From an uncultured Gemmatimonadales bacterium (GTDB lineage Bacteria > Gemmatimonadota > Gemmatimonadetes > Longimicrobiales > RSA9): a stretch of DNA of 64,000 nucleotides. The notes beneath the pieces are model-generated. The model saw only the letters and a program-made list of their open reading frames with translations. It searched no databases and was not told the DNA's origin. Location: contig CAWCUS010000004.1 in assembly GCA_963798845.1 (NCBI GenBank), positions 256,001 to 320,000 of the forward strand. The letters run 5' to 3'. The number at the start of each line of letters is the position of its first letter. Position 1 is the first letter of the stretch. The position numbers and the translations under genes were made by a program. Of the stretch, positions 1-64,000 are shown one piece after another.

Positions 1-342
1 ACAGGGATCGAGGCGCACCCCGATGCAGTGGAGGAAGCGCGACGGGCGGCGCCGGAAGCTCGGTTCCTGGAGGGGCGAGTGGAAGCGCTGCTCCCGGACG
101 CGCTGCCGGCCGACCTGGTCGTGCTGAACCCGCCTCGTGCGGGTGTGGACGCGCAGGTGGCGCGCGCGTTGCGCCGACGGCCGACAAGACTCCTGTACGT
201 GAGCTGCGACCCGGCGACGCTGGCGCGCGACGTCCAGCGGCTGGGCGAGGCGTACCGGGTCGCGGGCGTCCGCTGCTTCGACCTCTTCCCGCAGACCGCG
301 CACGTGGAGACCGTCATGGAGCTGGAATGCGCTACTACGTGA
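1..342 (+). CDS. rlmD: 23S rRNA m5U methyltransferase (RlmD/TrmA family), C-terminal part; 5' truncated by window edge
   Basis: Motifs NPPRAG, YVSCDPATLARD, FDLFPQTAHVE. Confidence 0.85.
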   Translation, partial: TGIEAHPDAVEEARRAAPEARFLEGRVEALLPDALPADLVVLNPPRAGVDAQVARALRRRPTRLLYVSCDPATLARDVQRLGEAYRVAGVRCFDLFPQTAHVETVMELECATT

Positions 343-869
343 CGCTGGAAGGCCGGACCTTCGAGGTAGACCTCACGGGAGAAGTCCCCCGTGTGGACGG
401 CGAGCCGGTGGAGGCCGAGCTGGCGCGGGTCCCGGGCACGCCCACCCGTCACCTCCTGGCGAACGGCAGGTCGCACACGTTCGTTGCCCAGCGGCGCGGC
501 CGGCACGCGTGGGAGCTGCACCTGGACGGCGCCCGCTACGAGGCGGAAGTGCTGGACGAGCGGACGCGCGCGATCCGGGCCATGACCGGGCGAGCGGCAG
601 GCCCGCAGGGGCCGAAGCCAGTGCGCGCCCCAATGCCCGGCCTGGTCGTGGCGATCTTCGTGGAGCCCGGGGACGTGGTGGAGGCGGGGCAGAGCGTCGC
701 CATCATCGAGGCGATGAAGATGGAGAACGATCTGAAGGCGCCCGGGGCGGGCGTGGTCTCTCGGATCACCGTGGAGGAGGGCTCCCCGGTGGAGAAGGGC
801 GCGGTCATGATCGAGTTCAGGACTGCGCCGGATGGACAGGGCGAGGAGGCCGGGGACGGGGATGAGTGA
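327..869 (+). CDS. Biotin carboxyl carrier subunit of an acyl-CoA carboxylase
   Basis: APMPG and EAMKM biotinylation motif; adjacent to methylmalonyl-CoA mutase. Confidence 0.9.
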
Positions 870-2436
870 GGACAGGGACGAGCGCCGCTTCGTGACCACG
901 AGCGGCGAGACGGTGCGGACGTGCTACGGTCCGGAGAGCGCGCCGGAGGCCGAGTCGCTGGGGCAGCCGGGTTCGTACCCGTTCACGCGGGGCGTGTACC
1001 CGAACATGTACCGCGGGCGGCTCTGGACCATGCGGCAGTATGCCGGCTTCGGGACGGCGCAGGAGACGAACGAGCGCTATCGCTATCTGCTGGGCGCGGG
1101 TCAGACCGGCCTGAGCGTGGCGTTCGATCTGCCCACACAGATGGGCTACGACTCCGACGCCGCCATGGCGGCAGGCGAAGTCGGGCGCGTGGGCGTGGCC
1201 ATCGACACGCTCGAGGACATGCGGACGCTGTTCGACGGGATCCCGCTGGAGCGGGTTTCGGTCTCCATGACCATCAACGCCACCGCAGCCATATTGCTGG
1301 CGCTGTATATCGCGCTGGGTGACGAGCGCGGAGTGCCGCGGGAGCGGCTGGCGGGAACGATCCAGAACGACATCCTGAAGGAGTACATCGCCCGGGGCAC
1401 GTACATCTACCCGGTCGAGCCGAGCCTGCGGCTGATCACGGACACGTTCGCGTTCTGCGCCCGCGAGGTGCCGCGCTGGAACACGATCTCCATCAGCGGC
1501 TACCACATCCGCGAGGCCGGGGCCACCGCCGCCCAGGAGATCGCGTTCACGTTCGCCAACGCGCTCGAGTACGTCGAGCGCGCCCTGGGTGCCGGGCTCG
1601 CCGTCGACGATTTCGCCCCTCGCCTCTCCTTCTTCTTCGCCGCCCACAACGACCTGTTCGAAGAGGTGGCGAAGTTCAGGGCCGCGCGGCGACTGTGGGC
1701 GCGGCTCATGCGTGAGCGCTACGGCGCCGCCGACGCATCGGCGAAGCTCCGCTTCCACACACAGACCGGCGGCGTCACGCTCACGGCGCAGCAGCCGATG
1801 AACAACGTGGTGCGCGTCACGGTACAGGCGCTCGCAGCCGTGCTGGGGGGAACGCAGTCGCTGCACACGAACGCGTACGACGAAGCGCTGGCGCTCCCCA
1901 CCGCCGAATCGGCGAAGCTGGCGCTGCGAACGCAGCAGATCCTGGGGCACGAGTCCGGCACGGGGCAGACGGTCGATCCACTGGGTGGCAGCTACTACGT
2001 GGAAGCGCTCACGGACGCGCTGGAGCGGCGCGCACGCGAGTACCTGGCGGAAGTCGACGAGCGCGGCGGCGCGGCGAAGGCGATCCCCTTCTTCCAGGAG
2101 GAGATCCACCGCGCGGCGTACGAGCACCAGCAGGCCGTGGAGTCCGGCGAGCGGGTGATCGTCGGGGTGAACGCGTACCGCGAGCAGGGCGCTCGCGTGC
2201 GCATCGAGCAGCCGGACTACCGGGCGCTCGAAGCGGGGCAGAAAGAGCGGCTGGCGGCGGTGAAGGCGCACCGGGACGGCAATGCGGTGGCGCGAGCGCT
2301 CGCCGCGGTTCGGGATGCGGCGCGGGGAGAGACCAACCTCCTGCCGCCGATGGTGGAGGGGGTGAAGGCGCTGGCGACGCTGGGCGAGATCAGCGACGTG
2401 CTGCGCGCGGAGTGGGGCGAGTACCGGGGAGCCTGA
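862..2436 (+). CDS. Methylmalonyl-CoA mutase, catalytic (N-terminal domain-only) subunit
   Basis: [37 protein letters not shown]; no B12-binding domain; ATG at 862 overlaps upstream stop. Confidence 0.92.
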
Positions 2437-2754
2437 ATGCCGACCTACGAGTACCGGTGCCCGAAAGGGCACGAGTTCGAGAAATTCCAGCGCATGAGCG
2501 ATCCTCCGGTGGCGGAGTGTCCCGAGTGCGGGGAGAAGGGGGAGCGCGTTCTGTCGGGCGGCGCCGGTCTCCTGTTCAAGGGCCAGGGCTTCTACATCAC
2601 CGACTACCGGAGCGAGAGCTACAAGAAAGCAGCCGAGAAGGACAAGGGGGAGTCGAAGTCCGGGACGTCGTCCTCGGAATCGAAGCCCGAGTCCGGGTCG
2701 GGGTCCAAGGGTGAGAAGAAGGGCGATTCATCGTCGTCGAAAGGGAAGGAATGA
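2437..2754 (+). CDS. FmdB-family zinc-ribbon protein
   Basis: MPTYEYRC..H..CPECG and FKGQGFYITDY; low-complexity S/K tail. Confidence 0.9.
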   Translation: MPTYEYRCPKGHEFEKFQRMSDPPVAECPECGEKGERVLSGGAGLLFKGQGFYITDYRSESYKKAAEKDKGESKSGTSSSESKPESGSGSKGEKKGDSSSSKGKE

Positions 2755-4433
2755 CGGCCGAGGAGCGACTCGGGAGCGCACTGGCCGGGGCGCTGGCCTC
2801 GCTCGGAATCGAGGGCGCGGAGGTCCAGCTGGAGCGTCCGCGCAGCCCGGAGCACGGGGACCTGGCCACGAACGTGGCGCTCACGCTGGCGGGGCGTCTG
2901 AAGCAGCCGCCGCGCCAGGTGGCGCAGCGCATCGTGGACGCGCTGGACCTGGAAGGCGCGGGCGTGGCAGGCGTCGAGATCGCGGGCCCGGGTTTCCTGA
3001 ATTTCCGCCTGAGCCGCGCGGAGGTGGCGTCGCTCCTGGAGCGGGTTCTCCGGCAGGACGAGGCCTACGGTCGAACGAATGCGGAGACGCGGCGGCGTGT
3101 GATGGTGGAGTTCGTCTCCGCCAACCCGACGGGACCGCTTCACGTGGCGCACGGCCGCGGCGCGGCGCTGGGCGATGCCATGGCGAGGCTGCTGGAGTGG
3201 ACCGGGAACGAGGCGTGGCGCGAGTTCTACATCAACGACTCCGGCGTGCAGATCGACCGGCTGGCGGCGTCGCTGGAAGCGCGCTGGCGGCAGCAGCGGG
3301 GTGAGGCGGCGGAGATCCCGGAGGGCGGCTATCACGGCGACTACCTGGTGGATCTGGCCCGTGAGGCGGAGTCGGCCATGGGCGAGCGGCTCGCGCGGTC
3401 ATCGCCAGGGGAGCGGCTGACGCTCTTCCGGGACTACGCGGTGGAGGCGCTGGAAGCGGGGCAGGCGAAGGACCTGGAGGCCTTCGGCGTCGTGTTCAAT
3501 GAATGGTACCCCGAGAGCCGGGTCTACCGTGAGGGTCGGATCGAGGAGACGCTGGCGCTTCTGCGGGAGCGGGGGCTCACCTACGAGCACGAGGGGGCCA
3601 CGTGGCTGCGAACGAGCGAGTTCGGGGACGACAAGGACCGGGTGCTGATCAAGAGCGACGGGACGTACACCTATTTCGTTCCCGACATGGCGTATCACAG
3701 GGAGAAAGCGAGGCGCGGATTCGACCACGCGGTCAACGTGTGGGGGGCGGACCACCACGGCTACGTCCCGCGCATGCAGGCGGCGCTGGCGGCCATGGGG
3801 CTGGAGGGTTTCCTGGACGTGGAGATCGTCCAGATGGTGCGCATCCTCCGGGGGGGCGTGGAAGCGAAGCTGAGCAAGCGGGCCGGTGACTTCGTCACGC
3901 TGAGGGAGCTGTTCGACGAGACGGGCACGGACGTGGCCCGTTATTTCTTCCTGATGCGGCGGGGCGACACGCAGATGGTGTTCGATCTGGACCTGGCGCT
4001 GGACCACTCGGAGAAGAACCCGGTCTACAAGGTCCAGTACGCGCACGCCCGCATGATGAGCATCTTCCGCAAGGCGGGGGTGCCGGCGGAGCCGCCCGCG
4101 GAGGCCCAGCCGCTGGCTCGGCTGGCGACGTCGGACGAGCAGGAGCTGGTGAAGCAGCTGGCGCGCTTCCCGGAGGTGGTGGCACGGGCCGCGGAGGGTC
4201 GTGCGCCCCATCTGGTGTGCGACTACCTTGAGGAGACCGCCGGCATGGCCAACTCCTGGTACCACTCGGGGAATCCCAGCCGGAACCCGGAGCTTGCGGT
4301 CCTGGTGGACGATCCGGACCTTCGGGCGGCGCGGCTGGCGCTGGCCCGCGGGATCCGGATCGTGCTGCGCAACGGTCTCGGCGTGCTGGGTCTCAACGCC
4401 CCGTCGAGGATGGAGCGGGAGGAGGAGGCATGA
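2751..4433 (+). CDS. argS: Arginine--tRNA ligase
   Basis: EFVSANPTGPLHVAHGR (HIGH-like), WGADHHGY, KLSKRAG, VQYAHAR. Confidence 0.97.
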   Translation: MTAEERLGSALAGALASLGIEGAEVQLERPRSPEHGDLATNVALTLAGRLKQPPRQVAQRIVDALDLEGAGVAGVEIAGPGFLNFRLSRAEVASLLERVLRQDEAYGRTNAETRRRVMVEFVSANPTGPLHVAHGRGAALGDAMARLLEWTGNEAWREFYINDSGVQIDRLAASLEARWRQQRGEAAEIPEGGYHGDYLVDLAREAESAMGERLARSSPGERLTLFRDYAVEALEAGQAKDLEAFGVVFNEWYPESRVYREGRIEETLALLRERGLTYEHEGATWLRTSEFGDDKDRVLIKSDGTYTYFVPDMAYHREKARRGFDHAVNVWGADHHGYVPRMQAALAAMGLEGFLDVEIVQMVRILRGGVEAKLSKRAGDFVTLRELFDETGTDVARYFFLMRRGDTQMVFDLDLALDHSEKNPVYKVQYAHARMMSIFRKAGVPAEPPAEAQPLARLATSDEQELVKQLARFPEVVARAAEGRAPHLVCDYLEETAGMANSWYHSGNPSRNPELAVLVDDPDLRAARLALARGIRIVLRNGLGVLGLNAPSRMEREEEA

Positions 4434-5356
4434 GCATCGTCGTGGTGGGCAGCGTGGCCTTCGACCGGATCGAGACCCCGTTCGCTACCGCCGAGCGCAC
4501 GCTGGGCGGCGCGGCGACGTACTTCTCGGCCGCGGCGTCGCTGCTCCACCCGGTCCAGCTGGTGGGCGTGGTGGGTGACGACTTCGCCATGTCGGAGCTC
4601 GACTTCCTGGCACACAGGGGCGTGGACTTCGCCGGGCTGGAGCACCGTCACGGCGACAGCTTCTTCTGGGCCGGGCGCTACCACTACGACCTGAACACTC
4701 GCGACACGCTGGAGACGCGGCTGGGCGTGTTCGCCGAGTTCGACCCGAAGCTGCCGGCGTCGTACCGGGATGCGGAGCTGGTGTTCCTGGCCAACATCGA
4801 CCCGGAGCTGCAGCTGCGGGTGCTGGACCAGGTGCACGCGCCGAAGCTGGTGGCGTGCGACACCATGAACTACTGGATCGACCGCAAGCGAGACGCGCTG
4901 CTGGCGCTCCTGCCGAGGGTCGACTGCCTCATGCTCAACGACAGCGAGGCGCGCCAGCTGTCCGGCGACCACAACCTTGCCAGGGCGGCGCGCTGGATCC
5001 GGGAGCACGGCCCCCGGATCGTGGTGGTGAAGAAAGGCGAGCACGGGGCGCTGCTCTTCGCCGAGGACTGCACCTTCTTCGCGCCCGGCTACCCGCTGGA
5101 GGAGGTGTACGACCCCACCGGCGCGGGGGATGCCTTCGCAGGCGGGTTCATGGGGTGGCTCGGGCACGCCGGCGCGATCGATGCCGACGAGCTGCGGCGG
5201 GCGATGATCTTCGGCTCCGCCATGGGGTCGCTGGTGTGCGAGCGCATGGGGGTCGAGCGCCTCGCGGAGGCGAGCGTGGAGGAAGTGCACGGGCGAGTGG
5301 GGGAGTTCCGCCTGCTCACCGCGTTCGAGCAGCCGACGTCGCCGGTCCATGGCTGA
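4430..5356 (+). CDS. PfkB-family carbohydrate/nucleoside kinase
   Basis: GGAATYFS, KKGEHGA, DPTGAGDAFAGG. Confidence 0.92.
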   Translation: MSIVVVGSVAFDRIETPFATAERTLGGAATYFSAAASLLHPVQLVGVVGDDFAMSELDFLAHRGVDFAGLEHRHGDSFFWAGRYHYDLNTRDTLETRLGVFAEFDPKLPASYRDAELVFLANIDPELQLRVLDQVHAPKLVACDTMNYWIDRKRDALLALLPRVDCLMLNDSEARQLSGDHNLARAARWIREHGPRIVVVKKGEHGALLFAEDCTFFAPGYPLEEVYDPTGAGDAFAGGFMGWLGHAGAIDADELRRAMIFGSAMGSLVCERMGVERLAEASVEEVHGRVGEFRLLTAFEQPTSPVHG

Positions 5357-6389
5357 GCAGCTGAGCTACCGCGACGCCGGCGTCGACCGCGCGGCGGCCG
5401 ATCGGGCGAAGGACCGCATCGGCCGGCTGGTGGCGTCCACGGAGGTGGAGGGCGTCCTGTCCAAGGTCGGCTCCTTCGGCGGACTGTTCCGGGTCCCGCA
5501 GGACGGGAAGGCCCCGATCCTGGTGGCGAGCGCCGACGGCGTCGGGACGAAGCTGAAGGTGGCCATGCGCGCGGGACGTCACGACACCGTGGGGCACGAC
5601 CTGGTCAACCACTGCGTCGACGACATCCTCGTGGAGGGCGCGCGGCCCCTCTTCTTCCTCGACTACATCGGCATGGGCGTGCTGGACGAAAGCGTCGTGG
5701 AAGCCCTCGTTTCCGGGCTGGCGGCCGGGTGCCGGGAAAACGGCTGCGCGCTGCTGGGTGGGGAGACCGCGGAGATGCCGGACTTCTACGCGCCCGGCGA
5801 GTACGATCTGGCCGGGTTCATCGTCGGGCTGGTGGAAGAGGCCGGACGGCCGTCGAAAGCGCGCGTGCGTGACGGCGATGCGCTGGTGGCGCTGGCGTCG
5901 AGCGGATTCCACACGAACGGCTACTCCCTGCTGCGGAAGCTGCTCTTCGACCGCCTGGGGCTCGGCCTCGAGGATGCCTTCCCCGGGGTGGACGAGCCGG
6001 TAGGCGACGTCCTCCTCCGCGTACACCGCAGCTATCTCTCCGCCGTGGCGCCGCTGCTCGCGGACGGCGGCGTCCACGCCCTCGCCCATATCACGGGCGG
6101 CGGCATCCCGGGCAACCTGAACCGATCGCTCCCCGACGGGCTCCAGGCGAAAGTCGACCGGTCGACGTGGCGGGTGCCGCCCGAGTTCGACGGGGTGATG
6201 CGCACGGGCGGGATTCCGGAAGACGAGATGTACCGGACCTTCAACATGGGCGTCGGAATGATCCTCGTGGTGGCGCCGGACAGCGCGGGCGGGACGGTGT
6301 CCGCGCTGAACGCCGGCGGCGAGGACGCATGGGTGGCGGGGTCGGTGGGGCCACGCCCGGACGGCGCGGCCGCCGTGGCTCTCCTCTAG
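5349..6389 (+). CDS. purM: Phosphoribosylformylglycinamidine cyclo-ligase (AIR synthetase)
   Basis: YRDAGVD, DGVGTKL, GGETAEMP, SSGFHTNGYSL, HITGGG, TFNMGVG. Confidence 0.97.
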   Translation: MAEQLSYRDAGVDRAAADRAKDRIGRLVASTEVEGVLSKVGSFGGLFRVPQDGKAPILVASADGVGTKLKVAMRAGRHDTVGHDLVNHCVDDILVEGARPLFFLDYIGMGVLDESVVEALVSGLAAGCRENGCALLGGETAEMPDFYAPGEYDLAGFIVGLVEEAGRPSKARVRDGDALVALASSGFHTNGYSLLRKLLFDRLGLGLEDAFPGVDEPVGDVLLRVHRSYLSAVAPLLADGGVHALAHITGGGIPGNLNRSLPDGLQAKVDRSTWRVPPEFDGVMRTGGIPEDEMYRTFNMGVGMILVVAPDSAGGTVSALNAGGEDAWVAGSVGPRPDGAAAVALL

Positions 6390-6393
6390 GCGC

Positions 6394-7332
6394 ATGCATC
6401 GCCTGGCTGCCGCGCTCGTGGTCGGGCTCCTGCTCCAGGGCGCCGGTGCGCTCCGGGCGCAGGACGACGAGCTCGCGACCGCGTGCCTGGCGACGGCGTC
6501 GCCGGAGTGCTACACGGCCGTGGCTGCCGCGCGGAGCCTCCAGACGCGTGTCGGGCTCTCGCTCTTCGGAGGGAGCCCCGTCCCGGGCACGGCCAGCACA
6601 CTGGGGATGCGGCTGCCGGGCGTGCCGCGCGCCGCACTGTCGGCGCGGGTCACAGTGCTCCCGATATCGATTCCGCCGCTGCTGGACCCACCAGGCGGCG
6701 GCGAGACGGCGCTCATCCCCTCCATCGCCGTACAGGTGAGCGTGGCGGCGTTCTCCGGCTTCGCACCGATGCCGGCCGTCGGAGGTGTGCTGTCGCTGGA
6801 CGCGCTGCTGCGTGCGTCGCACGCGTGGCTGCCGGAAAGCCGGGGCTTCCGCGACCGGGGCGCGACCGGCTGGTCGGTGGGCGCACGCGTGGGCCTCCTG
6901 CGGGAGTCTCTCTGGCTCCCGGGGCTGTCGATCACCGGGACGTACGGCCGCGCGGGCACCGTCACGTTCGGCGACCCCCTGACCGGCTCCACCGCGGGAT
7001 TCGTTGAGGCGCCGGTCACCGACCGGGGCGCGACGCTCGCGCTCAGCCGGCACGTCGGGAAGCTCGACCTGGCGGTAGGCGCGGCCGTGCACCGGTACGG
7101 CGGGGCGGCATCGCTGGGGTACTCGTCGTCGGCGCTGGTCGCACAGCGGCGGGTGGATGCGGACGCGTCCAGCGCGCCGTGGAGCGGGTTCGCGAGCGCC
7201 GGCTGGAGCGGAGCGATCACCCGCTTCGCGGTTGAGGCGGGTTGGCAGCAGACGTATGGGAGCGCGGGCACGGATGCCGGCTGGCGGGGCTCGGGGTGGT
7301 GGGCGAGCGGCGCGTTCCGGTTGATCCTCTGA
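6394..7332 (+). CDS. Hypothetical exported protein, possibly an outer-membrane beta-barrel
   Basis: Signal peptide (..ALRA-QD), alternating hydrophobic strands, C-terminal AFRLIL; fills the gap in the operon. Confidence 0.65.
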   Translation: MHRLAAALVVGLLLQGAGALRAQDDELATACLATASPECYTAVAAARSLQTRVGLSLFGGSPVPGTASTLGMRLPGVPRAALSARVTVLPISIPPLLDPPGGGETALIPSIAVQVSVAAFSGFAPMPAVGGVLSLDALLRASHAWLPESRGFRDRGATGWSVGARVGLLRESLWLPGLSITGTYGRAGTVTFGDPLTGSTAGFVEAPVTDRGATLALSRHVGKLDLAVGAAVHRYGGAASLGYSSSALVAQRRVDADASSAPWSGFASAGWSGAITRFAVEAGWQQTYGSAGTDAGWRGSGWWASGAFRLIL

Positions 7333-7348
7333 GGCGCGGCAGGGAACC

Positions 7349-8485
7349 GTGAGCGAGCGAGAGACCGACGCCGGGTTCATGCGACGAGCTTTGGAGCTCG
7401 CGGCCGAGGGCTGGGGCCGCGTGCACCCGAACCCGCTCGTGGGCGCCGTCGTGGTGCGGGATGGGGACGTGGTCGGCGAGGGGGCGCACCGGGAGTTCGG
7501 CGGTCCGCACGCGGAGGTGGAGGCGCTGCGTCAGGCGGGGGAGAGGGCGCGGGGCAGCACGGTTTACGTCACGCTCGAGCCGTGCGGCCACCACGGCAAG
7601 ACGCCGCCGTGCGCCGACGCGCTGCTCGATGCGGGCGTCGCCCGGGTGGTCTACGCCGTCGCCGACCCGCACCCGCAGGCGGCGGGGGGCGCGGAGCGCC
7701 TGCGGCGGGGCGGGGTGGCGGTGACCGCGGGGGTGGAGGAAGAGCGCGCTCGGAGGCAGAACGCGCTCTTCCTGGTGCCGATCGAGCAGCAGCGCCCGTT
7801 CGTGGCGCTGAAGTTCGGGCTGACGCTGGACGCGCGGATCGCCGGGGGCCCGGGGGAGAGGACGCGCATCACGGGCGAGGCCGCGGAAGTCGAGGTGCAC
7901 CGGCTGCGGGCGGGCTTCGATGCCATCCTGGTCGGAGCGGGGACCGCCAGGGTTGACGATCCGCGTCTGACGGTGCGCCACGCGCCTCCGCCGCGACGTC
8001 CGCCCGTCCGGGTGGTGGCGGACGCGCGGGCCACGCTCCCGCTCGATGGGGCGCTCGCCCGGGGCGCGGAGGCATCCCGGGCGGGAAAGCGCGTGGAGGA
8101 ACGCTCGGGCGAGGGGCTGGAGTCCCCGGTGTGGGTCCTGTGCACGGAGGACGCACCGCCCGGGAGGGTCTCGGCGCTGGAGCAGCGCGGTGTGCGCGTC
8201 CTGCGGGTGCCGCGCGGGCCGGCGGGTGTCGACGCGGACGGGGCGCTGCGTCGGGTGTACGACGAGGGCGTGAGAACGATCCTGTGCGAAGGCGGCGGAC
8301 GGCTCGGTTCGGCGCTCCTGAGGGGTGGACACGTGGACCGGCTGTACCTGTTCTACGCCCCGGTTATCTTCGGGGACCATGCAGTGCCGGCCTTCCCGGG
8401 CCCGACGCCCGGTTTCCGGGGACGCGTGGTGGAGGCGCGCGACGTGGGGGGTGATTTCCTGTTGACCGTGGATCGGAGCGACTGA
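7349..8485 (+). CDS. ribD: Riboflavin biosynthesis deaminase/reductase
   Basis: PNPLVG, HAE, TLEPCGHHGKTPPC, CEGGG. Confidence 0.96.
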   Translation: MSERETDAGFMRRALELAAEGWGRVHPNPLVGAVVVRDGDVVGEGAHREFGGPHAEVEALRQAGERARGSTVYVTLEPCGHHGKTPPCADALLDAGVARVVYAVADPHPQAAGGAERLRRGGVAVTAGVEEERARRQNALFLVPIEQQRPFVALKFGLTLDARIAGGPGERTRITGEAAEVEVHRLRAGFDAILVGAGTARVDDPRLTVRHAPPPRRPPVRVVADARATLPLDGALARGAEASRAGKRVEERSGEGLESPVWVLCTEDAPPGRVSALEQRGVRVLRVPRGPAGVDADGALRRVYDEGVRTILCEGGGRLGSALLRGGHVDRLYLFYAPVIFGDHAVPAFPGPTPGFRGRVVEARDVGGDFLLTVDRSD

Positions 8486-9093
8486 TGTTCAGCGGGATCG
8501 TGGAGGCGGTGGGTCGAATCGCCAGGGTCGAGTCGGTCTCCAACGGGAGGCGGTTCGGTATCGAAGCGCCGTTCGCGGCCGAGCTGGGTGAAGGCGACTC
8601 CGTGGCGGTCGAGGGGGTGTGCCTGACGGCCACGTCGGTGTCCGATGGCGGCTTCGAAGTGGAGGCGATCGCCACCACGCTGTCACGCACCACGCTCGGG
8701 AAGCTGGAGCGGGGGTCGCCGGTGAACCTGGAGCGTGCGCTGGCGCTGGGGGAGCGACTCGGGGGTCACCTGGTACAGGGGCACGTGGACGGGGTGGGCG
8801 AGGTCGTGGGGGTGGCGAGGGAGGGAGAGCACGTGCTCCTGGACGTGCGCATGCCCGAGGTGGTGGGCGAGGTGACCGTCCTCCACGGCTCGATCGCCGT
8901 GGCCGGGGTGAGTCTCACGGTCAACGCGATGCCTGCAGCGGACGTGGCGCAGGTGGCGCTGATCCCGTATACCTGGGACCACACGACGCTTTCGGACCTC
9001 CGGCCCGGTGACGGGGTTAACCTCGAGGGGGACCTGCTGGGCCGGTTCGTGGTGGATTACCTGAAGAAGCGCGGCCAGGGGGAGGCCGGATGA
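8485..9093 (+). CDS. ribE: Riboflavin synthase
   Basis: MFSGIV N-terminus, [22 protein letters not shown]. Confidence 0.96.
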
Positions 9094-10418
9094 ACCAGAA
9101 AGAATCAGCGTTCGACACGGTCGAGGAGGCCATTCGCGAGATCCGCGACGGCCGCATGGTGATCGTCGCGGACGACGAGGATAGGGAAAACGAGGGGGAC
9201 CTGGTCTGCGCGGCGGCCAAGATCACCCCGGACGCGATCAACTTCATGGCGATGCACGCCCGCGGTCTGATCTGCGTGGCGGTCACGCCTACGCGCGCGG
9301 ACCAGCTGGGACTCCCGCTCATGCAGGAGCACAACACCGAGTCCTTCCGGACCGCCTTCACGGTGAGCGTGGACGGGCACCCGCGCTTCGGGGTGACCAC
9401 GGGGATCAGCGCGCACGACCGGGCCAGGACCATCGAGCTCCTGGTGGACCCGGAGACGCGGCCGGGCGACCTGCGGCGGCCGGGGCACGTGTTCCCGCTG
9501 CGGGCTGTGCCAGGAGGCGTTCTGCGTCGCGTGGGGCAGACTGAAGCGTCGGTGGACCTGGCGCGGCTGGCCGGACTCCCGCCGGCGGGCGTGATCTGCG
9601 AGATCATGAATCCGGACGGCACCATGGCCCGGCGCCAGCAGCTGGAGGTGTTCGCGAAGGAGCACGGTGTGAAGTTCATCACAGTGGCCCAGATCGTGGC
9701 ATACCGGCTGGCGAACGAGCGCCTGGTGCGGCGGGTGGCGGAGGCGTCGCTGCCCACGAGTCACGGCGAGTTCAGGGTCATCGCGTTCGAGAACCAGGTG
9801 GACGGGCTGGAGCACGTGGCTCTGGTGCGCGGGGCGATCGAGGGCGAATCGAACGTGCTGGTGCGCATGCACTCGGAGTGCCTCACGGGCGACGTCTTCC
9901 ACTCCGAGCGCTGCGACTGCGGCGCCCAGCTGGACGCAGCCATGCGCCAGATCGCGGAGGCGGGAAAGGGCGCGATCGTCTACCTGCGCCAGGAAGGGCG
10001 GGGGATCGGGCTGGCGAACAAGATCCGGGCCTACGCGCTCCAGGACGACGGGCAGGACACGGTCGAGGCCAACAAGTCGCTGGGCTTCAAGCCGGACCTG
10101 CGCGACTACGGGATCGGCGCCCAGATCCTCCTGGACCTCGGACTGAGCTCGATCCGGCTGCTCACGAACAACCCGCGCAAGATCGTGGGCCTCGAAGGCT
10201 ACGGCCTCACCATCACGGGGCGCGTGCCGATCCAGATCGCTCCGACGGCCTTCAACCGCGGCTATCTGGAGACCAAGCGGAGCAAGCTCGGCCATATCCT
10301 GCCGGAGCCCATCGACCCCGCCATGGGCGATGGCGTCTCGCCGTCCCGTGTGCCTGAGGCGCGGGCTGCGCCGAGGCCTGCGCGCGCCGAAGAGGTGGCC
10401 GCGGAAAGCGAGGCATGA
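9090..10418 (+). CDS. ribBA: Bifunctional DHBP synthase / GTP cyclohydrolase II
   Basis: [47 protein letters not shown]. Confidence 0.97.
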
Positions 10419-10900
10419 CGATGGCGGAATACGAGGGGAGCCCCGAGGGCGAGGGGCGGCGGTTCGTCATCGTGGTCTCCCGCTTCAACGAGCTCGTGAC
10501 GGAACGCCTGCTGGAGGGCGCGCGCTCGTGCCTGGCCCAGCACGGCGTCGAAGCCGCCGCGCTGGACGTGGTCTGGGTGCCGGGAGCGTTCGAGCTCCCG
10601 TCGGCGGCGGCGGTCGCGGTTCGCGCTGGCAGCTATGACGGCGTGGTCGCCATCGGGTGCGTGATCCGCGGCGAGACGCCCCACTTCGACTTCGTTGCCG
10701 GCGAGGCGGCTCGCGGGCTCCAGGACCTGGCGCTGCGGGAGGGTGTCCCGGTCGGCTTCGGCGTGCTCACCACCGACACCCGCGACCAGGCACTGGCGCG
10801 GGCGGGAGGGGAGAAGGGGAACAAGGGCTGGGAGGCGGCGCTCACGGCGCTGGAAATGGCGGATCTCTTCGGACGGCTGCAGGGTGCGGGACCGGACTAA
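10415..10900 (+). CDS. ribH: 6,7-dimethyl-8-ribityllumazine synthase
   Basis: [28 protein letters not shown]. Confidence 0.97.
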
Positions 10901-11297
10901 GGCGAGGGAGTGGGCGCTGCTCGTCCTCTACGCCTGGGAGAGCCGCGGTCCGGATGCGGAGCTGGAGGCGATCCTCCAGGACTTCCTCACGCGCCGGCGG
11001 ATCGGGAGCGAGAGCCGCGTCTACCTCCGTCGCCTGATCGATGCGGTCCAGGAGGACATGGGAGCGTTGGACGCCGAGATCCAGAGGTCGGTGGCGAACT
11101 GGCGCCTCGAGCGGGTCGCGGTGGTGGACCGCAACATCCTCCGGATCGCGGCGACGGAAATGATGCGGTTCGAGGATATCCCGCCGCGTGTCTCGATCCA
11201 GGAAGCGCTGGGGCTCGCGGAGAAGTACGGGGCCGACCAGAGCCCGCGCTTCGTCAACGGAGTCCTGGACGGCCTGATGCGCCAACTCGGACGCTGA
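10884..11297 (+). CDS. nusB: Transcription antitermination factor NusB
   Basis: NWRLERVAVVDRNILR, EKYG..FVNGVLD; conserved position after ribH; GTG start inferred. Confidence 0.93.
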   Translation: MRDRTKAREWALLVLYAWESRGPDAELEAILQDFLTRRRIGSESRVYLRRLIDAVQEDMGALDAEIQRSVANWRLERVAVVDRNILRIAATEMMRFEDIPPRVSIQEALGLAEKYGADQSPRFVNGVLDGLMRQLGR

Positions 11298-12409
11298 TGC
11301 GCGTCCTCGTGGCCAACTGGCAGGACCGCCTGAACCCGCAGGCGGGCGGTGCGGAGACGCACCTGCACGAGATCTTCGGCCGCCTGGTGGATCGTGGGCA
11401 CGAGGTGACGCTCCTCGTATCCGGCTGGTCCGGAGGGCCATCGACGGCTCGCGTGGACGGGATGGAGGTGCACCGGACCGGCGGACGTCTTACATTTTCT
11501 GTAGCGGCCCCGATCTACTACCGGCGCCACCTGGCCGACCGCCGATTCGATGCGATGGTCGAAGACCTGAACAAGGTCCCGCTGTTCTCGCCGCTCTGGG
11601 TGCGGCACCCGCTATCTTTACTGGTGCATCATCTGTTCGGGGGCACCGCCTTCCAGGAGGCAGCCCTGCCCGTGGCGTCGGGCACCTGGCTGCTCGAGAA
11701 GCCGCTCGGCCGCGTGTATGCCGGGACGCCCACCATGGCGGTCTCCCGCAGCACGGCCGCGGACCTCGAGGCGCGGGGGCTGCCCGGCGACAGCATTGTG
11801 GTCATCCCCAACGGCGTGGCGCTCGAGCGCTACGGTCCAGACCCCGGCGGGGAGCGCTACCCCGTACCCACCGCGCTGTACCTGGGGCGGCTGAAGCGGT
11901 ACAAGCGCGTGGACCTGCCGATCCGCGCGGTGGCGCGGCTTCGCGACGCGGGCGTGGCGGTGCGCCTGGTGGTGGCGGGGACGGGTGATCATGCGGACGC
12001 CCTGCGGGCGCTCTGCACGAAACTGGGGCTCGGCTCGGAAGTCGAGTTCCGCGGCTATGTCACGGAGGAGGAGAAACCAGAGCTGTTCCGCCGCGCCTGG
12101 GTGCACGTGCTCACCTCGCCCAAGGAGGGTTGGGGCATCACGAACCTGGAGGCGGCGGCGTGCGGGACCCCGACCGTGGCGAGCGATTCGCCCGGCCTGC
12201 GGGACTCGGTCGTGGACGGAGAGACCGGGTTCCTCGTGCCCCACGGCGATGTGGCGGCGCTGGCCGATCGGATCCGGGCGCTGGTCGAGGACCCGAGCTT
12301 GCGGGAGCGGCTGGGGCGAAATGCCCTGGCGTTCGCGCGACATCATACCTGGGAGCGGTCCGCCCGCGAGACCGAGTCGTTTCTCGAGTGCGTGGCCGCT
12401 TCCGCCTGA
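11297..12409 (+). CDS. Glycosyltransferase family 4
   Basis: AGGAE, GRLKRYKRVD, KEGWGITNLEAAACGTP; TGA/ATG overlap with nusB. Confidence 0.92.
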   Translation: MRVLVANWQDRLNPQAGGAETHLHEIFGRLVDRGHEVTLLVSGWSGGPSTARVDGMEVHRTGGRLTFSVAAPIYYRRHLADRRFDAMVEDLNKVPLFSPLWVRHPLSLLVHHLFGGTAFQEAALPVASGTWLLEKPLGRVYAGTPTMAVSRSTAADLEARGLPGDSIVVIPNGVALERYGPDPGGERYPVPTALYLGRLKRYKRVDLPIRAVARLRDAGVAVRLVVAGTGDHADALRALCTKLGLGSEVEFRGYVTEEEKPELFRRAWVHVLTSPKEGWGITNLEAAACGTPTVASDSPGLRDSVVDGETGFLVPHGDVAALADRIRALVEDPSLRERLGRNALAFARHHTWERSARETESFLECVAASA

Positions 12410-12431
12410 GCATTCAAACGCTGGAGGCCCC

Positions 12432-12755
12432 ATGGACGTTCGGATCACCACGCGGCACAGCACGGTCGGTGACGCACTTCTGAAGCGGGCGGAGGAGCGG
12501 GTGCAGAAGCTCGGCAAGTACGATCCCCGCATCCTTGCGGTCTCGGTGCTGTTCGAAGAGGATCACGGCCACAGCGCGGTCGAGGTGCGCGCGACGTCGC
12601 CCGGGGTCCCGACGGTGGTGGCCCGTGCAGAAGGCGAAACCAATCGCAGCGCTTTCGATCGCGCGTTCGAGAAGATCCGCCGCCGGCTGCGGCGGGAAAG
12701 GACGAAGCGGATCGATCACCAGGCCCCGCCCCCCGTGGGCATGGTCGAACCCTGA
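12432..12755 (+). CDS. hpf: Ribosome hibernation promoting factor (HPF/RaiA, short form)
   Basis: MDVRITTRH..; GGAGG RBS; conserved position before hprK. Confidence 0.8.
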   Translation: MDVRITTRHSTVGDALLKRAEERVQKLGKYDPRILAVSVLFEEDHGHSAVEVRATSPGVPTVVARAEGETNRSAFDRAFEKIRRRLRRERTKRIDHQAPPPVGMVEP

Positions 12756-12767
12756 CGCGGAGGCTGC

Positions 12768-13730
12768 GTGAGCCCGAATCTGACGATCAAAGCGCTGCTG
12801 GCGGACAAACAGGATGTCCTCGAGCTCGAGCTGCTGACGCCTGACGTCTCGCTCGAGCGGCCGATCGAAGCCCCGAGCCTTTCCAGCCCGGGGCTCATCC
12901 TGTCCGGCTTCCGGGACCGTGTGCCCACGGGGCGGCTCCAGATCCTGGGCGAGACGGAAGTCTCGTTCCTCCACTCCGTGGCGGAAGGGGAGCTGGAGTC
13001 CGTGCTGGAGCGGCTCTTCTCCATCGAGATGCCGGCGCTGGTGGTGAGCAAGGGACAGCAGGTGCCCGGGCGGCTGCTGGAGCTGGCGTCGCAGCGGAAC
13101 GTCCCGGTGTTCCGCACCGCGCTGAAGACCGGCGACCTGTACCGCCGCATCCAGCCCTACCTGGAAGCAATGTTCGCGCCCGGCACCACGCTCCACGGGT
13201 CCATGGCCGACGTGTACGGTGTGGGCCTGCTGATCGTCGGCCGGAGCGGGATCGGGAAGAGCGAGTGCGTGCTCGACCTGGTGGAGCGCGGGCACCGGCT
13301 GGTGGCCGATGACCTCGTCTACGTGACGCGTCGAGGGAACGACGTGCTGATCGCCCGCGGTCACGAGCTGCAGCGACACCACATGGAGATCCGTGGAATC
13401 GGGATCATCGACATCCCCGCGCTCTTCGGCATCCGGTCGATCCGGCAGCAGAAGCGGATCGAGGTGGTGGTGCGTCTGGTGGACTGGAACGAGAAGGATG
13501 CGTACGAGCGCACCGGGCTCGCGACGGAGCAGATCGACATCCTGGAAGTGCCGATCCCGCAGGTCACCATCCCGCTGAACCCGGGGAAGAACATCACGGT
13601 GATCGCGGAAGTGGTGGCGATGAACCACCTGCTCAAGTACTCCGGGATCCACAGCGCCGAGCGCTTCAACGCCACCATCCAGGCGGCCATGCGACCGGTC
13701 CGGGAGTATCTCGAGGAGGACTATGAGTGA
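12768..13730 (+). CDS. hprK: HPr(Ser) kinase/phosphorylase
   Basis: GRSGIGKSE Walker A, GHRLVADD, MEIRGIGII. Confidence 0.96.
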   Translation: MSPNLTIKALLADKQDVLELELLTPDVSLERPIEAPSLSSPGLILSGFRDRVPTGRLQILGETEVSFLHSVAEGELESVLERLFSIEMPALVVSKGQQVPGRLLELASQRNVPVFRTALKTGDLYRRIQPYLEAMFAPGTTLHGSMADVYGVGLLIVGRSGIGKSECVLDLVERGHRLVADDLVYVTRRGNDVLIARGHELQRHHMEIRGIGIIDIPALFGIRSIRQQKRIEVVVRLVDWNEKDAYERTGLATEQIDILEVPIPQVTIPLNPGKNITVIAEVVAMNHLLKYSGIHSAERFNATIQAAMRPVREYLEEDYE

Positions 13731-14118
13731 AGCGTCGCCGCGCGGGATCGTGGTCGCCCACGCCGCGCTGGCGGAAGGGCTGGTGGAGGCCGTGCAACGG
13801 ATCGCCGGGCTCGACGACAATGCGCTCGTCGCCTTCTCGAACGAAGGGCTCGGCCCCGCCGGCATCCGCGAGGGTCTGGCGAAGCTGCTGGACAGCCGCC
13901 CGGCGATCGTGTTCACGGATCTGCGGGAAGGGAGCTGCGGGATCGCGGCCAGACAGGTCTGCCGTGGAGGGCCGCAGCGCGTGGTGATCACGGGGGTGAA
14001 CCTCCCGCTCCTTCTGGATTTCGCCATGAAGCGAGCCGCCCTTCCGTTCGACGAGCTGGTGCCGCGGCTGGTGCAGCGCGGGCGGGATGGCATCAGCGCC
14101 ATACCCTCGCAGGAGTGA
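13723..14118 (+). CDS. PTS mannose-family EIIA component
   Basis: IVVAH (phospho-His), FTDLREGS, TGVNLPLL. Confidence 0.88.
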   Translation: MSEASPRGIVVAHAALAEGLVEAVQRIAGLDDNALVAFSNEGLGPAGIREGLAKLLDSRPAIVFTDLREGSCGIAARQVCRGGPQRVVITGVNLPLLLDFAMKRAALPFDELVPRLVQRGRDGISAIPSQE

Positions 14119-14122
14119 CCGA

Positions 14123-14608
14123 GTGAGCGTGGTCCTGTACAGGGTCGACGAGCGGCTCATCCACGGCCAGGTGGTGGTGGGGTGGGGTGGCCGTCTCGAT
14201 CCGTCCCGGATCGTCGTCGTCGATGACATCCTCGCGGTGACGCCGTGGGAGCAGGAGCTGTACGCCATGGGCGTGCCGTCGGAGGTCGAAGCGGAGTTCA
14301 CCACCGTCTCGGATGCGACAGCCCGGCTCCCCGAGTGGCAGAACGGAGGGGAGCGCATCATGGTTCTCACGCGTGACATCGGAACCATGACACGGCTCGC
14401 CAGGAGCGGGCTGATGGAAGGGGCGGAGGTCAACATCGGGGGCATCCATCACGCTCCGGGGCGCAGGCGCGTGCTCCGCTACGTGTTCCTCAGCGATGAG
14501 GACCGGCGGGCGCTGGAGGAGCTATCGAGCCAGGGGACGCGGGTGGTGGCCCGGGATGTCCCCGACGCCCGCCGGGTGGAGCTCGAAGAGCTGGTGGGCG
14601 CGTCATGA
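14123..14608 (+). CDS. PTS mannose/sorbose-family EIIB component
   Basis: RVDERLIHGQVVVGW, VNIGG. Confidence 0.92.
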   Translation: MSVVLYRVDERLIHGQVVVGWGGRLDPSRIVVVDDILAVTPWEQELYAMGVPSEVEAEFTTVSDATARLPEWQNGGERIMVLTRDIGTMTRLARSGLMEGAEVNIGGIHHAPGRRRVLRYVFLSDEDRRALEELSSQGTRVVARDVPDARRVELEELVGAS

Positions 14609-15276
14609 CGTGGTGGCTCGTGGTGGCGGCGATCGGCGGTGTCGTCGGGCTCGACGGGACCTCGTTCCCCCAGGCCATGATCTCGAGACCGGTCGTGGCG
14701 GGGGCGCTCACCGGCGCAGTTCTGGGACGGCCGACGGAAGGCCTCCTGGTGGGCTTCATGCTCGAGGTGTTCGCCCTGGTGATCCTGCCGATCGGGGCGG
14801 TCCGGTACCCGGAGTCGGGGACGGCCGCGGTGGCCTCCGCAAGCGCGTACATCGCCCTGGCCCCGGTCGGAATGGACCCCGGGGTGCTCGTCCTCACGCT
14901 CGCCTTCGGGCTGGCGTGGGAGCACGTGGGCGGCGCCACCATCGTGCTGATGCGGAGGAGCAACGGCCGGCTGCTGACCGGCGACGCCCCGCTGTCGGCC
15001 GCGCAGCTAGAGCGGCGCCACCTCATGGCGATGGCTGTGGACTTCCTGCGCGGCGCCGTGGTGTCGGCCGGCGGCGCGGTCCTGGCGTTCGGACTGATCC
15101 GCGTTCTCGAGCCGTCGTGGGCGCTGCGGGACGACGTCGCCACCGGAGCGCTGGGCGTGATTGCCGCGGCGATGGTGGGGACGGCCGCCGCGCTGTTCGG
15201 TGGCGTCCGCTCGCGCCGCCTCGCGCTCGTAGTCGGCGCGGGCGCGGGGCTCCTGCTGGGGTGGGCGCTCCCGTGA
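14605..15276 (+). CDS. PTS mannose-family EIIC component
   Basis: QAMISRPVV, LPIGA..YP; multi-TM; operon order. Confidence 0.85.
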   Translation: MTWWLVVAAIGGVVGLDGTSFPQAMISRPVVAGALTGAVLGRPTEGLLVGFMLEVFALVILPIGAVRYPESGTAAVASASAYIALAPVGMDPGVLVLTLAFGLAWEHVGGATIVLMRRSNGRLLTGDAPLSAAQLERRHLMAMAVDFLRGAVVSAGGAVLAFGLIRVLEPSWALRDDVATGALGVIAAAMVGTAAALFGGVRSRRLALVVGAGAGLLLGWALP

Positions 15277-16031
15277 CGGCGTCGCGCCGTGCGCCCGTGT
15301 CGATCCTGCTGCGCGCGTTCGCGGTGCAGGGCTCGTGGAACTACGAGACGCTGACCGGCACGGGCTTCGGGTTCGTGCTGCTGCCGGGCCTCCGGCGCCT
15401 GTTCGGGGATCCGGCCGCGCTGGAAGCGGCCATCCGGCGTCACGAGGGTCCCTTCAACAGCCATCCGTATCTGGCGCCGCTGGCGCTGGGCGCCGTGCTC
15501 CGGCTGGAGCAGGACGGGACGGACCCGGCGGTGATCGAGCGCTTCAAGGCTGCGCTGCGCGGCTCGCTGGGGACGCTGGGAGACCGGCTGGTGTGGGCCG
15601 GTTGGCGGCCGGCCGCCGTGCTTTTGGCTCTGGCGCTCCTGCTGGTGGGCGTCCCCTGGTGGGGAGCCATCGGCGTGTTCCTGGTCGTCTACAATGTCCT
15701 CCACGTGCTGCTCATGACGTGGGGGCTGAACGTGGGGTTCTCGGAAGGCCTGGCCGTGGCCGAGCGGCTGCGCGGTTCGCTGGTCCCGCGCACCCACCCC
15801 CGGATCATGGTGGTAGGGGCGTTCCTGAGCGGGCTGGTCGCGGCTCTGCTCGCCGTTCGCGGGCTGCCTGTCGTGGAGGAGCAGGCGCCGGGACCGGTCT
15901 GGGCATGGGCCCTCGCCGCCCTGGCCGCCGCCGCCGTGGGGGCCCGGTTCGGGGAGCGCACGCGCCGCTACGGGATCATCGCCGTGGCGGTGATGACGGT
16001 GGTCGGGTTACTGGTGGGGGTGGCGCGATGA
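15273..16031 (+). CDS. PTS mannose-family EIID component
   Basis: QGSWNYE, FNSHPY, LGTLGDRLVW. Confidence 0.9.
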   Translation: MTASRRAPVSILLRAFAVQGSWNYETLTGTGFGFVLLPGLRRLFGDPAALEAAIRRHEGPFNSHPYLAPLALGAVLRLEQDGTDPAVIERFKAALRGSLGTLGDRLVWAGWRPAAVLLALALLLVGVPWWGAIGVFLVVYNVLHVLLMTWGLNVGFSEGLAVAERLRGSLVPRTHPRIMVVGAFLSGLVAALLAVRGLPVVEEQAPGPVWAWALAALAAAAVGARFGERTRRYGIIAVAVMTVVGLLVGVAR

Positions 16032-16309
16032 ACGGGCCGGAAACCGCCGAGCAGACGGTCGTCATCCAGAACAAGTACGGCCTGCACGCGCGCCCTGCCG
16101 CCGAGTTCGTGAAGCGGGCGCACGAATTCAGCTCGGAGGTTTGGGTTCGGAGGGATGAGCTGGAAGTGAACGGGAAGAGCATCATGGGGATGATGATGCT
16201 GGCGGCGGAGCGCGGGGCTGAGATCGTGATCCGTGCGTCCGGGAGCGACGCGGAGGTCGCGGTCGGAAGCCTGGTGGAGCTGGTGATCTCGAGGTTCGGA
16301 GAGGAGTAG
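16028..16309 (+). CDS. ptsH: Phosphocarrier protein HPr
   Basis: GLHARPAA (His15), NGKSIMG (Ser46). Confidence 0.96.
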   Translation: MNGPETAEQTVVIQNKYGLHARPAAEFVKRAHEFSSEVWVRRDELEVNGKSIMGMMMLAAERGAEIVIRASGSDAEVAVGSLVELVISRFGEE

Positions 16310-16310
16310 G

Positions 16311-18098
16311 GTGAGCGATCGGTGGCTGTGCGAGGGGACGCCGGCGTCCCCCGGAATCGTGATCGGCCCCGCGCACGTGGTGGCGTGGGAGCGTCCCCGC
16401 GTGCTGCACCAGACGATCGATCCGGACGACATCGCGGCGGAGATCGAACGGTTCCGCCATGCGCTGGAGGCGGCGAGGGAGCAGCTGCTGCGGATCCAGG
16501 CAGACGCGGCGAGCCGGCTCGGGTCGGTGGAGGCGCAGATCTTCGAGCCGCAGCTCATGATGCTGCGGGACGCGGACCTGGTGGAGGGGATCGAGGAGTA
16601 CATCGGGGAGAACCGGCTGTCGGCGGCGAGGGCGGTGGAGCTGCGGATGCTGGAGTTCCAGTCGGAGTGGCGGCAGACCGGGCATCCCATGGTCATGGAT
16701 CGGCTGAACGATCTGCTGGACGTCGAGGACCGGATCATCCGCCACCTGGTGGGGAGCGAGGACCCGGACACTCTGCTGGACGGGATCACGGAGCCCGTGA
16801 TCCTCGTGGGCCGCGATCTCACGCCGAGCGTCACGGTGCAGCTGGACCCCGCCCGCGTTCTCGGGCTGGCCACGGACGCGGGCACGCGCACGTCGCATTC
16901 GGCGATCATCGCGCGGGCGCTCGGAATCCCGGCGGTCGTAGGACTCGGCGAGGCCGCCACGACCATCGGGGAGGGGGACCTGCTGATCCTGGACGGCCGG
17001 ACGGGGCGGCTGATCGCGAACCCGCTGGAGACGGAGCAGCGCCGCTATCGTGAACGCGACATCCAGGTGAGGGAGTGGGAGCAGGAGCTGGTGCTGCTGT
17101 CGCACCTCGAGCCGGTGACGCCGGACCGCCAGCCGGTTCTCCTGCGCGGCAATATCGACCTGCCGGGCGAGGCGCAGACGGCGAAGGAGCACGGGGCGCA
17201 GGGGGTGGGACTGTTCCGGACCGAGTTCCTGGTGGTCGGGCGCCGGTCGATGCCGGAGGAGGAAACGCAGTACGAGGCGTATCGGCAGGTGGCGGAGGCG
17301 TTCCCCCACGACGCGGTTGTGATCCGGACGTACGACCTGGGCGGCGACAAGTTCCCGCTGTTCCTGAACATGCCCGCGGAGGAGAACCCGTACCTGGGCT
17401 GGCGGGCGATCCGCGTCTGCCTCGACATGCCGGAGCTCTTCCGGACCCACCTGCGAGCGATGCTGCGCGCCACGGTACACGGCGACGTCCGGATCATGCT
17501 CCCGCTCATCACGTCAGTGGAGGAGCTCCAGCAGACGCGCCGGATGCTGGAGGAGGAGGAGGACCGGCTGAACGCCGACGGGATCCCGTTCAACGCGGGG
17601 TACAAGGTCGGGGTCATGATCGAGACGCCCGCGGCCGCGCTGCTTGCCAACGAGCTGACCCGCTACGCGGATTTCTTCTCCATCGGGACGAACGACCTGA
17701 CCCAGTACACGCTGGCCGTGGACCGCAACAACTCGCGGCTGTCATCGCGATTCAACGCGCTCCACCCCTCGGTGATCAAGCTGCTCCGCCACACCGTACA
17801 GGCCGGACGCGCGGCCGGCCTGGAAGTGAGCGTGTGCGGCGAGCTGGCCTCGGACCCGGTGGGGCTCTACCTCCTCTTGGGCCTCGGCATCACCGTGTTC
17901 AGCGTGTCCCCGGCGGCGCTCCCGGAGATCAAGAAAGTGGTCCGCTCCGTCCCCGCCTCCGACGCCCGGGCGCGGGCGGAAGAGGCGCTGGCCGCCCCGG
18001 ATGTTCGGACGGTGACTCGCATCCTCACCGAGGGCATCTCCGAGTGGCTGGACCTCTCGCTCTTCTCGGGGCGGTGGAACTTGTCCCCCCCTGAGTGA
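16311..18098 (+). CDS. ptsI: PEP-protein phosphotransferase (PTS enzyme I)
   Basis: TSHSAIIAR, GVGLFRTEF, ENPYLGWRAIR, SIGTNDLTQY, CGE. Confidence 0.96.
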   Translation: MSDRWLCEGTPASPGIVIGPAHVVAWERPRVLHQTIDPDDIAAEIERFRHALEAAREQLLRIQADAASRLGSVEAQIFEPQLMMLRDADLVEGIEEYIGENRLSAARAVELRMLEFQSEWRQTGHPMVMDRLNDLLDVEDRIIRHLVGSEDPDTLLDGITEPVILVGRDLTPSVTVQLDPARVLGLATDAGTRTSHSAIIARALGIPAVVGLGEAATTIGEGDLLILDGRTGRLIANPLETEQRRYRERDIQVREWEQELVLLSHLEPVTPDRQPVLLRGNIDLPGEAQTAKEHGAQGVGLFRTEFLVVGRRSMPEEETQYEAYRQVAEAFPHDAVVIRTYDLGGDKFPLFLNMPAEENPYLGWRAIRVCLDMPELFRTHLRAMLRATVHGDVRIMLPLITSVEELQQTRRMLEEEEDRLNADGIPFNAGYKVGVMIETPAAALLANELTRYADFFSIGTNDLTQYTLAVDRNNSRLSSRFNALHPSVIKLLRHTVQAGRAAGLEVSVCGELASDPVGLYLLLGLGITVFSVSPAALPEIKKVVRSVPASDARARAEEALAAPDVRTVTRILTEGISEWLDLSLFSGRWNLSPPE

Positions 18099-18149
18099 AA
18101 CTCTAGACTTCGGCGTCCGTCCCGCGCCGCCTGGAAGAAAGCAGATCGA

Positions 18150-19325
18150 ATGGCCACTCGCCTGTTCACCTCGGAGTCCGTGACCGAGGGGCACCCCGAC
18201 AAGATCGCCGACCAGATCAGCGATACCGTGCTGGACTCGATTCTGGAGAAGGATCCGGCGGGTCGAGTGGCGTGCGAGGTGCTGGTCACCACCGGGCTGG
18301 TCATTGTGACCGGCGAGATCACGACGGAGACGGCGCCGGACTATGCGGCGCTGGTGCGTGGGACCCTCTCCTCGATCGGCTACACGGACGCCACCTGGGG
18401 GATCGACGGGGATACGTGCGGCGTGCTCGTCTCCGTGGGCCGGCAGTCGCCGGACATCAGCCTGGGCGTGGACCCGGGTGGAGCAGGCGACCAGGGGATG
18501 ATGTTCGGCTACGCCGTGGACGAGACGCCGGAGCTCATGCCGGCGCCGATCCTCCTTTCCCACCGGCTGACCCACCGGCTGGCGGACCTGCGTCGCTCGG
18601 GTCGGCTGAAGTGGCTCCGGCCGGACGGCAAGGCGCAGGTCACCGTGGAGTACGATGGGCACCGGCCGTTGAGGGTGCACACCGTCGTCGTGAGCACGCA
18701 GCACGCCCCGGACGTGAGCCTGTCGACCGTGCGCGAGGCGGTGGTCGAGGAGGTGATCACCCCGGTGCTGCCCGAAGAGCTGTTCGACCCGGATCGCTGC
18801 ATCTTCCACGTGAACCCGACGGGACGGTTCGTGGTGGGCGGGCCGCTCGGCAATGCGGGGCTGACCGGGCGCAAGATCATCGTGGACACGTATGGTGGAG
18901 CGGGACGGCACGGCGGGGGCGCATTCAGCGGCAAGGACCCGACCAAAGTGGACCGCTCGGGCGCGTACGGCGCCCGCTGGGCGGCCAAGAACGTGGTCGC
19001 CGCGGGGCTGGCGGCGCGGTGCGAGATCCAGCTCGCGTACGCGATCGGAGTGGCGGAACCGGTTTCGGTGCACGTCGACACGTTCGGCACGGGGAGGCTC
19101 CCGGACGAGGACATCGCCGTCGCGGTCCAGGAGGTGTTCGATTTCCGGCCCCGCGCCATCATCCAGACGCTCGGCCTGAGCCAGCCGATCTACCGGCCGA
19201 CGGCCGCGTACGGGCACTTCGGCCGCACGCCGGTGGAGGTGGACGTGGATGGGCGCACGGTCCAGCTGTTCCCGTGGGAGCGCACGGACCGGACATCGGC
19301 GCTGGAGGCGGCGGTCGGGGGCTGA
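18150..19325 (+). CDS. metK: S-adenosylmethionine synthetase
   Basis: [35 protein letters not shown]. Confidence 0.98.
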
Positions 19326-19460
19326 CTGGCCGGGGGGGGGCGTGAACCCCGCGCTCGCTCGGGAGTATCTGATGCACGGGCGGCGGCGCCGTGGCGGGCG
19401 CGGCCGCGCCCGTCGAAGCGGGAGTCATTGGGCCGCAAGGCCCGTGCGGAGCGGAGGCGC

Positions 19461-19997
19461 ATGATAGAGGTAACGGTTCAAAGTCTCGGACTCGATCGCA
19501 GCTCGAACAGCCCCGTGGTGATCCTGCAGGAAAAGGACGGGGCGCGGGTGCTGCCCATCTGGATCGGGCCGGGCGAAGCGAGCGCGATCGCAATGGAGCT
19601 CGCGGGCATGAACTTCTCGCGCCCGCTCACGCACGACCTCTTCGCGTCCGCCATCACGGGCCTCGGCGGCAGCCTCCAGCGCGTGATCATCACCAAGGTG
19701 GTGGACAACACCTATTATGCCGAGATGATCATCGCCCGCGACGGCGAGTATTTCAGCCTCGACGCCCGGCCGTCCGACTCCATCGCCATGGCGCTGCGCA
19801 TGGATGCCGTGATCTTCACGACGGACGAGCTGCTGGAGGAGACGTCCATCGAGATCTCGGAAGCGTCCGATTTCGAGCCCGAGGCGGCAGAAGCGGAGGC
19901 GTCCGAAACCGAGGAGCCGGACCTGGCGCCGCCCGAGGACCTGAAGGAATACCTCCGGCGACTCCACCCCGAGGACTTCGGACGCTTCACGCCGTGA
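19461..19997 (+). CDS. Bifunctional nuclease family protein (DUF151)
   Basis: LPIWIG..EA, RPLTHDL, DARPSDSIA. Confidence 0.93.
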   Translation: MIEVTVQSLGLDRSSNSPVVILQEKDGARVLPIWIGPGEASAIAMELAGMNFSRPLTHDLFASAITGLGGSLQRVIITKVVDNTYYAEMIIARDGEYFSLDARPSDSIAMALRMDAVIFTTDELLEETSIEISEASDFEPEAAEAEASETEEPDLAPPEDLKEYLRRLHPEDFGRFTP

Positions 19998-20674
19998 CTC
20001 CCCGCCCTCGCCTGCCCGCCCTTTTCGCGCTCGCGGCGACGCTGCTCACGGTGTCCGCAGCGCACGCACAGGAGTTCGCCGGCGTGGCCAGGGGAGCGGA
20101 CGGCCAGCCGCTCGCGGGCGTTCCGGTGGCCGTGCACCGGGTGGGCGGCGGTGGCGGGGCGGCCGTGGCCACGGGCACTACGGCCGACGACGGCACGTTC
20201 CGCTTCGACATCGCCATGGCCGACTCCGCCGTGTACTTCGGGGCGATCCGGTACAACGGCTCGATGTACCTCGGCCCGGGCGTCCGCGGCGGTGAAGGCC
20301 CCGTGACGGGCTACGTGATCGAGGTGAGCCCAGATGCGGAGGTCGGTGCCGTGGCCAGCGCGCTCGGGAGTGAGGCCGGGGAACCGGGCGGCGGCGCCGC
20401 CACGGGCGCGGGCATGCAGGCGGGTACAGGGGCGGCGCCCGTCTCGGCAAACGGCGCTGCGGGCGCAGCACTGCTCATCGGGTTCCTGGCGCTCGCGACG
20501 GCCGGGATCTTCGTGACGGCAGCCCCCGCCTACCGTCGGCGGCGGACCCGGGACGACCTGATCGGCATCGCCACGCTGCAGAACGGCCTGGACTCCATGG
20601 AGCCCGGGCCGGAGCGGGACGGGGCGGAGCGGAAGATCCGCGACCTGAAGGAGCGCCTCCTGCCGGGCGGGTGA
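19994..20674 (+). CDS. Exported/membrane protein with carboxypeptidase-regulatory-like beta-sandwich
   Basis: Signal peptide (AHA-Q), DGQPLAGVPV..TADDGTFRF, C-terminal TM; GTGA overlap. Confidence 0.65.
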   Translation: MTPRPRLPALFALAATLLTVSAAHAQEFAGVARGADGQPLAGVPVAVHRVGGGGGAAVATGTTADDGTFRFDIAMADSAVYFGAIRYNGSMYLGPGVRGGEGPVTGYVIEVSPDAEVGAVASALGSEAGEPGGGAATGAGMQAGTGAAPVSANGAAGAALLIGFLALATAGIFVTAAPAYRRRRTRDDLIGIATLQNGLDSMEPGPERDGAERKIRDLKERLLPGG

Positions 20675-20675
20675 C

Positions 20676-21422
20676 ATGCCGCTGGTCACGGTGGACGCCA
20701 CCATCCTCCAGGCCTTTCCGTACAGCGAGACCAGCAAGATCCTGCGGCTCCTGACGCGCACCCACGGGGTCCAGTCCGTGATCGCCAGGGGAGCGCGCCG
20801 CCCGAAGAGCCGTTACGGTGGCGTGCTGGAGCCGTTCACCGACGGGATCGCCTCCTTCTCGCTCCGGCCGAACCGCGACCTCCAGACCCTGACCGAGTTC
20901 GAGCTCCAGCGGCCGCGCCAGAGGCTGGGCCAGGACCTGGTCCGCTTCGGCGGCGCGTCGCTGGTCGCCGAGATCGTGCTGCGAACGGGCAGCGAGCAGC
21001 CGGCGCCAGAGGTGTTCGCGCGCGTCCGTCTGGGTCTCGACTCGCTCCAGTCCTCGCCCTCCGACCGGGTCGAGGCCGAAGCCCTGGCACAGGCGTGGGC
21101 GCTCATCTCGACCATGGGCTTCGCTCCCTTCCTGGACCAATGCGTCGTCTGCGGCGCTCCGCTTCCGCCCGGTGACCTGTTCCTCGATTACGGCGCGGGC
21201 GGAATGTTCTGCGGCGCGTGTGGCGGCGGAGGCGGAGGCGGGCGCGTGCTGCCTGAACGGGCGCGACGGGACCTGAAGCAGCTGTGCGAAGGCAATGCGG
21301 TGCCGCTGGACCACGCGGCCGCGCACTGGCAGCTCCTGTCGCGATTCCTCAGCTACCACCTCGTGGAGCCCGGCTCGCTGCGGTCGCTGGACTTCCTCGC
21401 CGCGGCCCTGGAGGTATCGTGA
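20676..21422 (+). CDS. recO: DNA repair protein RecO
   Basis: YSETSKI..LTRTHG..ARGARRPKS; CxxC..CxxC zinc finger. Confidence 0.93.
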   Translation: MPLVTVDATILQAFPYSETSKILRLLTRTHGVQSVIARGARRPKSRYGGVLEPFTDGIASFSLRPNRDLQTLTEFELQRPRQRLGQDLVRFGGASLVAEIVLRTGSEQPAPEVFARVRLGLDSLQSSPSDRVEAEALAQAWALISTMGFAPFLDQCVVCGAPLPPGDLFLDYGAGGMFCGACGGGGGGGRVLPERARRDLKQLCEGNAVPLDHAAAHWQLLSRFLSYHLVEPGSLRSLDFLAAALEVS

Positions 21423-23308
21423 GCGCCGGCGTCATCGGCACCGCCGGGCACATCGACCACGGGAAGACGGCGCTGGTACGCGCCCTCACGGGAGCCGACA
21501 CCGACCGGCTGCCCGAGGAGAAGCGTCGCGGCATCAGCATCGACCTCGGCTTCACGCACCTCGCCCTGGGCGACGCCGCGTTCGGCGTCGTGGACGTGCC
21601 CGGGCACGAGGACTTCATCCGGAACATGCTGGCCGGGACCACGGGGGTGGACCTGCTGCTCCTGGTCGTGGCCGCGGACGAAGGAGTGATGCCGCAGACG
21701 CGCGAGCACCTCGCCATCGCCGACCTCCTCGAAGTCCCCGCCGCCGTGGTCGCGCTCACGAAGGCCGACCTCGTGGAGCCGGACTGGCTCGAGCTCGCCC
21801 GCGAGGACGTGCGCGAGACACTGGCCGGGACCCGCTTCTCCGATGCGGCGATCGTGGCCACATCGGCGGTCAGCGGCGAGGGCCTGGATTCGCTGCGCGC
21901 GGCCATACTCCGGCACGCGCAGACCGGCCGCGGCGACCCGGACGACCTCTTCCGACTCCCTGTCGACCGCGCCTTCTCCGTTCACGGCACCGGGACCGTC
22001 GTGACCGGCACCGTATGGTCCGGCACGCTCGAATCCGATGGCGCCGTTCGCCTCCTGCCAGGCGAGGCGACGGCCCGGGTGCGAGGGCTCCAGGTGCACG
22101 GAGAAGATGTACGGCGCGTCGCACCGGGGCAGCGCGCGGCCGTGGCGCTCGGCGGTGTGGACCTGGACGAGGTCCATCGAGGCATGACGCTCGTCACCGA
22201 CGACGGCTGGGGCGCTTCGGACCGCCTCGCCGTCCGGCTCCGAGTCCTGGCCGGCGCCGGCTGGGCGATCGAGGACCGCCAGCGGGTGCGTGTCCACCTC
22301 GGCACCGGTGAGACAATGGCGCGCGTGCTGCTCGACAAGGCGCGTCAGGTCGAGCCCGGTGATACCGCGTTCGCCCAGCTCCGCCTCGAATCGCCCATCG
22401 TGGCCCGGACCCGGGACCGCCTGGTCATACGCTCGTATTCGCCCGTGACTACCGTCGCGGGCGCGACCGTGGTCGATCCCGAGGCGCCCCGCCGCCGCCC
22501 CCGCGAGGCCGACCTCGCGCTCTACGAGGTCCTCCTGCGGCGGGAGCCGGAGCCGGTGGTGCGCGCGCTGCTGCGCCGCGGGGGCACGTCCGGTGTCGCG
22601 CTCGCGGCCCTCCCCCTGGCCACGGGGCTTGCGCCGTCGGCGGTGCGCGCGGGGCTGGACGCGGCGAACGCAGTCGTGGTCCGCGACCGCTGCTTCGACC
22701 CCGCGGCGGTGGAGGAGGTGCACGCGAGCGCGCTGCAGGCTCTCGAACGGTACCACCGGGAACATCCGCTCCGTCCGGGGATGGACCCCGCCGAGCTCAG
22801 GCGAGAGGCGGTCGCCGACACGGGCGGGAGCGTGGCGCCGGCGCTGCTGGAGCGCGTCCTCGATTCGCTCACGGCGGACGGGGAGGCGGTGTCGCGCGCC
22901 GGGCGGATCGCCCGCGCGGGACACGAGCCCGTGCTCAACGGGAAGCAGCGGGCGGTCCGGGACAGGATCGCCAATGCGGTCCGGGCGGCCGGCGTCGCCC
23001 TGGCGCCGCTGGAAGAGGTGCGGGCGGCCGTCGGCGACGCCTCCGAGCTCGACGACCTGCTGGCGCTGCTGTGCGCGGAAGGGACGCTCGTGAAGGTCGA
23101 CCACGAGCGTTTCGCAGATGCCGGGGCGTTGCAGGCGCTGACAAGGGAGCTCCGCGAGGCCCTCGGCGGAAGGGACGGGCTGTCGCCCGCGGATTTCCGA
23201 GACGTGGCCCGAGTCTCGCGGAAAAGCCTGATCCCGCTCCTCGAGTATCTGGATCGGGTGGGTGTGACGGTTCGCACGGCCAGCGGGAGGCGCATCGCAG
23301 AGTCTTGA
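21419..23308 (+). CDS. selB: Selenocysteine-specific elongation factor
   Basis: GTAGHIDHGKT, DRLPEEKRRGISIDLGF, C-terminal SRK..IPLLEYLD winged helix. Confidence 0.96.
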   Translation: MSAGVIGTAGHIDHGKTALVRALTGADTDRLPEEKRRGISIDLGFTHLALGDAAFGVVDVPGHEDFIRNMLAGTTGVDLLLLVVAADEGVMPQTREHLAIADLLEVPAAVVALTKADLVEPDWLELAREDVRETLAGTRFSDAAIVATSAVSGEGLDSLRAAILRHAQTGRGDPDDLFRLPVDRAFSVHGTGTVVTGTVWSGTLESDGAVRLLPGEATARVRGLQVHGEDVRRVAPGQRAAVALGGVDLDEVHRGMTLVTDDGWGASDRLAVRLRVLAGAGWAIEDRQRVRVHLGTGETMARVLLDKARQVEPGDTAFAQLRLESPIVARTRDRLVIRSYSPVTTVAGATVVDPEAPRRRPREADLALYEVLLRREPEPVVRALLRRGGTSGVALAALPLATGLAPSAVRAGLDAANAVVVRDRCFDPAAVEEVHASALQALERYHREHPLRPGMDPAELRREAVADTGGSVAPALLERVLDSLTADGEAVSRAGRIARAGHEPVLNGKQRAVRDRIANAVRAAGVALAPLEEVRAAVGDASELDDLLALLCAEGTLVKVDHERFADAGALQALTRELREALGGRDGLSPADFRDVARVSRKSLIPLLEYLDRVGVTVRTASGRRIAES

Positions 23309-23334
23309 CCGGGCGCACCCGCGGCGTCTACTAT
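23305..23334 (+). promoter_or_regulatory. Putative sigma70 promoter for the 23421 gene
   Basis: TTGACC-N18-TACTAT in an AT-richer intergenic stretch. Confidence 0.5.
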
Positions 23335-23420
23335 ATCAGCGAACCCACGGCATTGTTCTGTCGTTCTGGAGGGTTATCGAAAACTCTGCTACTGCACAGT
23401 CGGATCGTGCGGAGGGGACC

Positions 23421-23873
23421 ATGAAGCGCCGCATTTTTGTCGGCGTTCTCTTCCTGTCGGTCCTCGCCTTCAAGCCCGTGTCACTGACGGCGCAGGACCC
23501 CAGGGGCGACGCGTCAGCCCGTACCGCGGAGTCCGGGTTCGTACTCCAGCAGAACTATCCGAACCCGTTCAATCCGACGACGCGAATCCCGTTTCGACTG
23601 GATCCCACCCTTTTCGACGGGGGGCATTCGGTCACGGTCACCATGGCGGTGTACAACGTGCTCCAGCAGCTCGTTGCATACCCCACCGCCCTGGACCATC
23701 CGGACGGGAACGGCGTCCAGGTACGACAGCTGACCTACGAAACACCAGGCCAGAAGGAAGCGTTCTGGGACGGCCACGACCTCAACGGTCGTCAGGTCGC
23801 GTCAGGGATCTATTACGTCCAGCTGATCGTGAACGGTCGGCGGCAGATCATGAAGATGATCGTCGCCAAGTAG
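23421..23873 (+). CDS. Secreted protein: signal peptide plus a T9SS-CTD/FlgD-Ig-like domain
   Basis: LQQNYPNPFNPTT, VYNVL, WDG..NGRQVASGIYY, terminal KMIVAK. Confidence 0.85.
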   Translation: MKRRIFVGVLFLSVLAFKPVSLTAQDPRGDASARTAESGFVLQQNYPNPFNPTTRIPFRLDPTLFDGGHSVTVTMAVYNVLQQLVAYPTALDHPDGNGVQVRQLTYETPGQKEAFWDGHDLNGRQVASGIYYVQLIVNGRRQIMKMIVAK

Positions 23874-23895
23874 CGGTCCGGCTGCGTGCGGAACA

Positions 23896-23932
23896 AAGGC
23901 GCCCACCCCCTGCGGCCGGTGGTGGGCGCCTT
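23896..23932. terminator. Hairpin between convergent genes (likely bidirectional terminator)
   Basis: AAGGCGCCCACC / GGTGGGCGCCTT 12-bp inverted repeat. Confidence 0.65.
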
Positions 23933-23989
23933 CGCATGTCCTCCGGCATCGCGCCGCGGCGCGATGCCGGATCGGCCGGGGGTCGCGCC

Positions 23990-24349
23990 TCAGGTCACGA
24001 AGTAGAGGAAGCGGCCGCAGTGGTCGCAGGTGCCCAGTCGCTCGCGCTCACCGGGGTCGGATGCCACAGCCGTGGCCACCGAGACGAAACAGCCGTAGCA
24101 GGTGCCGTTGATGGCGGGGACCACGGTCCTGCTGATCCCGGCGGAGAGGCGCGTGTACCGCTTGCGCACCTGGGGGTCGAGCTCGCCCTCGAGCTCCACC
24201 ACCTTCTCGTGGAGGGATGCGATGGCGGTTTCGGGGTCCAGGTTGAACTCCTCTTCCTGCACCTGCCGCTCGCTCGCGCCCTCGGCCAGCTCTCGCTGCT
24301 GCGCCTTCAAGTCCTGGATCTGGAGCAGGATCTCCAGCTGGGGATGCAT
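23990..24349 (-). CDS. C4-type zinc-ribbon protein (DUF164-like, short)
   Basis: Coiled-coil N-terminus; CYGC..CDHCGRFLY. Confidence 0.85.
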   Translation of the reverse strand: MHPQLEILLQIQDLKAQQRELAEGASERQVQEEEFNLDPETAIASLHEKVVELEGELDPQVRKRYTRLSAGISRTVVPAINGTCYGCFVSVATAVASDPGERERLGTCDHCGRFLYFVT

Positions 24350-24357
24350 CGCAACTC

Positions 24358-24810
24358 CTAGATGGCCTTCCGTTCGAGGAGGGCGAGGAAGTCGTCCGCG
24401 CTCTTCAGCTCGCCGAGCCGCTCCGGCACGTCCTGCTCCTTTGCGAACTGCGCGATCTTGCCGAGGACCGGGAGGTACTGGTTGCTGACTTCCAGCGGCG
24501 GCGCGACGATCAGGAAGAAGCTGTAGACCGGCTTGTCGTCGATCGCCTTGTAGTCGACGCCGTCGGGCTTGCGCCCGAAGGCGATCCGCAGACGGTTGAC
24601 CACCAGCGATCGGCAGTGAGGGATGGCGATGCCGTGGCCGATCCCGGTGGAGCCGAGATTCTCCCGACGCTTCAGCATCTTGAAGAGGATCCCCTCGCTC
24701 TTCTCGTCCAGCTCGAGCAGTGCGATCAGCTCCTTGAGGATCTCGTCCTTGGTCTCCCCCTTCAGATCGAGGTCGACCACACTTCTATCGAAAAACTCAC
24801 GCAGTATCAT
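24358..24810 (-). CDS. ptsN: PTS EIIA (Ntr/fructose-type)
   Basis: RENLGSTGIGHGIAIPH. Confidence 0.88.
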   Translation of the reverse strand: MILREFFDRSVVDLDLKGETKDEILKELIALLELDEKSEGILFKMLKRRENLGSTGIGHGIAIPHCRSLVVNRLRIAFGRKPDGVDYKAIDDKPVYSFFLIVAPPLEVSNQYLPVLGKIAQFAKEQDVPERLGELKSADDFLALLERKAI

Positions 24811-24925
24811 CTATGTCTCCTGTCCCGCACGTGGAGCGCGGAAAGATAAGGACGCGCAGAAACGGTGTCAAAACGGCAACTTAGCCCGATTGAACGGCTC
24901 CCTGACCGCCGTTAGATTCTCGCCC

Positions 24926-25978
24926 ATGCACGATCCTGTCGTCGCGATCTTCCGCGCGCCCACACCGCTGTTCCTGGCGCCCCAGGCGGGTGTCAGCGAA
25001 TCGCCGTTCCGGCGCCTGTGCCGTCGGTTCGGCGCAGACGTGGTGGTGAGCGAGTTCGTCAGCGCGGAGGCCTTGCGGCGGGGGAGCGAGCGCACGCACG
25101 AATACCTGCGCTTCCACGAGGTCGAGCGCCCGATCGGCGTCCAGATCTTCGGGGCCGACCCCGGGGCGATGGCGGAGGCCGCGGCGCTGGTGGAGGAGGC
25201 CTACGCCCCCGATTTCCTGGACATCAACTTCGGATGTCCGGTCAAGAAGGTGGTGCGGCGGAATGGCGGGTCAGGGTGCCTGCGGGACCTCGGCCTGGTC
25301 GAGTCGATCATCCGGGCCGTGGCGGGAGCGATCCGTGCGCCGACCACGGTGAAGATCCGGAGCGGGTGGAGCGAGGAGATGCGGGACCCGGTGGGAATCG
25401 CCCGCCGCTGCGAGGACGCCGGCGCCCGCGTCATCACCCTGCACGCCCGGACGCGCACGCAGATGTACGGTGGAGAGGCGGACTGGCGCGAGATCGCGGC
25501 GGTGGTGGAGGCTGTGGACGTCCCGGTGGTGGGGAACGGCGACGTGCGAAGCGGCCAGGACGCGGTGCGGATGCGGGACGAGACGGGGTGCGCAGGGATC
25601 ATGATCGCCCGTGCGTCACACGGCAGGCCGTGGATCTTCCGGGAGTGCCGGGCGGCGCTGGACGGGCAGCCGATCCCCGACGGGCCGGACGTGGCGGAGC
25701 GGTTCGCCATCGTGCTCGAGCACGCGCGCAACGCCATCGCCTTCGAGCACGACGAGGAGCGGGCCATGATCGAGTTCCGGAAGCACCTGGGCTGGTACAC
25801 CAGGGGACTTCCGGACGGCCGGTCGCTGCGCCAGGAGCTGTTCCAGGTGCGCTCGCTACGGGAGGTGGAGGAGCGGCTGTCGGGGTACGCGGAGGCGGCG
25901 CAGGAGGCGCAGCACGACGGCGGCATTGCCGGCAGCACGGCAGCGGGCGCGGCCGAGCGGGTGGCGGTGCCGGCGTGA
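24926..25978 (+). CDS. dusB: tRNA-dihydrouridine synthase B
   Basis: LAPQAGVS, DINFGCP, VKIRSGW, LHARTR, GNGD, RKHLGWY. Confidence 0.93.
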   Translation: MHDPVVAIFRAPTPLFLAPQAGVSESPFRRLCRRFGADVVVSEFVSAEALRRGSERTHEYLRFHEVERPIGVQIFGADPGAMAEAAALVEEAYAPDFLDINFGCPVKKVVRRNGGSGCLRDLGLVESIIRAVAGAIRAPTTVKIRSGWSEEMRDPVGIARRCEDAGARVITLHARTRTQMYGGEADWREIAAVVEAVDVPVVGNGDVRSGQDAVRMRDETGCAGIMIARASHGRPWIFRECRAALDGQPIPDGPDVAERFAIVLEHARNAIAFEHDEERAMIEFRKHLGWYTRGLPDGRSLRQELFQVRSLREVEERLSGYAEAAQEAQHDGGIAGSTAAGAAERVAVPA

Positions 25979-26772
25979 GGGGTCGCATCCTGGAGCTGCT
26001 GGCGCGCGTCGCCGCGGGAGAGGAGACGCCATCTTCGGCGCTGGAGCGTCTCTCGCTCCTGCCGATCGAGGAAGTCGACGGCGGTCCGGGCGACGGATCC
26101 GAGGTCCACCCCTTCGCCCGCCTCGACCACAACCGGGCGCTCCGGCAGGGGCAGCCGGAAGTGGTGTTCGGACCGGGGAAGACGATGCCCCAGCTCCTGG
26201 AGATCGCGCACAGGTTCGTGGATCGAGGCGACGGGCTGCTGGTCACGCGCCTCGAGGAGCCCGGCCTCCGTGCCCTCGCCGGAGCATTCCCCGAAGGCCG
26301 CGCCAGCGCCATCGCCCGCACGTTCCACGTCCCCACCGCCAACCCCACGAAGCCGCGCACCAGGGGGCCCGTCCTGGTGGTCACCGGCGGGACGGGCGAC
26401 ATCCCGGTGGCCGAGGAGGCCGCGGTCACCGCCGCCGCGCTGGGCAATCCGGTGGACCGGCTGTACGACGTCGGCGTCGCCGGGATCCACCGCGTCCTCT
26501 CTCACCTGGAGGTGCTGCGCCGGGCGGCGGTCGTGATCGTGGTGGCCGGTATGGAAGGCGCGCTGCCCTCGGTGGTGGGCGGCCTCGTCGCCAGCCCGGT
26601 GATCGCCGTCCCCACCAGCGTGGGCTACGGCGCCTCCTTCGGGGGTCTCGCGCCGCTCCTCGGCATGCTCAACAGCTGCGCCGCGGGTATCACCGTGGTC
26701 AACATCGACAACGGCTTCGGCGCCGCGTGCGCCGCCAGCCGCATCAACCTGCTGCCAGAGCGCGAGGCGTGA
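25975..26772 (+). CDS. larB: Nickel-pincer cofactor biosynthesis protein LarB
   Basis: ARLDHNRALRQGQPEVVF, DVGVAGIHR, AGMEGALPS, VPTSVGYG, VNIDNGFGA. Confidence 0.93.
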   Translation: MRGRILELLARVAAGEETPSSALERLSLLPIEEVDGGPGDGSEVHPFARLDHNRALRQGQPEVVFGPGKTMPQLLEIAHRFVDRGDGLLVTRLEEPGLRALAGAFPEGRASAIARTFHVPTANPTKPRTRGPVLVVTGGTGDIPVAEEAAVTAAALGNPVDRLYDVGVAGIHRVLSHLEVLRRAAVVIVVAGMEGALPSVVGGLVASPVIAVPTSVGYGASFGGLAPLLGMLNSCAAGITVVNIDNGFGAACAASRINLLPEREA

Positions 26773-28505
26773 GCAGGCGCCGACCGCCGCGCGCCGCCGG
26801 CCGAACGCTCGCCCTGGCGCTCCGCATCGCAATCGTGGCCGCCGTCGTTGCCGTGGTCATGGGCCTGGGCGGGTGGGGCTCGCTCGCGTACCTCGCCACA
26901 GGCTTCGCAGGCGGCGTGCTCCTGGCTCCGCGCATCCGACGGTGGTCGGGTGTGGAGGCCGCGCGGGCCGACCCGACCGGAAGGCCGGAAGAGGGGACCG
27001 CGAGCGGCACGGGATGCGGCGCGCCGGAAGCGCGGACGGCAATGACCGACGCCCTTTCACTCGTGGCCACCCTGACAGGAGCGAGTCGCGTGGTGGTCTG
27101 GCGGCTCGAACCGTCGGCCGGGACGCTCGATCCCATCGCGGCCACCGGGGTCGCGCCCGCCTCCCGGCCGGCGGCCGCCGACCCGCTCACGTGGTGCATC
27201 GCGAACGCCCAGCCGCTGCGCGTCGACAGGCGCCCGGCCTGGGCGGAGCAGGACGTGGTGGCAGTCCCGGCGGACGCGGCGAGATCGCTCGCGGTCACCT
27301 TCGAGGGCGCCATGCCGGCCGGAGCGGGAAAGGCGGAGCCCGGGGACCCGGCGGACCGGGGTGGAGAGGTCGCGTCGGGCCGGGAGACCGCGGCCGTGGG
27401 GGTCCCGCGGGAGCTGGTGGTCGCGGCGCGGCTGTTGGGGCGGATGGCGGCCGCGGACGCCCGCGAGGCCGCGGTGGCCGCGGACCTCGAGCGCGTCCAG
27501 CTGGTGCTCGGCCTGATGCAGCGCATCCCGGGCGACGACGCGCCGGGCGGGTTCGCGGAAGCCCTCGCCCGCGTCGCCCAGCGGGTCCTCGAAGCCCGCG
27601 TCGCCGTGATCGCCTCGTGGAACGAGGATGCACAGGCGGGGGAGGTGCTGGCGTCCTCGTCGCCCGGCGAAGGCCCGCCGCCGGAGATGCCGTTCCGCGC
27701 CGACACGGGGCTGCTCGGACTTGCCGCCCGCTCGGGCGCCGCTATGCAGCGGGAAGGCGAGGGCGCGGCGGGGGCGACACTGGCGGGGGAGTCCGCACCG
27801 GCGCACCCCAGCTGCGTCGTCGCGGTGCCGCTGGCGTTCGCTGGACACGTGCAGGCCGTCGTGGGGGCTTGGTCCGATGCGGCTCCGAGCCGGACCGGGG
27901 TCCAGCTGCTCCAGGCCCTCGGCCCCGTCCTCACCGTGCAGCTGCACCAGGCCGCGGACCTGGACCGCTTCCGCCTCCGCGCCACCGAGGATCCCCTCAC
28001 CCGGCTGCCGAATCGCGGCGCGCTGGAGGAGCGCCTCGAACTCGAGCGCCAGCGCTTCTTCCGCTACCGCCGTCCGCTCGCCGCCCTGATCCTCGACCTC
28101 GACCACTTCAAAGGCGTCAACGACACCCACGGCCACGCCGCCGGGGACGCCGTGCTGCGCGCCGTCGCAGACCGGCTCCGGGCCACGATACGGGATGTCG
28201 ATTTCCCCGCCCGCGTGGGCGGCGAGGAGCTCGTCGTCCTCCTGCCGGAAACCATGCTCGGACACGCGGGCGAGGTGGCCGAGCGCGTCCGCGCCGCCGT
28301 CGCCCGGACGCCAGTCTGGTTCGAAGGGACAGCGATCGCCGTGACGGCGTCCGTCGGCGTGAGCGCGTGCCCCGAATGCGTGGACACGCCCGACGCGCTG
28401 CTGGACAGCGCAGACCACGCGCTCTACGTGTCCAAGGCCGGCGGCCGGAACCGCGTCACCCTCGCCGGTGCGGGTGCGGCGGCGGGGCAGGGGCCGGGGG
28501 GTTGA
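26769..28505 (+). CDS. Membrane-anchored GAF-like + GGDEF diguanylate cyclase
   Basis: N-terminal TMs; DPLTRLPNR, DLDHFKGVNDTHGH, RDVD I-site, GGEEL. Confidence 0.88.
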   Translation: MSRRRPPRAAGRTLALALRIAIVAAVVAVVMGLGGWGSLAYLATGFAGGVLLAPRIRRWSGVEAARADPTGRPEEGTASGTGCGAPEARTAMTDALSLVATLTGASRVVVWRLEPSAGTLDPIAATGVAPASRPAAADPLTWCIANAQPLRVDRRPAWAEQDVVAVPADAARSLAVTFEGAMPAGAGKAEPGDPADRGGEVASGRETAAVGVPRELVVAARLLGRMAAADAREAAVAADLERVQLVLGLMQRIPGDDAPGGFAEALARVAQRVLEARVAVIASWNEDAQAGEVLASSSPGEGPPPEMPFRADTGLLGLAARSGAAMQREGEGAAGATLAGESAPAHPSCVVAVPLAFAGHVQAVVGAWSDAAPSRTGVQLLQALGPVLTVQLHQAADLDRFRLRATEDPLTRLPNRGALEERLELERQRFFRYRRPLAALILDLDHFKGVNDTHGHAAGDAVLRAVADRLRATIRDVDFPARVGGEELVVLLPETMLGHAGEVAERVRAAVARTPVWFEGTAIAVTASVGVSACPECVDTPDALLDSADHALYVSKAGGRNRVTLAGAGAAAGQGPGG

Positions 28506-28530
28506 ATCCCTGGAGACCCTTCGCTATACT
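28502..28530 (+). promoter_or_regulatory. sigma70 promoter of ssrA
   Basis: TTGAAT-N17-TATACT, 10 nt upstream of the tmRNA 5' end. Confidence 0.8.
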
Positions 28531-28540
28531 TTCGGTGTCC

Positions 28541-28904
28541 GGGGCCGACACGGATTCGACGTGCTTAGTGAATTCGGCGTTGCGTGCCGAGGTTTCCGTC
28601 ACCTCGTAAAACAGCGGAAAAACACCACAAGTGCCAACGATAACCTGGCGCTGGCTGCGTAAGTAAACCTTACGTGCCCGTCTGGAGCAGGGACCCGGCC
28701 CGAGGTCCAGCTTTCAGGCGACGATTGAATCGGGCTGGCTATCCGGCGAGGCCACCGCGCCGGGAGCGAGAACTCAGAGTGGCTGGCTCGTGAACGGCCG
28801 TCCGTCGTGCCAATGATCGAGTGAGAAAACAACAAGGCGGACTACGCACGTAGAGGCGCTGAGGGATCTATTCGCGGACGCGGGTTCGACTCCCGCCGGC
28901 TCCA
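28541..28904 (+). ncRNA. ssrA: tmRNA; tag ANDNLALAA* at 28633-28662; CCA not encoded
   Basis: 5' GGGGCCG..GGATTCGAC; 3' GACGCGGGTTCGACTCCCGCCGGCTCCA; G3:U acceptor pair; tag ending LAA. Confidence 0.97.
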
Positions 28905-29410
28905 TGCACAGGGCGCGGTCGGGCAACCTGTCAGAGGCCTTCGTACATCTCTGCGGGGCATGGGCGGGAGTCGGCCTCCGCTTGCCGTTACGTGCGCCCG
29001 CTTCGCTCTACGGATCATCTGGCGCTCCGGTTCGACTCCCGCCGGCTCCATGCACAGGCCTCTGATCGGGCAACCGGTCAGAGGCCGTCGTACATCTGTG
29101 CAGGGCATGGGCGGGAGTCGGCCTCCGCTTGCCGTTACGTGCGCCCGCTTCGCTCTCGAGATCATCGGGCGCTCCGGCTCGACTCCGCACACGGGCGGGC
29201 GCCGACACGCCGGAGGGCATCGGCCCGGACCTCGATGCATGGGCATGACGGGGCGGGAGTCGGCCTCTTGCTGGGTAGGCCGCGCTCCGGTTCCTACCCC
29301 GCCGGTTCATCGCGCGAGCACGGATCGGGCTCGACCCGCGATGGCGGAGGGTCGGCGGCGGGAGCTTTGGGTGCGACCGGGGGCTACGGCTCGTGGGGGG
29401 AGTCGGGCTC
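28883..29410 (+). repeat. Tandem array of tmRNA-3'-end-containing palindromic units (starts 28883, 29029, 29176, 29289)
   Basis: Units 1 and 2 share a 30-nt identity (28883-28912 / 29029-29058) and a 54-nt identity (28956-29009 / 29103-29156); units 3 and 4 are degenerate. Confidence 0.9.
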
Positions 29411-29436
29411 GGCCTCGGAGAACGGGCCCTGCTGTC

Positions 29437-29789
29437 CGCGGCGCCATCGTCGCCCTCTCATCCGCCGCCGCCCGCCGGCCGTCGGAGCGCTCCACCGCGC
29501 CCTACACCGCGGCCAGGGCGGGCATCGAGCTCCTCACGAAGTCGGCCGCCATTCAGGCGGGGCCGTACAGCGTGCGCGTCAACTGCATCGCGCCGGGGAC
29601 CATCTCGACGGAGCGGACGAGGACCAGATCCCCGCGGAAATGAAAGCATGGCTGGCCGACTCCCATCCGATCCGGCGGCTCGGAACGCCGGAGGACGTGG
29701 CACGTGCCGCGCTCTGGCTGGTTTCCGACGACGCGTCCTGGGTGACCGGCGTGGTTCTGGACGTGGCGGGCGGTGCCGTACTGGTGTGA
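29437..29789 (+). pseudogene. SDR oxidoreductase C-terminal remnant
   Basis: GAIVALSS..YTAAR..VRVNCIAPG, frameshift near 29620, then PIRRLGTPEDVA..WVTG..VAGG; no N-terminal Rossmann fold. Confidence 0.85.
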
Positions 29790-29985
29790 GCTTCACTTGG
29801 CGGAATTGGACCGCTCGCCCGGCGGTAAATTGGCTTCTGGACGAGACTTGAGACTCCCTTAGCTTACTGGGCCGGGTCCACGGACAACGTCCACCCGGGG
29901 CGGGAGCGAGCATCTTCGGCTGGCGCACCCTCCTGACGTACATCCACGAGTCCACGCTGTGACACCTGCCAGGGGAGCGAACAGG

Positions 29986-30546
29986 ATGCGCAAGATCATC
30001 AACTCAAGCTACGTGACCCTCGACGGCGTCGTCGAGAACCCGCACATGTGGCCGCCCCTGCCGCTCGGCGACGCGGCCGAGCACGACGAGGTGCAGTACG
30101 CGCTCCTCGAGCACTGCGAAGTCCTCCTCATGGGCCGGCGCACCTACGACGCGTTCGCGCCGGTGTGGCCGACCAGGAGCGGTGACCCGGTCTCCGACCG
30201 CATCAACGCCATGCGGAAGGTCGTCGCGTCGACCACCCTGACGCAGCCGGCGTGGAAGAACACCGAGGTCGTCTCCGCGGGACTCGCGGACCGGCTCCGC
30301 GAGTTGAAGCGGGAGGATGGCGGCGACATCGTCCAGTACGGCGTCGGCCCGGTCACGAACCTGATGCTCCGGGAGGGGCTCCTCGACCGGCTCTACCTCT
30401 GGATGCATCCGCTGTTCGTCCGGGCGACGACGCAGGACCTGCTCTTCGATCCGGAGGTCGAGGCGACGTTCGAGCTGCGCGACAGCCAGACGCTGAGCAA
30501 CGGCATCGTCATCCTTCGCTACGACGTACACTCACCGGGCGCGTAG
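29986..30546 (+). CDS. Dihydrofolate reductase-like (RibD_C) protein
   Basis: MRKII..VTLDGV, LLMGRRTY, GGDI..G, LLD. Confidence 0.9.
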   Translation: MRKIINSSYVTLDGVVENPHMWPPLPLGDAAEHDEVQYALLEHCEVLLMGRRTYDAFAPVWPTRSGDPVSDRINAMRKVVASTTLTQPAWKNTEVVSAGLADRLRELKREDGGDIVQYGVGPVTNLMLREGLLDRLYLWMHPLFVRATTQDLLFDPEVEATFELRDSQTLSNGIVILRYDVHSPGA

Positions 30547-30560
30547 CGTCGGAGGAGAGC

Positions 30561-31022
30561 ATGGTCCACACGTTCCGCACGCGCATCCGCCGCGGTTCGA
30601 CGAAGAACACCACCGGCATCGTCATCCCGCCCGAGGTCATCGAGGCAATGGGACACGGCAGGTGTCCACCGGTGACCGTCACCCTGAACGGCTACACCTA
30701 CCGCTCCACCGTCGCGTCGATGGGCGGCCTCCTCATGGTCGGGCTGAGCGCCGAGCACCGCGAGGCGGCGGGGCTGACGGGGGACGAGGAGCTGGACGTG
30801 ACCGTGGCGTACGACGGGAGCCCCCGCGTCGTCGTCCTCCCGCCGGACCTCAGGGCGGCGCTGGAGGAGCACGGCGTCCTGGACGCCTTCGAGGCGACGG
30901 CGCGCTGGCGCAGGGAGGAGCTAGTCCGGCAGGTGGAGAGCGCGAAGAAGCCGGAGACGCGCGCGCGCCGCATCGCGAAGATCGCGGATTCCCTCTCCGG
31001 CGCTTCGTCAGGGCGGCCATGA
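30561..31022 (+). CDS. DUF1905 + YdeI/OmdA-family protein
   Basis: VTLNGYTYRSTV..MGG; AKKPETRARRI; GGAGGA RBS. Confidence 0.88.
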   Translation: MVHTFRTRIRRGSTKNTTGIVIPPEVIEAMGHGRCPPVTVTLNGYTYRSTVASMGGLLMVGLSAEHREAAGLTGDEELDVTVAYDGSPRVVVLPPDLRAALEEHGVLDAFEATARWRREELVRQVESAKKPETRARRIAKIADSLSGASSGRP

Positions 31023-31070
31023 CCGGCCCGACGGACGCCAGGTGACGCCGCGACAGGCCCAGGGGTAGAC

Positions 31071-31200
31071 ATGCCTGACGTCGAGATCCGCGAACGGGAA
31101 GCGCGCGTGAACGGCATCCGCTGCCACTGGACCGAGGCCGGCGAGGGCGCCGCGGTGATCGGCCACGACTGGGGCGCGAACCTCGCCTGGGCGATGGCGT
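31071..31200 (+). pseudogene. Internally deleted alpha/beta hydrolase (epoxide hydrolase-like) remnant
   Basis: VNGIRCHWTEAGEG joined directly to AAVIGHDWGA; rest of the fold absent. Confidence 0.7.
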
Positions 31201-31238
31201 CGTCGGCAGTGGATTCCGCCCCCCCGCTCCCACGGCCC

Positions 31239-31718
31239 TCAACCCCTCCGCGCCGCCTCGATCGTGGCGATGTCGATCTTCCTCATCGGCATCATGGCCT
31301 CGAACGCGCGCTTCGCCGCTGCCCTGTCGGAGTCCGCCAGCGCTTCGGTCAAGGCCCGCGGGGTGATCTGCCAGGAGAACCCCCACCGGTCCTTGCACCA
31401 GCCGCATGCGCTCTCGCTGCCGCCGTTCTCGACAATCGCGTTCCACAGGCGGTCGGTCTCGGCCTGGTCCTTCGTGTGGACCTGGAATGAGACGCTCTCG
31501 TTCGGCGTGAACTCGGGCCCGCCGTTGAGGCCGAAGCAGGGGACGCCGCATACCGTGAACTCGACCGTCAGCACGTCGCCTTCCACGCCCGAGGGATAGT
31601 CCCCCGGCGCGCGTGCAATCCTGCCCACCGAGCTGTTCGGGAACGTCTCGGCGTAGAACCGCGCCGCTTCCTCCGCGTCGCGGTCGAACCAGAGGCAAAG
31701 CGTCATCCTGTTCGTCAT
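31239..31718 (-). CDS. VOC/PhnB-like (3-demethylubiquinone-9 3-methyltransferase family) protein
   Basis: CLWFD..AEEAARFY, LNGGP, CGWCKDRWGFSWQI. Confidence 0.93.
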   Translation of the reverse strand: MTNRMTLCLWFDRDAEEAARFYAETFPNSSVGRIARAPGDYPSGVEGDVLTVEFTVCGVPCFGLNGGPEFTPNESVSFQVHTKDQAETDRLWNAIVENGGSESACGWCKDRWGFSWQITPRALTEALADSDRAAAKRAFEAMMPMRKIDIATIEAARRG

Positions 31719-31794
31719 GGTCGTACTCCTTGGATGGTCGGGGATGGCATTTGCACTGCGAGCAGCGCATTCGCAACTCGCCGCCTCCTCCACG

Positions 31795-32178
31795 TCACGA
31801 GGTCGACAGCACCCATCCGCGCCGGCCACGGACCACCGCCACCAGCAACGCACCCACCACGAACGGCATCGCCGCGGCGCCGACCGAGACGCGCAGGGCG
31901 GAAACGACCACGGCGCCGACCATGATGAGGATCAGGCCCGACGCCGCGATGGGCGTGAGCTCACGGTGGATGCGCACCAGCCCCGGCAGGAGCAGCCCGA
32001 GGCCGCCCGCCACCTCGGCGACGCTGACGAACTGCATGAAGAGCGCCGGAAGCCCGGTCTGTCGCGCGAGCTCATCGGACGGCATGCCCAGTTTGGCCAC
32101 GCCGGCAAACAGGAACAGGCCCGCGAGGGGGACCTGGAGGATCCACAGTACCACGTTGGCAGTCCTGGAGCGCTTCAT
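31795..32178 (-). CDS. DoxX-family membrane protein
   Basis: LWILQ..LA..FLFAG..KL, EVAGGLGLLLP, IMVGA. Confidence 0.9.
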   Translation of the reverse strand: MKRSRTANVVLWILQVPLAGLFLFAGVAKLGMPSDELARQTGLPALFMQFVSVAEVAGGLGLLLPGLVRIHRELTPIAASGLILIMVGAVVVSALRVSVGAAAMPFVVGALLVAVVRGRRGWVLSTS

Positions 32179-32238
32179 CGTTCTCGACCTCCGCATAGGG
32201 TTCTCGAGGCCGGGGCTCCTCCCCGGCTACACCCATGC

Positions 32239-32265
32239 GTCGAACGAGCCGCCAGACAATCGACA
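32239..32265 (-). promoter_or_regulatory. Putative ECF42-type promoter of the doxX-VOC operon
   Basis: Minus strand TGTCGA-N17-CGAC about 60 nt upstream of doxX. Confidence 0.55.
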
Positions 32266-32465
32266 GGGGCGTCGGTCGCTGTGCGAGGCCGGAGGCGGCC
32301 GGGAGGCAGGGGTCAGGGAATCCAAACGCCCCTCCGCTCGCCGCAGGGCCGCCCGTTTCGGAAGCCGCGGCTCGCGGCGCACGTCGTACACCGGCTCTGG
32401 CGGGTGCGGGAAAAGTGGGCGCCGGTCGGGGCGGGCCAGCGGCGCCGCACCGGGGCCTTCCCGCG

Positions 32466-32603
32466 CCTGATGAGCTCCTGGAATCGCGGATCGTCCCACA
32501 GCGGCTGGACGACGGGGTCGATGCCGAAGAAGGGTGCGGAGCTGGAGCCGTAGTCGAGCGCTTCCTGGAAGGCGGCGACAGCGGCGTCCTCGTCGCCGAG
32601 TCC
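32466..32603 (-). pseudogene. C-terminal remnant of a TolB-like/TPR signalling protein
   Basis: Translates GLGDEDAAVAAFQEALDYGSSSAPFFGIDPVVQPLWDDPRFQELIR; no start or upstream domains. Confidence 0.7.
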
Positions 32604-32679
32604 CCCGTGTTCCGGTTCGCGCTCGTCAGGTCGGGAGAGAGCCGGCGCGAGTAGCCGGCGCGGAGGGGCGGCGCTCCGG

Positions 32680-35115
32680 CTACTCGCTCCGTAGCGCGGA
32701 GGCGGGCGGGATCCGGGTCGCCCGCCGCGCCGGGACCAGGCACGCGACCGCGGCCACGCCCAGCGTGAACAGAGCCACGGCGACGAATGTGGCCGGGTCC
32801 GTCGCCCGGGTCTGGAACAGCATGCCGGTCAGGAGCCTGGCCCCGGCGAGCCCCCCGAACAGCCCCAGCGCCACGCCCAGCGCGGCCGGCCGCATTCCCT
32901 GCCGCAGCACGAGCCCGAGCACCGACCGGGCGTCGGCGCCCAGCGCCATGCGCAGGCCGATCTCCCGCGTCCGCCCGGCCACCACGTAGGCGACGACGCC
33001 GTACACCCCCACCGCGGCCAGCACCACCGCGAGCACCGCGAACAGCGCCATCAGCAGGAACAGGAACCGGGGTTGGGCCAGCTGCTCGTCCACCATCGAC
33101 GCCATGCTGGACGGCCGGATCATCGGTACGTCCGCGTCCATGGCCTGGAGCTCGCCGCGCGCCGCGCGGAGCGCTCGCTCCGGCGGGATGCTCGTCCGCA
33201 GGACCACGCTCGCCGACGAGGCGCCCGACTGGGCGTACGGCACCCACAGCTCGGGCGACGGGTCGTTCGCCAGCCGCACCGTCCGCATGTCCGGCACCAC
33301 GCCCACGATCGTCCGCGGCCCTTCCTCCCGGTAGCCCAGCCAGACGCCCACGTTGATCTGCTCGCCGATCGCGTCCCGTCCCCCGAACTGGCGGTCCACC
33401 AGCGCCTGGTTCACCACCACCACGGGCGTGGCGCCGTGACGGTCCGCGGCCTCGAACGTCCGCCCCCGTGAAGCCTCCACTCCCAGCGTCGCGAAGAACC
33501 CGGGGTCCACCGCACGGATCACCGCCACCGGGTCGCGGCCGGACTCCGGCGGCGGCTGGTCGGCGCGCCGGAAGCTCGTGACGTTCTCCGACGGCCCCAG
33601 CGGCAGCCCGGCGGCGACGAGCCCGACGGCATCGATCCCCGGCATGGAGGCCAGACGCTGGCGCAGCTCCTCGAAGAAGCGGACCCGCGCGTCGGGATCC
33701 GGATAGCGCGCCCCCGGCAGCGCGGCCCGGAACTGCGCCACTCCCGACGTGGTGAAGCCCGGCTCCACGCTCTGCAGTCGCGCGAAGCTCCGCAACAGCA
33801 GCCCCGCGCCCAGCAGCAGCGTCAGCGAGAGCGCCACCTCCGCCACCAGCAGCGCGGCCCGGGAACGGCTCCGGTCACCGACCGCGCTCCCGCGCCCGCC
33901 TTCCCGGATGGATGCGGTGACGGGAATCCGGGCCAGGTGCAGCGCCGGCGCGAGCCCGAACAGCAGTGCCGTGAGGAGCGCCATTCCCAGCGCGAACATC
34001 AGCGACACGCCGTCCAGTGACACGTCCCCGAAGCGCGGCAGGCCCTCCGGCGCCAACCCCAGGAGGAGGTCCACCCCTTCCGACGCCAGCAGCACGCCGA
34101 CCCCCGCGCCGATGAGCGACAGGACCAGGCTCTCCGTCAGCACCTGGGCCAGCAGCCGCGCACGGCCGGCCCCCAGCGCCGCCCGCACCGCCACCTCCTC
34201 CGCCCGCGACGCGCCCCGCGCCAGCAGCAGGTTCGCCACGTTCGCGCACGCGATCAGCAGGACCATCCCCACCGCCAGCAGCAGGATCAGGAGCGGCGTC
34301 CGCAGATTCCCGACGATCGCCTCCCGCAGCGTCGACACCTCGGCGGTCATGTCCCGGTTCGCCTCCGGGTACTCCGCCTCCAGCCCCGCCGCGATGGCGT
34401 GCATCTCCTCCCGCGCCTGCCCCACCGTGGCCCCCGGCGCCAGCCGGCCGATCCCGTCCAGGTACACGCAGCCGCGACCGCACGTCTCGTCATCGTTCTG
34501 CACCGGCAGCCACAGCTCGGCGCCCGTCGGCACGTCCAGCCCCTCCGGAGCGACCCCCACGATCTCACGCGGACGACCCGACACCTCCACCGTCCGCCCC
34601 AGCACGTCCGGACTCCCGCCGAACCGCGTCTGCCACATCCCGTACGACACGACCGCCACGTCCGGCCCCCCCGGAAGGTCCTCCTCCTCCGTGAACTCCC
34701 GGCCCAGCGCCAGCGGGCGACCCAGGACCCCGAAGAATCCGGGCGTTACCTTCCCCGCTCGCACCGCCTCCGCTCCGCCCTCCTGGCCCGTGAGCACCGC
34801 GGTCGCGCCGCTGTAGAGCGCCATCGACGGGATGGTCCGGCTCGACCGGCGCCAGTCCAGGAAGTTCAGGTGCGGAACACTCCCCCCCAGCGCCCGCCCC
34901 GCCCCCGGCTCCTTCACGTCGTGCTGCCACAGCGCCACCACGCGGTCCGGGTGCGGGTATGGCAGCGGGCTCAACACCACCGCGTGCACCACGCTGAAGA
35001 TCGCCGTCGTCGCCCCCACGCCCAGCGCCAGTGTGAGAACTGCCACAGCGGTGAACCCTGGCCGCCGTGCCAGCGACCGGAAGGCGAATCGGAGGTCCTG
35101 AATCAGGTTATCCAT
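32680..35115 (-). CDS. ADOP-type duplicated MacB/FtsX ABC permease
   Basis: QDLRFAFRSL..PGF..TLALGVGATTAIFS, LLIACANVANLL, REIGLRMALGA. Confidence 0.95.
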   Translation of the reverse strand: MDNLIQDLRFAFRSLARRPGFTAVAVLTLALGVGATTAIFSVVHAVVLSPLPYPHPDRVVALWQHDVKEPGAGRALGGSVPHLNFLDWRRSSRTIPSMALYSGATAVLTGQEGGAEAVRAGKVTPGFFGVLGRPLALGREFTEEEDLPGGPDVAVVSYGMWQTRFGGSPDVLGRTVEVSGRPREIVGVAPEGLDVPTGAELWLPVQNDDETCGRGCVYLDGIGRLAPGATVGQAREEMHAIAAGLEAEYPEANRDMTAEVSTLREAIVGNLRTPLLILLLAVGMVLLIACANVANLLLARGASRAEEVAVRAALGAGRARLLAQVLTESLVLSLIGAGVGVLLASEGVDLLLGLAPEGLPRFGDVSLDGVSLMFALGMALLTALLFGLAPALHLARIPVTASIREGGRGSAVGDRSRSRAALLVAEVALSLTLLLGAGLLLRSFARLQSVEPGFTTSGVAQFRAALPGARYPDPDARVRFFEELRQRLASMPGIDAVGLVAAGLPLGPSENVTSFRRADQPPPESGRDPVAVIRAVDPGFFATLGVEASRGRTFEAADRHGATPVVVVNQALVDRQFGGRDAIGEQINVGVWLGYREEGPRTIVGVVPDMRTVRLANDPSPELWVPYAQSGASSASVVLRTSIPPERALRAARGELQAMDADVPMIRPSSMASMVDEQLAQPRFLFLLMALFAVLAVVLAAVGVYGVVAYVVAGRTREIGLRMALGADARSVLGLVLRQGMRPAALGVALGLFGGLAGARLLTGMLFQTRATDPATFVAVALFTLGVAAVACLVPARRATRIPPASALRSE

Positions 35116-35870
35116 GGCCGGAACCCGGAGGCAGGGAGTGTTCCGAACCCCGTGGGATTCCACGCATCTCGCGCGTCGCCAACGGGTTCGCCGCCGAGCG
35201 AGGCCGCCCGTTCCGCGCCCCGAGTGTCCGGTTCCGGGAAAATCGGTCCCATTGTGGACGGCCGGCGCCCCCACCGCGCGGCGCGCCCTCGAGCGAGAGG
35301 CCGGGCCATTGACAGCGCCGCCGAGCGTGACAATTTCAGCCGGCGATTCTGGGACATTTTCAACCGCCGCCTACACGCGCCGGCCGTCGGCGGCGGCCCT
35401 GGCGGCCCACACCCAAGCCCACACCCTCCCGTCGGAACTGCCCAGATTCCCTGACACCACGGTACGGCCACCGATTCCGTGTGGCTAAGCCCGGACTGCG
35501 GCGAGCCACGTGAGCGAGTTGAGCGGGCGTGCTCGCTCGGGTACAGGAAGCGGGTAACACCAGAGGTAACAGCGTCGGCGGTATTGTGAGCGTAAGTGGT
35601 TAGGATGAAGGGCGCTGCGGCCTTGACAGGGGCCATGCCGGCCGCGAGCGCGGCGATGATCGAGCATGGAGCGTCCCTCGGGTCCTCCCGGGGTCCGGGT
35701 GCCGTGCCGCTCGACCACCCCGGCCGCGCCGCTGGGTCCCGCCTCCATCCTGCGGGCGCCCGACTATTACGGGCCGATTAAACGCTCTCGGATAACCCCG
35801 CCGCGCGAAGTTCCCCTCACGACGCGGCCGACCGGCCGGGAAGGAGGACGCAGGACGCGGAGGTGGGAGG

Positions 35871-36452
35871 ATGATCGAGGCAGTCGTGCAGACGAATGGC
35901 TCAGAGACGGTCTACCGGCGGGCGGGGAGCGGGCGACCCGTGCTGCTGCTGGTTCGGGACGCGGCCCTCCGGGATCGGCTGCTCTCCGACCTCTCCGGCG
36001 GGTGTCGGGTCGTCGCGCCGGTGATGCCCCCGGAGGTGGCGGATGCCGCGAGCGGGCCGGCGAGGGGCGAGGTCGGCGGTGGGCCCGGCGCGGACGGGGA
36101 CGCGCCGTTTGGCGCGTGGCTGCGGGGCGTCATCGACGGGCTCGGGCTCTCGGCCCCGGCCCTCGTCGCCGGCCCCGAGCTCGCCCCGGCGGTCCTCGCC
36201 TTCGCCGTGGCGGACCCGGACCGGGCGGAGCGTGTCGTGGTTCTGGGCGGTCCGGCAGCCGGGGCCGTTCCGACGAGGCACCCGCTGATCCAGATCGTCG
36301 GCGTGCGCCAGGCCCAGGACGGAGGGGGTGACGGGGTGCGGCCGGCGGCCGAGCCGCGATCAGCCGACGACGACCCGTCGGCGACCCTGGCCGCGCTCCG
36401 GGCGTTTCTCGGCGGACCGAGCGGCTGCGGCGGCGGGCCTACCCGCCCCTGA
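35871..36452 (+). CDS. Degenerate alpha/beta-hydrolase-fold protein lacking the nucleophile motif
   Basis: YRRAGSGRPVLLL, RVVAP, LRGVIDGLGL, FAVADPDR; elbow reads VAGPELA; GGGAGG directly before ATG. Confidence 0.65.
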   Translation: MIEAVVQTNGSETVYRRAGSGRPVLLLVRDAALRDRLLSDLSGGCRVVAPVMPPEVADAASGPARGEVGGGPGADGDAPFGAWLRGVIDGLGLSAPALVAGPELAPAVLAFAVADPDRAERVVVLGGPAAGAVPTRHPLIQIVGVRQAQDGGGDGVRPAAEPRSADDDPSATLAALRAFLGGPSGCGGGPTRP

Positions 36453-39337
36453 TCCGACGGTAGACCTCCTCCGTCTCGGGCTCCGGCGCGGCCTCGAACT
36501 CGTCCCGGAGCAGCGCGGCCAGCCGTTCGTAGTGGCGGATGGCGCGGGCGCGCTCGCCGGAGCGGCTCCACGCCAGCATCAGGCGACGGTGGGCCTGTTC
36601 GTTCAGCTCCTCCCGCACCGTGATGGCGTGCCAGGTCTCCGCGGCCGCGGCGAGCTCGCCGGCCTTCTCGAGGGCGTCGCCGAGGGCGAGGGACAGGTCG
36701 ACGAAGAGGCGGCGCAGCCGGTCGCGCTCGTCCTCGACCCAGCCCCCCGCCACCTCGTCCTGGAGCAGGTCGCCGCGGTAGAGTGCGAGGGCGGCGCGGA
36801 TGTCGGCCGGGGTCGCGTCGTCGACAGAGCGGAGCACGGCGCGGGCGGCACTCTCGAACTCGGCGGCATCGAAGCGGGTGGCGAGGCCGGGGGGCAGGCG
36901 GTAGCGGCCGTGGTCGATGACGACGCTGTCGGCGCCGCCCAGCGCCTTGCGCAGGTGGTGCAGGGTGACGTGGAAGCTGTTCTTCGCCTGGGCCGTGGAC
37001 GACCCGGGCCACATGGCCTGCCCGATCTGCTCCCGCGTCCGGCCGGCCGGGTGGAGGAGCAGGTGGACGAGCAGCTCCTTCGGCTTGGCGTAGGCCCAGG
37101 AGTCCGCAGGGACGGGGGCGCCGTCCAGCTCGACAGTGAACGGTCCGAGAGCCCCGACGTGGAGCCCGGTGGCGATCGCGAACGGGGCGGCCGACCGGGC
37201 CGCGGCCGCCGCGGCGTCCGGCTCCGGCTCCGCCCCGATCGCCTCCCGCACCGCCTCGTCCAGCCTGAGGCCGTGTCCCTCCGCCCACGCGGCCCTGAAC
37301 GCGCCGGCGCCATCGCCGCCCATCTCCCGCGGCGATCAGCGGCTCCATCCGGGCGGCATCGAGGGCGAACGGGCGGGCGCCCACCAGCTCCCGGACGGCC
37401 TCGGCGGCGCCGAACATCCGAGCCGCCTCGGGGACCTGGCCGCGCCGGAGCCGGAGTTCGCCGACGCCGTCCAGGGCGCGGGCGATGAAGACGTAGGACG
37501 GGTCGTCGCGGGAGACCGCGAGCGCCTCCCGCAGGAGGGGCTCGGCGGCGTCCCGCTCGCCGTGCTCGAGGTGGACCGCGGCCAGGTTCTGGAGGGCGAT
37601 GGCGAGCTCGCGGTCGTGGCCGAACCGCCGAGCTATGGCGACGGCCTCCCGGTTCAGCCGGATGGCCGTCTCGCAGTCGCCCACGCGGTGGCTCCCGCCG
37701 GCCTGGAGCATGAGGGAGAGGCGCAGGCCGTAGTCGTCGCCGTGAGCGCGGAACCACGCGCCGGCCCTTTGCGCGGCCTCCCGGCCGTCGGGCCGCCCCT
37801 CCTGTCCCCAGGTCATGGCGACGTAGTTCAGCGCGTAGGCCTCGAGGCGGTCGTGGCCGTGGGCGGCGGCGAGGGCGGCGCTCTCCTGCAGGCGGGGTCG
37901 GGCCGCGGAAGGGCTCGCCTGCAGGGCCAGCAGAGCGCCGGACGCGAACAGGAGCGCCGCCCGGGCGCGGCCGGGCTCCGCGGCCTGCGGGAGCGCCAGC
38001 GCCTCCTCCATCCACCGCCCGCTCTCCGCCCAGTGGCGGGTCGAGTACCAGAACCACCACAGCCGGCCGACCAGGTCGATGTGCCCATGCGGGTCGTGGG
38101 CTCGGCTCCAGGCCAGCGCCTCCCGGATGTTGTCCATCTCCGGGAGCAGCCGCTCGAACGCGGCCCGCCGCCGCGGCGTCGTGAACTCCGGCTCCGCCGC
38201 CTCGACCGCGGCCGCCACCCACGCGAAATGCAGGCGACGAACTGCGTGCTCCTCCCCGGATTCCCGCAGCCGCTCCAGCCCGTACTGCCGGACCGTCTCC
38301 AGGGGCGCGTACCGGGCGGCGCCACCGTGCTCCCGCACCACCACCAGCGAGCGGTCCGCGAGGCCGGCGACCAGGTCCAGCACGTCTGCCGGTTGCAGCG
38401 GGTCCCCGGCGCAGACCGCCTCCGCGGCATCCAGCGTGAGCCCGCCCCGGAACACGGACTGCCGGCGGAACAGCGCCCGATGCGCCTCATCCAGCAGGTC
38501 GTGGCTCCAGTCGATGGCGGCCCGGAGGGTCCGGTGTCGGGGGATGGCGGTGCGCCCACCCGCGGCGAGCAGACGGAAGGCGTCGTCGAGGCGGGCGCGG
38601 ATCTGCTCGGGGGGGAGCACCCGGACCCGGGCGGCGGCGAGCTCGATCGCCAGCGGGATCCCGTCCAGGCGCCGGCACACCTCCACGACCGCGGAGGCGT
38701 TGGTCGCCGTGAGCGCGAAGTCGGGCGCCGTGTCCCGGGCCCGGTCGACGAACAGCCGGACGGCCTCGGCCTCTCCCATCACCGCCACGGGGGCATCGAG
38801 GTCCGCCGGCAGCCCGAGGGGCGGGACGAGCCACGCCCGCTCGCCGCGGACGCCCAGCGCCTCGCGGCTCGTCGCGAGGATGCGGAGTCCGGGGCAGCCG
38901 CGGAGCAGCGCATGGGCCAGGGCGGCGCAGTCGTCGACCAGGTGCTCGCAGTTGTCCAGCACGAGCACGGCGTCGCGGCCGCGGAGCAGCGCCACAAGGG
39001 CGTCCACGTCCCGGACCTCCTCCGCCAGCCCGAACGCGGCAGCGATCCGGCGGGGGACCAGCGAGCCGGAATCCAGCGACGCCAACTCCGCCCAGGCGAC
39101 CGCCTTGCCCGCGCCGCCCCGGGCCACCAGCTCCGCGGCCAGCCGCGTCTTCCCGCTTCCGCCCGCGCCCGTCAGCGTGAGCAGGCGGGACTCGGCCAGC
39201 AGCCGCTCCAGGTCGGCGAGCTCCGTCGCCCGGCCGACGAACGTGGTCAGCTCGAGGACGTCCTCGGGGAGCGTGGACGCAGAGCCGGCCACGGCTGGAT
39301 CGGCGGCGTCCGGAGGCGGCAGCTGCATGGTGGCCAT
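36439..39337 (-). pseudogene. STAND-type ATPase + TPR + C-terminal winged-helix/BTAD (SARP-like) regulator, with one frameshift near 37325
   Basis: FVGR, GAGGSGKTRLA, LVLDNCEHL, LDGIPLAIELAAAR; second frame KPKELL..SFHVTLHHLRKALG, ALYRGDLL, E.AHRRLM. Confidence 0.85.
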
Positions 39338-39438
39338 CGGCCGCGGGGCAGGAGGACGGGCCCTCCGGACGCCGGTCGGGGTCCGGAGGGCGATCCTTGA
39401 AGTTCTGATCGCACCCTTCCGGTGTCAATCACATCGGC

Positions 39439-41139
39439 TCACGGCCGCGGCTGCCACGCCGGGTGCTCCTTGTGCTGCCAGTCGGTCGGGTACGCGTCCG
39501 TGTTCCACGTCCGCTGCGCGACCCCGGTGCCATCCGCGCGGGCGGTGAAGATCTGGTATGTCGACGCGGCGTCCTTCGACGAGAAGGCGACGAGCTGCCC
39601 GTCGGGCGACCACGCGGGCGCGAACTGTCCGAAGGGCAGCGACGCGATCAGCCGCAGCGCCCCGCTCGCCGGGTTCACCGCCCAGATGTCGCCCAGCCGC
39701 TCGAAGGCGATGGCTGCCCCGTCCGGCGACCACGAAGGCGCCTGGTCGTACTGCGCGCCCGTCGTCACCTGCACCCGGTCCGTGCCATCCTGCGCCATGG
39801 TCCAGATGTGGGCCTCGGCGCCCATGGCGTAGGCGTAGGCGATCCGCCCGGTGGCCGACCAGGACGGGTAGCTCTGATTGCCGCCCAGATCGGGCGTGAG
39901 GTTCGTCGTCTGGAGGTCCGAGCGGCGGACCGTCCAGATCTCCGTGCCCTCGCCCGCCGGACGATGGCGGAATGCGATCCGCTCGCCGTCCGGCGACCAC
40001 GTCGGCTGGTCGTCGTCGCCCGTGGTCAGCTCGACGATCTGGGTGGCGTCCCGGTTCACGATCCAGATCCCGCGCGATCCCGTGGAGTCGTTCCGGACTA
40101 CCGCGATCCACTCGCCATCCGGCGAGACGGCCGGGTCGCTGGCCCAGCGGGCGTTGCCGAAGATGCGCTGGAACGCCGAGCTGGGCGCGGCGATGTCCGT
40201 GCGGAACACCTGTGTCATCGTGCCCGTGAACATCTGGAAGACCAGATCGTAGTCCACCGTCAGTCGAACGCGGACCTGCGCGGACGCGGTCTTGCCGTCG
40301 ACCCTCGCCGTGATGGTGGCGAGCCCCGTCCGGACGGCCCGCACGACGCCGCCGGCGGACACGTAGGCGACGGTCTCATCACTCGTCGTCCACAGCACCG
40401 GCTTGTCCGGCACCGGCTGCCCCTGCGCGTCCAGCGGCGTGGCCGTCAGCTGTCGGAGCACGCCCTCGTCCAGCACCAGCGAGTCCGCGTCCAGCTCCAC
40501 GCTGGCCACGGGACCGGTCGAGGTGACCCGCTCGATGGTGAACGACAGCGCCGTCGACGCGCCGCCGCCCGGCGCCGAGGTCACCACCGTCACGTCCGCC
40601 GCCCCCTCCGCCGCCACGTCCTCCGCCCCGATCTGCGCCGCCAGCTCCGTCGCGCTCACCAGCGTGCTCGGCCGCTCCGCGCCGTTCCACCGCACCCGCG
40701 AGTCGTGCGTGAACCCCGTCCCCATTACCGTCAGCGTGAACGCCGAGGTGCCTTCCGGCGTCGACGCGGGCTGCAGCGCCGACAGCGTCGGCGCCGGATT
40801 CCATACCGCCAGCACCGCCTCGCCCGACTTCCCGCCTGCCGTGGCCGTCACCTGCACCGCGCCCGCCCGCACCGCCGTGATTCGCGCCTGACGCCCCCGC
40901 GCCAGGATCGTCACGCGCGCCGCTTCCGACGCCGCCCAGGTCACGGGCACGTCCACCAGGTCCCCGGCCGCCGTCCGCGGCTCCGCCGTCAGCCGGAGCG
41001 TGTCCCCCACCAGCAGCGTCGCCGTGGCCGGCCCCACCTGCACCACGTCCACCCGCGGGTCCAGACCGCCCACGGGATCCAGTCCGTCGTCACAGGCGCC
41101 GACCAGCAGCGCCAGGAACAGCAGTGCCATCCGCCTCAT
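39439..41139 (-). CDS. Lipoprotein with Big_2/IPT Ig-like domains and a TolB-like PD40 propeller
   Basis: LVGAC lipobox; WTTSDETVAYVSAGG; repeated P.WSPDG. Confidence 0.88.
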   Translation of the reverse strand: MRRMALLFLALLVGACDDGLDPVGGLDPRVDVVQVGPATATLLVGDTLRLTAEPRTAAGDLVDVPVTWAASEAARVTILARGRQARITAVRAGAVQVTATAGGKSGEAVLAVWNPAPTLSALQPASTPEGTSAFTLTVMGTGFTHDSRVRWNGAERPSTLVSATELAAQIGAEDVAAEGAADVTVVTSAPGGGASTALSFTIERVTSTGPVASVELDADSLVLDEGVLRQLTATPLDAQGQPVPDKPVLWTTSDETVAYVSAGGVVRAVRTGLATITARVDGKTASAQVRVRLTVDYDLVFQMFTGTMTQVFRTDIAAPSSAFQRIFGNARWASDPAVSPDGEWIAVVRNDSTGSRGIWIVNRDATQIVELTTGDDDQPTWSPDGERIAFRHRPAGEGTEIWTVRRSDLQTTNLTPDLGGNQSYPSWSATGRIAYAYAMGAEAHIWTMAQDGTDRVQVTTGAQYDQAPSWSPDGAAIAFERLGDIWAVNPASGALRLIASLPFGQFAPAWSPDGQLVAFSSKDAASTYQIFTARADGTGVAQRTWNTDAYPTDWQHKEHPAWQPRP

Positions 41140-41288
41140 GAGTTCCTCCCCCGTCCTGTCTCCGTTCCGTTGCGAGCACCGGCGACGGCCGGCGTCGGCT
41201 GCGACTGAGGAACGGTGGCGAACCGGGGTTTGGCAGGCGGTTAGGGGCGCTTAAACGGCCGGGGACGGCGCGCGGGCGTGCAGGCGCT

Positions 41289-41318
41289 CGCTCCGGTTCC
41301 TACTCCCGCCGGGGTCAT
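41289..41318 (+). repeat. Dispersed degenerate copy of the tmRNA-3'-end repeat
   Basis: CGCTCCGGTTCCTACTCCCGCCGG..TCAT versus array unit 4 CGCTCCGGTTCCTACCCCGCCGGTTCAT. Confidence 0.7.
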
Positions 41319-41536
41319 GCCGCGGGTATCCGTGCGCGCCTGGGAGCGACGGACCTGTTCGAGGCGGGCCGGCCACTTTCCGCTTGCCCGTAGGCGGTGT
41401 GCCGCCAGTCCTTGACCCGTTCCAGACGGGCTGGCCATGTCTCGCTCAGATCAGGCTTCGGTCGCGAACTCGAGATCGGCGAGACGCGAGGGTCGGCGAG
41501 CCGCGGGCGGCCCCTCGGGCGGAGAGGGTCGCGCGG

Positions 41537-43576
41537 TCAACGGCTCTGATCCACTGGCGCGTCACCGGGGACCGGGACGTCGGTCCCGTACACCCACTTC
41601 TCGAACCACTGCCAGTTGTGCCAGAGCGCGGCGAGGCGCTCCTTCGGGCGCGGGATGCCGTGGGTGTCCGCCTTGTAGATGATCAGCCGCACCGGCACCC
41701 CCTGGTCCTGCAGCCCCTGGTAGAGCTCGAACGCGTTGGCGACGGGGACGCGGGGGTCTCCGGAGTCGTGCTGGATGAGCGTGGGCGTCGTCGCCTGCCT
41801 GACGTAGGTGATCGGCGACGTCTTCCTGTAGATGTCCGGGTCGTCCCACGGCGTGGCCTTCAGGTACTGGCGCGTGAACGGGTGGATGTCGGTGTTCACG
41901 TAGTAGGTCAGCCAGTCCGAGATGCCGGCGCCCACGGAGATCGCGGCGAAGCGGCGGGTCGTCGTCGTGAGGAACGCGGAGATGTAGCCGCCCTCGCTCC
42001 ACCCCATCGAGCCCATGCGCGTGGTGTCCACGATCCCCTGTGCCACGAGGTGGTCGACGCCGGACAGCACGTCCCACGCGTCGCCGACCCCGAGGTTGCG
42101 GACGTTCAGCGCGCGGAACGCGGCGCCGTACCCGGCGGAACCGCGGTAGTTCGGCCGGAGGATCAGCGCGCCCCGGGCGAGCCACTGCAGCGTGGGATAG
42201 ACGTACCCCGTCAGCGGCTCCGGGTAGTCGTGGCCCGTGGGTCCCCCGTGGATCACCACGAAGAGCGGGTACTTCCGCTGCGGATCGAAGCCGGGAGGCG
42301 TGTGCAGCACGCCCTCGATCGTCGCGCCGTCCCCGCTCTTCCACGAGATCATCTCCGCCTTGCCGACGGCCCACCCCTCGATCTGCGACGTCATCGTCGT
42401 CACTGCCGTCGGGTCCAGACGCGACGCCGGCGAGCGGTAGATCTCGGGCAGGCTCGTCGCGGTCTGGCCGAGCAGCGCGATGGTGCCTCCGTCCGCCGAG
42501 ACGTCGTAGGAGAGGATCACGGGCGGCCCGCCGGGCAGCACGGTGGCGCGTCCGCTGGACGGGTCGATGCGGACCAGCCGCCGGCTGTCTCCGCCCTGCC
42601 ACGCGATGCCGTACAGACCGCCCCTCGTCCACGAGAGTCGGCCGATGTCCTCGTCGAAGTCGGGGGCGAGCCGCGTGGCCCCGCCGCCGCCGGGCGCGAC
42701 GCGGTACAGCTGCTCGTTGGCGTAGTAGTTCGACGTCGTGTCCCCCGCGTTCGAGCGGTACAGGATCCACTTCCCGTCGGGCGACCAGAGCTCCAGCTCG
42801 TCCCCGCCCGGCGCAGTCACCACCGGCGAGGCTGCCTTCGTGGCGACGTCCAGGAGGTAGATGTCGGCGCTCGGCCAGGAGTTGATGAGCGGATCACCCC
42901 GCCTCCCGAACGCGATGCGCCGGCCGTCCGGTGACCACTCGAAGGACGTGACCGTGAAATCGTCGCCCTCCGTGAGACGCCGGGCCTCGACGGGCGATCC
43001 GGGCGAGACGTCGACGATCCACAGGTGCGCCTGCCGGTACTCGTGGTCCTCGACGCTGAAGTCGCCGAGCTTCTCGGTCCGTTCCGCGTGGGCTTTCGAC
43101 TCGGGGTCCTGCGCCCGGAACGCGATGCGCTTCCCGTCCGGTGACCAGCGGAATGCCTGCACGGCGTCCTCGTGCTGCGTCACCGGCAGCGCCTCGCCGC
43201 CCTCGGCCCGCATGGCCCAGACCTGCTGCTTCCCGTCCCGCCCGGCCAGGAACGCGATCCACGCGCCGTCCGGGGACCACGCCGGCGCCTCGCTGCTGCC
43301 GTCCGGCGTGTTCGTCAGCTGGAACGGCGCCTCCCCCTGACGGGCCAGCCAGAGCTCCGTGTCGAAGCGGTTGGCCTTCCAGTCGGCGCTCCGCACCGGG
43401 TACACGATGGAGCGGCCGTCGGGCGAGACCACCGGCGAGCCGGCCTGGCGCAGGGAGACGGTCTGCTCGAAGGACGGGCCCGGGATCGAGTCCTGGGCGC
43501 GCAGCGGCGAGGCCGCGGCGGTGCCGAGGAACGCGACGAGCGAGGCGAGAGACAGCGCGCAGCGATGCAGAGTCAT
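41537..43576 (-). CDS. S9-family (prolyl oligo/acylaminoacyl) peptidase, exported
   Basis: Signal peptide; WSPDG propeller; IHGGP, PNYRGSAGYG, GWSEGG, D(PRVP), H(GIPRP). Confidence 0.93.
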   Translation of the reverse strand: MTLHRCALSLASLVAFLGTAAASPLRAQDSIPGPSFEQTVSLRQAGSPVVSPDGRSIVYPVRSADWKANRFDTELWLARQGEAPFQLTNTPDGSSEAPAWSPDGAWIAFLAGRDGKQQVWAMRAEGGEALPVTQHEDAVQAFRWSPDGKRIAFRAQDPESKAHAERTEKLGDFSVEDHEYRQAHLWIVDVSPGSPVEARRLTEGDDFTVTSFEWSPDGRRIAFGRRGDPLINSWPSADIYLLDVATKAASPVVTAPGGDELELWSPDGKWILYRSNAGDTTSNYYANEQLYRVAPGGGGATRLAPDFDEDIGRLSWTRGGLYGIAWQGGDSRRLVRIDPSSGRATVLPGGPPVILSYDVSADGGTIALLGQTATSLPEIYRSPASRLDPTAVTTMTSQIEGWAVGKAEMISWKSGDGATIEGVLHTPPGFDPQRKYPLFVVIHGGPTGHDYPEPLTGYVYPTLQWLARGALILRPNYRGSAGYGAAFRALNVRNLGVGDAWDVLSGVDHLVAQGIVDTTRMGSMGWSEGGYISAFLTTTTRRFAAISVGAGISDWLTYYVNTDIHPFTRQYLKATPWDDPDIYRKTSPITYVRQATTPTLIQHDSGDPRVPVANAFELYQGLQDQGVPVRLIIYKADTHGIPRPKERLAALWHNWQWFEKWVYGTDVPVPGDAPVDQSR

Positions 43577-45390
43577 GGTCGGCGTCCGGAATCGGGGATC
43601 GGATCGGGCCAGGATGCGCCGCCGTCGCCCCCTCTCGCCTCCACCGCCGCGCGCCGCAGTCCCGTGAAGAACCGCCGCGCGTTCACCCCCAGTGTCCGCG
43701 TCCTGTACCCGCCCTCCTGGACCACCAGCGTGGGCAGCCCGAGCGCGCCGATCATCCCGCCGTTCCTCTCGAAGTCCTCCGCCGTGAGGGACCAGGTGCC
43801 GGTCGGGTCGTTCCTCGCCGGGTCCAGCCCCAGCGCGACGACGAGGAAGCGGGGGTCGAACGCCTGCACGCGCGCGAGCGCCGTGCCGAGCGCTTTCGCG
43901 TAGCGGTCTCCATCGACGCGCTCGGGGAGCGCGAAGTTCACGTTCATGCCTTTCCCCGCTCCTTCTCCGACCTCGTCCTGGAAGCCGGAGAAGTACGGGT
44001 AGGCGAAGCGCGGGTGGCCGTGGATGGAGACGGTCAGCACGTCTCCGCGCCGCCAGAAGATGTCCTGCTGACCGTTGCCGTGGTGGTAGTCGACGTCGAG
44101 GATCGCCACGGTGCCGTGCTCGGCCAGCAGCTCCGCGCCCACCGCGGCGCTGTTGAAGTAGCAGAACCCGCCGAACGAGCGGTGCTCGGCGTGGTGGCCG
44201 GGCGGGCGCACGAGCGCGTAGGCCAGCCATGCGCCGTCGAGCACCTCGTCCGCGGCGGTGAGGGCGCAGTCCACGGCGCGGCGGGCGGCCAGGTACGCGT
44301 TGCGGTTGAGCGGCGTGAACGTGTCGATGCAGTAGTAGCCGGCGCGCGTGGCCAGGTCCTCGGGCGGGCGCGTGGCGTTCCGGATCGGGAAGACGTACGG
44401 GTACACCGACTTCCCTTCCGGCGTCTCCGCGCACACGCGCTCGAGGTAGCGGACGAAGCCGGCATCGTGGACCCGTGTGATGCGCGCGTCCGGGAACGGC
44501 CGCGGCTCGACGCGGCGGAACGCCCCCGTCGGCTCCAGCTCCTTCAGGATCGCGGGGATCCGCACCGGCGCCTCCACGTAGCCGCGCTCGCGGACGTGGT
44601 GGATCTCGTGCCCCTCGTTCACGACCAGCGCGACGACGTGGGGTCCGCCGGCGACCCGCCCGCCCGCCGCCTCCCGGGGGGCTGCTGCGTCGCCGGCGGG
44701 CTTCGGCCGCGGGGGGACCAGCGGCTCGAGGCGCACCGGTTCGTCCGTGAACGAGGCGACGACGCGCTCCACGTACTCCGCCGGGCAGTAGCCGCCATAG
44801 CGGCGCTCCAGGATGGCGCGCGCGATCGCCGCGCCCTCGTCGCGTGACAGCCGCCGATCACGACCCAGGGCGTCGTACAGCAGCAGCGGCGCCTCCGAGT
44901 CCGAGCCCACCGGGGTCTCCCACGCCGTCCCGGCTACGCGCTGGACGCCCCACTGCGCGTAGAAGCGGAGGCGGGCGCGGTTGGCGCGGCGCGCGTCCTC
45001 CGCGAGCTCCGGATCGTCGGCGGGCATCACCTCCATGAAGACGCCTGCGCAGCCGAGCGCCGCCGCCTCCTCGCGCACCCGCTCGTACAGCGCCCCGCCC
45101 ACGCCGCCGGTCTCGCCACGCGCCGCCGCGATGAAGTCGAGGAACGCGAAGCGGAGGTCGGGCGCGTGCCGCACCAGGGCGAAGCCGCGCGTGCGTCCCG
45201 CGCTCGTCTGCGCCACGAAAAGAAGCGTCCGGAAATCGGAGCGCGCCGCGTGCCGCAGCTCGTCCGGCATCGCCCGCACCAGCCGGTCCGCCACGCCACG
45301 GAAGCGGGCCCGCAGGATCGCCTGCGCCGCCTCCACCGCCGCGGCGTCTTCGGCGGCCCGGGTGTCGTAGATGCGGCGGATTCTGAGCAC
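43573..45390 (-). CDS. GNAT-like domain fused to an HDAC-family (acetylpolyamine amidohydrolase-like) deacetylase
   Basis: FLDFIA..GGVGGALYERVRE..ARLRFY; RPPGHHA, GFCYFN, DVDYHHGNG, QEGGY; GTG start inferred. Confidence 0.9.
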   Translation of the reverse strand: MLRIRRIYDTRAAEDAAAVEAAQAILRARFRGVADRLVRAMPDELRHAARSDFRTLLFVAQTSAGRTRGFALVRHAPDLRFAFLDFIAAARGETGGVGGALYERVREEAAALGCAGVFMEVMPADDPELAEDARRANRARLRFYAQWGVQRVAGTAWETPVGSDSEAPLLLYDALGRDRRLSRDEGAAIARAILERRYGGYCPAEYVERVVASFTDEPVRLEPLVPPRPKPAGDAAAPREAAGGRVAGGPHVVALVVNEGHEIHHVRERGYVEAPVRIPAILKELEPTGAFRRVEPRPFPDARITRVHDAGFVRYLERVCAETPEGKSVYPYVFPIRNATRPPEDLATRAGYYCIDTFTPLNRNAYLAARRAVDCALTAADEVLDGAWLAYALVRPPGHHAEHRSFGGFCYFNSAAVGAELLAEHGTVAILDVDYHHGNGQQDIFWRRGDVLTVSIHGHPRFAYPYFSGFQDEVGEGAGKGMNVNFALPERVDGDRYAKALGTALARVQAFDPRFLVVALGLDPARNDPTGTWSLTAEDFERNGGMIGALGLPTLVVQEGGYRTRTLGVNARRFFTGLRRAAVEARGGDGGASWPDPIPDSGRRP

Positions 45391-45588
45391 TAGCCAGGTC
45401 CGGGGTCGAGGGCTTCGGCGCCAGGCGGACCATCCGCGCGCCGGCGCCCCTCCTGGCGAGGAAAGGTAAGCGCAGGACGGGTGGTGCGCCCGCACGCCCT
45501 CCTCGGCATCACCGGCCTCGCCGCGCGCCGACGGCGCGCCCTCACCCCCTGCGACCAGGGCCTGGCTCCGGCCCCGGCCGCCGGCGTG

Positions 45589-48192
45589 TCAGCGAGCCGG
45601 GGGGATGGTGGCCAGGCGCGGGGCGGGGTGGCCGGGCACGACCCGGAGGGTGAGCGACGCCGGCTCCAGGCCGTCGGCCCGGGCGCTCACGCGCACCTCC
45701 CCGGTGGCGTCGCCCGACTGCACCATGGCCAGGAGCAGGCCTGAGTAAGCGCGCCGCGAGGACGTGAAATAGGGCGAGTGGTCCGTCAGGTTGCCATTGC
45801 CGAGCGTGAGCAGATCGGCGGCGCCCTCCACGGCCACCTCCACGCGCGTGTCGGCGTCGGGAACCACGGTCCCGGCGCTGTCCACCACCTCGATCCGCAC
45901 GTGGGCGATGTCCCGTTCCCCCGCCCGGATCCGGTCCCGGTCCACGCTCAGGCGGAGCGCGGCCGGGGCGCCGGCGGTCCGCACCTCCTCGGTCACCACC
46001 ACCTGACCGTCGCGCTTGCCCACCGCGCGCAGCACGCCGGGCTCGTACGGCACGTCCCAGGCGAGGTGGAGGTCGGCGGTGGTGGGGTGGACCTGCGGCC
46101 GATCGTAGTGGTTCCAGTCCCCGGACGTGCCCTGGCGAGGGAACTCGCGGCGCTTCTCCCCGATGAACCGGCCGTTCAGGTACAGGTCCACCGCGTCCAC
46201 GTTGGTGTACGCCAGCACGGGAATGACCTGGCCTTCCCGTCCCGGCCAGTTCCAGTGAGGGAACAGGCGGAGCATGGGCGCCGCGGTCCACACGCTCTGG
46301 TAGAAGTAGTAGCCGTCGTCGGGGAATCCCACGAGGTCGAGCTGCCCGCTCGGCGCACCGCGGCCCGGCCAGAACGTCTCGCCCAGGTAGTCGATGCCGG
46401 TCCACATGAAGTCGCCGGCGAAGAAGTCGTGGAGCGCCACCCACTTCCAGAGCTGCTCCGCCCGGATCATGGACGTCGGGTAGTCGGCCTCGACGCGGGC
46501 GGAGTCGTTGCCCAGCGAGTACGCCCCGCGCCTCCCCCGGACCGCCGCGTCCTCGGTGCCGATGAACTTCCAGTCCGGGTGCGCGTGGCGGTCGGCGGTG
46601 TTGTACAGCTCCCGCCGTTCGTGCCACCGGTCCACGTAGTTGTAGCCGACCACGTCAAGCAGCGAGAGGAACGCGTCCGTCGTGGCGCCATTGTCGGCCG
46701 CGATGTGGTCGTTTCCCGTGGTGACGAGACGCGACGGGTCCTCCCGGCGCGACACCGCCTTCAACGCCCGAAGCACCGAATCCCCGCCGGGCGAGAACTG
46801 CTCGCCGATTTCGTTCCCCAGGCTCCAGATCACCACCGACGGGTGGTTGCGGTCGCGGCGGATGAAGTCCGCCAGGTCCCGCTCGCCCCAGTCGTCGAAA
46901 TAGAGGTGGTAGCCGAACTCGCGCTTCCCGATCGTCCATTCGTCGAACGCCTCGTCCATGATCAGCAGGCCCATCCGGTCGGCCAGCTCCATGAACTCCG
47001 GCGACGGCGGGTTGTGCGCGGTCCGGATGGCGTTCACGCCCATGGCCTGGAGCAGTCGGAATCGTCTCGCCCACACCGCTTCCGGCACCGCCGCCCCCAC
47101 CGGGCCGCCGTCCTGGTGCAGGTTCACGCCGCGCAGCTTCACCCGCTGGCCGTTCAGCAGGAAACCGCGGTCCGGGTCGAACGCGATTCGCCGGATCCCG
47201 AACGGCTCCTCCGTGACATCGGCCACGGGCCCGTATTCCGGCGAGACGGTGGTCCGGAGCGTGTACAGCGTGGGCGTGTCCGTGGACCAGAGCCGCGGCG
47301 CGTCCACCCGCACGTCCTGCTCGAGCTGCGACGTGGCGCCCGCGTCCACCTGGAACGGCGCTTCGGCCCGAGCCACTTCCCGCCCGCCCGAGTCCAGCAC
47401 CGCGAGCCGCACGATTCCGCGCCGCGCGCCGGGTCCTTCGTTCCGCAGCGACGTGCGCACGCGCACGCGCGCGGCCGCCGAGTCAACGTCCGGCGTGGTG
47501 ATGTACGTGCCCCACCGCGCCACGTGCAGCGGCCCCGTGACCGTGAGCCAGACGTGGCGGTAGATCCCGCTCCCCGTGTACCAGCGGCTGTTCGGCTGTC
47601 TCGAGTTGTCCACCCGAACCGCGACGACGTTCTCGCCCGGGCCCAGGTACGGCGTCAGGTCGTAGCCGAAGCCGATGTAGCCGTACGGCCGATGGCCGAG
47701 GTGGTGCCCGTTGATCCACACGTCGCTGTTCTGGTACACGCCCTCGAAATCGATCCGGACCCGTCGCTCGGCTGCTCCGCTCCCGGACCCCGCGGCCGCG
47801 GCGCCGGGGGCCTGGAACGTCCGGCGGTACCAGCCGACCCCCGTCTGCGCGTAGCCCCCGCTCCCGCCGCTGGGCGCGTCCTGCTGGACCGGCAGCTCGA
47901 TGCTCCAGTCGTGGGGGAGGTCCAGGCGCCGCCAGGCGGCGTCGTCGAACTCCGGCCGCTCCGCGCCCGCGGGATCGCCCAGGAGGAAGGTCCACCCGTA
48001 GTCCATGAGGAACCGCTGGCGAGGCGACGCCGGGCCCGCCTGGGCCACCGCGGGGGCGGCCAGGAGCAGCAGCACCAAGGCCCCGGCCGCGCGGGTCCGC
48101 GCAGTCGAGGAGAGGGGGAAGCGTGTGGCGAGTCGAATGGTGGTCCTCCGGCGCTGGGGGTCCGGCCCGGGCTGGAGCGAGGAGGACCTCGC
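45589..48192 (-). CDS. Glycoside hydrolase family 2 (beta-galactosidase-like, DUF4982); start uncertain
   Basis: LPHDWSIE, FEGVY, NSRWYTGSGIYR, NAIRTAHNP, WSLGNE, WTGIDYLGE. Confidence 0.93.
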   Translation of the reverse strand, partial: ARSSSLQPGPDPQRRRTTIRLATRFPLSSTARTRAAGALVLLLLAAPAVAQAGPASPRQRFLMDYGWTFLLGDPAGAERPEFDDAAWRRLDLPHDWSIELPVQQDAPSGGSGGYAQTGVGWYRRTFQAPGAAAAGSGSGAAERRVRIDFEGVYQNSDVWINGHHLGHRPYGYIGFGYDLTPYLGPGENVVAVRVDNSRQPNSRWYTGSGIYRHVWLTVTGPLHVARWGTYITTPDVDSAAARVRVRTSLRNEGPGARRGIVRLAVLDSGGREVARAEAPFQVDAGATSQLEQDVRVDAPRLWSTDTPTLYTLRTTVSPEYGPVADVTEEPFGIRRIAFDPDRGFLLNGQRVKLRGVNLHQDGGPVGAAVPEAVWARRFRLLQAMGVNAIRTAHNPPSPEFMELADRMGLLIMDEAFDEWTIGKREFGYHLYFDDWGERDLADFIRRDRNHPSVVIWSLGNEIGEQFSPGGDSVLRALKAVSRREDPSRLVTTGNDHIAADNGATTDAFLSLLDVVGYNYVDRWHERRELYNTADRHAHPDWKFIGTEDAAVRGRRGAYSLGNDSARVEADYPTSMIRAEQLWKWVALHDFFAGDFMWTGIDYLGETFWPGRGAPSGQLDLVGFPDDGYYFYQSVWTAAPMLRLFPHWNWPGREGQVIPVLAYTNVDAVDLYLNGRFIGEKRREFPRQGTSGDWNHYDRPQVHPTTADLHLAWDVPYEPGVLRAVGKRDGQVVVTEEVRTAGAPAALRLSVDRDRIRAGERDIAHVRIEVVDSAGTVVPDADTRVEVAVEGAADLLTLGNGNLTDHSPYFTSSRRAYSGLLLAMVQSGDATGEVRVSARADGLEPASLTLRVVPGHPAPRLATIPPAR

Positions 48193-48250
48193 CATCACCA
48201 ACTCAGACCTCACGTGAAGATCGGATCAGCTTCGGGGGGGCACCTCAACG

Positions 48251-50971
48251 CTAGCTCCCCACCTTCTCCTTCAGCTCACGGAAGAAATTCTCCACCACCA
48301 CCAGGTCGTGGCGCTGGTCCGGGTTCTCCCCCGTGAGCTGAATCATGATGAAGCGCTGTCCGCCGGGTGCCACATCCCATTCCGCATAGTTTCCCGAAAG
48401 CAGATGACGGTCAGTGGTATTGAACAGAGGCGTGTGCCTTACCACGCGAAAGCCAGGGGCCGTTTCCACCTGCGCGGACACCATCATCCCACTGGCGTCC
48501 ACATAGAAGAGCTCACGTCCGTCGTGCCCCCAGCGCGGACTGCTCCCGCCGTTGGTGGAAACCTGCCATCTCCCGCGGCTCGCATCGCCGAAGGGGCTTA
48601 CGTATACCTCCGTTTCCCCAGTCCTGGTGATGGACTCGTACGCTACCCACCGGCCATCGTCGGAGAGGTCCAGGGCGACTTCGTCGTCCAGACTGCCGGC
48701 GACGGGCGTCTCGAGCGTATCGCCGCCGGTCACGGCTACCAGATCGCGTGAATCTCCGTGATCGACGCCCACGAGGAATCGGTGTTGCCCGGGCGCAGCC
48801 TCGAACTCCTCTATGTCCGTCGGGAGGTCCAGGACCATCTCGGCCTCTCCGCTTCCGTCCGCCGCGCGGGACCAAACGTCGTCGTGTCCATTCCGATTCG
48901 AGATGAAGTAGATGTGCTTCCCGTCGGGCGCCCAGCGGGGATCGCGGTCCACGGCCGTGTCGAAGGTCAGGCGAGAAGGAGCTCCTCCGCCCAACATCTT
49001 CACCCAGATATCCTCGCCCGCTTCTGTCTGCATGAACAAGGCGAGGCTCTTCCCGTCCGGGGAGAGGGAGAGCGCCGGGGTCGGGAACGGCATATAGCTC
49101 CAGGCCGAGTCGACGGGCGTGATTCCGCCGTCCCGCCCCACCCACACGACCCGCCCGACCCCATTGGCGCCGCCGCCCGTCCGGTACACGAGGGTTCCGT
49201 CGTCGGCCAGCGAAAGGTCCACCGAGCCGAACAGGCCGACGGTAACGCCCCGCGCGAGCCTGACCGGCGGCCCCGTCAGCTGCATCGCGTCGGGGTCGAA
49301 GGGCGCCCCCATGAGGGCTCCGCTCGACGTCACATAGAGCAGGTGCCCGGACGGCGCATACCGGCCGAAGACCCCCCGCACGAGGACACGATGTGTGCCA
49401 GCTGCAAGATCGGCCACCGCCACATCGTACTCCGACACGTCCGCCGGTGACGTGTGCGTCGCGGTGAACAACATCCGGTTGCCACCCGGAAGCAGCTCGG
49501 GCCATTCATGGAAGGTCTCCTGCCTCTCCGCGTCAATGCTCGTCACCTGTTCGGGAGCGCCGCCCGACGCCGGCACGCGCAGGATGCCCCATGGTCCGCC
49601 GGTGGGAGCGACCCCCTCGTAATAGAGATTCCCATCGCCGCCCCACGAGACGGCATCGCCGCCGACGCCCCTCTCCGCGACGATCACCGGGGGGTCGCCA
49701 GTGAGGGACGACACCTTGATCTTGAAGGGCCCCGCACCAAGAGGCCTGCCGACGAGGAAGGCGATCCGGGAGCCGTCGGGCGAGAAGGACGGCCCGTGTC
49801 CGTCCTCGGTACCGGGCAGGGGAGTGGGGTCGAGCTCGTCGCGCCTCTTGAGCCAGAGCTGAGACCGGCCGCTGATCCCGGGTCCAGGTCCCACGTAGAC
49901 CAGCCTCGACCCATCCGGGGATACGGCGAGATTCGAGCCGTGGACCTGGCCGATATCGTGACCGTCCGGCAGTCGCAGTGAATACCGCGCCACCGGGCGG
50001 GGCGGTCCGTTCTTCAGGATCACCCACCCCGCCAGGGCCGCCACGAGAGTCGCGACGGCCACGGCTCCCACCGTTATGCGCCGCCAGCGGCCCTCTTGCG
50101 CCGCCGCCCGGACGTCCTCGTCGGGGCCGTAGCGGAACGCTCGATCACCGAGGGCCCTGGCGAAACCCCTGGCGGAGGAGAAGCGATCTGCGGGCAGCCT
50201 CTCCAGCGCCTTCCGCAGTGCGGCATCGACGTTGGCCGGTACGAGCGGCCGCACATCCCTGGGCCGCCTGAAGCTCCCCGATATGATCCTGCCGAGCATC
50301 GCCTGCGCCACCGTGCCCGCAAACGGTGGCTCGCCCACCAGCATCTCGTAGAGTACGCAGGCCAGCGCGTATACGTCGCTCGCCGGGCCGGTTACATGGT
50401 CGCCCGTCGCCTGTTCGGGGCTCATGTAGAACGGTGTGCCTACGCGGATGCCCGTCTCCGTGAGGCGGTCGCCGCCCGCCGTGCCCACGGCCAGCGCGAT
50501 GCCGAAGTCGGCGACGAGCGGCTGGCCGTCCTGCAGCAGGATGTTGGCGGGCTTGATGTCGCGATGGATCACGCCCCGGGCGTGCGCGTGCTCCAGTGCG
50601 CCGGCTACCGCCACCGCGATCCGTACCGCCTCCTCCACCGGAAGCTGGCGTTCACGGTCCAGGCGGTCCCGAAGCGACTCGCCTTCCACCCTCGGCATCG
50701 CGTAGTAGAGCAGGCCGTCGGCCTCTCCGGAGTCGTGGAGCGGAAGAATGTGGGGGTGGTTCAGGTTGGCCGTGGTTTCGATCTCGGCGAGGAACCGGGC
50801 AGAGCCCACGACTGCGGCAAGGTCGGGCTTGAGGATCTTGAGGGCCACCTTGCGGCGATGCTTGAGGTCCTCGGCCAGGTAGACCGTGGCCATGCCGCCT
50901 TCGCCGAGCAGGCGTTCAATGCGATAACGATCCGAGAGGGCGGCGTTGATTCTGTCAATGGATTCGGGCAT
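48251..50971 (-). CDS. Hanks-type Ser/Thr kinase with TM segment and TolB-like propeller
   Basis: GEGGMATVY, HRDIKPANILL, DFGIA, GTPFYMSPEQ; SPDG repeats. Confidence 0.95.
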   Translation of the reverse strand: MPESIDRINAALSDRYRIERLLGEGGMATVYLAEDLKHRRKVALKILKPDLAAVVGSARFLAEIETTANLNHPHILPLHDSGEADGLLYYAMPRVEGESLRDRLDRERQLPVEEAVRIAVAVAGALEHAHARGVIHRDIKPANILLQDGQPLVADFGIALAVGTAGGDRLTETGIRVGTPFYMSPEQATGDHVTGPASDVYALACVLYEMLVGEPPFAGTVAQAMLGRIISGSFRRPRDVRPLVPANVDAALRKALERLPADRFSSARGFARALGDRAFRYGPDEDVRAAAQEGRWRRITVGAVAVATLVAALAGWVILKNGPPRPVARYSLRLPDGHDIGQVHGSNLAVSPDGSRLVYVGPGPGISGRSQLWLKRRDELDPTPLPGTEDGHGPSFSPDGSRIAFLVGRPLGAGPFKIKVSSLTGDPPVIVAERGVGGDAVSWGGDGNLYYEGVAPTGGPWGILRVPASGGAPEQVTSIDAERQETFHEWPELLPGGNRMLFTATHTSPADVSEYDVAVADLAAGTHRVLVRGVFGRYAPSGHLLYVTSSGALMGAPFDPDAMQLTGPPVRLARGVTVGLFGSVDLSLADDGTLVYRTGGGANGVGRVVWVGRDGGITPVDSAWSYMPFPTPALSLSPDGKSLALFMQTEAGEDIWVKMLGGGAPSRLTFDTAVDRDPRWAPDGKHIYFISNRNGHDDVWSRAADGSGEAEMVLDLPTDIEEFEAAPGQHRFLVGVDHGDSRDLVAVTGGDTLETPVAGSLDDEVALDLSDDGRWVAYESITRTGETEVYVSPFGDASRGRWQVSTNGGSSPRWGHDGRELFYVDASGMMVSAQVETAPGFRVVRHTPLFNTTDRHLLSGNYAEWDVAPGGQRFIMIQLTGENPDQRHDLVVVENFFRELKEKVGS

Positions 50972-51275
50972 CGTATTGCCCTCCCCAGCAGGCAGGAATT
51001 GGCCTGTGCGCAGGCGGGCAGGCCCACATTGTAGAGGTCTGCGCACCCAGCAGGTTCAGCCGGCGGTTCGAAGTGGCGACGAGCCGCGCGCTCCTGGCGA
51101 ACGCACGATTCCAGAGGCGTACCTGAGCAGTCGAGGGGCGGCCTGGCCAACGACAGGAAATCCAAATGCCGTTTCGACTGCTTTCGGCAGGATGGTCAGG
51201 TGCTATCGGCGGGTCAAGAGCCCGACAAGCCCTGCTGGCCCCCGGCAGGGCGAGCGTGCGCCCGGGCGGGCGGTC

Positions 51276-51626
51276 TCACGAGCTGATGGCTGGCACGTCG
51301 GCGTCCAGCGCCAGCTCGACCTGCGGCGGCTCCATCGCGCGGACATCGACGCCATGCAGCTCGCTCAGCTTGTCGATGAACCAACGGTCGAACTCGTTCG
51401 TCGAGTGCGGCGCCTCGGCGAGGAAACGGCTGCCGCCCGGACCGTCGTGCACGGCGAGTACGAGGTAGCCGTCGGGCACCGTCTGCAGGTAGGCCTGGTG
51501 GCGGTCCAGACCCCAGCGGCGGTTGAAGTCGGCGAACTGTCCCTCGCGCGGGCCGTTCAGCTCCGCAATGAAGGCGCGCCATGCCTCGAGGTTGGCGCTG
51601 GGGAGCGGAATGGCGAAAGCGGCCAC
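51276..51626 (-). CDS. Small conserved-looking hypothetical protein; start uncertain
   Basis: AFAIP..EAWRAF..L.GPR..YLQT..FDRWF..ELHGVD; coding-like composition. Confidence 0.65.
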   Translation of the reverse strand: MAAFAIPLPSANLEAWRAFIAELNGPREGQFADFNRRWGLDRHQAYLQTVPDGYLVLAVHDGPGGSRFLAEAPHSTNEFDRWFIDKLSELHGVDVRAMEPPQVELALDADVPAISS

Positions 51627-51795
51627 GAAGCACCTCCGGGGTGGAAATGAAGCGCAGCGCGACCGGGGCTCGGCCGCGCTGCGAGAATCCATCGTAGCGC
51701 CCGACGCACCGCGAGGCAACGATCCGGGCCCGATCAACCATCGTGCGAGCTGCGCTCACGGTTGATCTCGAACATAGGCGGCTCATGTCTATCGC

Positions 51796-53423
51796 ATGGA
51801 TCCGGAAGTGCGGAAGTGCCTCGCTACCATCGGCGGACGCGGTGGGAAGAAGAGCCGGCGCGTGCTCAGCCCTGAGGACGCTCGTCGAATGGTGCGGACG
51901 CGCGAGGCGCGACGCGCCCACAAGCGCTTCCACGGCCGTTGCTTCTGGTCCTACGCCCCGGGTCTCGAGATCGGGCCCGCGGACGTCGATTGGCTCGCGC
52001 GCTCGGCCGCTTCGGGAGGCAGCCGCGGCGCTGGCGACAGGACGGTCGCGGTGGTCCCGCTGGAGAACCTGAGCACGGACCCGGACAACGCCTTCTTCGC
52101 GATCGGCGTACAGGACGAGATCCTCACGCAGCTCGAGAAGATCTCCGACCTCCACGTCATCTCGCGCTCCTCGACAATGCGCTATCCGGCCGGTCCGGCG
52201 CGTGCCGCGATGCGGACCATGGGGCGGGAGCTCGGGGCCCGCTGGATCGTGGAGGGCAGCGTCGCGCGCATCTATCAGGAGGTACGCATCAACCTGCAGC
52301 TCATCGAGAGCGCGACGGACGCGCACGTGTGGGCCGAGGTCTACGACGGCGACCTCACCGTCCAGGGGCTCCTCGCGTTCCAGGCGCAGGTGGCACGAAG
52401 GGTGGCGGCGTCGCTGAAAGCGACGATCCAACCCGAGGAGGCGAGCCGTATCGCGTCGATTCCCACCGACGACGTGAAGCCTACGACGTCTACCTCCGCG
52501 GCATCGACGCCTTCAGCCGTCGGCGCGAGACGGACCTGCGTCGTGCCCTCGAACTTTTCGGAAGCGCGATCGCCATCGACTCCAGCTACGCGCTCGCCTA
52601 CGCCGGTCGGGCGCACACGTATGCCGTCCTCCCCTTCTACGCGGAGGTCTCGCCGCAGGTGAGCGGCCCGCTCGGGGCCGCCGCCGCCGACCGGGCGCTC
52701 GCTCTGGACAGCACGGTCGCGGAAGCCTAAGCCGCCCTCGGCGATCTGCGCTTCCACGTGGCCTACGATTTCGAAGGCGCCGAGGCCGCGCTGCGGCAGG
52801 CGATCCGGCTCAAGCCCTCCCTGGCGCAGGCGTGGGACTGGCTTTCCGAGGCCTTCGGGGCGCGCGGACGCGTCGACCAGGCGCTCGCGGCGGAGCAGAC
52901 GGCGCTCGAGCTGGACCCGGTGGCGACGCGCTTCAACGTCGGATACGGAGACCTCCTGCGAGGGAGCGGGAAAACGGACGAGGCGATCACGCAGCTCGAA
53001 CGCGCGACGCGGCTCGACTCGACCTTCCCGGCCGCGCAGGCAGCGCTGGCCGACGCCTACCTCAATGCCGGGCGTTCCCGTGACGCGGCCGCCGCGTACC
53101 GCCGCTACGCGGAGCTGGTCGGCCCGGAGGTAGGCGTGCTGGAGCGGGTGGCGCTCGCCGCGGGCGATCCCGCCGGACGCACGGAAGTCATCGCAATGCT
53201 GGATGGGATCGCCCGGCCATCGTGGCGCCTCCAGGCCACTTCCATCGCGGCCGCATACATACGGGTCGGGCAGCACGACAAGGCTCTTGCATGGGTCCAA
53301 CGAGCCTATGCGGGGGACGACGTCCGGCTCCCCTTCGTCTTCCACGACGTCACGTTCGCGCCGCTGCGACCCGAGCCCGCCTTCCGAGAGCTCGCCGCCA
53401 GGCTGGGCGTGGCGCTGCCATGA
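51796..53423 (+). pseudogene. Chimeric pseudogene: small basic protein N-terminus fused to a TolB-N/TPR protein, with frameshift near 52476 and in-frame TAA at 52728
   Basis: TVAVVPLENLS..DEILTQL..VISRSS..VEGSV; EAYDVYLRG in the next frame; AEA*AALG; FAPLRPEPAF. Confidence 0.85.
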
Positions 53424-53463
53424 GACGTCGGGCGCCTCGGTCGTCCCCCTACAGCGGCGTGGG

Positions 53464-55233
53464 TCATGTCCCGCATGTGCCGGTCACGACGTTGGCGGGG
53501 GCATCTTCGATAACCGGAGTCGTGCGCCCGGCCGGCACGTGGACCCGAACGTACGCGACCCCGACGTTGCCGGCCGCATCCTCCGCCGCGAGCTGGATCA
53601 CGTAAACGCGTCCGTTGCCGCCCTGGACCCGCTCCGCCCTTACGTCGACCGACCGGCACTGAGGTGCGATCACGATGTCGTTGATCGTCTTCCCATCGGA
53701 GCCATCGTTGTCGACCTCGTCACTGCTCACGCTGACGATCCTGACATCCTCCGGCGCCAGGTCCGGATCCTGGTCGTTCACGGCCGTGACGAGATCCTCG
53801 ATGGATAGCGTCACATACTTGTGATTCGGCGGCCAGAGCATGATCGGCCCGTCGGTCACGATGATCTCCGGTGGCGTCACATTGTCCGAGATGACCTCAA
53901 TGTAGACGTAGACCGGACTCGAGTGGACACCGTTGTCGTCGGCCAGCGAATACTGGAACTGGTCCGTTCCGGTGAAGCCCGCGGCCGGTTCGTAGACGAA
54001 GTGTCCGCTCGTCACGATCGTCGTCACCGTCCCGTGCGTCGGCGCATTGAAATTCGAGACGATGATGGCATCGCCGTCCGGATCCAGGTCGTTCGCCATC
54101 AGCCCGGGCGCATCCACGGTGAGGGTCGCGCCTTCGAGCGTGCCGTAGTGGTCCGTGACACCGATGGGAGCGCGGTTCGGATCCGGAAGCACCTCGATCG
54201 TCACGGTCCCCAGGTCCGAGGTATTGCCGTCGCTGTCGGTCAGCGAATACTGGAACTGATCCGTTCCGGTGAAGCCGGGGTCCGGTACGTAGACGAAGTG
54301 CCCGCTCGTCACGATCGTCGTAATCGTCCCGTTCGTCGGCGCGAGATAATTCGACACGATGAAGGTGCTGCCATCCGGGTCCAGGTCGTTGGCCATGAGG
54401 CCCGGCGCAGCGATGTCCAGCGTGACCCCTTCCGTCGTGGCGAAGGCGTCCTCGATCGCGATCGGCGCCGAGCCGCCCGTCGCCAGCACATCGATGTGGA
54501 CCGTGACCGGACTCGAGAGGACGCCATTGTCGTCGGCCAGCGAATACTGGAACTGGTCCGTTCCCGTGAAGCCCGCGGCCGGTTCGTAGACGAAGTGTCC
54601 GCTCGTCACGATCGTCGTCACCGTCCCGTGCGTCGGCGCGAGGAAATTCGAGACGATGATGGCGTCGCCGTCAACATCCAGGTCGTTCGCCATCAGCCCG
54701 GGCGCATCCACGGTGAGGGTCGCGCCTTCGAGCGTGCCGTAGTGGTCCGTGACACCAATGGGAGCGCGGTTAGGATCCGGCAGCACCTGGATCGTCACGG
54801 TCGCCGGGTCCGAGGTATTGCCGTCGCTGTCGGTCAGCGAATACTGGAACTGATCCGTTCCGGTGAAGCCCGGGTCCGGTACGTAGACGAAGTGCCCGCT
54901 CGTCACGATCGTCGTCACCGTCCCGTTCGTCGGCGCGAGATAATTCGACACGATGAAGGTGCTGCCATCCGGGTCCAGGTCGTTGGCCATGAGGCCCGGC
55001 GCATCAATGTCGAGCGTGACCCCTTCCGCCGTGGCGTAGACGTCCTCGATCGCGATCGGCGCACCGGCCACCGCGGCGAGAGGCACGAGCAGCAGCCGGG
55101 TTTCCTGTGGCGCGTCCGCCGACTCCCGATCCGGGGGAGCCAGAGGCTGGTCACATGCCAGGATTCCCAGGACGATGGTCGCAAGGGGAGGGAAGACGCG
55201 GATCGGCCGGGATGCGGGACGTTTGTGGGACAT
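53464..55233 (-). CDS. Lipoprotein with four Big_9/tandem-95 Ig-like repeats and a LWPPNHK C-terminal domain
   Basis: ILAC lipobox; 4x AP.A..D..GLMANDLD.DG..FVY.P..GFTGTDQFQY; LWPPNHK..RAER..GNGRVY. Confidence 0.9.
   Translation of the reverse strand: MSHKRPASRPIRVFPPLATIVLGILACDQPLAPPDRESADAPQETRLLLVPLAAVAGAPIAIEDVYATAEGVTLDIDAPGLMANDLDPDGSTFIVSNYLAPTNGTVTTIVTSGHFVYVPDPGFTGTDQFQYSLTDSDGNTSDPATVTIQVLPDPNRAPIGVTDHYGTLEGATLTVDAPGLMANDLDVDGDAIIVSNFLAPTHGTVTTIVTSGHFVYEPAAGFTGTDQFQYSLADDNGVLSSPVTVHIDVLATGGSAPIAIEDAFATTEGVTLDIAAPGLMANDLDPDGSTFIVSNYLAPTNGTITTIVTSGHFVYVPDPGFTGTDQFQYSLTDSDGNTSDLGTVTIEVLPDPNRAPIGVTDHYGTLEGATLTVDAPGLMANDLDPDGDAIIVSNFNAPTHGTVTTIVTSGHFVYEPAAGFTGTDQFQYSLADDNGVHSSPVYVYIEVISDNVTPPEIIVTDGPIMLWPPNHKYVTLSIEDLVTAVNDQDPDLAPEDVRIVSVSSDEVDNDGSDGKTINDIVIAPQCRSVDVRAERVQGGNGRVYVIQLAAEDAAGNVGVAYVRVHVPAGRTTPVIEDAPANVVTGTCGT
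53890..55065 (-). repeat. 594-bp intragenic tandem duplication (A-B-A'-B')
   Basis: Matching segments offset by 594 nt (54327/54921, 54157/54751). Confidence 0.9.
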
Positions 55234-56086
55234 GACCTCACCTGGATGTTGAGAGTGCAGCGGGACCACAATCATCAATTGCCGCGGTCGGCGAAGCACG
55301 GCCTCGGCAGTCGTGCCGATCCCGTGATTGCCGGTGCCTGTCGAGGAATGCACGGTGGAAGCGCCGCTTTCCACACCAGGTCGCCGTCCCCCGGCGACCA
55401 TACCCTTGCAGCGGCGGCTGCGAGCACGGACGGCGCGGTTTGGGGCCGGTTTCGGCCACCGGAAGCCGCGTCGCTATCCGACTGTCTATCGCGCCCTGCA
55501 CCGAGGCCGGCCAGGGGCGACATCTATGGGGAAGGAACTCCAAAAAAACGCTCGACGAAGCTACCCGGTCCCGTTCATCGATGCAAGAAAGATCTTCGAG
55601 GACCGTGGCTCAGCTCCCATCCGGAACGGCGCCGGGCGCGGCTTCTCGCTCGCCGCTGCCGGGGGCTCAGGGGTCCGAGGGGCCGACGCGGGCGTCGGGT
55701 CGAAGTCGTCGCAGGGCAGGGGATCGGCTGGTACGCCTTCCGCAAGAAGCTGGAGACGATCCGACCGTCGTGGCTGCGCTCGGCCCACGCCAGCGCGGAC
55801 CACATCGCGGCCGGATCGCGAACTGCCCGCCGCAGCAGCAGCCATTCTCCTTGAGTCCGCCGGCGCTTCTGCGTAGGCATTGAACTCCTACCCCATCAGG
55901 CGAGGAGATCTGCATCAACCGTCGTACCGCAGCCCGTCTCCTGGCCGCCGCCCGTGAAGAGGCGGCGAACACGCGCCTCACCACCGACGCGCTGACGGGA
56001 GAGGGACACCGTGAAGGCGACCGCGGAGGGCGCGTGGGCGCTGTCCTCCGCCGGGTCGCCACGAAGAGGAGGAAAGGAGGACTGTC

Positions 56087-56692
56087 ATGGCGCAGGAATG
56101 GACACTCGACGGGATGTATACGGAGGCGTGCACCTGCGAGGCGGTGTGCCCGTGCATCGTGCTGAGCGAACCGACGGAGGGAGACTGCACGGCCATCGTC
56201 GCCTGGCACATCGACCAGGGCCGCTACGGCGACACGTCGCTCGACGGCCTCAACGCGGCGGTCGGGGTGTACACGCCGGGCAACATGAAGGAGAAGGACT
56301 GGCGTGCCGCGCTGTACATCGATGATCGGGCCACGGCGGAGCAGCAGGAGGCGCTCACGACCATCTTCGGCGGCCAGGCGGGAGGACACCCGGCCAGGAT
56401 CGCGTCGCACATCGCGGAGGTGGCGGGGGTCCACGTGGTGCCGATCGCCTTCGAGAGCGACGGCCGGCGAGGACGGCTGCGCGTGGGGGATGTCGGAGAG
56501 TCCGAGTGGGAGCCGATCGAGGGCCAGGGCGGCGGCCTGGTCACCGTCGAGGGGAACCCGCTCGCGATCTCCCCGGCCCAAACGGCGGTCATCGGGCGGG
56601 CGAGCACCGCGCGCTTCCACGATCACGGCATCGCGTTCCAGAGCTCTGGCCGCCAGGCGATGGTGGCGCCCTTCCGTTACGCGGGGCCGTGA
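56087..56692 (+). CDS. DUF1326 protein
   Basis: EACTCEAVCPC..C..WHIDQG.YG..LDGL, IDDRA..Q.EAL..IFGG..GG. Confidence 0.9.
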   Translation: MAQEWTLDGMYTEACTCEAVCPCIVLSEPTEGDCTAIVAWHIDQGRYGDTSLDGLNAAVGVYTPGNMKEKDWRAALYIDDRATAEQQEALTTIFGGQAGGHPARIASHIAEVAGVHVVPIAFESDGRRGRLRVGDVGESEWEPIEGQGGGLVTVEGNPLAISPAQTAVIGRASTARFHDHGIAFQSSGRQAMVAPFRYAGP

Positions 56693-57453
56693 CTCGGGTG
56701 GGGCGCGGCGGCCCCGCCCGCGCGCTCGCGGGGCTCGGCCGGGATCGGCTGATTCTGCTCGCCGGCGTGGGCGGGGCCACGGCGCTCTGTTGGCTGTACA
56801 CAGTCGATGCTGCGACGAGGCCGCACTCCGGGGGCCACGCCACCGGCCACCCGGCGCTCGCCCTCGGCATGTGGGCGATCATGATGGCCGGGATGATGCT
56901 GCCCGCGGCGTCGCCCATGATCGTGACCTACGCGGCGGTCAGCCGACGTGAGGCGAAGGGACACCTGGCCCGGACCGCCCTCTTCGTCTTCTCCTACCTG
57001 GTGGTCTGGTCCGGCGTGAGCGCTGCCGGCGCCACGGCGCAGTGGGGCCTCGCCTCCGCCTCACTCCTCTCCTCCGCCGGCGCCAGCGCGAGCCCCCTGC
57101 TCTCGGGCTGCGTGCTGATCGGCGCGGCCGTCTACCAGCTGAGCCCGCTCAAGCACGCCTGCCTGCACCGCTGCCGCACTCCCCTCGGCTTTCTGCTCAC
57201 CGAATGGAGACCGGGCCCCGCCGGCGCCCTTCGGCTGGGCGCCCTCCACGGCGCCGAGTGCGTCCTCTGCTGCTGGGCGCTCATGGCCCTCATGCTCGTG
57301 GTCGGGGTGATGGACCTCCGCTGGATGGGCGCCCTGACGGCGTTCATGCTCGCCGAGAAGGCCCTGCCGGGCGGTCACCGGATCGCCCGCGTCTCCGCCA
57401 TCGGTCTTCTGGCATGGGGGACGTGGTGCCTGGCTCAGAGCGCCATGACCTGA
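56689..57453 (+). CDS. DUF2182 predicted metal-binding membrane protein
   Basis: MMAGMMLP, YQLSPLKHACL..CR.P, C..CCWALM..GVM..WM..EK. Confidence 0.9.
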   Translation: MTRVGRGGPARALAGLGRDRLILLAGVGGATALCWLYTVDAATRPHSGGHATGHPALALGMWAIMMAGMMLPAASPMIVTYAAVSRREAKGHLARTALFVFSYLVVWSGVSAAGATAQWGLASASLLSSAGASASPLLSGCVLIGAAVYQLSPLKHACLHRCRTPLGFLLTEWRPGPAGALRLGALHGAECVLCCWALMALMLVVGVMDLRWMGALTAFMLAEKALPGGHRIARVSAIGLLAWGTWCLAQSAMT

Positions 57454-57584
57454 GGGGCCGCACGCGCTCGGTACGGGCCCACGTGGGCGGCACGGGCCGC
57501 GCGGAGCGGCCCGCCGGACGCTCAGGGCTCCGCGGACCGCGTCCTGAAGGCCAGCCGAGTCAACCTCGCCCGGATCTTCGCACA

Positions 57585-57642
57585 CCTTGACAGCCGACAA
57601 CAACGAGCCCATCCTGGGTCTCGTTGTTGTCGAACATCTAGG
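57585..57642 (+). promoter_or_regulatory. padR promoter/operator region
   Basis: TTGACA at 57587; perfect 13-bp inverted repeat CGACAACAACGAG / CTCGTTGTTGTCG (57595-57632). Confidence 0.65.
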
Positions 57643-57657
57643 TACAGGCGGGACCCC

Positions 57658-57990
57658 ATGACCCCACGACAGACCGACGTGCTCCAGGGCTCGCTCGACC
57701 TGCTGATCCTGAAGACGCTCACCGCCGCGCCGCTGCACGGGTGGGGGATCAGCAAGAAGATCAGGGAGACCTCCGACGGCGTGCTTCAGGTGAACCAGGG
57801 CTCGCTCTACCCGGCGCTCTACCGGCTGGAGGACCGCGGCTGGATCCAGGCGGAATGGGGGGTGAGCCCGGAGGGGCGGCGGGCGAAGTTCTACACGCTG
57901 ACCGCGGCCGGCCGTGCGCAGCTGACCGAGGAGCGCGAGCGCTGGCGCCTGTTTTCCGGCGCGGTGGAAGCCGTGCTGGCGACGCCGTGA
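57658..57990 (+). CDS. PadR-family transcriptional regulator (acidobacterial type)
   Basis: LQGSLDLLILKTL..LHGWGI..QGSLYPALYRLE..RRAKFY.LT..G. Confidence 0.95.
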   Translation: MTPRQTDVLQGSLDLLILKTLTAAPLHGWGISKKIRETSDGVLQVNQGSLYPALYRLEDRGWIQAEWGVSPEGRRAKFYTLTAAGRAQLTEERERWRLFSGAVEAVLATP

Positions 57991-58012
57991 TGCACGGCCC
58001 GGAGACCCGACC

Positions 58013-60676
58013 ATGACCAGACTTCGCCGGTTCTTCGCGCTCCTCGTCGGCCGTTCGCGGTTCGAGCGGGAGATGACCGCCGAGATGACGCAGCACATCG
58101 AGCTCGAGATCGAGGACCGGATCCGGTCGGGAATGACGCCGGCGGAGGCGCGGCGGACGGCGCTGCGGGATTTCGGCGGCGTGGAGCGGTGGAAGGAGGA
58201 GGCGCGTGGGGCGCGCGGGCTGGGGAGCCTGGACGCGCTGCGCCAGGATCTGCGCTACGCATGGCGGGCGCTCCGCGGGGCGCCGTCGTTCGCGCTGGTG
58301 GCGGTGCTCACGCTGGCGCTGGGGATCGGGGCGACCACGGCGGTCTTCAGCGTGCTCGACACGCTGGTGCTTCGTCCGCTCGCCTACCCGGAGTCGGACC
58401 GGATCGTCCGGCTGCTGGGAACGGCGCAGGGGGAGGTCGGGTTCGGCACCATCTCGTACCCGGATTATCTGGACTGGGTGGAGCGTTCGTCGGTGTTCGA
58501 GTCGGCCGCGGCGTACGATGAGTACGCGCCGACGCTGGCGCTGGAGGATCGTCCGCTGAAGGTGGACGCCGCGTCCGTGACGGCGTCCTACTTCGATGTT
58601 CTGGGGGCGCGGCCGGCGGCGGGCCGGCTGTTCCGCCCGGAGGACGACGAGCCGGGCTCGGCCCGCGTGGTGCTCTCCTGGGGTCTGTGGCAGGAGGCGT
58701 ACGGCGGCGACGCGGCGGTGGTCGGCGCGACCATCCGGCTGAACGGGTTCCCATACACGGTCGTGGGGGTGGCCGCGCCCATGGAGGACCCGGGGCTCTC
58801 CGGCGGCAGCATGGGGGCGCCGCGTCTCTGGCGCTCGACGCCGAGCTACTTCGCCACGAGCGGGCGGGGCGGTCACTCCTTCACGGCCATCGCCCGGCTC
58901 GGACCGGGGGTGACCCTGTCGGAGGCGCGGCAGGCGCTGTCGGGCATCCAGGCCGCGCTGGAGGTCGAGTATCCGGTGGACGACGCCGGCCGGGGCGTAC
59001 GCCTGGTCCCGCTGAAGGAGCACCTGGTGGGCGATGTCCGACCGGTGCTGTGGATGCTCATGGGCGCGGTCGCGCTCGTGCTGCTGATCGCGTGCGCGAA
59101 CGTGGCGAATCTGCTGCTGTTCCGCTCCACCGCCCGCGCCCGGGAGATCTCGCTCCGCTCGGCGCTGGGGGCGTCCCGGGGCCGGGTGGTCCGCCAGCTC
59201 CTGGCGGAGAGCCTGCTCCTCGCCGCCGCGGGTGGCGCGGGCGGCGTGCTCGTGGCGGTGGTCGCGCGCCGGGGCCTGGTCGCGCTCGGCGCCGGTCAGA
59301 TCCCGCGCCTCGGCGAGGTCTCGCTGGATCCGGCGGTGCTGGGGTTCGCCGCGCTGGCGGCGCTGGGCTCGGCGGTCCTCTTCGGGCTGGTCCCGGCGCT
59401 CCACGCCACGCGGCGCGACCTCCGGCAGGCGCTGGCCGAAGGTGGCCGCGGGTCCTCGGATGGCCGGCGGCGCGGCCGGCTCCGGGCGGGGATCGTTGCG
59501 TCGCAGGTGGGGCTCGCCGTCGTCGTCATGCTCGGCGCCGGGCTCCTGGGCCGCTCGCTGCTGAGACTCAGGGCGGTGGACCCCGGGCTGGCCACGTCCG
59601 ACGCGCTGGTGCTGCGCATCGACCCGCCGTTCGACCCGTACGACCCCGGTGACCCTGCCGGCGAGGCCGCGCTGCTGTCCCTGTACTCGCGGCTGGAAAC
59701 GCGGATCGCGGCGTTGCCGGGCGTCAGGGCCGTCACGCTCACCGACCTGCTGCCCATGTCCGGCAACTTCAACGGGAACGCCTTCCGGATCGTCGGCCGG
59801 CCCGAGCCGGAGCCGGGCGAGGTGCCGACCGCCGAGTCCCGCGCCGTCGCGACGGGGTTCTTCCGCGCCCTGGAGGTCCCCGTCCTCGAGGGCCGCCCCT
59901 TCGAGCCCGCCGACGAGGCCGACGAGGCCGGGAACGTGGTGGTGGTGAGCCGGACCTTCGCCCGGCGCTGGTTCCCCGGCGGGGACGCCGTCGGCTCCGC
60001 CATACGGATCTTCGACCGGGACGCGCCCCCGTCGCGGATCGTGGGCGTGGTGGGCGACGTGACGCAGTTCACGCTCGACGCGGATCCCGAGCCGGTCGTC
60101 TACGTCCCGTTCGCGCAGGCACCCGACTACATGCAGGGGGAGCCCTGGGTGATCGTCCGGACCTCGGGAGATCCCGGCATTCTGGCCGCCCCGATCCGCG
60201 CCGCCATCGCGGAGGTCGAGCCCCGGGCGCCCGTCTTCTCCGTGCGCCCGCTGAGCGCCGTGGTGGCCGGGACCATGGCCGCGCCACGCTTCCGCACGCT
60301 GCTGCTGCTCGCCTTCGCGGCGGTGGCGTTCCTGCTCGCGGCCGTGGGCGTATACGGCATGGTGGGGTACTCGGTCGCGCGGCGGCTGCCGGAGCTGGGC
60401 GTGCGCATCGCGCTGGGGGCCGACTCGGGGCGGATCCGGAGGCTCGTGGTGGGACAGGGGCTGCGGCCGGTGCTGCTCGGTACGGGCGCGGGGCTGCTGG
60501 TCGGCGCGGCCGCGGTGCGCGTGCTGGCCCGATACCTCTACGGCGTTCCGGCCACCGACCCCATCACCTTCATTGGCACGCCGCTGGCCCTCGGGCTGGT
60601 CGCCGCGCTCGCGGCCTGGCTGCCGGCCCGCCGCGCGGCGCGGACACCCCCGTCCCGCGTGCTGCGGGCGGAGTAG
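58013..60676 (+). CDS. ADOP-type duplicated MacB/FtsX ABC permease with N-terminal prefix domain
   Basis: GMTPAEARRTALRDFGG, QDLRYAWRAL, LLIACANVANLL, ELGVRIALGA. Confidence 0.95.
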   Translation: MTRLRRFFALLVGRSRFEREMTAEMTQHIELEIEDRIRSGMTPAEARRTALRDFGGVERWKEEARGARGLGSLDALRQDLRYAWRALRGAPSFALVAVLTLALGIGATTAVFSVLDTLVLRPLAYPESDRIVRLLGTAQGEVGFGTISYPDYLDWVERSSVFESAAAYDEYAPTLALEDRPLKVDAASVTASYFDVLGARPAAGRLFRPEDDEPGSARVVLSWGLWQEAYGGDAAVVGATIRLNGFPYTVVGVAAPMEDPGLSGGSMGAPRLWRSTPSYFATSGRGGHSFTAIARLGPGVTLSEARQALSGIQAALEVEYPVDDAGRGVRLVPLKEHLVGDVRPVLWMLMGAVALVLLIACANVANLLLFRSTARAREISLRSALGASRGRVVRQLLAESLLLAAAGGAGGVLVAVVARRGLVALGAGQIPRLGEVSLDPAVLGFAALAALGSAVLFGLVPALHATRRDLRQALAEGGRGSSDGRRRGRLRAGIVASQVGLAVVVMLGAGLLGRSLLRLRAVDPGLATSDALVLRIDPPFDPYDPGDPAGEAALLSLYSRLETRIAALPGVRAVTLTDLLPMSGNFNGNAFRIVGRPEPEPGEVPTAESRAVATGFFRALEVPVLEGRPFEPADEADEAGNVVVVSRTFARRWFPGGDAVGSAIRIFDRDAPPSRIVGVVGDVTQFTLDADPEPVVYVPFAQAPDYMQGEPWVIVRTSGDPGILAAPIRAAIAEVEPRAPVFSVRPLSAVVAGTMAAPRFRTLLLLAFAAVAFLLAAVGVYGMVGYSVARRLPELGVRIALGADSGRIRRLVVGQGLRPVLLGTGAGLLVGAAAVRVLARYLYGVPATDPITFIGTPLALGLVAALAAWLPARRAARTPPSRVLRAE

Positions 60677-60779
60677 CCTACTGCCGGCTCCGGAGCGGAG
60701 CGGGATCACACCCTGGCCGACTCGGACATCGTCGCGGTGGAGGCGCCTCCGCGCTGACCACGCCCGCGCGGCAGCCGGC

Positions 60780-61490
60780 CTACGGGTGCGGCACGGGGGC
60801 TTCTGGGGCGGTGGTGTCGGCGCGCGGCCCGGTCGCGCTGGCGGCCTCGTCGAGGATCCTGAGCACCTCGTCGTAGGCGGCGAGGAGCTCCGCCTCGGAG
60901 CGGCTGAGCTCGCCCAGGTAGACGGTCACCTCGCGGATGGCGCCGTGCATGTTTTCGGACGTGACCCACCCGCCGCGGGCGAGCTGGGGCATCCCCGTGC
61001 GGCTGAACTCCTCGAGCCGGGCCTGGAGCGAGTAGGTGAGGGAGAGGGCGTTCACCAGGTCGAAGTCAATGTGGGGGAGGGCGCCCGTGGTCAGGGCCGT
61101 CTCCCAGACCGTGGAGGTGAGGAAGGCCGGCCGGAGCGCCTCCAGGCCGACCGTCGCCTGGAACTCGTCGGACGAAGCCAGCTCGCCGCTGTCGGCCATG
61201 CGGGCGATCACGTCCCGCAGCCCCCGCCGATACGGCCCCACGTCTTCGAGCCGTGCCCGGTTCTGCCGGATCTCCCGCTGGAACGCCGCCAGCGCCTGCG
61301 TGGCCAGCTCCACGTCCTCGCGGGTCCGCTCCCATTCGTTGACCGCGAGGGCGAGGAGGATGGAGAAGACGATGAGGGCGGACTCCACGATGATCCGGGG
61401 CAGCCAGTCCCCGGAGAAGGTGCGGGCGATCTTCTCGCGCAGGGACGAGCCGCGGCGCCAGGGCCCGGGCTGTCCCTCGTCGGTCTGCAC
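60780..61490 (-). CDS. Hypothetical membrane-anchored helical protein
   Basis: ESALIVFSILLALAVNEW..EI..N; WETA..G. Confidence 0.75.
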   Translation of the reverse strand: MQTDEGQPGPWRRGSSLREKIARTFSGDWLPRIIVESALIVFSILLALAVNEWERTREDVELATQALAAFQREIRQNRARLEDVGPYRRGLRDVIARMADSGELASSDEFQATVGLEALRPAFLTSTVWETALTTGALPHIDFDLVNALSLTYSLQARLEEFSRTGMPQLARGGWVTSENMHGAIREVTVYLGELSRSEAELLAAYDEVLRILDEAASATGPRADTTAPEAPVPHP

Positions 61491-61496
61491 GCCGCC

Positions 61497-62015
61497 CTAC
61501 TGGAGCGGGTACCCGGCTTCGCCCGGCAGCCGGCCGTTGATGCGGAGCACGCGGGCGCCCGGGCCCACGGCGCTGGCGGGGAGGAACGCGATGGCGCCCG
61601 GGACGGCGGCCACCAGCTCGCCGGCCATGTCGCTGCTGTAGACGATCTTCGGGCCCGCGGGCACCTCCGCCCGGAACATCTTCCCGACCCAGTACTTCCT
61701 GAACTCGTCCTCGCTCATCCGGTAGATCACGTTCAGGACCACGTCCCGCTCGTAGGCCCGGGGGGCGCGGACCAGCAGCGTGATGCGCAGCCCGTCCGGC
61801 CAGAACTGCTGGTCGGCCATGAAGATGCGGCGCAGCTGGTCGAGGGTGAGCTCCCGGATCGGCGTATCCGGGTTCACGACGATGGCCACCCCCTCCTCCC
61901 TCGGCTCGGCGGTAGCGCCAGGCTGCTGCGCGGCGAGGGGGTGGGGCGGCGAGACTGCCAGCACGAGCAGGAGGGCGGCGGCCACCCGGACGCTGTGTGC
62001 GACGGCTGACGGCAT
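61497..62015 (-). CDS. Small periplasmic PBP/PstS-like protein
   Basis: Signal peptide; VAIVVNP..LT..LRRIF..W; PGAIAF..LRING.LPG..GYPL. Confidence 0.82.
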   Translation of the reverse strand: MPSAVAHSVRVAAALLLVLAVSPPHPLAAQQPGATAEPREEGVAIVVNPDTPIRELTLDQLRRIFMADQQFWPDGLRITLLVRAPRAYERDVVLNVIYRMSEDEFRKYWVGKMFRAEVPAGPKIVYSSDMAGELVAAVPGAIAFLPASAVGPGARVLRINGRLPGEAGYPLQ

Positions 62016-62024
62016 GGCGGGCTC

Positions 62025-63080
62025 CTACTCGATGAGGTTGGGGACGACGAAGGCCGCGTTCAGGACCAGGCTGGTGGCGCGGTCGGCGCCGGCGAAGGAC
62101 TCCGAGCGCACCTCTCCCTTGAGCGCGGCGAACTCCGCGAAGTCCCAGCGCAGGCCCCCGATGACGCCATCGTAGTCGAGACCGAGGCCGGTGAACAGGG
62201 GGTCGCCGGCGCCGATGTCGGTGGCTTCGTAGCGGGCGTACGGCTGGAGGGCGCGCGCGCCCGGGAGCCGCCAGGCCACCTGTGCGTAGTAGCCGTCGGA
62301 CCCCACGGTCTGCGCGCCGGCGGTCCGCGGGTCGTGGATGAAGTGAAGGTACTCCGCGACGATCTCCGGGTTGGCCAGCCACACCACGTGGCCGCCCACG
62401 ATGCGCTCGTCCACCGGCCCCGTGCCCGGGTCCACCCGGTCGAGGAACCCGTGCACGCCCAGCTCCACGCGGTGCAGGAAGCCGGGCCGGACGCGCACGC
62501 CGGCGACGAAGGCGCGGTGGCCGTTGTCGTCGCCCGCGTCCCCGGGCGCCACCAGGTCCTCCTGGCGCCCGTTCCCGACGCCTGCTTCGTACACCAGCGT
62601 GGAGCGGCCCACCGGCAGGCTCCCTTCCGCCAGCAAGCCCATGAAGTGGACCGGGATCAGCGGCGTGCCGAAGCGCACGAGGCGCGGCCGGTCGATGGAC
62701 GTCTGGAGCCAGAGTCCGTGGTGGTACTGCGTGTTCCACCACGAGATCGGCGTGTGGTAGCGCCCCGCGGACAGCTTGAATCCGTCCGAGAAGTCGTAGC
62801 GGACGATGAGCCGCTCGAGGGTGGCGATCGTCCCCGTCGGCCGCGACGTCAGCGTGGGCTCGGCGAACACCGTCACGCGCTCCGACAGCCCCGCGCTCAG
62901 GTGCCCCACGAGCTGGCCCAGCGAGAACCCGTCGGCCACATCCCGCTCCGTGGCCAGGTACGACGCGTCGCCGAACAGCATGAGCCGCAGCGGCGGGTCC
63001 GTGTGGGTCTGGGCGGCGGCGCCGCCGGCGTACGCGCTGCACAGCGCCAGCACCACCGCGGCGGCGGAGGGTCGGTTCAT
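62025..63080 (-). CDS. Outer-membrane porin-like beta-barrel protein
   Basis: Signal peptide; ERL..GRYHTPI.WWN..YHHG.WLQT..RP; GLRWDF..ALKGE. Confidence 0.8.
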   Translation of the reverse strand: MNRPSAAAVVLALCSAYAGGAAAQTHTDPPLRLMLFGDASYLATERDVADGFSLGQLVGHLSAGLSERVTVFAEPTLTSRPTGTIATLERLIVRYDFSDGFKLSAGRYHTPISWWNTQYHHGLWLQTSIDRPRLVRFGTPLIPVHFMGLLAEGSLPVGRSTLVYEAGVGNGRQEDLVAPGDAGDDNGHRAFVAGVRVRPGFLHRVELGVHGFLDRVDPGTGPVDERIVGGHVVWLANPEIVAEYLHFIHDPRTAGAQTVGSDGYYAQVAWRLPGARALQPYARYEATDIGAGDPLFTGLGLDYDGVIGGLRWDFAEFAALKGEVRSESFAGADRATSLVLNAAFVVPNLIE

Positions 63081-63322
63081 GAAAGGTCCGGAGATCTGGG
63101 AGACGGGCAAGGGCTCACCAACGTACGGCGCGCCGCCGCGCCGCCACAAGCCTGTCGTTCGGCGCTGTGGTCGAGTGCGGGGAGATGCAGCAAACCGAGC
63201 ATGTCGGCTCGATCCGTGCAGCGCTACTGCGATCCCGGGGTGGTTCGGGCTGCGCGAACCGCGCGCGGCGCAAGCATCCTGACGCTGTCCACCGGGTCTT
63301 CGAGCAAAGGGAGTTCACGAAC

Positions 63323-63799
63323 TTGACGCCAAAAAACACGATCTGCCTCTGGTTCGACAAGGACGCGCTCGATGCGGCGCGCTTCTACGCCGCCACCTTT
63401 CCGGATAGCGAGGTGACCGGCGTCCACCACGCGACCAGCGATTACCCGGGCGGCACGGAGGGCGAGGTGCTGACGGTGAATTTCACCGTTCTGGGCGTTC
63501 CCTGTATGGGTCTGAACGGCGGCCCGGCGTTCAAGCACAGCGAGGCCTTTTCCTTCCAGGTCGCTACGGACGACCAGGAGGAGACGGACCGCTACTGGAA
63601 CGCGATCGTGGGGAATGGCGGTGAGGAGAGCCAGTGCGGCTGGTGCAGGGACCGCTGGGGCCTTTCCTGGCAGATCACGCCGCGCGTGCTGACCGATGCG
63701 CTTGCGGCCGGAGGTGATGAGGCCAGGCGCGCCTTTGAGGCGATGATGCCCATGCGCAAGATCGACGTCGCCACGATCGAGGCAGCGCGGCGCGGTTGA
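63323..63799 (+). CDS. VOC/PhnB-like (3-demethylubiquinone-9 3-methyltransferase family) protein
   Basis: KNTICLWFDKDA, LNGGPAF, CGWCRDRWGLSWQI; TTG start after AAGGGAG. Confidence 0.92.
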   Translation: MTPKNTICLWFDKDALDAARFYAATFPDSEVTGVHHATSDYPGGTEGEVLTVNFTVLGVPCMGLNGGPAFKHSEAFSFQVATDDQEETDRYWNAIVGNGGEESQCGWCRDRWGLSWQITPRVLTDALAAGGDEARRAFEAMMPMRKIDVATIEAARRG

Positions 63800-64000
63800 T
63801 CGGAGTGTGCGCCCGCAGCGACAGCCGCGCACCCGAGACCGACACGATCAGAGCGGCGTCTTCGCGGCGACGCAGACGTGGCCCCGGCGTTCTCGAACGT
63901 CGTCGTCACGCCGCATCACCTCGAGGGGCCGGGGGCACGGGGCACGGGGTAGGGGGCACTGTCGAAGTAGATGCCGAATGAGCGAATCTGGTCATCACGC

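What the first reader, a model, noticed from the sequence alone, without database searches (positions are those of the whole stretch)
28883..29410. tmRNA-anchored array of units that regenerate the ssrA 3' end
Seen: the last 22 nt of tmRNA plus 8 nt of flank (GGTTCGACTCCCGCCGGCTCCATGCACAGG) recur exactly 146 nt later. Degenerate versions follow at 29176 and 29289. Units 1 and 2 share a further 54-nt identical block, and conservation decays with distance from ssrA. Known: tDNA 3' ends are integrase att sites, and tandem repeats containing a tRNA 3' fragment exist (E. coli tyrT). Inference: a polar array that grows at the ssrA end, made of about 146-nt non-autonomous site-specific mini-elements or stacked integration scars. 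No cognate recombinase is in the window, so it would act in trans. This is the best candidate here for an undescribed system.
Basis: partly seen in the sequence, partly recalled or inferred. Interest (0 to 1): 0.8.

Follow-up and report, generated by a model that had tools for sequence, protein, structure and literature searches.

The report
Empty insertion modules stacked behind tmRNA
Behind the tmRNA gene of this Gemmatimonadota bacterium sit two intact and two decayed copies of a gene-less 146-base module that repeats the gene's last bases; related bacteria have gene-carrying versions at the same site with no recombinase nearby.

Summary
ssrA (28541-28904) is followed by two about 146-nt units that are 135 of 147 identical. 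They share an exact 30-nt repeat of the ssrA end and a 54-nt identical block. Two decayed units follow.

The array is not a one-off. The same module lies directly behind ssrA in three other genera (G013, G036, G005). It occurs six times in one relative that has 17 copies of the ssrA end, and it occurs in a Longimicrobiales MAG. 19 of 73 family genomes hold at least two copies of the 22-nt ssrA end. Those copies bound segments with cargo genes.

No tyrosine recombinase lies within 277 kb of any copy in 15 genomes. Serine recombinases are rare and unlinked. The only strand-transfer gene inside the arrays is an IS91-family transposase, found in five relatives and absent from this genome.

Best reading (0.55): these are cargo-less members of an ssrA-anchored, recombinase-less cassette family. 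They were inserted site-specifically by an enzyme acting in trans, and unequal crossover then remodelled them.

The closest published case is the Dehalococcoides ssrA islands. This scan has already noted similar arrays in other phyla. I class it as a new variant of a known kind. The enzyme is unidentified.

The parts
28502..28530 (+). promoter-like site upstream of ssrA (TTGAAT, 17 nt, TATACT)
   Evidence: Consensus scan: 1 site found against 0.0 expected in shuffles. This is a consensus match only.
28541..28904 (+). tmRNA gene (ssrA), tag peptide ANDNLALAA
   Evidence: ARAGORN; Rfam RF00023, 170.5 bits, model positions 1-374.
28883..28912 (+). core copy 1: the last 22 nt of ssrA (T-stem/T-loop to the discriminator A) plus 8 nt of flank
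   Evidence: Exact 30-nt repeat, family D5.
28883..29028 (+). unit 1 (146 nt): core, chimeric and degenerate stem-loop (about 28911-28940), inverted partial core (28962-28978), linker (28979-29028)
   Evidence: The stem-loop does not fold better than shuffles (z -0.27). Its 5' arm matches the G013/G036/G005 type and its 3' arm matches unit 2.
28962..28978 (+). inverted partial copy of the ssrA end (GGGCGGGAGTCGGCCTC), copy 1
   Evidence: family D3 and inverted pair I1.
29029..29058 (+). core copy 2 (exact 30-nt repeat). The 5' strand of the T-stem is missing here, so this is not a second tmRNA end.
   Evidence: Rfam finds no second tmRNA.
29029..29175 (+). unit 2 (147 nt): core, perfect 13-bp stem-loop (29057-29086), inverted partial core (29109-29125), linker (29126-29175)
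   Evidence: 29051-29106 folds at -33.4 kcal/mol (z -5.6). 29029-29132 folds as one long imperfect palindrome at -67.2 kcal/mol (z -6.3, 0 of 200 shuffles as good).
29176..29288 (+). unit 3 (decayed, about 113 nt): degenerate core GGCTCGACTCCGCACACGGGCG, intact inverted-core motif at 29251-29267, remnant GCGCTCCGG
   Evidence: The same degenerate core and following sequence occur in G013, 83% identical over 29029-29437.
29289..29437 (+). unit 4 (most decayed): degenerate core GGTTCCTACCCCGCCGGTTCAT, inverted-core-like motif at 29394-29410. Homology with G013 ends at 29437.
   Evidence: families D3 and D4.
29440..29789 (+). truncated, frame-broken remnant of a short-chain dehydrogenase gene that abuts the array
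   Evidence: Pfam adh_short_C2 matches only profile positions 188-234 of 236, at nt 29634-29774. The upstream part is my reading.

Best explanation
The array is a stack of cargo-less members of a family of recombinase-less insertion modules ('cassettes') that target the 3' end of ssrA in Gemmatimonadota.

Each unit of about 146 nt has four parts:
- a replacement ssrA end, running from the T-loop to the discriminator base;
- a stem-loop that can serve as the ssrA terminator;
- an inverted partial copy of the ssrA end;
- a conserved linker of about 50 nt that ends ...GGCGCTCC-GGN, directly before the next TCGACTCC...

In relatives the same left and right ends enclose 0.7-8 kb of ordinary cargo genes.

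Inferred mechanism: an enzyme supplied in trans joins such a module to ssrA at or just after the T-loop GTTC. The gene stays intact because the module brings its own copy of the ssrA end. Older modules are pushed away from ssrA and decay. Unequal crossover between neighbouring units then changes copy number and makes chimeras such as unit 1.

Shown here: the anatomy, its conservation across genera, the cargo-bearing versions, the sharp common boundary, and the absence of linked tyrosine and serine recombinases.

Inferred, not shown: that insertion was site-specific rather than by homologous recombination, the direction of growth, and the enzyme. This genome has no candidate near the array, so its array is probably a fossil.
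For: 1. Recurrence. A second ssrA-end copy lies 101-191 nt behind ssrA in 6 of 24 ssrA loci examined, this genome included. Units homologous to the window's lie directly behind ssrA in G013, G036 and G005, six times in G095, and in a Longimicrobiales MAG (L064).

2. Spread of the core. 19 of 73 family genomes hold at least 2 copies of the 22-nt core with at most 1 mismatch. The reversed control pattern gave 0 hits. G095 has 17 copies, G026 has 6, G077 has 5, and G013, G032 and G081 have 4 each.

3. Cargo. Segments between cores carry cargo and no recombinase: TonB receptors, a HepT/nucleotidyltransferase pair, an RND efflux pump, penicillin amidase, a molybdopterin oxidoreductase and HicB/HEPN.

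4. Common boundary. In at least five unrelated upstream-flank families, identity with ssrA starts at the same place, (N)G|TTCGAC.

5. Mosaic cassettes. G001 (same genus) has 2.1-kb and 5.5-kb cargo segments that each end in the inverted-core plus linker part of the unit. The first 611 nt of its first cassette are 92.8% identical to a cassette at a different array position in G081, starting at the core.

6. Constraint.
- 8 of 12 stem-loop pairs show compensatory changes across 12 units.
- The variable third base of the next core covaries with the inverted core (UA 6, GC 3, AU 1, GU 1).
- The ssrA-plus-units block is 80-83% identical between this genome and G013, while no alignment was reported upstream of ssrA.

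7. Precedent. Tandem ssrA islands bounded by 20-bp ssrA-end repeats, some without integration genes, with insertion in the T-loop, are described in PMC3146451 (passages).
Against: - No enzyme is identified.
- All 61 PF00589 matches in 15 genomes lie at least 277 kb from any core or on other contigs.
- Serine recombinases occur in only 9 of 73 genomes, and never near a core.
- No phage or viral attP with this core was found: all 18 viral hits are phage tmRNA or tRNA-Ala genes.
- No circular junction, strain polymorphism or read evidence could be obtained.
- A 146-bp double-stranded circle is a poor recombination substrate.
- The extra unit in this genome relative to G013 can be made by one unequal crossover, without any new insertion.
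- Most genomes compared are MAGs, in which active mobile elements often fail to assemble or bin.
Confidence: 0.55

Rival explanations
1. This is a purely local duplication. An old integration scar behind ssrA was inherited vertically, and in this lineage one unit was duplicated by unequal crossover or replication slippage. The units are not and never were mobile on their own.
For: - G013 has the same arrangement with one unit fewer, and units 3 and 4 are shared at 83%.
- Unit 1's stem-loop is a chimera of the G013-type 5' arm and unit 2's 3' arm, which is the signature of crossover between tandem units.
- The unit occurs nowhere else in this genome.
Against: - It does not explain the six diverged copies at different cassette junctions in G095.
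- It does not explain the copy inside an array in a Longimicrobiales MAG.
- It does not explain the cargo segments that end in the same linker in G001 and G013.
- It does not explain the common boundary in unrelated flank families.
- The junction reads GGT at 29029, whereas a crossover with the degenerate core would give GGC.
Confidence: 0.2
2. The modules are products of an IS91-family (HUH, Y2) rolling-circle transposase. In this reading the linker's imperfect palindrome followed by G-N-T-C acts as a terIS-like termination end, GTTC in the ssrA T-loop is the target tetranucleotide, and read-through (one-ended transposition) captures neighbouring genes as cargo.
For: An IS91-family transposase (Pfam Y2_Tnp plus Zn_Tnp_IS91) is the only strand-transfer gene found inside the arrays.
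- G032 has four full copies and one partial copy, all within 40 kb downstream of ssrA.
- G033 has three remnants 3-12 kb downstream of ssrA.
- G013, G026 and G095 also carry remnants.
- In all of these the gene is antisense to ssrA.
- Homology between the G032 and G013:C2 elements ends exactly at the last base of a core copy.

Published IS91-family features fit (PMC13181058, passages read): target and terIS tetranucleotide GTTC, a subterminal imperfect palindrome at terIS, single-stranded circular intermediates, no target duplication, and frequent read-through.
Against: - No Y2 transposase is found in this genome, in G001, or in the array-rich G081, G026 and G077; one search's tblastn does find degenerate remnants in the G026 array. 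G095 has only a fragment.
- The left ends of the modules (ssrA end plus stem-loop) do not resemble the element's own oriIS end.
- The five G032 copies are not flanked by GTTC at that end.
- Related copies sit away from any core in G010:C4.
- The elements may simply accumulate in a permissive hotspot.
Confidence: 0.15
3. The block is a cis-acting part of the ssrA transcription unit, for example back-up terminators or a precursor 3' trailer that pairs with the tmRNA end. On this view it is kept by selection, and no mobile element is involved.
For: - The stem-loop is conserved by compensatory changes.
- Unit 1's stem-loop is broken, so the first strong stem-loop after ssrA is unit 2's.
- The ssrA-plus-units block is more conserved between genera than its surroundings.
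Against: - The same modules occur far from ssrA, behind cargo genes.
- 17 of 24 related ssrA loci show no second ssrA-end copy within the downstream DNA held; L026 had none and L031 only 91 nt.
- None of the stem-loops has a T tract.
Confidence: 0.07
4. The array is an assembly artefact of a collapsed or expanded repeat.
For: None was found. It could not be excluded with reads.
Against: - The units differ at 12 of 147 positions.
- Independent assemblies of other genera show the same architecture.
- A 177-nt contig in an unrelated sediment metagenome spans one unit from core to core (table 8, record 4).
Confidence: 0.03

Closest known systems
Dehalococcoides ssrA-specific genomic islands (ssrA-GIs; McMurdie et al. 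2011, PMC3146451; passages read)
   Same: - Tandem elements lie downstream of the single ssrA gene.
- Each is bounded by a direct repeat of about 20 bp of the ssrA 3' end.
- The insertion point is mapped to the T-loop.
- Extra conserved nucleotides lie just upstream of each repeat.
- Some islands lack integration genes and are discussed there as cis-mobilizable elements.
   Different: - Sixteen of the Dehalococcoides islands carry a serine-recombinase module (DsiB/DsiA). Here no serine recombinase is in this genome, and none is near any core in 73 genomes.
- The units here are 146 nt and gene-less.
- They contain an inverted copy of the ssrA end.
- The phylum is different.
Islander-type genomic islands in tRNA/tmRNA genes with tyrosine integrases (PMC4383910, abstract start seen in the listing; Williams's sublocation classes are recalled, not read)
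   Same: The target gene is regenerated, and a displaced 3' fragment marks the far end. The identity block starts in the T-arm.
   Different: The defining integrase gene is absent from every segment examined. The elements are 100 to 1000 times smaller.
Integron cassette arrays (IntI with attI and attC)
   Same: - A polar array of promoter-less, recombinase-less modules sits at one anchor.
- Each module ends in an imperfect palindrome next to a G-T-T.
- The enzyme acts in trans.
- Integron integrases exist in this family; there is a frameshifted one in this genome.
   Different: - The anchor is ssrA, not attI beside intI.
- intI lies on another contig and has its own ordinary attC-like array (GCMTAAC...).
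- The unit's palindrome does not fit the R''/R' consensus RYYYAAC/GTTRRRY; the consensus is recalled, and the fit is 6 of 7.
- 20 nt, rather than 7 nt, are shared between modules.
- G095, the genome richest in modules, shows no intI.
IS91-family rolling-circle elements (PMC13181058, passages read)
   Same: A GTTC tetranucleotide lies at the junction, with an imperfect palindrome next to it. There is no target duplication, neighbouring DNA is captured, and family members sit inside the arrays of five relatives.
   Different: No transposase is found in this genome. The module's left end is unlike the element's oriIS. See the second rival explanation.
E. coli tyrT 178-bp repeats that carry the last bases of tRNA-Tyr
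   Same: Short tandem units behind an RNA gene, each repeating its 3' end.
   Different: To my recollection that is a single-locus curiosity, with no cargo-bearing relatives in other genera.

Membership tests
tDNA/ssrA genomic island (tyrosine integrase type) | Direct repeat of the target gene's 3' fragment at the element's far end, with the target gene regenerated intact | tested here: met
   Exact 22+8 nt repeat. ssrA is full length at 170.5 bits.
tDNA/ssrA genomic island (tyrosine integrase type) | Integrase gene inside the element, next to an att site | tested here: not met
   The units are 146 nt and cannot hold a gene. None of the 61 PF00589 matches in 15 genomes lies within 277 kb of a core. 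There are no Pfam integrase hits in the cargo segments.
Dehalococcoides-type ssrA-GI | Tandem array downstream of ssrA bounded by repeats of about 20 bp that start in the T-loop | tested here: met
   Identity starts at (N)G|TTCGAC.
Dehalococcoides-type ssrA-GI | DsiB/DsiA serine-recombinase integration module | tested here: not met
   PF00239 gave 0 matches in this genome. It gave 14 matches in 9 of 73 genomes, none near a core.
Cis-mobilizable element (att-flanked, no recombination genes) | Flanked by att-like repeats and devoid of recombination or transfer genes | tested here: met
Cis-mobilizable element (att-flanked, no recombination genes) | Mobilised together with an adjacent autonomous integrative element (accretion) | not testable with these tools
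   No autonomous element with this att site was found in 73 genomes, in viral contigs or in metagenome contigs.
Integron cassette | Array adjacent to intI and attI | tested here: not met
   The intI pseudogene is on contig C2. The window is on C4.
Integron cassette | attC site: imperfect palindrome with the R''/R' boxes RYYYAAC and GTTRRRY (consensus recalled) | tested here: inconclusive
   An imperfect palindrome is present, with one covarying pair. The boxes fit 6 of 7, and the interior of about 55 nt is unpaired. The fold of 28955-29055 is not better than shuffles (z -1.35).
IS91-family element or derivative | HUH Y2 transposase available in the genome | tested here: not met
   PF04986 gave 0 matches in this genome and 22 of 73 genomes with matches.
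IS91-family element or derivative | terIS-like end: subterminal imperfect palindrome next to a GTTC-type tetranucleotide, with no target duplication | tested here: inconclusive
   Units end ...GG(T/C/A)TC, preceded by the inverted-core/linker palindrome. The fit to the published description is by reading only.
Functional second tmRNA or tRNA | Complete acceptor and T arms | tested here: not met
   The 5' T-stem strand is replaced by CTCC at 29025-29028. Rfam finds no second gene. ARAGORN's second 'tmRNA*' call overlaps the array and has no support.

The most novel reading that the evidence does not exclude
Gemmatimonadota, and perhaps the other phyla where this scan saw integrase-less ssrA arrays, may have a gene-capture platform anchored on ssrA that works without a cassette-borne or adjacent recombinase.

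In this reading the module folds as single-stranded DNA into the long core / stem-loop / inverted-core hairpin, which mimics the duplex ssrA end. A host enzyme then joins it to ssrA. Candidates are one of the three Xer-like recombinases present in every genome examined, or a Y2 HUH transposase. This would resemble the way CTX phage exploits XerCD at dif (recalled).

The 146-nt unit would then be the minimal mobile module, that is, an empty cassette.
Probability: 0.2. Interest if true: 0.8.

Novelty: new variant of a known kind. Interest (0 to 1): 0.5.

Why it matters
- ssrA is the most used integration site in bacteria, but the elements known there bring their own integrase. A conserved, gene-less 146-nt module, with cargo-carrying relatives and no linked recombinase in 73 genomes, would mean that accessory genes in this little-studied soil phylum are shuffled at ssrA by an enzyme acting in trans.
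- The empty module marks the minimal cis-acting sequence, which makes the enzyme question testable.
- Automated island finders that require an integrase will miss these arrays.
- If instead the array is only a duplicated scar, it is a small footnote.

Tried and rejected
1. Reads. No public run holds this organism; the best holder has 0.21 of the sampled words. Laying X1, X2, X3 and X5 gave only contigs of relatives.
- So there is no test of copy number, circular junctions or assembly.
- The RNA contigs cover ssrA and none covers the units, but they come from other organisms.

2. Viral attP. All 18 viral contigs with the core hold complete phage tmRNA or tRNA-Ala genes, not an attP with a foreign upstream flank.

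3. Metagenome contigs. The first pattern found 0 matches. The looser one found 15 chance matches inside coding sequence, none followed by CTCCA.

4. Genome-contig scan.
- 9 of 12 loci are Gemmatimonadota MAG contigs, 6 of them from the one MAG behind G095. One is a 'Spirochaetia' MAG contig with the same core / terminator / inverted-core / core architecture.
- The Blastococcus and Sphingomonas hits are chance matches in other sequence.

5. The tRNA-Ser call by ARAGORN on a G095 core is a poor cloverleaf and I discarded it.

6. A small conserved ORF pair next to cores in four genera has no Pfam family, even at E up to 1. I did not pursue it.

7. A duplex search for an inverted core upstream of the other flank families (G081 type, G077 type) gave only weak, background-like pairings. 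The inverted core is therefore specific to this module family.

8. One search (PF00589 in 61 genomes) listed only 150 of 346 matches. I used it only as a lead.

9. Paper searches found nothing on such arrays in Gemmatimonadota and nothing on the tyrT repeats.

Full report
**What is there**

The window holds a full-length tmRNA gene at 28541-28904 on the + strand (ARAGORN; Rfam RF00023, 170.5 bits). Upstream lie a dihydrouridine synthase gene and a GGDEF gene.

- The last 22 nt of ssrA plus 8 nt of flank recur exactly 146 nt later, at 28883-28912 and 29029-29058.
- A 54-nt block is identical at 28956-29009 and 29103-29156.
- The two units are 135 of 147 identical. TRF reports period 147, 2.1 copies and 92% matches.
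- Two decayed units follow, starting at 29176 and 29289.
- A profile of the unit scores 116.6 and 119.4 bits on units 1 and 2 and almost nothing further on.
- The unit occurs nowhere else in the 4.26-Mb assembly.
- Only one other place in the window has any repeated 20-mer.

**Anatomy of a unit**

1. The core GGTTCGACTCCCGCCGGCTCCA. This is the ssrA end from the last two G of the 5' T-stem strand, through the T-loop, to the discriminator A. In the second copy the rest of the 5' T-stem strand is replaced by CTCC, so it is not a second tmRNA end.
2. A stem-loop. In unit 2 it is perfect (13 bp; -33.4 kcal/mol; z -5.6). In unit 1 it is a chimera and folds no better than shuffles. Its 5' arm is the type found in G013, G036 and G005, and its 3' arm is unit 2's type.
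3. An inverted partial copy of the core, GGGCGGGAGTCGGCC. As a result 29029-29132 folds as one long imperfect palindrome (-67.2 kcal/mol; z -6.3).
4. A linker of about 50 nt with the conserved motifs CCTCCGCT, CGCTTCGCTC and GGCGCTCC, ending GGN directly before the next TCGAC.

**Relatives**

The record titles name the relatives as Gemmatimonadota.

- Among 24 ssrA loci of the family and order, 6 (this genome included) have a second ssrA-end copy 101-191 nt downstream.
- The window's module is directly behind ssrA in G013, G005 and G036. G013 and G005 helped build the profile; G036 did not and scored 67.3 bits. There are weak matches in G006 and G012.
- It also occurs six times in G095, and in a Longimicrobiales MAG inside an array.
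- A contig binned as Spirochaetia shows the same order (core, terminator, inverted core, core) with its own ssrA-end sequence.

In 73 genomes of the family, 62 have the 22-nt core and 19 have two or more copies. The reversed control pattern gave none. G095 has 17 copies.

The denominators include the unpublished genomes G016, G017, G020, G038 and G085. No positive example of a unit or an array rests on them. Three of the 22 genomes with a Y2 transposase match are unpublished ones.

**Cargo versions**

Between successive cores, relatives carry ordinary accessory genes: TonB-dependent receptors, a HepT/nucleotidyltransferase pair, an RND efflux system, penicillin amidase, a molybdopterin oxidoreductase and HicB/HEPN.

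- In the sister species G001, ssrA is followed by a 2.1-kb and a 5.5-kb segment. Each ends in the inverted-core plus linker part of the unit, and synteny with the window resumes at the MacB-like gene.
- The first 611 nt of G001's first segment are 92.8% identical to a segment at another array position in G081. The identity starts at the core.
- The modules are therefore mosaic and shared between genera.
- In at least five unrelated upstream-flank families, identity to ssrA starts at the same place, (N)G|TTCGAC.

**Signs of constraint**

Across 12 units, 8 of 12 stem-loop pairs show compensatory changes. The only variable base of the downstream core (its third base: T, C or A) covaries with its partner in the inverted core (UA 6, GC 3, AU 1, GU 1). 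The whole structure exceeds all 500 shuffles and all slid controls. Those sequences are related and the alignment is small, so this is suggestive rather than proof.

The ssrA-plus-units block is 80-83% identical between this genome and G013. No alignment was reported upstream of ssrA between the two.

**The missing enzyme**

- In 15 genomes for which every PF00589 match was listed (61 matches), none is within 277 kb of a core or on a core-bearing short contig.
- Most of those genomes show two strong Xer-like matches, and most have a third tyrosine recombinase. In several genomes the third is an integron integrase (TIGR02249).
- This genome has a frameshifted integron integrase on contig C2, with its own ordinary attC-like array.
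- Serine recombinases occur in 9 of 73 genomes, never near a core, and not at all in this genome.
- The only strand-transfer gene found inside the arrays is an IS91-family Y2 transposase. G032 has four full copies and one partial copy within 40 kb downstream of ssrA. G033 has three remnants. G013, G026 and G095 also have remnants. All are antisense to ssrA.
- Homology between two of these elements ends exactly at the last base of a core copy.
- Published IS91-family properties fit parts of the picture: GTTC as target and terIS tetranucleotide, a subterminal palindrome, single-stranded circles and read-through (PMC13181058, passages).
- Against this, the module's left end is unlike the element's oriIS, the G032 copies lack GTTC at that end, this genome has no such gene, and copies also sit away from cores.

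**Reading**

The most economical account is that the window shows the cargo-less form of an ssrA-targeted, recombinase-less module family. The modules were inserted by an enzyme acting in trans, older copies were displaced distally, and unequal crossover between units followed, which explains unit 1's chimera.

- A purely local duplication explains this genome's extra unit. It does not explain the family-wide pattern.
- A cis-acting role in tmRNA expression may coexist. It cannot explain modules that lie far from ssrA.
- An assembly artefact is unlikely but could not be tested with reads.

**Comparison with what is known**

The closest published system is the set of Dehalococcoides ssrA islands: tandem, bounded by 20-bp ssrA-end repeats, inserted in the T-loop, and some without integration genes (PMC3146451, passages). 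Those have a serine-recombinase module, and here none exists.

Earlier notes of this scan (AI notes, not independent evidence) report integrase-less ssrA cassette arrays in Patescibacteria, Chlamydiae, SAR11 and TMED127, in some cases attributed to large serine recombinases. That prompted the family-wide serine-recombinase scan, which was negative.

My paper searches found no description for Gemmatimonadota.

I class the finding as a new variant of a known kind. New here are the phylum, the gene-less 146-nt unit with its inverted ssrA-end copy, and the complete lack of a linked recombinase. The enzyme, and whether the array is still active, remain open.

Noticed in passing
G000 contig C2, about 1320-2270 (locus L054), outside the window: This genome has an integron integrase (TIGR02249) split over two reading frames: profile positions 1-170 in one frame and 169-315 in another. 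It is followed by attC-like repeats (GCMTAACG...CTGAAGCTGAC) at 3464, 4165, 4888 and 5786. The sister species G001 has two copies that score above the family cut-off.
   Followed up: partly
window 53933-55062: This is the only other repeated DNA in the window: a near-exact tandem duplication with period 594 nt and a 297-nt sub-period. It is probably a repeated protein domain. I did not examine it.
   Followed up: no
window 29440-29789: A truncated, frame-broken short-chain dehydrogenase remnant abuts the array. Only the last 47 positions or so of the Pfam profile match. This fits a cassette boundary or a deletion scar.
   Followed up: partly
G095 (L043 7996-8049 and similar sites at 5422, 15749, 23303; L045; L046): Many cargo segments in G095 end in a 50-60-nt sequence (GGAATACGATAGG...GCGGACGCG plus core). 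Rfam aligns it as a miniature tmRNA tRNA-like domain, with an acceptor stem that includes G3-U70 plus a T-arm (31 bits, below the gathering score). It is followed by its own stem-loop. The copies differ from one another. It might be a small RNA gene or a structured end.
   Followed up: partly
L032 14886-15409 (G001); L033 7592-8090 (G013); L047 4830-5466 (G081); L043 8454-8681 (G095): A pair of small ORFs with no Pfam family sits just after a core plus stem-loop and reads towards ssrA in four genera. It may be a toxin-antitoxin pair or an accessory factor.
   Followed up: partly
G032:C1:1812000-1858000 (L036-L038): Four full copies and one partial copy of a 2.2-kb IS91-family element lie within 40 kb downstream of ssrA. 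Three of them share 250-400 nt of read-through that includes an ssrA-end copy and the 3' end of an oxidoreductase gene. This looks like one-ended transposition.
   Followed up: yes
window 26756-28496 compared with G001: The sister species lacks about 1.7 kb directly upstream of ssrA that in the window encodes most of the GGDEF protein. More distant genera keep the part just upstream of ssrA (about 27.9-28.5 kb).
   Followed up: no
L050 14466-14734 and L051 10888-11024 (G001, near its intI copies): Long runs of a 9-nt tandem repeat (GGGCGTCGC and CCCGTGGAG, up to about 21 copies) lie inside the integron cassette region.
   Followed up: no
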